A DNA stretch of 64,000 nucleotides from Raillietiella orientalis (Eukaryota), in assembly GCA_036172245.1 (NCBI GenBank), contig JAYWIR010000005.1, forward strand, positions 3,348,001 through 3,412,000, read 5' to 3'. The notes below the pieces were generated by a model that was given only the letters and a program-made list of their open reading frames with translations, was not told where the DNA came from and searched no databases. The translations under genes and the position numbers were made by a program. Below, piece after piece: positions 1-64,000 of the stretch. How positions within the stretch are numbered: the stretch's first letter is position 1; each line of letters opens with the position of its first letter.

Positions 1-499
1 CACATCCAGGATTAATAGACTGAGGGAAATGATGCTCACACCAAAGGGATGGAAATTTTTGACATTCTTTATGATTGAAATGAGCATTTGGGATCTGTGG
101 AGGATTTTAGGTAGGAAACCGAAAAATTGGATTTAGTAGGCACTGAAATTTTATCCCCATGTGGGTCAATAACCAGATTAAAGTATCTCCGCTTTAGGAT
201 TTTCTTGATTGCATTAAAGGAGCACAATTTTTTTATTCCCACCTTCGAGACGATATGTTATTTCAAAAGCAAAACGGATGCAGTAGAGGTGCTGTGGTTT
301 TTTTGACACTTTGATTTCGTTCGTATGTCAGTCACGTTTTGTAAAGTGATCTCTGGCAAAGTAGCGCGCTTTTGATTTTTGACGTGTGCACCAGGAAGTC
401 TGATTTATTCCGAGTGTTCTCAGGAAAATCTGAATTGTGGATTGACTCTTAATCTAGCATGGAAGAATGACCAAGAGTATTTCGCACCTTCCTGTTGTT

Positions 500-2900
500 G
501 CAGCATCAGGGAAATGCCGACTATGCAAACAAGCACGAAGTCCAAAACGAGGAGGAGCTATCCATGGCGGAAGCTCGAGTCTTCCAGAATTCCAGAAGTC
601 GAATAGGAAGCACAGAAAACGGCTGCCCAGTTGCCCACCTAAACTGCAATGCTTTGGGTTTAAAAGTTGCATTTCATCCAGCTTCTCTGCAGGCGTTTCG
701 TGAACGAATATCCAGAGCTGAATTCGCTTAGCTCCGAAAACAGGAGAGGAAGAGAATTATCCCATTCTGTTCACAGTGACTTCTAGATTGAAGCTCGCGC
801 GTTCTAGCGTGAAAAAACAGAAACAAAAAAAAAAAAATAGAGTGTACACATTGAAGTTTGGAAAACATTTCAGCAGCAATAGATTTGTGCAGATCACCGT
901 GTGTGGGTATTGTATCCCCATGCCATCTTCTCGCAATCGGAGAAACAACTGTTTCAATGGCCTCAATGATTGCAATGCAATCCAGACACGAGCACTTCAA
1001 GCCATCGTTTGTAAGGCAGAATTTGAAGGTGATTCACTCCCTCGCTTATTCATTGATGGCTAAGAATATGGTTAGAATTCGTGAGAGGAAATCATCTACC
1101 AGAATGATTACGACACATCTATTGCGTGTGCTGAAATATCAAGGAAGCAGAAACACATGTCGTGTCGAATCTCATAGATGCTCAGTAGAAACGCTGAAAG
1201 AATGGGACAGTTTCATCTGTGAAGAAATTCATGAAAGAAAAAAAACTGAAGATAAATGCACTCGACGGGAGTACAAAAAGAACGTTTAATGTGTATCATC
1301 TCAACGAGGAAAGAGAACCACGGAAAGATCAAGGAGAAGCTCTTGGTTGAGAAGCAGATCGAAGAAAATCCAATTACAAGAAATTCATTCGAATTCAGAT
1401 TCTCCACTTTGTCAGGAAGGTGTCCTCGATCCTATAGAAATATTTTTTAGAATGTTGGTGATTTTGTTTGCCACCGATTTAGCTCGTTTTGAATCACGGC
1501 ACAGGACCTCGTAAAGGCGCTTCAGATTGTGGAGCCTGCAAACATTTTTGCTTCACACAGTTGATTTACCTCCATATCTCAGACAAGCTACGATATTTGC
1601 GTATTGGATCAATTTTTCCCAAGGCAACCAAAGCATTCATCCTCTTGGTGAGGATTGTGTGTGACGTGTAACGGCTCCTAAAGCTGCTCACTCGAGACGT
1701 TCAGTAATCAAGAGGAAACACATGCCGCCGAGTGTGAGTGTTCTTCAGAATTAGTCTGAATTCAAAAGTGCAACACCCATCCCTCTTGAGACTCGAACTG
1801 AAGACGGAAAATCCTTGTTTGCTTCATGGAATGCACTAATGCTTGGTCTTTCAAGGAATGGAGAGGAAGTTTGTGGAAGAAGGAAAAATTTTCTCTCCAT
1901 TGCTCTTTGACCTTTAAATCAAGTTAAACAAAGATGGCTTTTTACTTCTTGCACGCACAAAAAACCCTGATCCCTTAGTGGACCCTCTTGGTGGAATTCG
2001 GCCACTAGCAATTCATTTCGTGTATGCATCGACACAACAGGCAGCAATTGAATGCACCATCACATGTAAAGCCGAACTTCTCACCAGCAATGGATGGTGA
2101 GCGTGTAAATTACCGAGAATGAGATTTCGCCTATCGTACAGCTCTCTCCTCAGTTTATGTCAAGACAAATCGTGGATAGTACATCACGTTTCAATTTAAA
2201 TGGGTAGCAAATCTTATCCAGATGACGAAAGTGAGCTCATTCACTGGGCACAGGCCGCACGTGCTTTTTTTTCCCTCCTATGTCAACCTGAGCTGAAGTC
2301 ATGTCCTTCAATAGTGTCCATCGTCTTGGACGTCATTGAATGACATTTTTCACGCAGCTGTCCCACATGATTTTCTGTTCCCTGAAATATGCTTCTGTTT
2401 TCAGTACAAATTGCTATCTTTTTTTCAAAAATCCCTTCATTTATTTTCGGTTTTCGCGGTATTCTTTTCTCTTTTCTGGGGACATGCTGACCTCGAAAAA
2501 CAAAACAAAGGAAAGCAAAATATTCTCGAACATTTCATGTGTCGTGTTTCCTTAATTTATAATAGCTTGATGAATAGCCTGTCCTTTATTTCTCCTGACC
2601 ATTCTCTATTTGTTGAGAATTAGGGCATCATTTCTGCCACTTTCCATTGGCCGTGGAAGCTCCAGATGTCCCCAAGATTCAGTTTTCATAATCAGTAGCA
2701 ACCAACATGGATTCCCTTTACCTCGCTACAGCATAAACGACGGAACCTTTTTTGTGTGCACGTCAGAAGAGCAAAAACAGTGGTATTCTAAATATGGATG
2801 ATGGTCTTTTCTCCCAAATTTCATACACCAGCAAGATGAAAACTTGCGTTGGGGCTTAGCCATTTTTATAGATTGATTGATTTGAAAGCGACGGAGGGGA
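500..2900 (+). mobile_element. Highly decayed non-LTR retrotransposon (LINE-like APE/RT) remnant; boundaries approximate
   Basis: Motif traces in the expected order but in broken frames: QITVCGYCIP (~890-919, APE-like), GIRPLAI (1993-2013, cf. YRPISL), FNSVH (2307-2321, cf. AFDxV), PQDSV (2670-2684, cf. PQGSV), MDD (2794-2802, cf. YADD). Many stops and frameshifts. Confidence 0.35.
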
Positions 2901-5399
2901 GCATAATCTGAAGGATTGGTGGAATAAGTAGAAGCAGGTGATTGTGGTCCAGATGAAAGGAGGAAAAAGAGCAGAGGGGTTGTGATTTGGTTCCAAGAAC
3001 GCATCGAACGAGTACGCATTGTTCCCCTGAGACTTTTTCCCCTGATTTTCCATTTTCGAGGAAAACTTTTCTGATGTGATTCTTCGTCTTCTGCAGCTTT
3101 ACGCCTCGGCTCATTGTCGATACCTTGAAATCATCACTGGTCAGTTACTATGTGATCTACAGAAGCCCACTTGACATCGTAAAGGTGAACGGGAATTTTT
3201 CAAGAATCTTTCCCGTAGGGAACGTTTCAAACTTCTCTGAGGGTATTGCTAACTTTGCTATCTCCCCTTCCTTCCCTCTCCAATGAAATCTAAGTCTTCG
3301 CCTTATAAAGGAGGTCTCTATTTTAGTAAGCTATTAGCAGCGGACGCACCTGAACTTCACCTTTCATTCTCCTTGATGCCCATCCAGACTTCTCACTTAT
3401 TTAAAGTATTTTTCATTTCGGGGGGGAGGGGGGATGGATTGCAAGATAATCGGGCAAATTCCGAAGTTTTCCTTCTTGATGAGCTGCGAAGCGATTCCAG
3501 TGCCTGTGATGAGTGCAGCGACACTCAAGTGCAGTTCAGCTGTTCCTTTCCAAGAAGACATTTTCGCTTGGAGACAGACTGTATAAACACTAAAAAGAGT
3601 GGAATCATGGACGATTTTCTTCCCGGAATCACGTCGAGTGAAGCATCCTAAGCCAACCTGCTCAAGAAACAAAAAATGACAAGAATCAGGCGTGGACTAA
3701 CGAATTCTTGCCTTTTATTCCAAGGACTTCGAAAATTAGAAGTAAAAATAATGCAAGAGGACGAAAATTCTCGAAACGCATAGCACAACTGGATCTTGTA
3801 AAATTTGCACGGGAAGGCGTGAGTGCCATACGATCAAAACGCTCTCCATAGAAAATCTCGATCTAATTGCATTAAAAAAAAAAAAAAAGCCGGATATTTT
3901 ATTAAGGAGAGCACCTTAGGTTCCATTCCTCGGCATAAATGACTGTCCTCTGTGTGCCACAACACGTTTGCACACCTTTGTGAAAACCACACTTTGCATA
4001 TTTCTACGTCCACATATCGAATAAACGTAATATCCTGTCGCAGCTTCTTCTTTCATTTTACATCCCACTTCATTTCCTGGTCAAACAGGCATGTCCTTCT
4101 TTTTCTATACTTCTTTCAAAGAGCTTCCACTGAGCCAAAGACAGAGTGTTGGGAAGGATCGCTTGTATTGAACCGGCTGAAGGAGGTTGGTTCCGTCTAA
4201 AGTGATGCAGCAGAGCGTTCCAAACACACCCATGGAACACAGTACACGACACTGAATAGCTCTTCCACATCAGCTACCTCTAGAAAGAAGGCAGCAGTGG
4301 TCAATCAGACTATGAAATGACGAGTAGGAAATCCAAAGTTCCCACGGGACTATCCACCCCTCGTTAATACAATAAGATTTACACAAACTTTGATAAAGTC
4401 GCGGATGTCTGGTAGATCCGAGCATTGCTCTTAAAAGTACCTTTCCAGTGTTGCTTTCGTATGCCTGACCTCTCTGTCATTACCAGACGCCTTCCTGCTA
4501 CAGGCTTCATTTCATTCTCGAAATGTAATCAAGTTTTACGCCTTGGAAACCCGCAAAAATTCCTCCTCCGTCATCTAATAAAATGCACTCACCTTTGATT
4601 TAGCAAGATGTTTTCGCTTTTAGGAATGTTTAAGAGGAATGCAGTTCCATTGAGGATTTCATTAAAGGCATATACGAAGAAACAAACTCAACTGCCTTGA
4701 TGAAACGAGAGGAAAATCGTTCCAAGCACAAGGAAATGGCCAGTATCACCTGCGATGTCAGCCTTGAAAGATTGCTGACCGAACCTAACAACGTGTTTTA
4801 TCTTATCAAGTGAAGGGAGCAATGACAAGTACCTAGGACAACTCAGGAATTGCACTCTTATTGAAAAAACCAACACTTTCTTACACGTTTCTGAAAGTTT
4901 TGGTCTTGCGACTGTATTGAATAGATCGACAGTCAACCATGGCATTTGCTAAGCTGCTGCACTTTCAAAGTGCCGTTTTCCGAAAATTCTTTCATTACTG
5001 GTGGTGATCCATCTGGTGTTTTCAGTAGAAATCCCTGGAATGCTGTACGTTCAAGCACCCCATTTCTTTTCGGGTGGACTTAGCCTGCTTCCTGGAAATT
5101 TCGAATCCCCTTAGCACTTATCGTTTTTTAGACACCAGATCCCAGTTATCCTACACCAGTCGTGCCTACGACAGCGAGTACTCCTCTAGAACCAAGTAGA
5201 GAGTCATCGAGCTCTGTATGCGTTCTGCTTATGTCTTGACCCATCCAAGGCTGTTGATGCACACACCTAAGGCCAAGCTCGTCCAGTACGACCACTTCCC
5301 CTTACATAAGTCTCAACTTTGAGTTTGTGCTAGAGATGGTCAGGTCGGAAGCTATCAAACCCCAGCATTTCAAGAAAGCATTTTTGATTTCAGTTACTG

Positions 5400-7750
5400 T
5401 CTCTTCGTGCCTCTCTGTTATGATCGTGTGGGTGTAGACTCATCTTTTGAGGATTATGACCTAGAGACTCCTCCTGTCTTCTCTGTACAGGCGGTCATCG
5501 CTGCCCTTGGAGCGCGGCACAGGCAAGAGGTTGAGTTGCCCCTCAGAATGAAACTGCAAGCTGAAGTTGTTCTCCGCTGAATACAAAGTGCTTCCAAGTC
5601 CAATTCTGTCCGACACCGGACGTTATCCCCCCTTGATCGGGATGTTTTGCAATGAACCGTAACTGCGCTGACTAAAGTTGAATTGTGCGTAAGCTGGAGG
5701 TGATTTTCTTTCCCATGGGAGCGCTACTTGTATTCCCTAGGTCTTCCTAATTATTAGGTACCTATCTTGGGTACTCTGCCTCTTTTAGACATTCATTACA
5801 CCTTTATTCTTCCGGACACAGTTCAATTATTTCTGGTGCTAATGCTAGGTTTCTACCATCTTTCACCGATCGTTCCAGCAACGAAATCTCCCCGGAGCTT
5901 CAATTCTTTGCAGAACCTGTAACCGTTTTTCTGCAATCGATTGCAGCGTCCTCTAGGGTGCACCTTTCACTGCCGGATCCGGAGAGTTTTGAAGCGACTG
6001 CTTTGTGTTTCCCACATTGAGGGATCTATGGACGCTTTTCGAGCCTGTGGAACACGAAGTGTTCTTTCACTTTTACAACGAGGATCCAGCTGTGCATGCC
6101 CAATACCCCCAGGATTGCTCTCCCATTGCCCTCCGGCGCTTTCGATATCGTTTTTGTGTTTCGCTGCGATTCACCGAATCATCCCGTTTCCTTCCTGACA
6201 CTGTCGTGGGCAGTTTCCTTTCGAAGGCATCGCAAACATTCTCCATAGATTGAAGCGGCAGTTCGCTTCCAAAGTCCTCAAGGCTTGGCTCATTTAGGTC
6301 ATCTGAGCTCCTGAGAGTCCATTCTTTTGCTTATCGACCTGTGAACGATCTTTTGCTGTAGGCTTCCTTGGTTCCTTCCATTTTCCTTCCGCTGCATCCG
6401 ACTGTGGTGGAACAGTCTGGGTCTGCTTGTTCCTTTTCCGTCTCTGAGTGCTTTCTTCATCTTTTGTGGGCGGCAGCAGTGTGCGTCCTACATCAGCCCA
6501 TTCGTTTCTTTCTCTCGAATGACGCGACCTAGGTAATTCGGATTCGTTCTCGTCGTCTCCTGACTTTAGTTGGCATGGTCTCCCCGCTCCAGCTCCCCGT
6601 TCGAGGGCTCATGTCTTGTGGAGCATGCAGTACCACTAGTAGAATAGGAATCGATTTTATTTGCACTCGGTAACGCTCGTGTATTTTATTATAAAAGGAC
6701 GTTTGCAAACAGATAGTCAGTCTAAGGCGGAAAAATGACTTATCCATAGTGGAACTCTAGAGCCCATTATGCTCGTGAGAGTGCTGGAGGCGTTCTTGCT
6801 AACCAGCAGGCTTCCTAGTGGAGTCCGCTTGGGTAAAGTGGGAGGAAAGAAAAATAAATAGAGAAAGAAATGGTTTCTTACTTAGGGGGAGAGGAAGCTA
6901 AGGATGGGATAATAGAAGGTTCTCCAGCGCCCTCCGAATCCTCTCAAGGATGCTGACAAGTTCATTGTTTAATCTTGTCAGATGTAGCCACCTTGCCGTA
7001 ATCCTCAAAGTGGAAGCAGAGATGGGATATGGCCTTCCTGATGGCGTGGCTCCTTTCCTCTTAAACTCGTGCCGCGAGGCGACTATTCCGCGGAGGTAGC
7101 AGAGAGCTGCAATCGACACAGCAGGCTATATAACACAACCCGCGCAAGGAGGCGCTTTGGAAGATCTCTTTTCATAGTTGCCCACGGCAAGCGGGAGGGT
7201 CGTTGCGAAACCGGAGGGACAACGCAGTCCAGTGGCAGGTGCTGAAAGGTTTCTTCTTCTGCTCTCCTGGCTTCTCTTGTCACTTCCTCTTGTTCAGGGG
7301 TCGATTCTGTCAACTTGGAACCAGTTGAGCACAAGGAGTCAGCCACTGTTTCCCATTCTCTCTTACTTATCTGGGAACACTCAGATCAGGGATTTCCTCC
7401 AGTGCCCATTTGAACTCAACAACCTATTCGATTTCCATTCCATCATTCTCAGCATCAACTGATTATTGTGAAGTGGTCTCCAGCAAGTCCAATTGCATCG
7501 TGTCTTCCCTGGGTCTGTGTTCCCCTTTCCACATACCAGTAAGTGGAATATCTTCTTGCTGGCGAATCTCATTTTGCATTCTGGCCTGCTGTAGTCGTAC
7601 TCTAACAAACATGGTGGATGTTGGCACTACTAGATTGGCACTGTTAGGTTACTTTCCGTGGTATGTACACCACATCCTCTGCATACGTGCTTGATTAACA
7701 CATGCACCTATTTGAATGTGCCGTTTGTTGCTATGAGCTTGCCCGTTTAT
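5400..7750 (-). mobile_element. Decayed non-LTR retrotransposon remnant (gag-like zinc knuckle, then APE-like trace); boundaries approximate
   Basis: Minus-strand CRGCGVH (7663-7683) ... ECKMRF (~7567-7584) resembles LINE ORF1 Cys/His knuckles. Downstream IPILLVVLHAP (~6620-6650) resembles the APE xLxNVYAP strand. Heavily interrupted. Confidence 0.3.
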
Positions 7751-9393
7751 CTCTGCTCAGTATGAATCGAAACGGCAGATTTCAAAGGGTTAGGCGCTAG
7801 TGGCAGCGACAGTAGCTGATGGGATAGCAGAGATTCTTTTCGAATCTGAACTCGTTTGATATTTTTCCATGTAGTGCTCCTTTTTTTCTCTCTTGATTTG
7901 TCCATAGTGCCGACATTCCACTTACAATTGCCTACCTTCGACTATTTTAGAAATTGTCGACCCATACAAAAGTCAACACACAGGACAGCGTAACTCAAGA
8001 CGGCGCCGACGGGTTCCATTCTAATGTCCCTCATATTGTTCGTCCACTATAAGCCTACCAAACTCTCGAACTTCCTGAAATTTTTGCTTTAGGGCTATTT
8101 GGACAGTCTAAATTCTTCCCACAAAACCTCTATGACCGCAAATACTTTTTAGTCACGCAACTGGCATGGTTAAGAAGTCATGGCTGAGGAAGCAACACTC
8201 TCAAAAGCTCCACACTGAAGATCGTTCCGATCCCTCTTTTGGTAAGGGGGCATCCATGGGGCATCGAAAGATGGCTCCAGAGCAGAAGATGACTCACCAT
8301 CGGAGACTACAAGCCTTCTTAAAAAGCGAATTGGAATCCGAGACTGCGGTGAGGTTCCAGCGTGGACCATCCCTCTAAAAGATTCAAAGAGTGAATAGTC
8401 TTAGAACGATTGAATAGGTGACCCGGGATAGTGGGTAATACTTCCGTACCACCTCCATTCCCTGTTTCCTGAGAACCAATGTATCACAAGAACATTTCTT
8501 GGTCTTGTGGAGTGAAGAACAGAAGAGCAAGTGTCGTGTCGTTTTGATTGGTTCATCTATTTTTATGCTTTTTTGTGCTTGTTTAGAGGTAAATTAACAT
8601 ACATAACACGTCAGGTCGGCCAGGGAAAGTTATGTAATTGGCATTCGTTCGGGCACGCAATAGCAAAAAATGCTTTTGTGTTTGAAAAGCTCGAATTTGG
8701 ATGTTTTTACGGTTTATCTTTACTTGTATTACTGAAATACTCAGATTAAAACATGAATATCCATGCAAAATCTTCATTATGAAGTCTTATTGCAAGAAAA
8801 GTTTCACAAGGCATAAATGATAGGACTTGTACTGAAGAGAAGCGTCATACTAGAATGAGAGCAAAGGAAAGAACTTTGCAAGAAGGAAGCACTATACGTG
8901 TGTTTCTTAATGTAGTTCAAGGGCTATTGGTCCACGTCAAAATCCTGAATACCATTGAATAAGACCTAAGATTGGAAACAAATGTGGTCGATTTATTTTC
9001 TTCTCTGAAGTATGTCATCACGTAGCATAAATAATGAGCATCATTTACATATAATATATAATAAGGGAGATACGTGTTGTGATTTAGGGAAGCAGAAAAA
9101 TCAAAATCTCACTGCAGTGGGTGCTAAAAGTCCCAAGCACCATATCGTGCCAATCCAAACTAGAATCAGTTCCACACCTATTGGTGTGGGATTTTTCCAC
9201 TAAAATTGAAGTAAATATTGCTTTATGGATAGCGTTCCATAGTCATCAGTTGCAAGAAAATGCACCTCGAGATTCTAGAAAATAGTGTTATGTACTTAAA
9301 AAGAAATGAGAACCATAGTGAAAATTTTACAAATGCAATTGTATAAAAACATAAAATAATATAAATAGAATGTCGCGGCATTTGGAACCACAG

Positions 9394-9501
9394 TCCAAAT
9401 CTAGATAGAAATCTGATGGCAAGTAAAGTAGGAACAGATCTTCTCTATGCACAGACTATAGCTGATGTTCAGAAAGGTTGGATTAGAATGAATGAAAAAG
9501 T
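9394..9501 (+). repeat. Inverted duplicate of part of SNX17 exon 6 (partner 11475-11582)
   Basis: 9394-9490 is the exact reverse complement of 11486-11582 (97 bp). The match extends to 9501 with 2 mismatches. Confidence 0.95.
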
Positions 9502-10743
9502 GATTAGAGGATAGAACGATTGGAGGAAATTATGTAATTCCGGAATTATCTCAATTCTTAACGGATCCTCCTGGCCACATTCGTATCTTGAACTCTACAT
9601 TAAAATAATTCAAGTAATGAAACCATGCCTTGAAGAACTTTCGACATTCAGAGTTCATTTGAACTGAGGAAACTGATTTCAATGAAATAAGATGATCGTT
9701 ATTCTGTTTACAACTTTGGGAAACTTCTCTTCACCAAAGATAGAAATTTTTTTTACCTCCTATAGTTCTGTGTCATTTGTAAACAACGTGGAAGTGCTAA
9801 AAAAAAACTGGATGCTAAAGGCTTTATGGTGAAAGAATGAAAGGACAATATTCCAATTTCAATACTTTAATTGATTTCTCATTGCTGAGTTCTCATTAAG
9901 GGGTCATCAACATTTATGTCTTGATGTTCAGCAGGTAAAGGTTGCAGGAATAAATTGGAAAATAAGGCATTCAGGTTTGCTTTATAAATTACCAGATTTA
10001 TCATGGAAAAGTATCAGATTTAGATGGCAAGTACAAAGGAACGATAACGTATTTCACCAAACGAATTTTCATCCACTAACTCTACTTCTACTGCTTTATA
10101 TCGATCCATAGCTGCCAACAACGAAAACGGTCTTTCGGTAAAAAAAAAAAAGATTCGCAGATATGAAAGCAATGATGAATCAGTTTCCGAATCTCGATAC
10201 TCAAGAGAATTAACAGAAGCCAAGGGAGATATGAAAACTTTGTTGGACCATTTCAGCTGAAACCAAAAGCAAATAATTGTGAGAGTAGAAAATAGAAGAC
10301 CAGAGACCTACTATATCTTGCAAATGAAAGAAAAACAACAATCATTATTAGAGAAAGTGCGATGTTGGTTGATGTTAAGTACTTTCCTATCACAATGAGC
10401 TTCATTTTTGCAAAAGGATGGCATTGCAGGATGGAATGAAAACAACTTTTATGTTAAACGATGTGGCATAAATTTCCGAATGAATAAATAAGCAAAATTG
10501 CTGGTTCCTGTATATAATAACTTTTGCTCTTGGGGTACATTCACTGTGATCATGTATGCAACTGCTAAAGGAGTAAACACATGAACTGCTTTCATAATGC
10601 AGAATCATTGCCTTCATAATTAATGTCATTATTATCGAAAAGAAAAAAAAAACGGCTGAGCAACATTTTCTATTCAAATAAAACTGCTTAGCTGTTAAGA
10701 TATTCACAAATACTGTTTACAATAATAGAATAATACTATATAT

Positions 10744-10749
10744 TTTATT
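10744..10749 (-). terminator. Candidate polyadenylation signal of SNX17
   Basis: TTTATT on plus (AATAAA on minus), about 70 nt after the SNX17 stop codon. Confidence 0.5.
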
Positions 10750-10818
10750 ACGTGATTATATAAAAAACAATATAAACAATGATTTGGAGCTTCAATTTGA
10801 TAAAAATGGGTAATGTAA

Positions 10819-12446
10819 CTATAAATCTTCATCACCAATGGAGTCAAATGTGGAATTGGAATGGGTACAGCTTTGCCCATTGGAAACATGTTTGGCTAAA
10901 ACACTGAATTTCTGAGAAGCTGCAGATAATTTGCCATTCTCTAGAGTTGGTTTTAGAGTGAGACTTTCCATCGAGTCCTGAGAAGAATGAAAATTAGCCC
11001 ACTTTTGAGCTCACTTTACCTTTACTTGATGCATCATCTCCTCTACCATTGTTTGCAAATACATGGACATAAGGACTGCTTGCTGACTTGTGATAGTGAT
11101 CCATTGCAAAGTATCTTTAGCCACAAGATATTCAAATGCCATTTCCATTGTCCACTTGTTTCCTTTAATCTCATTCTGTTCTACAGATTTGGCACTACTT
11201 AATCTCCAGCAACGCACTCGAGTAATTTGAAATTCCTGGAGCACCACATTGGCTGACTGTAAAAAGATCATTTTCTTGTAGCCAATGGTAACTATAACTG
11301 GTGTGTTTGGTTTCAAATAATCACATATGCATGGTGGGAACTGCACAAAGCCATAATATGGAAGCTGTCGGACAATTTCCAAATACTGAAGTGAATCTAA
11401 ACTAATTTCAGTAAAATTCAGTTTTTACCTGATGCTTGGCATTCTTACTCTGCAAAGCAGTTAAATGACCCTTTACTTTTTCGTCCATTCTAATCCAACC
11501 TTTCTGAACATCAGCTATAGTCTGTGCATAGAGAAGATCTGTTCCTACTTTACTTGCCATCAGATTTCTATCTAGATTTGGATTAGAATACCTGATCAGA
11601 ATTCATCAGTTGAATTTCAGGCAAATTTTTTTTTTACCATTTTTGAAAGAGCAACTGACTTTCTTCTCCCATGTGCATTTTCCGTGTGATGTAGGGTGCC
11701 TCATAAGATCCAAGCATTCTCTCAACTAAATGCAAACAAGCTCTAATCAGTTATGCAATTTCAAAATCCAAGATATACCTATCATTTCATTGGCATTTGC
11801 ATTTTTTGTCATGAGGAAAAGTTGGAAATAACTATATAAGTGTTTGGAAAGACCCAATTCCTGGCAGATTCTCTGTAATTTCAAAAGTCAGTCTCCTTTC
11901 TTCAATTCCTACAATATACCTGTGTAACCTCCTCAGTTCCAGTGTTATTAAACATGTTCTGAGTAATTTTCGTGCCATCTAATAAGAACACTTCTACATC
12001 TACCTTAGCAGTTTCACATGCATAAGATTCTTGTTGGGCAAGAATAAAAAAATTCTTAAAAACATCACTATTTCTGAGATCAGCAAACTGGCTTACTAGG
12101 AAGAAACAAAATCAACATGAATAATAAAAACCCCATATCTGACAACTATGTAATTACCAAGAAGTAAATAATTTTCTAAATCATTTTTTCTTTCGTTCAG
12201 TTTTGCATGGGATAGCGGTAACAATCGTTTAGGAGGGAATGATGGCAAACTATCATCCAGTTTTCTCAATTGCTGATGTAAAAAATATAGCTGACGATAC
12301 CTTACTGTACAATGATAAGGCCCATTGATAGATATATTATATCCCTACATTATAATAAAATTCCAATCTTGAGAAAAATTGAAACTCACAATGTATGATG
12401 TGTGCTTATCCTTGCATTCTGTAACATCTGGTATACAGAAATGCAT
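10819..12446 (-). CDS. SNX17: Sorting nexin-17 (PX + FERM-like). Exons 12446-12390, 12344-12158, 12095-11920, 11872-11779, 11725-11638, 11591-11429, 11385-11020, 10977-10819
   Basis: The spliced product is in frame across GT-AG introns: MHFCIPD...YNISINGPYHCTVRYRQL...FPPKRL (PX), LLYAQTIADVQKGW, ITRVRCWR, MAFEYLVAKDTLQWITITSQQA, and the C-terminal FDSIGDEDL* characteristic of SNX17 (Retriever-binding tail). Confidence 0.95.
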
Positions 12447-15400
12447 GAAAATTTTTTCTTTATGAAGATTACAATAAACCAGTGATTACAAAAATGCTAA
12501 GAATTATTGAGCTTCACGCGATACATGCACATCACAATTTCATTCGATAAAGAATGTTCCACCTATTTCTTTTTTTTTATCTTCTACTTTCACATCATTA
12601 TGTTAATTTGGTCCGTAGAATAAAACAGAGCATAGTTCCTCCACGTCACACAGCTATTCATACTTGTCAGTCACATAATGTTCAAAACCTACCAATTTTG
12701 CGCCTATAACCTGCATACTATTCGTGCTCCGATTATGTTCATAACTTTGCAAAGTCCTCAAAGTATCAGATTTTCTAATTTAATATCTAGAGGATTTGTG
12801 TACGGAGCACATCGACATAAGCAATCGGAAATCGTATCATGCCTTACAGCATACACCGATTTCCATAATTATTTCACTTAAGTAGGTCATTTTGTTAATC
12901 GGGTCAACCTACTGAAATACTGCAACGTTTATCCAGGTACATAAGGTGCACATTCACAACTCATGAATACCAAGATTAAGACGTAACTTCGAATGGCAAA
13001 CGAAACCTATACATTAATTCAATTCATTTTCATTGTTAATGGAATATCAAAATTATAATTAGTACATTTGGTACTTTAATCACTGGTTGATTGTATAACT
13101 TCCTTTATTACTTCAACAGACTTTATAAGTAACACTTATGTATTTATAAATTTTCCGGGTTGCAAATGAGGCTGTCGCATGGAAACTTCAATGTATCAGA
13201 GTCGAAAATTACCTTCAAAATTCTTAAAGGGTAGTTTGATAAATTGGATTCTTCTAATTTTATTGTAAGAAATTAATCACTTTTAAAACTCTCTAGAATA
13301 TTTCAAGTTCTACAATAATGGGAGTCGCATATTTATTTAGTACTCTGAACAACTCTGAATGCACCTACAAGTTCAGTTGTGCATCAGTACATCATCAAAA
13401 ACTTACACAACAAAACGTATTCATTAGAATCTTATTGGAGAATTTCTGTATGTTAGGGATATATCTATATTACAAGACATTTAGAATTTATTTAAATAAT
13501 TTGCTTTTGGACAGAATAACGGAAGATGCAATGGATGATTAAAAGCATGCAAGTGCCATTACTTTTTGTCACAAGGAACCCATTTGTCCTCATAACTTAC
13601 AAATAATATGGAATAAAGTCGATGTATTAATGTGAATATTTATTATTCAATGAAATCAATGAGATATGAATGTGGAATTTCGTGAATTCTGCTTTAATTG
13701 CACAGTGAAATTAATCCACTGTGATTAATTAATTCTCAGCTTTTATAAAGTATTTAATTTGCATTCTACCTTCAAATTTTCCAGTTATTTTTAAATAACC
13801 GAATGAGTGTTACACCTTGCAAGTAAACAATTATGCAGTTTCATCTGAACTTGTTAACTTCTGTTTCTAATTTGCCAGCATTCATGATAAAATCATTTCA
13901 GCGACCAACAAAATGTTCTAATCTGTTAATGACCCAAAATCCATAATCAAACACAACATAATTTGCATACGATAGGAAATTTCGTTCCGTTAGTCCTACT
14001 TAATAAAGTAGTCCTAACTCAAGTCCTAAAACAATCTCCTTTTTCCATGAGAAGTGTTTGAAAAAGCAATGTGAATTAGTTGTTGAAAAATAGTAGAGAT
14101 CTTGATAAACATTCACATAGGAGTTGTATTTTATTATTCCCCGAAAGTCTCTTAAGAAAATGCTGGAACCTTCTTAACTCATAGATCTATTACGGGGCAT
14201 ACCTCAATTACCGGAGTACCGTGAGCTCTTCCAGTTGGATGAACGTTTCCATCGAATAAAGGAAATATCTACGAAAAAAAGCTTTCATTAAGTTTTGTAA
14301 TCTATGACTCTGATGTTTCATAAACGATACTTCAGTTGTACGCATGTGCTTTTCAGGATGCACTCCTGAAATTGATGCTAATCTGGATTTTCAATTCAAT
14401 GAGATCCAAATATGATCATTAGAATTTCAAAAGCAACGGTTTAAAGGAAAAAGGAAAATTATAATAAGTGTCCTTTAAAGATCCCTGATTTTTGTTAAAC
14501 ATATTTGGAAGTTTTGAGAGAAAAAAATTGGCTTCGAAAATTTAGCGTTCCATACCTCAACATAAACGGATATGTAGGCCCATTTATAAAAGAAAAAGGT
14601 CACAAAATTTATGAATTTACTGTTTATGAGGTCTTTCTGAAGATCAACGACCATTAAGAGTCCTGGAGAGCAGCAAAGGTTTATGTGAGATCAGGGATCT
14701 CACGAGAAACACTTTGTAATGAACACCTGATAGGATGAGTTCTTGGATAAATAACAGCTGAAAGGTACTTCGATTTCTTCAAAAGGTTTTCGTAAGGAAA
14801 AGGAAATCAAATGCTAGGTTATTTGGATGTATAATTAATATTTGGTCGTTCTGACGATCCTGAAGGTGCTCAATGAATTTTTGAAGCTCCCAGATAGTTA
14901 AATTCTAAATCCTGAAAGTTAAATTCTTCTAAATTGTCAACTATGCGTACAATCAGTTTCTTAAATAGTCATCGAGAAGCCTTTCAAAGAATAAAAATCT
15001 GAGGTTTTCGGAAGAGAATTAGAAGTAGTAAAGAAATTAGTAAAGAAAGTATTCGAATGGATTTTTAAAGGGCTGTGGGCTTTTTACTAAGAAGCATCTA
15101 TTGGTATGAAAATTCAAAATATCCTAAATAAGCAGAGATATTTGGATTTGTTAAAATCTTAATAAAGCATGAGAAGGTATATAAAGAATCGGAAGAGGAA
15201 ATCGGGACAAGAATTACTTTCATAACAACAAAAGCATTGAAAAAATGAAGAGCATAAATTGTATATAGTTGTACGTAGTTAGTCAATAAAGTGCTGATTT
15301 TATCTATTTTGCCAGACTTAGATTAGTCACAAGCTGTGCTAAACAAAGAGATAGATGGATATAATTTGATAAGTAATTTGGATTTTTGCTTGGAATGTAA

Positions 15401-16353
15401 TATGTTTGACCTCATTTGGGCAAGAATTTTTCTTTCAAATTCAGCAAGTCTCAGATTCGGGTACAGTACAAATTATACATTCCTTGTAGTAAACGCATTT
15501 CGTCTTGGAAACTTGCTACTTGAAAGTTGGTGAATAACTTTTGTAAAGTAATCCGCCTTTGCCGAAAGCAATGACAAGGAGGTAACTGGTGCACTTAATG
15601 CTGCAGTTAACGATGAGGTAATGATTGCATTTCGGAGAATTTCTGTTTCTGCGAAACGTAAATGTCAGGAAGAAATCACAGCTTTTTCCACAAGACTCTG
15701 AAAAGTTGTTTTTCTTGGTCTGAGGGATGTTTTTTGTTTTGTTGACGCTCCCCTTGGTTCGTTAGCGTGTTTGTAGAAGCTCATCATTAAATAATGGGTC
15801 GCAGGTGAGCTCGCTTTGGAGGTGGTATCGGTGCCGAACAAAACAATTCAGTTTTAATTCACTTAATGTCTATTCAGTTAATGAATTCATATTCGTTTTC
15901 CAAGGTAGAGTTTATCCACCGCCCCGAGCGTTTTGAAATAAAACAAAAAATCCAATAATTAAAATTAAATTTTTTATTGTTGTAAATTCTGAAATGTGAA
16001 GAATTCTTAATGTAATTGCTTTAAGTCGGTATGTTGCATTTCGTAATTCATTTCCATTTTGAATGTGGAAAATCAATTGATTTTGACATGGGATGATATT
16101 AAGAGTGAGACTAAATGATTGATAGATAAGTCAAAACTTAGAAGAATAAATGAGAAGGCAGAATACTGAGGCAAACTATCTGTCTGTTATGTAAAACATA
16201 TCGAAGTCTTCAGAAATAGGGCGACAACAAAATAGTTCATTTTGTATTATGAAGCTGCTAAAATTTTAGAATTGATTTCAGTCAAAGTTTTATAGTATTT
16301 GATCTGTGTTTATTTAGTTTAATACTATTGACTCATCTCAGAGTAACGTTTTT

Positions 16354-20322
<3,969 letters not shown>

Positions 20323-23300
20323 GCATCGTAATTGTTAAGGTTATGCGCAATCTCTTTATTGACTTGTGTGCTTAATTTTTGTATCATATAAAAATTATTT
20401 TTGGGAATTTTGGGATTGCATACTTTTTTTTTATGTTGAGTAAAATGCATTCTGAACATTCAGCAATTGTAAAGAATACTGTTTTTCGAGTTACATGTTT
20501 AGTATCGTTTTCCACATGCGTATTTTTGTTGTTGAAAGAAAAGCTTATGTTTATAAAAGACATGTTCACTAAAAAAGTGCTTACAATATTGTATGATGTC
20601 TTTATTTAAACAAAAAGCTGCTGCATTAAGTGTTTGTGTTTAGTACCTCATTAAGCAAACACAAACACTCAATGTAGAGCCTTTTATTCATTGTACTTGT
20701 TTTTTATTTTTCCCATCTTGTTTTGAAGTAAAGAAAAATCAAAGGGAATTTGTTGATTTGAGGTGCAGAAATTGCTCATGACAATATTTCCTTGATCATG
20801 CTGTGACAAGTTTTATTTAATTTCAACATCTTTTAGGTGGTTGTGTCAGTTAGTGTTGCTGATTACTGCATTCTATATCAATTGACACCCTGAAACGATG
20901 GAAGAAACCATGATCAGTAGTGAAAAAACTTGCTTACTAATAATTTGTAATGAAACTAAGCCATTGTGTCTTTTATCAGTTATTCATGTGATTCTTGTAT
21001 GTATTTATGTACAAAGGTTACAGTTCCGTATATGAACAAATAAATGCAATACAGTTTCTTAAAAGTTGATGATTTGATCTGCTTTCTGTGCTCTAGTGAA
21101 ATATCAAATCGTACTTTCACAATGTTGGTATTTAACACACATATTCTTAATTGTGTAGAGAGAAATTCGTTATTGGAGCAACCTAAAATAAGATGTATCT
21201 TTCTGTTCTTGAACCATTTGGCTGTTTTTCTATTGTTACTTTTGAGTTTCACTTTTTCAGTTAACCAAGATGTTGCACACCCTTTCCCATTCCAGTACTG
21301 CCAAAAGAACTAATTCAGAATAGTAATCATAATTCAACCCATATCCAGATATTTAAAAGTACAAACAGAGCGAATGTATCCGAGATTCGAACGGTCGTCT
21401 TTTCAATCCCTTCCAAATCTTTCGGCAGTTTATATAATAATGAACAGTTGAAAATACCTGTAAAACAGCTCTTGGTTGCTGTAAGTACCGAGATTCATTC
21501 CCTTCTTGATTTTTTTGTAGTCATAACCAAACTATTGCAAAGCAAGGAAATAATGAAGTCTTGTTTACTGAAATTACAGTAGTATAAACAAATAAAAGGT
21601 AGAGGACGAGAAAGTGATCTACCTATCATGCTCTGGTGTATCAGCTGCTATTTCTTAAAGAAATGGTCGAAAGCGCGAAGGTTCCTGTATTGTGCTACAC
21701 CTAGATTTTTTTTTTATAAAGAAATACTACTTAACCATGGGAATGCCTTGTATGAGACTAAGTGTGTATTAACGATTTATGGAAATACGTCGTTCCTCGT
21801 TTGGTTGGTACTTCTATAAGCTTTAAAAGCACTTACGAAGATGGAAAAACGAGAAGTCATTCACACTTAATGCCACTTCCATTCAGCTTCAAATAGCGAA
21901 GACAAGTGTTGATTACTGCAGCGAAAGATTTGTTTATCACCTAAATTTGGAGACAGAATTCTTGAAGTTAATCACTCAGTTCCTTTGAAAGCTGTGATTT
22001 ATGTGATAAGGCATTTAGGCGCTCTGCTGTTTCATTGGAAAAATGAAACTCCAACTGAAAATCTATGTTTCATTAAAATATTGGAAGTATCATCACATGA
22101 GATTATAGGACTCCCGAGTACATCATTGAAATGAAAAACTTTCTAACTCACTTCTTCAGCATCCAAACATTTGTTGAGTATCGAAAAGAGATTTTAGGAG
22201 TTCTTTGCAACCTGTGACTCAGGAATCGAAAGACTAGGCGAGTGGTCAAAAAGGTCAATCCATGAATTCAGAGAGCAATTTCAAATACTTTAAGAATGAA
22301 GGCATCTGATGAGCGGAGGCAGCAGTGAAAGATGAACAGCTCAATTTCAAGGTTCAATGCGGATTTCGATATAAAGGATGCTGAAATGAAGACAGCCGTA
22401 TTTCAAAAAATTGAAAATCTATTCATAAATCAACATCTGACTACATGAGATGTCATTACCTAAGATCGAATAGGAATAAAGAACGATACTTTTTATGCTG
22501 AGTAGGCGAATTCTAATAAAATAGTAGGCATCCAAATTACTAAGACCGTTAAGGCTTAGAATTGAGCGATTCCATGAAGTTTTGATTTCCCAATTGATTT
22601 TGGAATGGATTATAAGAAATTCATTTGGAAATTGTTGTGTTTCAGAGTATGGCCTCGCTGTAATTTTAAAAATACATGGGGAAAGATAGATAACGAAGTA
22701 GATGAGGTGGAACCTAGTAAACATTGTATTGCTTATCCAAGAAAAAACACCGAAAAACATAAATATCCAGCAACAAATTTGCCCAACAAAAACAACTATG
22801 TAATATAATTGAAAATGACCAATTTTCATTACATTTTGCTTTTAAATAATCACACGATCGTGAGGAATATATTGAATTCAGCTGATTTTAGGAAATAAGA
22901 CTTGCATGAAGACATTGGGAAAGCACTGGAAATCTCTAATAAGTTCAATTTCCGATTTCAAACCGGAGAGTACCATTAATACAAACAAGATGAAACTGCT
23001 GGCTACAATTTTACGATTCAGCTGTATGCAAGCTAAGAATCGATAGAATTTAATTTAAAAATGTAAAACGCTCTGCATGGCGGTGGAATAATAGTTTCTA
23101 CTTTTTTGTTGTTGATTTGGCGAAGAGAACGAGCAGATCCATCCTCTCAACACTTTGCGTCTTCAGAGAACTTGAATTAAAAAAAAAATCGTACCGATTT
23201 GCAATGGTGGAAAATAATATTTTTTTCAAATTCATCTAATTTATGATCATCCTTATGCTATTACCAGATGAAATTATAAAGCATTTATGAGATGTGAGCG

Positions 23301-24421
23301 GAAATTTTTCTTTTATTCAGTTTTTTTTATTTCATTGATTTGGTTTTTCTATTAATCTTATTGCTATTTATTTTTCAAATGGATAGATATTATTAAATCA
23401 TTTTTTGATAAATGATTTTAATAAATGATTACTGTTATAACATAGTTCTTTTCTTTGTAGTGCTCATTGATTAATTTTGCTTACAGATGAAGGAGAGTCT
23501 GTATGTATATAAAAAAAAATAATTATTCCATAAATATAAGTCTTTTTTCTCTTGGCTAATTCCCGGTTATGAGATACATTTTTCTGAAATGCATTCACAT
23601 AATTAAGCTATTCAAAACTTGGCCTGCAACTCATCAATTGTCTATGTGAGGACATTATTTTAGTCATAGTCTGTGCTTCTCCTAATATGAACGTTTATAC
23701 GTTTATTCTTCCGTCAGAGTGAACAACACAGAATTTTATGCTTCCGAAACACTCAAAAAAAAAAAAAAAATTCTAAAATGCATTCCAAAATACAATAAAT
23801 TATTTTCCACTCTAGATTTATATTAAGTTCGAAATGACTTTTCATGTTATAGCTGTGTTCTAAAGCAAATTTCTACTCTCTCTTTATAGTCATTTAAACG
23901 GTCAAGCAAATCACAGCATTTATTACATAGTGTGTATAGCAAATATTATACTATATACACTATAAAAAATCTTTATTTTCTTAATTCGAATTATCTCTGT
24001 GTTTTACTCTTTCTACTTTGCTCTGAAGCCTGAAGTGATTTCTAAGTGACAATCTGATGTTCTGCATTTTTTTCATAAATTCCATCAAAAGAATCTGAAG
24101 TAGAAGTAAACCAGTATTTTTTGGCTTACTCAACAAGATCGTTTCATTAAAAAACCCTCCAGATGCAATTTCTCTTGGAAATACTATGTTTTTTTATGTG
24201 ATTCTTTTAAATCTTTTACTAATTACCTTATCATTTCCTTGTTGGTCACATCAGTATTCGTCTTCTGTAGAAGTGATTCGGAGCTTTTCCATGCTACAGA
24301 CAATCTGTAGAATTCTGGGCAGAAATCACAGAAGTGGTTTCTAATGAGTTTTTAATTAGTTCTTTGCCTTCCTTCTTTTCTTTTCTGTTGTTGTTTTTTT
24401 TTTTAAAAAAAAAACTGAAGA

Positions 24422-24475
24422 CATCTTATAAGTTAATAAAATTAAATTCACTTAATAAAATTAACTTATAAGATG
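24422..24475. repeat. Perfect 16-bp inverted repeat with a 22-nt spacer
   Basis: CATCTTATAAGTTAAT (24422-24437) and ATTAACTTATAAGATG (24460-24475). Confidence 0.85.
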
Positions 24476-24978
24476 CAATGTCAGCATTAATTTTATTAAT
24501 GTTGAAATTTCCTGCTTAAATTTAGTAGAAAAGGGATTTAATAAGTTGTATGTGGTTTTCCAGTGCACACATTGTCAATATATAACATAATATTCCTATA
24601 TATAATGGTGGTTTATGATTTATACGCATACCTTTCTTTAAAGGCTACTCTAATATGTATTACACGTGGTAATCATTGTAAAATTTCGAGTTCTTATGGA
24701 TATGTGTAGCTATGTGTGGTGCTTTGCGAGAAAGCGAATGTCGCTTAAACAGTACTTAGAGTTCTTCTACGTCGAAGCATTAATATTTTCACACTTTCAA
24801 ATTATAGGATTTTGCTCGTATGAACTCTAAATTTAATCCATAGTTACACGTGGCATTTTAATTTGAAAATTAAAATTAGTTTTTGTTGCAAAAGTTCATT
24901 TCACTTTAGAAGTGATACAGTAAGCTAATGCTATTATTTTCTATTTTAGATTTGTAAAATTTGTACAGTTTGTAAATA

Positions 24979-25665
24979 ATGAAGTGGCGACACACAAATT
25001 CGTGTAAAAATATCATTTTAACGAATGCAGCAATAAATAGAAATGAGGTGAGAGCTTAACATTAGTTTAGATGCCGAATGGTTGCCACGGACATTTATAT
25101 ATGCGGATACTTATAATGTGAGAGCTGAGCATTATGTTCAAGATCATTAACTTATGTCTATAAAATTACGAGGAGACGTTTTGGGAAAAATGAGAACATT
25201 TTTTCAGAATGCGTTGTACCGCGAATATTCAAGTATTATAAGAACAGACTCCATATTAGATGCTCCAGACCATAAAGTAAGCAAACAAGTGTATCATTAA
25301 GCTTCGAAAAACTGAATATCATCAAGTGCTTCATGTCCCCATTTTTAGTTCAGTTGAATTCTTGTTTCTGTCATACATGAATCCTTGCATATAAAACGTG
25401 TTGCTTGCAATAAAGGTATTTAAAATTCTCTTGGAGTCTCCTTACATATTTGAATAGATCAGTTTAGTTTCAGTTCAGTTTCTTTCGAATTATGGCCATT
25501 ACTTAACAATGTGTTGTAGTTAATATGGTGGTTTATTACCTCACAATTAACATGAATGCATTGATATTCACATGTGAAAATTTCAATTAAACGAGTGTGT
25601 ATTTGTTTTGACAGTGCGGGTTTGGGGAAGGACTACCATTAGGCATTGATTCAAGGATTCTATTA
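24979..25665 (+). CDS. pum: Probable N-terminal coding exons of pumilio: 24979-25047, 25208-25276, 25615-25665
   Basis: All are phase 0 with GT-AG ends: MKWRHTNSCKNIILTNAAINRNE | NALYREYSSIIRTDSILDAPDHK | CGFGEGLPLGIDSRILL. Joined to exon 38596, LGIDSRILL-IGPAKLW aligns with vertebrate PUM LALE(S/G)R..LP.KKFW. Confidence 0.5.
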
Positions 25666-27340
25666 GTATTGTTTTTAAGTATCGGTAAAGTAATTCCTTC
25701 CAAATCTCTTAAGCATGCCCAAAAGAACAAGTACCATCTCCAATGGAAGCATTTATGCAGGGTTTTCAACATAATTTTGATTTTTTATAATTTATGAGTT
25801 CTTGGGATTTACAATTTTTTGTCATATTACATCAAAAGACAACTAACTTTGCTGGTTATGAAGTCAAGTTACCAAGAGAATTAGTTTTTGAACTGAAACT
25901 TGTTACATACATTATGTAGTGACACCTGTTCTGTATGCTGAAGAGGATTTAGTGTCTTTGAAGCATTGTCCCCATTTTCATTTTAGAAAACAAGTTTCTG
26001 TGAATTTGCATTTTCCATCTGTGTAGAAATTGGAAATTACTTTTAAAATAAACTGGTTTGCTTAGCTTCATTCTATAAGTTCTTAAACTGTTTTTGATGA
26101 TGTAAATTCCATTTTCATTATCCTAGACTTTTTTCAGCAGCCACTTTCATGAGTACAACATAGAAATTTTTATGTTCATCTATCTCAGAAATCTGTATTA
26201 CCCTGATAAAAATCATTAGGCATTTGTGATTTGTGGTTCCTTATGCAGTTAATCACTTGATTATTTTTGTGGAGTTACATCTGTGAATTCCATAAACCTT
26301 TCTTTTATTTTCTCTTTAAAGCATTCATTGCATGTGAATTTCCCACAATACTTTTCAGAATCATCTTTGTGGATGTTTTTTAATCATACATTGTTTATGT
26401 GTTTACCTAGTTTAATTTTAGGAAGAAATAACAAAAAGGATTAAATAGATTTGTTTGAATATAGTGCACAACTTTTATATTCAAAAATTTTATTAAATTA
26501 CATAAATACTTTAAAGAATTAACCGTTTTCAGGATTTAGCATTACTGTTGGAAACATTAGCATTTGTATTATTGTTGATGCCCGAGAGTTATTTTTAGAT
26601 AAGTATAAAAAGTTTATAAGCTAGCGATTTTACTAATACTAAAATATATTATAGGCATCAGTATGCAGACTTCTAATCACATATGAACTGTTGTTATTGC
26701 ATATGGATACAGATCAGGGATTTATTAAAATAGTTAGATATGCATATTCAGTTCTGCTTTAATCCGGATTCAGTGTTTTGTTATGTGTACTCCCATTGTT
26801 TTTCAGTAATTTGAAAGATTTGAGTTAATTATCATTCCATGTGTGAGGTCATCTGAAAACAGGTATTGTGACAAGACAAGTTTCCTACTTGTACAGATAC
26901 CAACATTTGTTGGTGTTACAATGCTAAAATACGTTACATTATTTTAGCTGCATGCTTTAAAATTGCAGCTTACTGTTTCATATCCAACTAGGCTTTTTTT
27001 TGTTTTTTGATGTTTGTCATCTTTTTCTTATGGTCATATCTTTATGTCAGTTCTCTTGGATAATAATAATTCATACTAATCTTGTAATTATATTAAGCTT
27101 TGTCCATCAGAGTAACCAATTCTCTTGGAGAAAGCTGTCTTGTGTATAGAAAATGAAGGAACTAATTATGCAGTGTTGTATATTGCATGATAATGATTCT
27201 TTAAGGCAAAGCATAAATTATCAAAGTGCTTTCTTGAGTATCTTATTAATTTTTTAAATATCATTATTTAAGATTATTTATCACGATTGTGTTAATCATT
27301 TTATAGCTATAAGAATAATGTTCATTTTATGCTTAGATAT

Positions 27341-27437
27341 ATCTGTCATCAAAAGAAATCCATGCAATGTCAGATACACTGTGAGATATATTTGTTGTTT
27401 TTTTTACTTTTGCTCCTCATTTCACAGAAAGAGAAGG
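27341..27437 (+). repeat. Dispersed ~97-bp repeat, copy 2 (probable large pumilio intron)
   Basis: Direct repeat of 17678-17774. Confidence 0.85.
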
Positions 27438-30400
27438 AGTGAATTTCCAATTTTTCTCCATTATATATTTTTCGTTTACAAACATTTTAAAGCATACTTA
27501 AAACGTAGTTTTCTTAAAAACGCTTTTGGTTTTTTTTTTTTTCTTTTTTTAATGAATCATGTGTTACATTTGAAGTATTTGGTGATACTTAATTCCAGTG
27601 TTTGCATTCGTTTCATACTGGTCCCCCAAAAATGTTGGAATTGTCTAGTTGTTCTCTTTCATAAGTGGAGCATCGTTGTATGAAGAAGGATCTAGAGTTT
27701 TTGTTTGCTTGTGGATGCTTCTTTTTGGAAAGCAGTTGCAATTTTAGCAGAATCTAAAAAAGCTTGTTAAAATCTTTTAAGTCTTTCTGCGTTATAAGGT
27801 TCACATGTATCTGGATTAAAGACACCTCGTGCTGATTCTTCCTTTACAAAATAATTAAATGTACTCATCAAAACGTATTGTTCGGAATATTTCGTTTTGA
27901 AATCATAGTGCATTTTATAAGCATGATCATAGGTATTGTTTTCATAAAAAAAAACTGTCATTTGGATAATGAAATTTTATTTCTTTAGAATTCTGATTTC
28001 ATTCGAATAATGAAACCTTTATGGTGAGTTTTTCTTCCAATTCATTATTGGAGCTTTTCCGTTTCACAGATAGTGCAGCAAAAGTTAATAGTTCTTATGT
28101 TGTCGACTTCCAAAATATGATTTTATTGAAATATGCAGGATAAACTGCCAAGTTTTTGAAAAATCATTTGCAACGTACCTAAACAAGGCATTTGTTACAG
28201 CATGGTGAGATTGCGAGGTGTTGTACAGTAATTGAAGACAGACAATCATTAGGCAGTTTTACTTGCTTGTAACCATTAATTTCTGTGTCTTTCTGTATTT
28301 TATATTAATATTCATAATAGCAAACGATGTTCAGCGTAATGGAACTTAAATGTGTTTTATCTAAATCTTGTTGAAAGATTGAGGTCAATTTTACCTAGGT
28401 TCAGTGCATCCTAAAGAAAAGAAAAAAAAGAGCAGGCGATAGAGTATTGAGAAGATTTGATCCCAAGTAAATATTCATTAAACGAAGACGTATTAATTCG
28501 AAAACGTAGATGAAATTAATGACCGACATCATTAGAGGAAGTTTACTGAGATCGCCAGCAAGTACTTGATTTTGTGTTTTTCCCAAACAAGGAATTCGTG
28601 AGAAACTACGTATTATTTTCTGTCACTCCCACTAAGTGAACACTAGTCGCTGCATGTACAGAAATTAAATTCCTGTCATGGTTTACGTTAATTTAAGTAC
28701 CGGAGAAGTCCCTGGGCGTTTGAAATGTTTACCATGTACACTTGTTACATTATGAGGAATCACGCGCTTTCTTTCTATAGCTTTTATGTTGTGTAGTGCT
28801 AATTCGTTTGATACACTCTACTTCTGTGAGAGTACTGTACGGTAGTGAAGTATCCGTGGCGATCTCCGCAAGCGTTCCCTTGATAGGTCACGGCTAACTG
28901 TTATGCAAGCACTGTTCTCTAAATGATGGAAAACATCTTCATAATGAATTGATGCAATCTGAAAAACGATGCACAACATTTTTTTTTTTTACATATATAT
29001 ATTTTGTGATCAGCAGTTCTGCAAACTTATGATTGAATAACATGTTTTTTTATTACTTCTTTCAGCTCTTCAGTGAATACCTTTTGAACCTCACAAGTAA
29101 ATATCATATTGCTCGCATATGGTTGTTAAATTTGTTTCTGACAGCTTTTTGATATTTTGTTTAATCTCTCGGTATACTCAAAACTCTCTAGTAAATTAAA
29201 GCATTCAAAAGATATAATCATCTGGGATCCAATCCCGAGAAGTTCCTTTAATTTCCATACATAGGGAATGCTATTTAGAACGCTTTTCCACTCTGAAGCG
29301 AATTCTGTGTGGTGATCCCATTTTCTCATGTCCCATATACATTCATAAGTATTGGTAAATAAATGTATTAACCATTCATCCTACCTTATGAATGGTGTAA
29401 AACACCTCCCTCTCTCTCTCTGTCGTCACTTTATTTTTCCATCAAAACCTTTACATATGTTTTGTTTGTCTAGAAATATAAGAAGAATTATAAGAAGAAT
29501 TATTCGTTCCTTATGCTATACTTAGTTTTTGAGAAAAGTTCCGTAGAGACTCATGTTTTATGAAGAGGGGGGAAAAAGGATTCGTCTACACTACTATATT
29601 TTGTTTTCATATCTCAACGGATTACTGTTTGATGTTTATGGGGCGTTAGTTATCTTTTCTATGTCAGACGAATCTGTTTGTAATGACTTTAATCCGTGTG
29701 ATTTACTTTCCTTGGTGTATAATTCAGCTCTGTCGTCAGTAGTCGAGCGCCGTCATGTCTTCGAATTTTTCCCGTAGTTTCATTTAAAAAAAAAAAAAAA
29801 ATTGCATAGTAGTCGGGTACGAATTTTTCCACGGAATTCCGAAGATTTCAAAGTTATTCGTGTGTTCCTGTTCACTTGAGGTTTTCTCCGGAACGAAATT
29901 TTTTGCCGCCGGTGTGGAGTCCTACATCGCCGTCTTAAGGCAGCTCTGAATCTTCGACGTTTGCGTCGCGATCATTTCAGTGTTTTGCAGAAAAGAGTAC
30001 TTGAAGGCAAAACCGGATTCTCCGTTCGCAAAAACATGCAAGCAAACAAATGCCAATCTAAATTTGGTGCAACCGTGAAATACGAAGAAACGAAGTTCTG
30101 TGCTCTCACTTAGTTTTTTTCCATCTACCAGTCATGTCAACGTGTATGCCATCGTTTCGAGTTCGGCAAAAAGCAAGAATTTGGAGCGTGGATGAACGTT
30201 CCGATGAGCTCGGTACTCCGATTTCAGCATCCGAAATAAATGTATTCCGAGAGTAGCCGTAAAACCTGACGTTGGTCAGGATCCCCAGCTCGGTTCTACC
30301 AAAGACAAGCACAGAGTATTCGTCGGCAGTTGGAATGTGTGGAATGGTGACGCATAAGATGCGAGCATTTTCCTACTCCTGTAATCACTAAAACAACTAC

Positions 30401-31955
30401 CCATCGCAGAGGGAAGGGCTCCCTGCCGTAATCAGTGAAAAGGAAATACAAGTAGCAGGGGTGGGCACAGGTAGAAACTAGAATAACACAATCTGCATTA
30501 CGGTAGGAGCTTTCCGTCCGGAATTTACAGGCAAAGGCCGTTCCATCATCGTTGCGCGAAAATTTTCCAACGAGCTGCAGGGGGCATCTCCTCCACTCCC
30601 GGGAGGAACGGCGGCGCGTGCGCAAGAGGGGCGTTTAAAAGGTCCATCGAAAACAGCTTCCAGCTTAAAAATAACGAAGCGCGCGAGATGGTGCACCTCG
30701 GTCTCCAAGTCGACGAGAGGCTGCTCTGCTCCGAAGGGAAAGAAGCTGGAAATTTTTGAAGATGATGAAGAGAGAGATGCGTGTAGTGAAGTTTTTGGGT
30801 AGCGTTGCTCTCCATTATGGAGTTTCGTCTCCATGTATGCCTGCGTACAGCCTTTACTAAAAGCGAGGATTTCATATGTACGCAGATGCTGTAAACAGTT
30901 GCATGTTGCTAGGAGAGGACGCCTTGAATTTTAATCAGAACCTGGGTCTTGTTTTTAACGTATCTTTGTAAGATACGCAGCCATGCATAATTTACGCAAA
31001 GAGGAAAACAAAAAAACAGTTCCAACTCTGGCATTCCTTGAATCTTTGTGATACAATTTTCAAGTATTTGGTTTGCATGCCTTTCGAATTTTGCAAACTC
31101 CTAAGCATCGCTAGAAAGGAACATCCCAAACTGTCCAAATCCATGCAGTAATTGCGTTTCATCGTTTTTTTTTTTTTTTCCGTTCTGAAGGCCTTTATTA
31201 TTATTATTATTTCTCGGACGTGAATGCGAACAAACATGAAACATGCTTTCACGAGAAAAATAACATTCCGTTGTCCAAATGGATCGCTCATTTTTGATGC
31301 TACCGGTATCTTTTATTTTTTTTTTTTTAAAAAAGTGAACCACATGGCAGACGTGAAAAATGAAAGGGTTGCAACAAGTTCAAAAATTACGCAACGGCCT
31401 GATCGTCCCGACTCTTCAACGGTTGTGCTCGAAAGCCCGTCGATTGGGATTGCGTATTCAAATACAACTGTGCTTGCAAACGTAAAAGAAATGCTTCTCC
31501 CCCCCCCCCCCCTTCTGTAGTTTTAAGCATATCTGAATGGACCGTGTTTCATCAAACGCAAGGGGAAAGGACTTTGCAATGAGCTCAGCCGATCGGTTCC
31601 TCTGAAATCGCTTGCAGCTTCCTCGAACGCAATGTCCAAAAATTCTGTTGGGACCGATCATGTAGTCGGGTTCTCGTGGAGCCGAAGAGAGGAAGAAATG
31701 CAACGGTTTCTTCGTGGAGGACCATGTGCGTGATGTTCCGTGATATTCCCCAAAGGATAATGCACTCGACGAAAGAAAAAAAAAAAAATCGAAACACCTT
31801 TGTTTGTGATTTGAATCACTCGGTCTGTTGTTTTCGACTCCTACCGAATCGTTTACGAGCATGCCTTTGAGTGTGCTCTTCATGAATACCGAGGAAGTTC
31901 GTTCCAAAACGTTCCAAGTAATCGTTTTCCGAATTGATTGTTCTTCCGGTTTGAA

Positions 31956-31995
31956 CCACCACCACCACCACCAGCAGTAGTAGTAGTAGTAGTAG
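31956..31995. repeat. Compound microsatellite (ACC)n-(AGT)n
   Basis: accaccaccaccaccaccagcagtagtagtagtagtagtagt. Confidence 0.9.
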
Positions 31996-34900
31996 TTACT
32001 CTCCGCGATGATTGGAAAGTTCTCAGTCTTGGATGAGGCTTACCGTTTTCACGTTTCGAATTACCACAATTTTTCAAACTGGCATTGATTGTGCTTTTTC
32101 TTTTTTTTTTTTGCAACATGAATTTTCAGAGTGGTTTGATTTATGTGTAGAAAACGTACGTTCGTGGGATGCTCGTAACTTTGACAAAGAGCACTGTAAT
32201 TTTTTTCATTACGTTATCAAATAGTTACAGGATGTACTCTTTATTTTGTTCATTTTTAACGCTCACTTATTAAATTATTCGAAGGTTTTTTTTCCTTTTT
32301 CCTTTTTTTTTTTCCTTTTTTTTTTTTTTTTTTTTTTACTCTTGAAAGTGTATGCCACCACCTACCTTCCTTCCCTTCGGGGGAAAATGTAATGATCCAA
32401 GCAAGAACGAGTCTTTGTCTTCTGCCATTCGCGTAACAGTGTATAGGATAGCTAGGGGTGGTGTGGGTTTAGTGATGATGTAAATTCGTTGTAAGTTATG
32501 TAAAAAGCCATGTCCCGCTTGTTTTTTTTTTTAATCCCTCTGTACATTTGGTCCACATTACTTTGAAATGCAAAATAATGAAAGTAAGGGAGGTATCAAA
32601 AGATATGGTGAGTATTTTCGGGAGGTGTGAAATGTAATTTTTCGAAAATCATGGTACGCAGGAAAACATGGGAGACCATTATTATTCAGGAACACGAAGT
32701 GTTCCTATGTGTTCCGAGTGTGCCAGTATTTCGCGAATCTTTGTGTGCCGTGCTATGTGGGGTTCTGTGTTGAGCTGATGTGCCTTCGAATAACCTATCC
32801 CTGCCTTAAATTTCCAAGTTTCTATGATTTTCGAGACGTTCCGTAAGTTGGGCAGCCCCTTATGTAGGTCCGTGGATTAAATAAATAGTTCCATTTATCT
32901 CCTGAAGGTAGTTTGACTTTTTTTTTTTTTTTCCACCCCCCTCCCCCTTTTTCGAGAATGTCGAGTAAGGCTGAAAAAGTGGAAGGTCGTTGTCAGGAGT
33001 TGAGTAGTCGGTTTAATTTTGCATGCAAAGTGTGCCCCCCCACAGTCCATGCTTAAGAGAAACATTTTCAGGATGCACAGTTGCAGTGAAAAGTAATTAT
33101 GCAGGCGTGAAATGGTGATCGCCGGCATCTTGTTGCGTTCAGTTCATCCTTTTTGGTATTGATCTGATTTCAGTAACTGCAGTTGAACTGTTTTCTCACT
33201 GTTTTGGGCCAATGCCTCCCCCCCCCCTTCGTTTTTTATTTTGCATCATTTTAAGATCATCAACACTTCCCAGCTAAATGCGTTTTCTGCACGGTCTTTT
33301 TTCTTTTTTTTTTTTCTTTTTTTGCCTCTCTCGCCGATCAAGAAAAAAAAAAAAAGAGGTAAAGAAATTGGCAATGGTGATCCTGGTGTTTTGCAATAGA
33401 GTTACTTGTAATAACGTAGCGGAAATTTAAGTACGAAAGAGTATTTTGAGATATGGGGGGGAGGGGGAAGTGGAACATTTTGTTTTTGTTGTGCTTTGAC
33501 GAGTTGTATTTTGCTGTATATATGTGTCACAGGGCATTTGGGAGAATGCTTGTATACGGGAAACCATTTTTCTGCTTGCCACTGGTACACAGTCAAGGTC
33601 ATGTCTTGTTTTTTTTTTTTGCAAAACCCAATTATTATGGTAATTACTGTATTACCAACTCCACGCCTCTCTGTACGACACGTCACTACAAGAAAGCCAT
33701 GGCAATCTGCATTGGTAGCTTCACAACTCGCCTACACAAGTCACACCAATATTCCGTTACAGTATACCAACACCCAATATTCCGGTATTACACCATTACA
33801 GAAACACACAAGGAAATGACAAGTAATCTTCCGAACAAGCCATGAATTTCTCTTTAAATCATTCATTCGCTGTTTTAGAAAGGGTTTAGATCCAGCGTTT
33901 CATTCAGTCTTTAGATCGGTTCAATTTTTTTGGTTTTTTTTGATATCAGAGAAGGCACCTATAGAAAAAAATAGGTCGAGATTTTCGTACACGCATGTGG
34001 ACACGCTTCCCAATCGAGCTTTCGTGTTTTTTAAAAATTTGTGGGTTACTTAATTCTTCATGCACTCGTTTTCCAAACGTGCTTTGCAAATGCAAGCGTG
34101 ACCTTTTATTCACCGATAAGGTGTACACGCATTCCTCTTAAGTTTAGTGAAAGTGGATGCGAAAATACTATATCGCCACCATATAGTACGGTGTACTGCA
34201 ATCCATAAGGGAAGGGGTTTCATGATTTAAGAGTTTCCCACTTTCATGCGTCTGTACTTTGCTTTCCTGCTTGGCCATCACTACACGACCAGAAGTGCTG
34301 CCGTAACAGCAAAAAAAAAAAAAAAAAATCCAGTAAATTTGGGGGGGGGGGGGATTTTTTTACAGCACATATGGCCTTATTCTTCAAGTACGAAGGTTGG
34401 ACACATCCGCAAACTGAAGATCAGTTCTGCTATGTGCCCAAACCGTTTGAATGCCTTCCGTAGATTGGTGATTGGATGAACACCGTCGGTCGACCGAACC
34501 GGTGTGCCTTGCGTTAGTGGAAGTGTCCAATTCGGGGTGTTCCGCTTTTGTCCGGCAGCTTCTGTGCATGGCATGCCGCAAGTTTTGCTTCAAAGTTTCT
34601 GATCACCCGTGCCCATCGGAGGGCACCATCTCCTAAAAATGGCTCTACTTGCTGATAAAACTACAGTAGATGCTCACATCCATTGTACTTGTACTTTCTG
34701 TATTTGCTCACACAGTTCATTATTTCAAGTGTGCCTGAACGTGTTGCGATCTTGATTGATTGTGATGCATTTACCGATGCTAAGATGTCATGACAGCCGG
34801 CAGCATAACGAAATGGAATATGCAAGCACGTTGAGGGAAGAGGGGACTTGAAAGTGGATCCAAGTTAAAATCGCGCAAGTTTCTCCAAAACGTCCACCGG

Positions 34901-37900
34901 TCTTCGCAGTAGGATCATTTAGCAGTCGAAAGACTTGAAAAGGAAATCGTGGAAGGACTGTTCGAGTTTGCCGGGTTTCAGATTCATGTGTTCGTGTTTC
35001 GAAGAAAAAATAACGAAGAATGGTAAGACGATAGTGTGCGTGCGTATTTCCGGACCTTTGTTTTTGTTTTTTTGTTTTTCTTTTTCTTTTTTTCGACCGA
35101 CCAAAATAGGCATAAAACAGTAAAGTAAGTTTGATACAATAAGTGCCAGGTGGATCTCAAGCGCATTGAACTCTGTGGAATCGTACGTCAATAAACAAAA
35201 GTCGAAAGAGTGCGCGGTCAGTTCGATTTAGAATATCCAGTATATACTGCGACTTTAGCTTGGAGCTGTCGTTTTTAATTTTCCACCTCGACCCATCGGT
35301 GTTTACTAAAAGAGCAGTACCAGCATGGAGAAGAAGAAGAATCCGGTAAAAAAAAAAAAAAGATGGAGCAAGTCTTTCGCCAGCAGAATGTACAAGACTG
35401 CAAACATCTGCATCCGTTTCATTTGTCTTCACCGTTCTGCGCTTTTTCTTCTTCTTAGCGAACATTGATGCAGAAATACCTGTTCATATTCCACTGAAGT
35501 TTTTGCAGTAGCATCTTCATGAGGCAGTTGATTCGCAGTGCTGTATAGTTAAAATTGCACTTTACTCGCATTCTGTTAATATTTGAATAGCCATAGGTGC
35601 TTGCGATGCGCATTTTATTTTCTCTTAGTTTTTATGTGTTATTAGTATTAGTGCCGTAGACTTTTTTTTTTTTTTTAAAAAAAAAAAAAAGAAAGAAAAC
35701 TCCAATATTCCATGCATCGTCGATTTTGTTTCTCATAAACTTTGCTCTCGAGTCTTCCCACGGATGTGATATCGTGCATTCATTTTCATGTAGGTTTATT
35801 TATTTCATTTTTAATTACGTGCATCTTCCGTACGTACAGTTGTGCGGAATCATCCGTAGATTATAGATTTTGACTATAGGAATACATGGTAAACTAGCTA
35901 AGGGTTGGGTACTTTTCCATCTTTTGGAGGTGATACAGAAACCTCAAGTTCTTACTGGGACACCATGATAGGGAGGTAATCTCCCTCTGTCCCCACGTTC
36001 CTTTGAATTTTTCGGGTCTTGCATTCCGTTTGCTGTCATTTATTGGACCTAAAATCTCGAGCAGCCTTGAGCGTGCGGTTGTACCGGCGGAGACTTTTGT
36101 GATTTCCGTACTTTAAGTAGCCAGCAGTACTTGTTATTGGCAAATACTTTGGTTATATTATCTCAAAACGACCACTATCTGCATGGTAGAAAAGCTCGGC
36201 GGAGACGAAATAAGATATTTATGCTGATGACTTCGATATTTGTTTTCGCATCGTTAAGGCATATCCAAAGCGTTTTGTGAATCCAGAGCTTTCTTCAGAA
36301 AGGCAACGGCATCCGTATGGCTTCGGACTTGATCCATAGGATTCTAATGGAAAAAAGTTGATGCGTCCTCTAGCAGCCATATAGGATTTCAAAAGTACAA
36401 GTATAAAATTGATAAAGGTGCGTGTGCACACGCCATTAATGGAACTCCGAAGTTTACTCGGTGGTCTGGAAATTCGTGTGGTCGTTTAATTTTCGTGTAT
36501 TGAAGCTTAGTGGAAAGTGGTGAATCGTAAAGAACGAATGTAATGAGTAAAAAAAAAAGGTGTAGCGATCTGCCAGAAAGCGATGATGACGTGAAATGCT
36601 GAGGTCTACTGCAGTCCATATTAAGAAAAGCAGTGCATTCTCGATGTACTTAATTACAAGTTTATGTGCTGATTATTCAATCAGTAGTATCATTTTAAGG
36701 AATGTGCACGAACACCGAGTTTGCGAAGCGTTTTCGAGTCTTCCATGCTGTCGCCATTATCATTGTGTTTATGCCTCAGTAACGCTGCTCATGTGCAAAG
36801 GATCGGAAAGAAGGACCGAAGAGGGAAGACATGTAGGTTTGTCCGGAGCCTGTAAAAGTGTATAGGTAATTCTGCTTGTTTGCTAGCAGGGACCGTCGTT
36901 TTGTAAGCACGAGAACGTAACTCGATACGGAAAGGTAGATGCGTGGTTGCTTGTAAATAAAGCATTTGAGTTATTTGGCGTTCAGGCTGACTGAAAATCT
37001 ATCGTGATCAGCATGGAAGGTACGTCAAAGTCTGTACGTCAAAGCCAGTTTCCATTCCCTGTGACTTGACGTGGCTGCTAGATCGAGCTGGAAATCGGCC
37101 GTTTTAAAAGTGGTAATGCTGTTTATCATCAGAAATGTGGCGATTTTTTTTTTTAGTGAATTTCAATTTTCATTTTTTTTTTATTTTTTTTTTTAAAAAA
37201 GGTGAAATTCAGTGGTCTACTTGTTTTGTTTTGTTTTATTAGCAAAGTTGGGGTTACTACTGTTTTCCGCGGTTTCGTTTTTTTTTTCCTTCTGTCTTCT
37301 GTTTAGTAAGCTCAGTGTCTCCAAGTAGTTTCCGTTCCTAAACGAATTACTGAAAGTATGTGCTGTACACTTGTGGACATGGTAAGAACTTGTGTTCGTT
37401 ACTGTATTTCCTTTTATTCCTCCCCTTTTAGTCTCGTCCCCCATTCATTAAACAGGCACCCTTAGTCGTGCGGTTCATAAGGGCAATCGCGAATCATTAT
37501 GTGCTGTTTCACCGGAGTGACTCCGTTCCTTTGACGATTGTGTTCATCGAAGATTCACTCTGCCTTACTTTTTTTTTTGCCAGTAGTGTGATTGGTTCTA
37601 AGTGCAAGATTCGTACTCGAGGTTTTTCACTCTTTGTATTGTGCTGAGCACCCGTCCTTACCCGGTGATGTTTGCCCAGATGCATTCGAAGTGCAGTAGC
37701 ATCCACCGATGAGGTGGCTCTTTAATCGTGGAAAATCTGTCTTTGGCCAGTCGCATATCCGGGGTTTTCCAAAGTCATGGAGTTGCATGTTGCTGCATTT
37801 TGGAAGGTGGACTGGTGGAATCAGGAAAACATCATAGGAAGTGAGAATTCCAAGGGACAGTAATTGTCCATGTTCCAGGTCTTAATTACCTGATACGATG

Positions 37901-38595
37901 GCAGTTCAGATGTCGTGATGATTATCGTTCCTAACTTTTTGGTTTATTGGATTGTTTTTGTATGTAAGAAAAAGTTCAGTAAGAGAAACAAGGAAAGAAA
38001 TAGTAAACAGACGCACGTCTCGAGCATGTTGGGGAACGAAATTTGTACACATTAGCGTGTTTGTTAATCAGAGTAGTAATGGATTAGTAACTGCGTGCTA
38101 AGTTTTAAAAAAAATGTGTTGTGCATACGTTTCACAACGTGCTTCGTGTTAGCACAGTGATTTCCGGCAGTTTAATTTTTTTTCTCGTGAAGCGCTGCTA
38201 ATTAGGGACACAAATTTTGCCCATTTAGCCCTTCACCGCAGGAATCAGAGACGGAAAAGAAATTCGTTGCGTCGAAAGTTTCGACTGATTTTGGTGTTTA
38301 TGCTCGCTGGCAATTTGAAAAGCAAACATCGAGTAACTTCGAAAAGGAAGAAATTGAAGTAATTTGTTTAGGAATAATATGCTTCGTGCGGTAGATTGCG
38401 CAAATTTCAGTTTTCCTTTTTTTTTTAAAAAAAAAAAAAAAAAAAAAGAATACAAAAAAAATAGTTTCTTGTCATTTAAAACTTGATGCGTTTACATTAG
38501 GTTTGAATCGGTTAGCAAGTCCGTTTGCTTTACATAATAGTAGTGTTCATGTTTTCTCTGGTAGGATTTTTGTTATGGTTTAATTTTGCTTACAG

Positions 38596-41500
38596 ATTGG
38601 ACCGGCTAAATTATGGGGAGTCAGCGATGAACAGAAAGATGACAGCAATAAAGGAATTTTCAATTTAGGAGATCAGTCATGGAGAGAAACTCCTTGGAAC
38701 GCAGGTAAACTTATATATTGTATTTACGTTGCATACTTCACAATGTACAAGCGCTTTATGCTATGATAAAAATTTCGAAATGAATCCAAGGAGTCCCGAA
38801 AGTTTATGCGAGCACCCTAAAAGTATTCCTTAGCAGAGTTTGAATTTTGTAAACGTTTTGGAGGTAGCAGAGACAAATGAAAAACTACCATCCTGAAAGT
38901 TTAATCTTTTCAGGAATTTTTAAATCCTTGGGGAAAAGATCAGGTTTATATCTACAAGCATGGCTTGCTCTGATGCGTGATCAGTGAAATTATTTTGTTC
39001 TCATTTTGACGCTGCTCACCAAGGTGACACTCTTCTTCAGATCGTAAATAGTGAACCATTTCTCGGATTAGTGCGGTAATTGTGATTTTTAAATCTGTAG
39101 TCAAAAAATTCAGAGGGTTCGGGGGGGGGGGGAGATTTTCTAATTAATTGCTGTGTATTTGTAGCTGTACAGATGATTTCAGATTTACTTCTTCAGTCAA
39201 CCTAGGTCATCTTAGATCTTTATCAGCCTGTACATGTTTTGAAAGGGTTCTTCCCCCTTCTTATTTGTAGGTTTTATAATTATATGCATTAAATTCAGTG
39301 AAAGCACACTTTGGAAAGAACATAATTTTCAGTTCATCCAATGATCGATTTAGAAATTCAAGTTCAAGAAATCTCAGATGAAATCTTATTTCTAGGTTTT
39401 GGTAAGAAATCAAGTTTTAGGCGGTTGTTTACACACAACAGGCAGAAAATTTCTGCAATGATATGGCTTTGATTCCAAATATTGTCGTGACAGAATCAGA
39501 GTTCACACTGGCAATGTTTTTCTCCCCCCCCCCCTTTTTTTTTTTGATTTTTTGAAACCTAAATAGCAATAATCGCTTATGTATGTTTTTTTTTTTTTTT
39601 TTTTTGATTTTCATTCTGAACTGCAGTCTTATTGCTGATAAGAGATGTTCAGAACTTTTTCTTTCATTTGCATGCGGAGGAACGTTGTGCATAATTGTAT
39701 TTCTTTTTGTAGTTATGCAGATGTGGATTTAGAACAACAAACGTTCAATTCATATTCGGGGTCTGACATGCTGGCTGAAATGTACTTATTTAATCTTCAA
39801 GATCGATTTGGTCCAGTATATGAGTTTCCTTTAGATTGATTAAGAGATTTTTCCGATACTTGACAGAACACCGAGTTAGATTGCCATGTTTTTGAGAAGT
39901 CGGATGATTTTGTCAAGTATTCTCCTCCTCTGTTTGCATTTGCTATGACTTCTGTGCGGTTTTCCTGTTACGGATAGATGTCCAGCACGACGGCTCCCTA
40001 TCTGCCGTAGTTTCAGCTTTGATTTTCACATCGCCGCGCCGTGTAGTCTGAAAAATTGAAGATCCTAAATATCATATTTCCTTCCTGGAGGTGCTCATTT
40101 CAAAACTGATGTAATGGAACTAACTGATGTAATGATATTGTTTGAATGAAAAGCCGGCTTATTGTATGACTCGAAATAGCCACCGTCTTAACAAGAATTT
40201 CCAACGTAATTTAGAGATTTTAGATTGTGCGTGTGTGTGCTTTAGGTCAGTTTTTTTTCTCCTGCAAAACTTAACTATCCAGAAATGTTACGTTGAATTC
40301 AAGAAAGTTACTGTTAACATGTGCTTATCGATGATTGCAGAATCCAGGGAAACATAAATCCAGAAAAACAAGGAATCTTATGGCCAAAACATTGATGCGA
40401 AATTCCATGGAAATTTTGTTTGGTCGCATTCGTGTTTCCCAAAATTTTCGCCTAAATTTTCGCAATAGTACAGATGATGAGTTATTGAAATTATGGAAAC
40501 CAGCATTCAATTTTCTGACCAATTTGTATGCTGTTGAAATGACGCATGCTTTTCACTTGCTCGAATACCTTCTTCTTCTGCCATTAATGTCGTGAAGATG
40601 CATAATGTAATGATGAAACTTGCCCTCCCAGAATTCATGGAGGGAAAAGTTTTCATTTGTACTGGTTTATGGACTGCATGCAATTACTCTGAATATCGAG
40701 AAGCTTATTTTTGGTAACACATTTCTGAACTAAGTACAGCTGCATGTAGACAGTAAGGGAATATTCAGTTCTAATAATTAGTTGCTCTGATAGAGCATTT
40801 CATAACTCATCTGCTCACAAGGAATAATAACTGGTTTTTGGAATTTCATAAATACTGTGTTTTGGGAATCTCATCTTCCTGTTTCCGGTGTGGAGCTTGT
40901 TCGTATTTTTATTTTATTTTTTTTTATTCCTGCTGCAATCGTAAGGAACCTCTGTGTTTTTATTTCGTGGTTTGGAAACAAGGAAACGAATGCATCCATG
41001 GAAGTAAACTTCCATGGGTGCATTCGTTGCGATTATGAGATACCTCGCTGTATTTGTCAAGAATAACGAATAATAGTAAAGTAAAAAACGAGGATGGCAT
41101 ACTGGAAACTATAAAAAGAACAATAAATTTATATTTATTTGAACGAAAGCAGTGGCGCTCTTTGTGAATATAATTATTAACAATTAAAATGGATACTTCT
41201 AGCGGATTTGGGAAAAGGTTTCGAGTTAAATCAGACCATTGAGATACGACGGATGTAAAATAGGTGCTTGATTATTCGTATGTTCTTTTATGGACGAAGA
41301 GGAATCACCAAGTTTACTGCAGTAGGAAAATTGAACGTCCTTTCTTATGTATATGAAATCAACTATCATTTTTTCAATTTGCTTTTCCTGTTTCCTCTCT
41401 GTCATTTACCCTTAGATCAATCTGTTTCACAACCCATCACCCTTGTTCCAAGAAGATCTGCCACTTTCCCTTCTGGAAACGCTTCAGCTGATGTGAATAG

Positions 41501-44500
41501 TGTTATGTCTCCACGTTCAGAATCCAGTGGTCTAGGAATGAAGATGGTGGAATATGTTCTCGGGACTAGTCCTACGACCAAAGACATCCTGGAGACCAGA
41601 ATGAGATTAATGGATTTGGTATAAAAGCAGTATACAACGGAACATTCATTTCCAGTTTCATGATAGAATGTGGCTGCAGAAAATGATGCCATCGAGAAAA
41701 CCATGGGATTTGAAAATAGCAAAGGGGATACAGACGCCAGTTCTACGTGCCAGAACAACTGCATGCTGCAGAATGGATTGCAAGATGATGACAAAACCTT
41801 CAAGTTAGCATTCCGCAATATCATAATTTTGATATAGGATATACAATTTAATTGTATTGTGATGGTTTCCCTCAATGTGTGAAATGCATCAATTTTATAG
41901 TAGAACACCGGGAAGTAGGCAGCCCAGCCCCACTAAGGAGGAGCAAATTCCAAAGAACAGCCATGTATCCATCAGCCATGTATCGAAGGTTGATGATCTT
42001 GTGGCGAATTCATTGGTTTCAACAACCACTTCCCTTGATGGGTGTTCAACAAATATGGTTGAACCTACGTTGATCGATCCAGTCTCATATTTTGAAAATG
42101 CCTACAGCTTAATGCCTCCTGTGGAATCCGCTGGCAGTCTACTAACACATGGTCTGAACAGTCAGGTATGCTAACTGTTATGTTATGCATGTGAATGAAA
42201 GTGTGAGTGTGTCCCTGCTTCAACCACTAGACACAGATCACATCTTCCTGTGTCTGGTCTCCAGGACAGCATCTCTAACAATATCCTTCCTATTTGCAAA
42301 GCTCTGCAATTCTGCCAGTCTTCGTCTTTTCCTTCCACTTGTTATCCTGATGTAAGTAATCATCCTTCAAGGATGGTAGAATAGAAACTTTCTGAAATGC
42401 TTGTTTTGACTACTCATTATCAAATTTTTTTTTAGCAACCACAACAGCATTTGTATCGTAATAACCACCAGCCATCCCTTCAGGTTTTAGCACAACAGCA
42501 ACAGTATGTACAGGGGCAACAGTTAGGTAAGTGCATGTTACATGCAGAATTATAATAATAGATAGTAGGCATTCCTTCTGGACCTTATCCGTCATCTCCT
42601 TATGTGATTAACCCACAGGAACCCTACCTCAGTACTCTTATAGCAAGTAAGCAGATTAAGTCATTAGGCAATTTTGCTTTTGTTATGAAGGTCCTGCAAT
42701 GGTTCCACCCTACTATGGCATGACACCTTGGGGGATGTACTCTGCTAATCTCATTCAGCAAGGTACACCACAACAAAGACGATCCATGCCCTCTTCGCAA
42801 ACTAATGAAGTAGTAAATCATAATGGTCTTCCTCAAGTGAGTACAGTCATGTAAGAACTGCAGCGAACTGCTGATATATCAGTTTCAGGAAGGTCAGTAC
42901 CAAGTTATTCCTGCATACTATGATCAAAACGGATCTTTTTTGATGGGTAATCCACGTGCTCCCAATGGAACACCTTTAAGACTGATTTCTCCAACCCCGG
43001 TCATCATCAATGCAGGAGCTCTTAATGGAGGTATCATTCTTTGTTTGTGAGCACTCCTTACCATGTTGGGTGCAGGACAGCAACTTAGTACCAATCCAGC
43101 AGCTGCAGCACTATACAACACTAGTGCTCCTAATTCGTTGTACACTCCACCTAGTTCCTCAGTATCTGGCATTGGTGGCATGCAACCACCAAGTAATGCA
43201 CATCTGAGTGCTTTCAGTAATTTGGGATTACCTCAAGGTTCAGCACTTGGCTATGGAGGTAAATTCTACAGGGTTTTTGGACATCCAAGTCGTATTTCAA
43301 CAGGGCCTGGTAACAATACAACCGGACGTCGTGATTCCTTTGATAGAAACTCATCTGGATTTTCCCCTTCATTAGATTACCGCAGTGGTAAATGGCTGCA
43401 GAACTATAATGCCTTAGGTGTGATCAGGGGGCGTTGTGTTATCAGTTATAAGCCACATTCAGGATCTTTAGGGATATCAGGCAGTTCAACTCCACCACCA
43501 TTATCTAACAGCCCCAGTCTTCCACTTGGTCATTTGATGGGCGTGGGAACAAATCGAGTGTTGCCTGCTACTCCAGGAAGACTTTGGGGGTCCCATCTTG
43601 GTTCTGACTGCAGAGAGTGGGGTACTATCAATGAAAACAGATTGCGCAATGGCGGTCTTACCAATGGAATAATGGGATTGAATAGTATGCTGCCTACTTG
43701 GAAGCATAACACAGTTATTGATAAGCCAGTAGGACGGAGCCGTTTGCTTGAAGATTTTCGGTAATATACTTTTTGATAACATGCTTGCATAATATTTTAT
43801 TAGTGCTTACACACTAACAGAACGAGGCAAAGGAGTGCTCTCATCAGATGAGGAGTTGTGTTCAGGACAGTGGGGACTAGATGCAGCTCAGCATGACGTT
43901 TTTGCAGATGCAAGCAGGTGTGGTAAAGAAAAACAGACCGTTTTAGCTTGAGATTTTTGCAGAAACAGATATCCCAATCTGCAACTTCGTGATTTAGCGA
44001 ATCACATTGTCGAGTTCTCACAAGACCAACATGGTTCGCGTTTCATTCAGTTGAAACTAGAACGCGCCACTCCTGCTGAGAAAGAAATGGTGTTTTCTGA
44101 AGTACTGACTGCAGCTTATAATTTGATGACAGATGTATTTGGGAACTATGTTATTCAGAAGTTTTTCGAATTTGGCACGCTGGAGCAGCGGAACATTTTA
44201 GTCTTGAAGGTACGCCAAAAGTACAAAGGTGCAAATTGCGAAACGTACTTCAGATTTCAGGCCAAGTGCTACCTTTAGCATTACAAATGTATGGGTGCCG
44301 TGTAATTCAGAAAGCCCTTGAATGTACCACAGCGGAACAACAGAAAGATATTGCACGTGAATTGGATGGCCATGTGATCCGTTGTGTGAAAGATCAGAAT
44401 GGCAATCATGTGGTGCAAAAATGCATCGAATGTGTGGAACCATCGGCACTGCAGTTTATCATAGATGCATTCCAGAATCAAGTGTTAGCGTTATCGACAC

Positions 44501-45063
44501 ATCCTTACGGATGCCGTGTCATTCAGCGAATTCTGGAACACTGCAATCCTGAACAAACACGGGCTGTGTTGGAGGAATTGCATCAGAATTCGGAACATCT
44601 TATCCAAGATCAATATGGAAATTATGTAGTACAGCATGTCCTGGAGAATGGAAAGCCAGAAGACCGGGCCAGAATAGTAACTGCAGTACGTGGGAAGGTG
44701 CTGCAGCTCTCTCAGCACAAATTCGCATCCAACGTTGTTGAAAGCTCGGTGGCTCATGCTTCGAGAGCCGATCGTGCCTCACTTGTTGAGGAAGTTTGTA
44801 ATTTTGCCGACGGTCCGCACAGTGGCTTGCATACAATGATGAAGGATCAGTTTGCTAACTATGTTATACAAAAGATGTTGGATGTGGCAGAACCAGCACA
44901 ACGCAAAGTGCTGATGCAGAAGATACGTCCATATGTTCCGGCATTGCGCAAGTATACCTACGGAAAGCACATAATCTCCAAGCTGGAAAAATATTATCTT
45001 AAAAATGGTGCAACAGAACTAAACCCTATAGTTCCACTGGGAGGAACCACTACGGGTCTTTGA
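38596..45063 (+). CDS. pum: Pumilio (PUF-family translational repressor). Core exons 38596-38704, 41416-41618, 41667-41803, 41901-42165, 42436-42526, 42569-42646, 42691-42836, 42889-43030, 43076-43258, 43304-43417, 43463-43760, [43804-43917], 43963-44209, 44254-45063
   Basis: Conserved blocks [66 protein letters not shown] and [10 protein letters not shown]. Eight PUF repeats carry canonical recognition motifs SRFIQ, NYVIQ, CRVIQ, NHVVQ, CRVIQ, NYVVQ, SNVVE, NYVIQ, ending [18 protein letters not shown]. Confidence 0.97.
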
Positions 45064-45092
45064 TTATCACGATTTTTCCCGCAAAAACGTAA

Positions 45093-45100
45093 TGTACATA
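45093..45100 (+). promoter_or_regulatory. Pumilio response element (UGUACAUA) in the pumilio 3' UTR
   Basis: Exact match to UGUANAUA, 30 nt after the stop codon; eight more UGUA cores follow up to 45338. Confidence 0.7.
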
Positions 45101-45360
45101 GTTATATACTTCACGAAACTCCTGACGAATAGTAGTAGTGCAAAATGATTGACGGACTGATTATCATCGCATTCGACAACAGTGATCTCAACATGCTTGA
45201 TGGACTTGTAGATCAATTTGTTCATCACCAGATGCGTTTGTGTGGCTTGTGCTATGTCTGTATAAGTGATGACGAGTGTACCTGGTCCATGTAATTTTGT
45301 ACATGCTGTATCAAATGTATAGAACCAGGAATGCTGTATAAAAATTTTTCCAATAATATT

Positions 45361-48300
45361 TTATTGGTGCTTTGGTAACAAGGCGTTCAACTCTTGAATG
45401 ATTTGGTCAATGCGGGCACTTGTGCCAAGGAATTGTGTCGGATGAGGTCCAATCATGGCAATAAGAGTGGGCACTTCATTGTATGCTATCTGGGCAAAAC
45501 GCAGAAGTGCATGCAGCAGGATAAACAAATTTTCCTCAGCTGGTGTTTGGGTCAGGAACTGAAGTATGGCCATGGATATTTCGGTTGCCACATCATCGAA
45601 TACCTGTAATTCAAATTTTCAAAAATCGTGAAAGGAACAAACTTGGAGTCAAGAACGCAAATCATAGAATCATCTTCGTGATTTTAAGTCTAAATTTAGG
45701 TACCCAACAAGAGCAAGATCCGCCTGTGTACCTTATTCAGAGCGCCTTTGGGAAGGAGTTTTCGAACGCGTAAATTCAAGGTCAATTTCTGCAAAACAGA
45801 CAAGACAGTCAAAGCTAAATACGGAAACACAATAAACATTCAAAATACGCGGCATGCGTAAAAGGGGTTACGAGGTGAGCGCGTTACACGGACACAGTAC
45901 ATCAGCTTCTTTACCTCCTTCGACGCCAAGTTGTGAACCATGGCAACACCAATTTCTTGCAAATTCGCCGTGTCACCCAATAAAGCATTGACGGCCACTT
46001 TCGTGGTAACTCTGATGTTGTTTAGAGCCTTTGAATCTCTTTCCCATTCCGAGATGTACATGAGCCATTCCGAGCTGCTCCTATGTTCAAACAGATTGCA
46101 CAGCTACGGAAAAACTAATAGCACCGAATGTTACTACTTCCGTTCCTCACCAATAGTGCAGTGGCTTCCTGTTCTTCGATGGGCAGGCGATCGATTTCAG
46201 CTGCATAATTCATAAGTGCATGGTCCTTCCTGTCCAAATGCAGCAACAGAATCATATCCTCTTTGAGCCCGGCACTCGCTAGCAAACGCAGAAGATGGAC
46301 CCGGGCAGACGAAGGGATGCGCTTGTCATGAAGCAGATTGCCTTTGAGGGATGATGACATAATGAAAGACATGAGTCTCTTGGTGTAGTCCGAAATGAGT
46401 TGCAGTCTGTCATGCACAAACTCTTTAAGGTTGGTTACTTGTTAGAACAAGGGTTTTTTTTTTTTTTTTTTTTCTTCCCGCCTTCAAAACTCGGTCCGAA
46501 TTATGGAAAGCTTTTTTTATGCGTACAGTAAAATTATTATCCAAATTTACCGATAAAGGTCATGGTTGCTTCACTAATGCACCACGCACCCTCATTTTCT
46601 ACCGCGTATTGACGCAAGTCTGCCACAGATGGTTCCTGGCCAAGTTTGTCCTCGATGTTTTTGAGCAGCTCCTCGAATTCTTTTGCAGGCTGGAATTCAA
46701 TGCAACTTATTACCTCAACACAACGTCCGTGTAACCCTTTACATACGGAAAAACAGTTTTGCATACACGGATTCCATTTTCGACTGTCAACGCATCACTT
46801 AATCTGCACACATATTTGATCCAACACAATGAATCCCTACAAACAGAGCACTGCTCCCATAAGGAAACATGGGAGTGTCTAGAACTGAAAGAACTTTTCC
46901 TAAACACTCAGACTTTAGTACACGTATGTGTTCGTTCCCTTCAACTTTCGGATCCCGGATTTGTATTAATTACTCTTCTCCGATGAACCTTTTGACTTCC
47001 TCGCTAATGAACGCAAAGGCAACGACCTGCACGTATTCGGTGGTGGTGGAAAAGCGCGCGTTTGTCAAAACTCTTTAATAAATCAAATACATATAGGGGT
47101 AGTGTTTCCTGTGATCCTCCACATTCCGGTGACTCAAACGCCGAACACGGAAAGTCAACCTACTCACTTTTCTGGAAATATCAACGTTATGACGCAACGT
47201 GTACTCTCCACAGTACGCGGAGGCTCTTTTTTTCTTTTCCTTTTTTTTTTTTTTTACTTTTTTTTTTTTACAAAATTAGCATTACAACCAGTGAAGTTTT
47301 ACATTACTTGAGATTTCGGTGGCGTAAACGCACCTGAAAATTGCACCTTTACGCAAACACCACGTGTTTTCGTCTAAAGGTTCTATTCTGCCGGTTCCTC
47401 AACATGCTAGCAGGCTGAAAACACGTCTTCCTCCAGTCACACTGTACTCATACGAAACATTAGAATAAACAATGGCGTGCTAACATTCTATTACAAATCG
47501 GAAAACTATTTAGACTCAGTAAATGAGCACCGCGATCTCACTGAAAAATGACAAGGCTTCATAAAGACCACTTACTTGGATGTCCTTAAACACAGTAGCA
47601 GATTCTCTAAGCCTTTCTTTCTTATGCTCACTTTCGTTTACTTCCAAATTGTCGTCTATCATCCTAAGCCACCAAAGACACTAAGATTATACACGTATCA
47701 GCAATTTTCAGCATCTCACTCTTCACACGTCTCGGTAGCGTTTTGCCAGTTTTGCTCTATTCCCTTCGTTACCTGGATTAAGGAGGGTAAAACCAATTGA
47801 CCTAAAGACCTGACAGCCGGCTCAAAACTTATATTATTATTACGGCCTTACGTGCTTAATAGTGCCTGCGGGAGTCTCAGAATCTCCTCTGGGATCGTTT
47901 TCCCACAAAGGAATTCTGCAACTTCATTTGAAAAATTGTTGCAATTGTGATGTATCAAATCATAATCGCTACCCCTGTGAAAAACTAAAAATCAGATTGC
48001 GGGAATATCTTCATTACTCGTGCAAATTACGTATTTTGGCATGTGCTCCCCCACCCCTCCCTTTTAGAAAACTAGAGCTGCAGTTTTTGATTCAAGTCGC
48101 ACACGAACAGCAAAATTTCAAGAAGTAATAAGCAGAAATAACCTCATGCAAAATCAAAATACATTTTCGTGAAAACACGGTTGCAAATAAATAAGGATGT
48201 AATTGATCTGCCTGTTACCCTGTTCCAGCAAAAAACGTGGGATGTGCCAGAGGAATCACACCGAATTTTCATTAAAAGCTAAATTAGTAACATAATGATA

Positions 48301-51300
48301 AAAACCGACCCAATCATTTTACCGTAGAACGATAGAACAATTTATTATGTAGGAGCTTACCTAAAAGTGGTACTACTCAGAGATGCCAAGTACTCCTGGA
48401 ACAAGGAACTAGGGATGTGAGTTACACCAAGAAGCATTATACGATCAGGATTTCCCAAGATCGTTGCTCCCTGGAATGTTAAAGTCGTTTCTTAGGGGGG
48501 AGGAAAAAACTACTCCAGCTAATAATAGCATAAACAGCATGGTGAACACGAGTCCTGGAAACCCTAGTTGCCTAATGTACGGAAACCAAACGTGGAAAAT
48601 ACATTCAATCATACCGTGCACCAAACACGAACTCCCGTTTGACGTTCCCCATGCAACTAATACGACACGGAGGATTCTTGTGTGGTTGCAAAAAAAAAAA
48701 AAAAAGTTCTAAGAAGTAAAAAAAACACGGCAGATAAATAAATAGCAAACTGTTCGAAAACGCACAACTTACTAAAGGAGAACGTTTTTCAAAGTTTTTC
48801 CTACCGACAACTCTTGCCCTAGGCTCAAACCATAACGGCAATGCATGTTTTTTTCCTCATGTTTCCTATGAAAGCACTGTTCATGTGAGATGTACCTAGA
48901 GTAGGAGTGCACGCAAAATCATCTTCCGACAAGTTCGATCTCATACAAAAATAAAGGATTTCAAAAAAAGGGGGGGGGGGGATGGAGGAACAAAAAAGGC
49001 TGTTTCTTTTCTTCGCTTCTTTCTTAATGAAGAGTTTCTCTTAAAGACATACCACAAAATGAAATGCAGTGATACTCCTGTGATCGCTCCGGATGAAAAG
49101 CGATACGAAGATGATAACTCATTAAATTGCATAACAAGATAAACAATAAACAACGATAACCAACCGTGTTTGCACTGGCATGAGTGTTGTATATCAGAGA
49201 GCATTTTTACCCACTACATGTAATTATGTAACAAGCACATAGGATAATCAGAAAAATCTGAAATTATGAAATTTTACAGAGTTTTTGTGCTAGACCTGAT
49301 AGCAGTCTAGAATGATGAGACAAAGGATTCACAGTTCAGCATTACATACGCACGTGGGGGCGTATGTTGAACTAAAATATAGTGCTTTCACATGTGTAAT
49401 GACCAAAAACACACAAACTTGACATTTCACAGAAAGTGATGAATATGAGATGATGAATCGTATTAAAACAATCACGAATGTTGATCCTGCTTATGAACTG
49501 CATTCTCGAGAAATTCCAGAAAATCAGATTCACAGGAGTCTGCATAACCATGACATGAGATGGATGAGTACGTTAAAAAACTTCCAGATATTTATGAACT
49601 CACTCATTAGGTAGTGGTATATACTTCACGATGACGAGAGTACACATAAACTGTTTTTTAAATATGAGGCAAACTAGTGGCTTTAGAAAATTTAGTTTCA
49701 CACAACGTTGATGTGTAACTAAAAAGTTAACTGTACTTGAGTATACTTTAGCAAACTGACAATGGAAATAACAGTCATGAAGGCATGAAATGTTTCCAAC
49801 TGGGTGTAATAAACATATTTAAAGTATGCCACTAAATTTAGTGTACAAGCACGGGGTTGCACAACAAAAAATTTGGTACTAATTAATATTCAAGTATTTC
49901 AGCAATATTTAAAATGATCAGCAACCATGCTATGCCTACATGGTATAAAAAAAGGTGACATCAGAAAATCTTTGGTTGAGTGAATCACTCTGGAATTCTC
50001 TTTCCCTAGAGGTTTTTAATGTCAATAAATTTCCATGAATCATTTGGGTGATTAGGCCATATCAGCTCTACAGTCTACTTTTTTTTTTGGTTCTTGAAAA
50101 AGATTTACAATAAAAGTTATACAGATAACAAATGAAGTTGAAGCACTGTGTAAAACATCCCATAAGAACCTTTCCTTAAGATTCTATTAAAAAAAAACAT
50201 GCATTCAAATCTCACATTATGCTACCAAAACTCTAATCATTAAAAAAAAAACTGTGAAACTAGGAAAAGTGTAGACTTCGATAGGAAATTGTTTTGCAAA
50301 TAGCAACACAAAAGCTGAAAAATGTTCATAGAATTGAAAAGATCATAATTTAAAATGTTGAATGTCCAAACTGAATGAACTTGAAAAGAAAATGAATCAA
50401 CTTTTTTTTCTTCTTCTAGATTCATAAGACATGCTGGTATTACATGAATTTACAATCAAAGCAATTAATACAGAATTTAGTTTCATGAAATGCAAAATGA
50501 TTAAAACTAGTTGGCTACACAAAGAAACTGGCATGCAATCTATGTGTTTGCAATTTATGCAAAGCACATTTAATACAATTTGAACTTTGAGAACAGAAAC
50601 CATTTACACATCTCACTTTCTAATAAGCAAAATGCTTTAAAATCAAAGTTATAAAAGGTATAATTACATCAAGTGAAACCACAATTAGAGGAAAATCCAC
50701 ATAAAGTATATTAGAGTAAGTCTATGAAAATGCTACAGTTTATATTCTGAATGCGTCCAGTATTTATAATCAGTTTTTTTAGAATCCATTTCATATTATT
50801 CAGCTGCATATTAATGTTCAAGTTAGTGCATGCATACATTGTCATAACTAATGAATGATTTTTCAAAGAGTACTCATGTTAAAGTTTGAAATTATGAGGT
50901 TCTTTTCTTCTATGATAAATGTGCTTCCCTAAGTCACATGAACTGACAAATGTAATATAAATGCTGAAACCTAAAAACAGTAAATTATGAAAAAATAATA
51001 CAGCCAGATACAAAACATGGAGGCATTACTATTAATAAAGAACACACTTACATGGCAGAAAAGGATACAGCAAAGGGTAATTTAACTTCGTCTCATATAT
51101 AAATATAGGCTTATTTGGTAAAAGAAATTTCTAATTTGATATGCATATATTAATTTGATATACTAATTTGATAATTTGATATATACTATAACAAATTAAT
51201 AATAAGCTCATCCACTGGGATTCATTTCATTCCCTTTTACTGATAAGAGTGCACAACTCGTATGAACTTTTGATTATATTAAAGCATTCACAAAATTTTC

Positions 51301-52548
51301 ACTGATGCAACAAATATAATTTTCAGGTTTAGATATCTCCTTTCTTTCCAATATGTACAATTCAGTTAAAGCAAACCCTTTGTTAATCTTACCGGATCAC
51401 AGGTATGGATCCCAAATGCACCAAAAAAGTATTCTTTGTTGAATACTACCACTGATGTATGCCATATGCCATCAATCTGTTTTCCTAATATTCCACAAAT
51501 AAGGGAGCATGGAGCTGCAATTTTTTTTTCTTTTCCAAACATTGCAAATTACATTCATAACGACAAAAAAGAAATCGAAACACCGACTCATATTTAACTT
51601 TTTATTTTCCACTGAAGAAGATTCAGGTAAGAATTAGATTTTTAAAATATGGGTAGTGCGATTACCTAGATAACCAAACAAAAAGTGCACACCGTTTACA
51701 ACCTAAATATCATGAAAAGTAGTATCATTTATTCTTTAGCATTAAAAGATTATCTCAATGTCATTTTGTTCCATAACTCGTAGTAAATGCAATGCCTGTA
51801 ATATATTCCTGAATGCTACTGTAAGTCATTCGTGACTGTGCCTTTAATAATTCAGCAAACTTGGCAATATCAGGGGGGGGGGGACTAATACAAATAAGCA
51901 CAGACTGCTTTAAAATTAGACAGCAATTTCACAGCTTTAATTTTGACAGTATTATTTCATTTCGAATTATTAGTTACGACTTATTTCAAACCAAGAATTC
52001 GAACTTATGTACCAATTCTTTTTTTTGCATGTGATTATTATTACAATATTCCTACATGATTTCCTCAATATACTACATCGAACATTTCTTCGTTAGAAAA
52101 AATACACACACACACACCTGAAACTATTTGTACAACCAAACTTGTGCACATAATATTAAACGTAGCATTTATATTTGCCCTTATTAAACTATACGGCTTA
52201 GTTTGAGTACCATAACATGCAATAAGGCTTGTAGTGCTTAAAAAAACAAATGAATAAATAAAAAATCAACAAAACTGTGCAACAATTGCATTACTGAGCT
52301 ACTTAATTAGTCTCTTTACAACTGCTTTCCACAATAATCATATAATTCATTCTGTATCGCCGAATATCATTTTCTACATTAATGATACACACACGTATTT
52401 TAAAATACTGAATCCTTTCACCCATATAATGAACGCAAATACGTTGAGATATCAAAAACTCCTACGTACCAAGAAATAAGGAACTATGTGCTTTTGCCAG
52501 GCCTCGCGAGATATCGTAAACATACAGATTTACTTTCGAAGAACCCAT
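45361..52548 (-). CDS. DeSI1/PPPDE-family isopeptidase with a C-terminal PUL-like helical domain. Exons 52548-52470, 51484-51393, 48470-48361, 47974-47852, 47809-47720, 47663-47576, 46689-46551, 46341-46151, 46103-45915, 45603-45361
   Basis: The spliced product reads [18 protein letters not shown]...[13 protein letters not shown]...GATILGNP...[25 protein letters not shown], with the catalytic His (WHT) and Cys (HNCN) intact. It continues LCNLFEH...[14 protein letters not shown]...[24 protein letters not shown], as in arthropod PPPDE-PUL proteins. All junctions are phase-consistent. Confidence 0.9.
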
Positions 52549-55500
52549 GGTGAAGGTCTTGAACTAGAATTTGGTATATATCCACATTATATTCAGATTT
52601 CACATTCTGATCATATATCGGGGTACACTCACAATAAGGCACAGAACCATGTAGTTGTCCATACGCAAAGGCCCTTCATATCCACATCACAGTAAATTAT
52701 GGAATTGCAAGGTTACCAACTGCAAACAGCATGCGCTGAGCGCATACAAATTTAAATCCAAATTAAAATTAAAATTATGTTTGTGCAAATGGTTCTGAAA
52801 TGTGAAATAATTTCAGCTTTGCTCTGATATCATAATGTGGGAAGATGGATAATGGATCTGTTCAAGCCGAATTTCTGGAGATGCCCATTATTTAGTGGAA
52901 TCACAAACCAAACATTAGATAGGATAGGTGCAATATTCATTACTTCAGAGGTAGCATTTATAGGAGTGTATAGATTGAAAGGAAAACATACAACTATGAA
53001 GAGTGTAGAACGCTTCGATATTAGGGTAGACGTGAAAACATTCTGCTTTCAAGAGAGGACTTACAAGATTGCTGATTGAGTTCTAGGAATATTGCAATTT
53101 TTGAGCCAGTGAAATGAAACGCACCTCCTAGTTTTCCTTGCACAAGCTTCTAAACTACTCGTATGACTTCTCAAGACATACAATAGATTTACTTTTAAAA
53201 TTGGTTCAGATCAGATGATTCATGATACTGATTTTTTTCGGATCATCCTATTATAACACTAGATTTCCCATTGGGTGATAGTCTTAATCACCTATCATTA
53301 TAATAAAGATTTGCGTTTTTGCAAATCAAGCTGCATTTCATCCTCCCACTCTGAAGTGTTTGGAACTATCGAATTTTTTGTTTGTATACCAGTTACTTGT
53401 CAATATTTGCTCTCGCTCGTTATTTTTCCGAGAGAAATAAGTTGCTTTCATGTTTTTAAACAGCTTTCGAAGCTGGTTAACGAATGGGCAAGAAATTTCC
53501 TCATGTATCGAACTTTGGTATTTTGCTAATGAACTAAAAGGTGTTTGGTTTTTTTGTTTTTGGTTTGAACATCGATCCCTTCTTATGCTCAAATCAGTTT
53601 GGGATTCGATTAAGAGTCAATCATTTGGAATCAGAGTTTTGGAAAAGCTTTTTGAATGTGCTTCTAAGATTATGAATAATCAATTACAGCATACTTACTT
53701 GTTTCTCCATTGATCCAATTTTGGATAAGATGTATTTCAACAAAATTTGTGGAATATTCTCTCGAATATATTCACACATGTTAGACGTCTCATTCTGTTT
53801 ATGTATTTCATTTAACTTTAGAATTTCTTTCAGTTAGAGGTAAGGGATTTATTAAATTTGTATCTAAATTTTCACATGCTGTAGAGCAGTTTCGAACCAA
53901 AACTTCCATTCCAAGAATTTAATTCTCGTTTTTATTTAGCGCAGTACATCATGATGTACAAATAATTACGGCTAGAGAACAGCACCATCTGCAATACAAG
54001 AAACCATAAACCTTCGAAATGCTGAAATGTAGGACGCTATTTGGAACTTTTCTCGAATTGATTAAGAATACTGTTGAATATACTATCATATATGTGTATG
54101 TAAGAAAAACACATTTAACATTAGAGTTGACATGGCAGTCTTAACTGTATTAAAGAAGCCATGATCTCAGTTGCGTGGAAATACAAGAACGAGAGACGGC
54201 TTTAAGAAGAGAAGCAAAAAACTTTGGCTTACCGTTGGTTATATATTCTCTAGCTTTATTTATTTTCAGTTTTTCAGTTCTTTTACTATTTGTTTGTATC
54301 GCGAATTCGGCTAGTCGATTCCAGTTTATGATACTTGGAAAACTCAATTGTTTTCCAAGTACAAAGCTGCGATAAATATCGGATTTTTTTTTTCATTTTT
54401 AACTTTTTTTTTAAACATTATGAATACATTTATGTATTGCTTCTGCAATATGCATTCAACATACTGAGTGATTCTATGTTGAAAAAATATTTTCCCTTTT
54501 TACCGACCTATGTAGGTATATACATAAAGAATATGTTTGTTTTAGATCTATCTACTTTACGACTCTTTGTTGAAGATTGGTTTTGGAGGACATATTGATA
54601 GTTATTTTGCTTAATCAGGAATTATTGTCAAGGTATTTGCAAATAGATTACCTACATTATGTTTCTGCGTTTTAGGCAATTGATACATGAGCCCTATTCA
54701 TTTAAATAGTCAGACTGCTATTATTTGTTGGTTTATTGTCAGCTTATTATACAAGGATTGCACTCTGATCTACTCAACGCAATAAGGTATCCTAAAGAAA
54801 GGAAAATTATAAATGAAAGATTTTCTTGCATACCCTGGAAAATCATTTGGTGCAGCTAGGAATGCTGCGCATGTACCTTTGCGCACACATAAGTTTACAC
54901 CTGTTTTTCATCCCTTTGCTCATCTACTTTCAAGCTCAGTCTTCCATCATGCTGTTGTACCTTTTGATGCCTACCGTGTCTGATCATGTCTTTGGCTTAC
55001 ATATCCCCTTCACCTTAGTGGGAGTTTCGTTCATTGGCTTTATTCTTCCCTTAATTCTGATCAGAAAGATGAAAAAATTGTCTTTTTCCTCCTTTTAGAG
55101 CTTTTATTTCTTTCTACATTCAAGAGTAATGGTGGCGATTAAAATAATGAAGTGGTAATGGATGATGAAGCGATCTTCGTTTCTAGGTCCTGCTAACGAA
55201 ATGCATTCTGGAGAAACTACGAAAGGCTATCAATATGAGTGGAAGCTAATATCTATTAAAGCCAGAGTTTATGGAAAAAGGGGTCATCTATTTGTCCTAA
55301 GCTTTACATAGTCTTGAGTTAGGCAAATGGAGAGACCATGAATGGAAGATGACAGTATTCTCGAGCTCTCGGGAGAATTTCGTAAGAAAGCTTAATGGCT
55401 TTGAGAAGTCGCTGGGTTTTTTTGAGGTCGGTGTTCGCTAAATGACGGAAACCTTGAGCTTTCTGATCAAGGGGTTACTAAAGGCCAAAACAAAGACATT

Positions 55501-57740
55501 TAAATGAATGGCGCGTGTGCTGCTGGAGGCCGTAAAGGACACGGCAGCAATAAAAGTTGCTACAGAACCTTCTCACTTACTCTTCCGAACGTCCGAATAA
55601 AACGCGAACACGCAGACGGCATTCTTGAGTGCCGTCCGCACGTCAGCGAGATGAAGCGAGACCAGGAAAGCCGTCCATTCCCAGAATACCCCTTTCCTCC
55701 TCCACAGATTGGACCGAATTTTCGGAACCAAAAGCTGAAAAACTGCCTTCCTTGTGACGATTTTGGATCGCTCTCTTCTCCTGAATGATGACTGCATGCG
55801 AGGTCGGAAGAGGCACTCTCAGTTTGGCTGCTCTTCAGTGGTTTGCGCAGAGTGCTTTTGTCTGCGTTTTTTCATCTTTCCTGCTACGAGCGGAACATCT
55901 AGGTTCTTTGGTACATTTAATTTCCATTCCAGGGTACTGCTGAGCGAGACAACCCTATATCCGGTTGCGCCTGTTGGACAGGCACTCGATTGCTCCTCTG
56001 CGAAGCGATGACGAACCACTACGGTCGTGGTTTAACCGGAAAGGTGGGTTCCGTTCCAGACGAGACTCACCAGTGAGGAAGAATGGATTTCCTCGGCCTT
56101 TTCCCCGTTTTTCATCCCCCCAAAGGGGGGACAGCATCGTTATCAAATAAAAATGTTGAAGAAATAATTCATTTACATAATTAAAATTACTCATCACACA
56201 ATACATATTAATAATACTTTTCAAAGACATCAAATTAAATTTTATGCAATCAAGAATGTACAATTAAATACAATAAAAAGTATGAATTTTAAATGCTAAT
56301 ATTTGTAAGATATTAGAAACTGAGCTCATTTTTCAGTTTTTTTGGAAGGGATGATTTTGTTATTCAGTACGAATTTTCCTAACTGCATTATGAAGCATTA
56401 AATATTTATTTATAGTATGAACATTGGAGGTATTTATAGATTGCAACATATCCTTGCAGGTTACATATATATTATTATAATGGATGGATGAGAACTTCAA
56501 ACTGGCACGACTCCAGTCCACGCTCCTTTTCGCGGGCTTGGCTACCATGCTGATCGCGCGAGCTGACGTCACCTCCGCGGAGCCGGACTCCAGCAGACGG
56601 GCTTGAAGTCGTAAGTGCTGCATTCCATTCCACGTCTTCCGCAGAAGCATCTTCGATTGCGCGGATCCCGATTCTCCGGCACTTGCATCATCGAACGGCT
56701 TGCCTGAACGGAGTCGTCATCGTTATCCACTCAGCGACTGCAAACGGCCGAAAGCCGATACCATGGAGGGGAGAGACGAGAAGGAAGCTCGAGAGGAGCT
56801 TCCCCGGTTTTTCCAGGAAGTCTCTTAGGACGGGAGGTCCGACTGTTGGCCTCGCGGAACCCTGGATGAGGATGAGGATAGGGGGGGGGGGGATGAGGTC
56901 GTCCTCAGGTGCACGCACACCCCGAGCTATGACATACTCCCTGCCTTCCTTACGCTCCTTCCCTGACCGCGGGGCCCTCAGGAAAGCGTCGGCGTGCATC
57001 CCAAGGTGGTCTACTATCGATCCCTCCTTCCCTCGAAGAGGCGACTCTTCGGGCTGCATTGGGGAACGCCGCCACCCTGCGCCCGCCGCCTGTCGAGATG
57101 AATCCGCTCCGGCACTCTGTCCTTCGGACAGAAAGAGGAAAGCAGCGTTCCTTCCGGAGGAGCGAAGCAAGGCGTGGTTTTCATCCGGGTTGGTGCCCAC
57201 GGGTCCCTCAGAAGCAGGAGGAAGGCGGCAACCTCTCCATAAAGGGCATCCAGGGTGATTCCACCCCCCCCCCCTCTCCGTTCCGGTTAGCTGGGCGCCC
57301 AGCATCGATCCCCCCTTTCCCAGTCTCTTTCAAACAGGATGGGGAACCTCCAGATGGGAAGCAGACCGCGAGTGAAGGAGGGAAACCTGGAGCAGAGGTG
57401 GCATCAGGGGACACCTCCTTCCTGTGGCGCACCCCACCTCCCCACTCGCAGAGAGAAGGTCCGAGATGTTTCCTTGCGCCGCCTTTTTCTTTTTCCTTTT
57501 TTATTGTCATCATCATCATTATCATCATTGCCGCACACCGTTTTCAGTTCCGCTTTCACTTCCCTCGGAATCTCTCAGAGAAGAGTCTTCAGGTGGGAGA
57601 GTCTTCGGAGAGACCCAGCAGAGGAGACAAGGAAGGGGAGAGAAAGGAGGAGGAAGAAAGCTCCAGGGTCTTCCGGAAGCTCTTCTCCTTCCCTCCGTGC
57701 TCCCCTTCTTCAAACGCGCGCGCGCGTACCCTGCCATCGC

Positions 57741-59186
57741 TCACCGGACTGGGTCGCCGGACCCACTGCCGCCGCAGCTCTCCTCCGCGTACCACCGCAT
57801 GGTGGCATTCACGCTGCTGACCAGCCGATCCCGGTACTCGTGCAACCGCCTGTCCTCCACGGAGGCACTCCGGACGCAGTCGTCGCCCCCGAACTCACAC
57901 GTCCGGTAGTGGTGGAGCAGGGCGACGTCGCAGGGGACGGCGAGCGTCCTGTAGCCATCCAGGAACTCCCACACGAAGTGGTTGCCCAGCTCCAGCGCCC
58001 TCTGCGGGACGACGACATACTTGGACCGGATGCGGTGCGGGTGGGGGTCCCTCGTCCGCCTCGTCTTTTTCAGGGAGTGCAGGTCGTGGGGGGGAGCCAG
58101 GGGGTCGTCGGGCCACTGAAGGTAGAAGAAGGCGTTCCGGAAGCTGAAGCTGCCGGCCTCCTCCTCCGCGCCCAGGCGCGGGAGGAGGGCCTTCAGGTCG
58201 GACTGGGTCCGGGGCACGATGAACTCGTCCACGTCCAGGACGGCCACGTGCGTGTAAGAGGACATGCTGCGGTAGAGACAGTCATTCAGGGAGGCAAAGA
58301 TTCCCTCGGTGCGGATCTCCTTCTGGGACTCCAGGTCCAGCTTCCAGGGCATCAAGCGGACGATGCCCTCCTCCACGAACTTGCGCAGCAGGCAGTCCAC
58401 CCGCCCGCCAACGGCGCTGTCGTACAGGATGAAGTGATCCACCCCCAGGATGAGATTGAGCTCCAGGAACTCCGCCATCCTGGTGACCTGGTCGTAGGAG
58501 TTGTACAAGGGTTTCACGCACGCGGCGATCCTGACCCCCGTGGAGGGGGGTCTTTTCGCCGGGACAGTGTCCTGGATGCGGAGCCTGTTGGAAGGACAGT
58601 CCGACTCCTTCCTGACGACGGAGACGCTCTCGGGGACCGCGCTTCTCTCAGGGTCACGCTCGAGGGGGCATAGCACGAAGGAGGCGCTGTACGGGAGACC
58701 CCAGTTCTCCCGGATGATCCTGACGGTCGCCGAGGCCACGACCGGGTTCCTCTCCGGAAAGAACAACAGGCACTTCACCTTGTCGCTGTTCTTTGTCTTG
58801 GTAACTGCGATGATGCGTATCACGGCGCGCTGGGACCTGGCGTCCAGGTACGCCGAGTACAGGAAGAACTTGTGCCCGGTGTTGGCGACCGGCGCCCACC
58901 GCCCGTCGGACTCGGCGGCCGCTGAACTGAGGTTCGGGCAGTCAAACCGCCGCCTGTCCAGGCGGGCCTCAAGGACCTTCGTCGTCTCGCCTCCGGAGAC
59001 TACGGACGCGAAGCGCGCCCCCGACTGGACCAGGCGCAGGAACCTCAGGTCTCTCCGGAGCCGACTCCAGCTCGCGTCCTGCGACGCGAGTCTCTCGACA
59101 GTGACTAGCAGCCCGATCAGGTAGATCGCTCCGAAGATGAGGTATAGCAGCAGCTTCCTGTTCTTGTCACTTCCAACGAGGTGCAT
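57741..59186 (-). CDS. Glycosyltransferase family 92 (GALT-1-like beta-1,4-galactosyltransferase-like), type II membrane protein, single coding exon, 481 aa
   Basis: N-terminal transmembrane anchor (LLLYLIFGAIYLIGLLV), FLYSAYLD, IAACVKPL, EFLELNLILGVDHFILY, LNDCLYR, DxD motif VLDVDEFIVPR, RSKYVVVP, GNHFVWE, LLHHYR. Confidence 0.92.
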   Translation of the reverse strand: MHLVGSDKNRKLLLYLIFGAIYLIGLLVTVERLASQDASWSRLRRDLRFLRLVQSGARFASVVSGGETTKVLEARLDRRRFDCPNLSSAAAESDGRWAPVANTGHKFFLYSAYLDARSQRAVIRIIAVTKTKNSDKVKCLLFFPERNPVVASATVRIIRENWGLPYSASFVLCPLERDPERSAVPESVSVVRKESDCPSNRLRIQDTVPAKRPPSTGVRIAACVKPLYNSYDQVTRMAEFLELNLILGVDHFILYDSAVGGRVDCLLRKFVEEGIVRLMPWKLDLESQKEIRTEGIFASLNDCLYRSMSSYTHVAVLDVDEFIVPRTQSDLKALLPRLGAEEEAGSFSFRNAFFYLQWPDDPLAPPHDLHSLKKTRRTRDPHPHRIRSKYVVVPQRALELGNHFVWEFLDGYRTLAVPCDVALLHHYRTCEFGGDDCVRSASVEDRRLHEYRDRLVSSVNATMRWYAEESCGGSGSGDPVR

Positions 59187-59189
59187 ATC

Positions 59190-59221
59190 GGGGGTGGGGG
59201 TGGGGGTCTAGTGGGGTGGGG
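59190..59221 (+). other. G-quadruplex-forming motif abutting the GT92 start codon (template strand)
   Basis: GGGGGTGGGGGTGGGGGTCTAGTGGGGTGGGG: five G-tracts of 4-5 nt. A second G-tract cluster lies at ~59361-59390. Confidence 0.6.
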
Positions 59222-61079
59222 ACCGTAACAAAGAGCACTCGGTCGTCTCTTCAGTTGCGAGCCAGTCGCCGAAGCCGGACGCGAGGTGGTGGCTGAAGGT
59301 GGGTGGCACCATAACCTTTTCTCGCGGATCGGGAAAACAAGAAAGAGCGAAAGGTGGGAAGGAGGGTGGGGGGGCGGGAGGGAGTGGGAGAGAAAAAACG
59401 TCCAACGCGTCGAAATTACACGTCACCCGGTGGCATGGCGGCAAGAAGTCGCGTCCGAGACTTTCAAGAGTGGCTCCTCACTTCACACTCGGCTCAGATT
59501 GGGGGGTCGGATGGTTCCCGCACAATTGGTTTGGGACCCGACGATCGGACAATTTCGAAGGTCCCACATGCCACTCGCGAAAGGAAGGCGCTCTCCATGG
59601 AGATCGATCCCAATCGTGTCCAGGAGCCTGCGCAGTGCGGCGTGCTTGTAGACGGACAGGCCTCGTCTCCAGAAAAAAGGAAGAACAATCATCCAGCTAC
59701 CGCGTTCTTTGCAGCGCGGAAATTCGGAGCGACGGAGCTTTTGAATCGTGCGCGAGGATGGTACGTGTACGTCGCCTTCCGTACTTGACCGAGGGGGAGA
59801 GAAAAAATCTCGCTTTTTCTCTGGAGAGACCTGGAAGCGGGGACTCGCGAAAGAGGGAAAGCGCGTGCGCCTTCTGAGCCCGTACAGTGCGTAGTGCACC
59901 CCTCAGGAGCGACACGGGTACGCAGCAGCAGCACGAAACCACGGGTTTCGGCTTTTCCTTCTCTTCAGAATGAGAATCTTCGCCAGCGACTTCGAAAGAT
60001 TCATTTGCGCGGATGGCGATAGAAGAGCTTTCCCTTCCGCGCTGTAAAGCCTATCAGCACAGCTGTGACGTCATAGGGACGGCACGCGATTATTAGGTAT
60101 GGCTATACACAGAGGGGAAAAAAATCTCCACATGTATGTGATCATGTATTTTTTGCTCCTCACACAACGATATGCGTCATACGTACGACACGAATATAAA
60201 GGCAAAAAAGGGAAAAACGAGCAATCCCGTGAAAACGAGCAATAACATATGAGGAAGATGATGATGCTGACGAATAGGAATGCATCAACACGGCTAGAGT
60301 TCATTGAAGACCTGTCAAGATGGGTGATGCCATCTACGACCTGAGCACCTTCTTCTGGGGTGTTCCTCACGTCCAGAGCGCCGAGTGCGCGTGGAGAAAG
60401 TCGCCATCCACTACAGTGTTGTGATCTGGAATCCACGTGAGGAAAACGGAGTCTCTCCAGGTGTTCGCGCGAAGTGTAGATGGAAACGCTGGCGTGTTTG
60501 CTGCACATACGTCCCGTCTTGTTCGGACAGTGGAAGGAAGGTCTCCGTTGTAGGCATTCTGGTGGAAGAGTCGAAAACGGCGGAGGGAAGCGAAGGAAAT
60601 CCCGGTGTCTGCATGCATCGATGGTGTAAAAAAAGCGTGCGTCACTTTATGGTTTGTGTCTGTGTGTGTTTTTCAGAAAAAGCAATTCTATTCTCACCAC
60701 AATTCTATGAGATTATGGAAACTTTCACAAATGTGTGTCAGAGGTATCAGAAACGACAATGGACGTCCCAAATGTAGGACGTTCCAAGACGTCCTACTTG
60801 AAATGCACCCGTAAAGAACAGCATTTTTTTTTTAAAAACAAAAAATCCAGTCTTCAGATTTCAGAGGAATTTTCGAAGAGACAGTGAGGCGACGATGGAT
60901 CTGAAGTCTCCATTCGGCAAACGAAACCCAAGTTCCCGCTTCCTGAATATGCAGCCATGTTTGTTCGCTTATGTATAGGAATGCAGGTCATTTGGAAGGA
61001 AGAAATTGAGAAAATTCAAAAGAAGCGGGCTTAGCAGCAGACGACTTGCCATCCAGGTGTAATGTTTTCCGGATGTTTG

Positions 61080-64000
61080 GGAGAAATTCCCTGCGCATCA
61101 TCCATCTCAAAACAAGGACTGTTATGTCGGGAAAGTCTCATGCTTCCCACAATATTCTTTCGCACAGTTTCCGAGGGGAGGATAGAGGACAGCTAGCAGC
61201 GCGTTCTTCCTGGAAGTGACGTCAAAGACAGGATGGAGTGGGTTCTTTCGAAAAGAAGCGCCCATGAAACGAATTTTTCAGTTTCTTGGAAAATTCCATG
61301 GTTGCAGTTTTGCTCACTGTTATAAAGGCGTTCGTTTGCGGGACACGGTGAACATTTTGCCTAATATGCCAAGTAGATACCAAAGCCCTTTTAGGCTCAC
61401 ATGAATTCAATAGTATCCTACTGGTAATTCAGCGCAATAAATATTTCTTCAGAAATGCTTGGACGGACTTTCGCGGAAATCCGTGAAGCCCATTCTACAC
61501 TAACATGAACGGTTGGAAAAATTCGGCTGGAACTGACCCTTTCTTTCACCTCTTTTCCCTCTTTTCAGATAGATGTTTACGGATGAAATCAGCTGGATTA
61601 ATAATGACTGGAGGGAAGATACAATGAAGTCATCACTTGCATGTTCTTCTGGTTTATTTTTCCAACGAAAATCGTTTCGATTGTATTTATACTGAGTACA
61701 AGTAGTATCTGTATCTAGTCATAGCCGGAGGAAGAATGACAAATTGAATCTTGTCATCTGCCAGCTCGTTTATTCTTCAGGGCGATACTTTCTTCAACGC
61801 ACTGTTTCGAGCTATGCATTGGAGTCCACGCGAAAACCACTTCCCTTTCATAATCAAGATTTCAACCCCTTTCTCTTCAAACTAACAGAATGGATGAAGT
61901 TCTTGAAGCCTCGTGGATCGTACATAGAACTGTACCCGTCGGATCCCTTCACATGAGACAATGAAAACTGGAGAGTTTCTGCGAAAGTCTCCGATTAAGG
62001 AGTGTGCGGATCCAACCACTCCTTTTTGGTACGTCGATTTTTTTTGTTCCTCCAGACGACAACAAATCGACCACAGAATGCTGAAAGCGGAAAATGAACT
62101 CTGCTTCGAGACGACCGAAAATGCGCTCCGTTTGTAACGGCGACCCTGTTGTCTCCTGACCGAGTTTGCCCTTCGGGTCGACCCAGGCGCCCTGCCATTC
62201 ACCGAAAGAGAATGAAACAACCTCAACGCAAAGGATCGTCGACAGGCACGTAATCTGCATGTTGTAAAAGGGTTGAGGAACCTGATCTGGAGTACCCATT
62301 CCATTCCTGAGGGACTATGGATGACTGCGCATGATTACAAAGGGTTGCAATGAGAGAGCAGCATCGATATTCTCAGCATTCCGTGACACTCCATCTTCGC
62401 CATCTCTTATGCGGGAACGTGCTTCCGATGGATTTTGCCAAGAAGCGGTGATTTTTTTTAACGAGCACTTCATAAGGATGAACACTGACGAAGCCATTTC
62501 TTAACGCTGATGGGGTGTCTGTTCGATTTTTCTTTCGAAAGTCCAATACTGGTAGAGCTGAATGGCCAGTGGGGTATAGTGGCAGGGCCCTCCATGATGA
62601 CCTACTGGATAGATTACGTAACAGCGAGGAAGAAACAAAACACACGGTGTAAAAAAAGAAAAAAAACGAAACTCTCTTCAGCTTCGAATATGTTTTTTTT
62701 TTTCGTACACCTCCCGCCACTTCATTTAGCAGTCGAAGTTCGGCGCGTTTGCTCTTACTCAGATTTCCCGCTTCACAGGCAAAGCTGTAAATCATGAAAG
62801 AGCATAAGATGGCTGATATCGGAGTGCAGAAATAGTTTTGCTGCTCGCCACAAAAATCTCTTTCTTCATGTGAATTCATGCTGAAAATCTCTTCGAGTGC
62901 AAAGGAGTCTCGAAAATAACCGCGCGTTTCCTTCGTGCTTGCGATGACAGATGCTGACTCGATCTTGGACTCGGGCACGTTTCAAAAGCACGCTTTCATC
63001 AGGCGAGACTTAGTTTCCATTTTTGAGATCCCCTTTGTATCATATCAGCAGATGACACGAATCAGAAGGGAAACCTACGCGTTGTGGAAGAAGCCATAGT
63101 AACGGTTTCCAGGGTATCCGGGCAGGAGAAATCATTCTCCTGTACTCTCACACCTTACACAGAATCTCATGTTCCATCACTTCTGCTCAAAGAAGAAGAA
63201 GAAGAAAAAAGGCAAATGCTTTGATTACATACAAGATGCAATGATGTCTGTCTGTCTTGACGTCTTCATTTGGACGCATTATCTAGGACAGTTTTGTAAG
63301 CAACAAAATAAGATTGAACGCTTCCACCCATTCTTTAAAGGTAAATTTGCCAACGGTACATTCCGAGTATATTAAAGACTAGTTGGAAGTAATGGAAAGG
63401 TACAGATGAGAGGCGAAAGGTGGACCTTGACACGTTCCACAGCTCGCATCAGATGCATCTGCAGGAGGTGCTCCGAATGCACTCCCCCTTCAGACAGCTC
63501 CTTCATCTCGTTGAACAGGAGATCGGAGAACAGCGTCCACACGACGTCATGGCGTTTCATTTTGCCAGGACGAAGCTTGGAACAGGAGGACACGTTCGTG
63601 TTCATTTAATACACGAAGAAACCCCGCTCCCTTCCATCGATTCTCATAATCTGAGTGGTACGCTTGCTTACTAACCAACTGGATGGAAGGATCAACTTGT
63701 TCTGGACAGGTTTTCGTGTCCTCCGCCTCTTCAATATGGCGTAAGTCCTGTGTGTTCTTCATGCCACTCAGAAACCAAAACACCTCCATTCTTTGATCCG
63801 ATCCACCTGCAAGAATTTCATCCCAAGTTTACAAGTGTGGATCAACTGGCAATCAGTGACACAAGAATGTGCTCCTCGGAATCAAGAAAATGCTTCAGAA
63901 GACATTGGAATTGGTGAAGAAGACGTCGGGACAGATTTCCAGAATCCGCCCCTCGGCAGCCTTTCCGCATTTCCAAAACAAGTTACTTCACATTCACTTG
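61080..64000 (+). mobile_element. Possible very decayed LINE-like remnant
   Basis: Weak motif traces in plausible order: SLRIIHLKTR (~61090, like an APE start) and KCFDYI...FKGKFANGTFRVY (63214-63372, cf. KAFD...SFLxxRTFRV). No intact ORF. Confidence 0.2.

Follow-up and report, generated by a model that had tools for sequence, protein, structure and literature searches.

The window, by which we mean the whole stretch of 64,000 nucleotides that was analyzed, encodes on its + strand a classical animal Pumilio gene. It has 8 PUF repeats (PF00806), of which 2 are in 43964-44209 (E = 7e-25) and 6 are in 44254-45060 (E = 9e-64). The N-terminal part aligns to Drosophila Pumilio chain 3h3d with E = 1e-60 over query residues 2-80, and the solved PUM-HD structures matched at E = 1e-60 are those of Drosophila Pumilio (3h3d, 5kl1) and human PUM1 (5ykh). 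The C-terminal part is no more than 77% identical to any of its 7457 database matches (E <= 1e-30), with cladocerans and fish PUM2 at the top of that collection. Around the start of the PUF domain, the parts of the gene are as follows.

43463..43760, + strand: Pumilio exon ending in LLEDF and the first two bases of an R codon, with the first helix of the N-terminal cap R1' (from the sequence and RNA contig piece 43461-43759, in frame)

43761..43803, + strand: 43-nt GT..AG intron, GC 0.21 (RNA joint 43759>43803, cut placed at +1)

43804..43917, + strand: 114-nt phase-2 coding exon, giving a 37-residue acidic peptide and a split R codon, GC 0.49 (kept in the RNA contig, open, in frame)

43918..43962, + strand: 45-nt GT..AG intron, GC 0.38, with an in-frame TGA at 43949-51 (RNA joint 43913>43959, cut placed at +4; the open reading frame 43793..43951 ends at that TGA)

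43963..44209, + strand: exon with the rest of cap R1' and PUF repeats 1-2 (3h3d match, PUF profile, RNA contig)

44210..44253, + strand: 44-nt GT..AG intron (the loose end of an RNA contig behind 44209 reads 44254 onward)

44254..45063, + strand: last coding exon, with PUF repeats 3-8, the C-terminal cap and the stop codon (PUF profile, up to 77% identity to animal Pumilios)

43819..43851, + strand: candidate second acceptor AG at 43819-20 and a TGA at 43849-51 (read from the letters, without an RNA joint)

The less conserved region 5' of the domain is matched best by arthropod Pumilios (stick insect, crabs, psyllid, phylloxera). The gene thus points to an animal, perhaps arthropod-like, whose near relatives are absent from the protein collections. 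A phmmer search of 1.84 billion representatives with the 237-aa upstream open frame has 29 matches at E <= 0.001, with identities of 46-48% for the top three and 38% for the weakest among the matches listed. Seven of these have an LLEDFR-like motif, in canonical form for 5 of the 7, and the insert described below is in none of the 7. On sequence grounds, the gene is assigned to the Pumilio/PUF family and within it to the classical Pumilio subgroup, with the cap insert as a variant and not a cause for exclusion. The subgroup is characterized by binding of the UGUANAUA Pumilio response element, a property that for this protein is a prediction. Compared with the contiguous cap LLEDFR-NNR-[YF]PNLQL, the form present in RNA has 37 residues between the halves, and a form skipping the 114-nt exon would be one residue short.

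The main point of interest is the 202-nt gap in the middle of the cap motif. The upstream exon ends at 43760 with CTT GAA GAT TTT CG, which is LLEDF plus two bases of R, and the next exon begins at 43963 with A AAC AGA TAT CCC, which is R-NRYP(NLQL). Joining them directly gives a skip product reading FR-NR-YP. Read in phase 2, 43804-43917 is free of stops and yields R plus 37 residues (AYTLTE...VFADAS) and a split R codon, and inclusion gives 38 residues more than the skipped form. Splicing to the AG at 43819-20 instead would shift the frame and run into the TGA at 43849-51. The original prediction had named all of these features, namely the coordinates, the GT..AG ends, the open phase-2 frame, the FRNRYP skip and the AG at 43820 leading to TGA 43849, and each is present in the sequence. 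It had also described the 43- and 45-nt introns as being of modal size, which agrees with the 42-48 nt found for 10 of the 11 RNA-supported introns of the gene (10 of the 11 taken from listed contig joints, and 44210-44253 from the loose end), the remaining one being 270 nt. To parse a 202-nt GT..AG segment as an intron of 38-60 nt, a frame-keeping open exon and another intron of 38-60 nt is possible by chance in 864 of 20000 mononucleotide shuffles, in 1226 of 20000 first-order Markov sequences, and in 37 of 366 natural 202-mers of the window, and the pattern by itself is weakly beyond chance. Hence, we call the exon real because an RNA contig carries both of its junctions, the sequence parse alone being insufficient.

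The RNA is from the only public run found, a metatranscriptome of a mixed-organism sample, used as assembled contigs (share of words 0.20). At 85% likeness, 9 contigs match 41000-46000, and 7 of them are 95-99% alike. One contig of 998 nt (record 3, depth 5.9) has the joints 43759>43803, skipping 43 nt, and 43913>43959, skipping 45 nt, both of them GT..AG. Between the two joints are 111 aligned letters, and the contig coordinates are contiguous across them (267 to 268 at the first joint and 378 to 379 at the second); since the flanking pieces cover 17-267 and 379-677, the gap between them is of just this size, and the contig has the 114-nt exon with no indel. It also excises the 45-nt introns 43031-43075, 43259-43303 and 43418-43462. 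The flanking pieces depart from the window at 5 of 299 and at 18 of 251 letters, so the contig comes from a close relative, a strain or a second haplotype with the same exon, the same splice sites and the same length. The exon 43804-43917 is real and spliced into RNA. The claim of a hidden coding exon in the 202-nt gap is borne out by this contig, which has 43760>43804 and 43917>43963; the original prediction had staked itself against a gene in which only 43760>43963 exists, and both inclusion junctions are in the RNA. Among the joints listed for the contigs of this one run, there is neither a 43760>43963 skipping joint nor a 43760>43821 joint, with the proviso that assembled contigs drop minor isoforms, and among the contigs listed for the run none retains an intron.

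From 42436 to the stop at 45063, the gene is in a single frame when the 114-nt exon is included. The other exons have a GC content of 0.41-0.47, close to the 0.49 of the 114-nt exon and above the 0.21 and 0.38 of its flanking introns, and a second exon of 114 nt is found in the same gene at 43304-43417. The introns on either side of that one, 43259-43303 and 43418-43462 (45 nt each), are in frame and stop-free, and an open frame 43051-43764 runs through both; the RNA contig excises them, and an annotation based on open reading frames would add 15 false residues for each. Further upstream, 41667-42165 has stops in the gene frame and a dip in contig cover, which together indicate at least one further intron there. 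The 270-nt intron 42166-42435 might hide another small exon, as the contig gives its interior as "between: not known"; 42169-42335 and the region upstream of 41334 are examples of places without contig cover. At the other end of the gene, a contig ends at 45626 with the loose end GTAAAAAA, which hints at polyadenylation there and at some 560 nt of 3' UTR past the stop at 45063. Rfam has no match anywhere in the window. Elsewhere in the window, an open frame of 488 codons runs without interruption through 57744-59207 on the − strand and has a domain of glycosyltransferase family 92 (E = 3e-39), and the GC-rich island (0.54-0.62) within 56001-60000 holds this frame, with the rest of the window at 0.29-0.45 GC. 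An intronless, compositionally odd family 92 gene amid so many tiny introns may be of foreign or retro-copied origin.

The place of the exon is what makes it unusual. R1' is given in PMC5961129 as the N-terminal flanking region adjoining repeat 1. Among the 120 best database matches, 120 read LLEDFRNNR[FY]P[NS]LQL without interruption. In 80 metagenomic Pumilio loci, 66 have a contiguous F[RK], 3 residues, and the aligned RYP-type motif ([YF]P); another 12 have an intron exactly at this site, with an acceptor side that restores the spacing (...R N, then N R [YF] P); in one (L042) the intron lies three codons further on; and one (L052) is without RNNRYP. Neither the window's insert nor the spacing of the skip form, shorter by one residue, occurs in any of the 120 best database Pumilios or of the 80 metagenomic loci, and the residue that the skip form lacks is kept in 120 of 120 proteins and 78 of 80 loci. 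A Pumilio made by skipping would therefore depart from the canonical protein, which is a mild argument for selection on the included form.

Searches with the insert peptide itself give the same picture. With the 52-aa open frame as query, a word-based search through 5.8 billion proteins finds no homologue at E <= 0.01, which is weak for so short a query; Pfam has no match to the peptide; and tblastn and blastp against the window, the 80 loci and 149 proteins find nothing below E = 0.38 except the peptide itself. Close relatives recognizable by the upstream exon (99 aa) were found neither in a protein search nor in a metagenome scan. Among the papers listed by full-text searches of the openly available literature on Pumilio splicing, none, judging by title and abstract, deals with an exon in the cap. 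The insert thus appears, from these sequence comparisons, to be lineage-specific. Strong conservation of the cap had been assumed at the outset, and the figures agree with it, as the motif is uninterrupted in 120 of 120 proteins and is kept by the 80 loci except for the deletion variant L052. The statement that no such exon is known in other Pumilios fits the 120 best matches, the 80 loci, the phmmer matches and the peptide searches, and tblastn and blastp comparisons with the peptide, of the kind proposed for finding the exon in related genomes, came out negative for the 80 metagenomic loci, the 149 proteins and the rest of the window.

A few sequences do show something other than the standard loop at this junction. 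L052, a metagenome contig that looks like a transcript, shares 95% identity with a phylloxera Pumilio isoform across 450 residues, and in 2031-2111 it reads LLEDF-SLQLRDL, with exactly RNNRYP missing at the same splice junction. That deletion is consistent with the use of an in-frame acceptor 18 nt downstream, which is how we would explain it from the sequence. Two gene models also have odd loops: P0142 from Diaphorina citri reads FR-ITSPPADDFSS-LTLRDL, and P0121 from Dryococelus australis has about 430 residues between LLEDFR and NRNNRFPSLQL, reading through what in other sequences is an intron. On their sequences, both look like gene-model problems at the same intron, and P0142 could alternatively be a real loop variant.

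As for how the exon is used, genomes with such minimal introns generally have each intron recognized as a unit, by intron definition. Because the introns of this gene are nearly all 42-48 nt, each is probably removed singly, and inclusion would then be the default and probably constitutive. The architecture points to constitutive inclusion in two respects, the minimal 43- and 45-nt introns and an exon GC of 0.49 like that of the neighbors; in all the structural features compared, the exon is an ordinary one, and intron retention is favored over exon skipping as the likelier minor event. A truncated protein would result if either small intron were retained: the 43-nt one throws the reading out of frame, and the 45-nt one contains the TGA at 43949. 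We give a probability of about 0.6 to the reading that this is a real exon included by default.

Most likely, the exon gives cap R1' a constitutive, acidic loop at its surface, with 7 D/E and 2 K/R among the 37 residues. Both halves of R1' remain intact (LLEDFR ... RNRYPNLQL), with the acidic stretch placed between the two cap helices, and on the C-terminal side of the included form three residues (R-N-R) still precede YP. Modelled alone, the insert peptide comes out as coil apart from a single turn of helix (mean pLDDT 63.5), which is weak evidence, being from a single sequence. The insert is probably disordered and would form a surface loop between the cap helices that the fold tolerates; we infer its constitutive use, its loop character and its tolerance by the fold. 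An insert in a nearly invariant motif could, on the other hand, mean functional importance rather than a neutral loop. The insert has an SSDEE stretch, which we take to be like a casein-kinase-2 (CK2-like) motif, and a regulatory role of the insert, for example through phosphorylation at SSDEE, is speculation. Being about one repeat long, the insert was also considered as an extra degenerate PUF repeat, and this was rejected as it has no PF00806 match and its model is coil.

The contig has to be weighed against the possibility that the exon is an artefact or untranslated, for example an assembly chimera in the RNA contig or the product of infrequent mis-splicing, in which case the true mRNA would have the single 202-nt intron. 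The inclusion junctions do come from a single contig of depth about 6 in a mixed-organism library, and the parse does arise by chance in 4-10% of controls. Even so, a chimera would not remove two introns of modal size exactly at GT..AG on either side of an open, frame-keeping segment with exon-like GC, and the same contig splices three upstream introns correctly, which leaves this explanation highly improbable. A different matter is whether the exon is a regulated cassette, in which case insert-bearing and FRNRYP Pumilio would both be made in a ratio set by tissue or stage, providing two RNA-binding domains that differ in the cap loop. With an exon length that is a multiple of 3, skipping stays in frame, and the stop counts are equal with and without the exon; removal of a 202-nt intron is feasible, since the gene has one of 270 nt; and the same junction changes the cap in another animal, namely L052. 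What counts against regulation is the absence of 43760>43963 among the joints listed, the loss from the skip product of the residue kept in nearly all comparators, and the tendency of minimal introns toward separate removal, and we regard a cassette as possible but unlikely. An extended version, which we consider improbable, would have the cassette toggle between a near-canonical cap and an acidic phosphorylatable loop beside repeat 1, which recognizes the 3' end of the response element; such a loop would be an auto-regulator that mimics RNA or docks a partner, and the phase-2 intron at LLEDFR, taken together with L052, would be a recurrent cap-tuning splice site in animals.

The original prediction had gone beyond a cassette to propose a three-way splice switch, and that proposal is without support, as the contigs of the single run list neither a 43760>43963 nor a 43760>43821 joint. 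In its third branch, the AG at 43819-20 would also be used, the frame would shift to the TGA at 43849, and either NMD or a product null for RNA binding could then serve for dosage control. The sequence does contain this AG and this TGA, and the bona fide acceptor of intron 43259-43303 also reads AACAG. The AG at 43820 lies, however, 17 nt 3' of a stronger T-rich acceptor, ATATTTTATTAG, and is itself without a pyrimidine tract; out-of-frame AGs less than 20 nt from an acceptor are common by chance; and with no 43821 joint listed, we find its use decidedly improbable. As a separate observation on acceptors, the ten letters TTTTTGCAGA that form the acceptor of the 45-nt intron (43954-43963) recur inside the exon at 43899-43908. 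This inner copy ends 9 nt before the end of the exon (E = 5, which may be chance), and its use as an acceptor would shift the frame.

The reading we prefer, default inclusion, also places the exon inside an older intron. A phase-2 intron splits the R codon of LLEDFR in many animals and is common to unrelated loci, with introns of 100 nt in L034 and L043 and of kilobases in the insect-like L003 group. With the intron position shared in this way, the intron is old and the exon originated inside it. In this lineage, the old phase-2 intron has given way to two minimal introns of 43 and 45 nt around the 114-nt exon.

At present, the insert is best seen as a lineage-specific curiosity. Its interest is that the N-terminal cap motif belongs to the best-conserved parts of the Pumilio protein, and a transcript-supported insert of 37 residues means that, in one animal lineage at least, the loop between the cap helices accommodates a large insertion. 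For those engineering the PUF scaffold, the cap loop is a possible insertion site, and for annotation the lesson is that homology-guided gene models would skip the 114-nt exon. Should the exon prove regulated, it would add a new means of modulating a PUF domain.

Comparison with known systems places the gene as follows. It resembles Drosophila Pumilio and vertebrate PUM1 and PUM2, whose PUM-HD carries the caps R1' and R8', in having eight PUF repeats (2 + 6) and both halves of the cap motif, and it is unlike them in having 37 residues between FR and (R)NRYP, with one N of FRNNR missing. With the hemipteran-like L052 it shares the phase-2 junction after LLEDF(R) and an altered loop between the cap helices, but L052 is a 6-residue deletion seen in one contig only, whereas the window has an inserted exon. 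Poison exons that autoregulate through NMD are known for RNA-binding proteins, for example the SR proteins. The likeness of our locus to these is confined to the hypothetical 43821 acceptor or to retention of a small intron, either of which would stop translation prematurely, ahead of the PUM-HD; the exon itself, unlike a poison exon, is open and frame-keeping, and no poison-type transcript is among the contigs listed. A parallel in origin is exonization within ancient introns, in that the intron position is common to distant animals and the new exon is without a homologue or a second copy in the window. New exons are usually alternative and weakly included. In contrast to typical ones, here the sole transcript found includes the exon, and the introns that flank it are of the minimal size of the genome.
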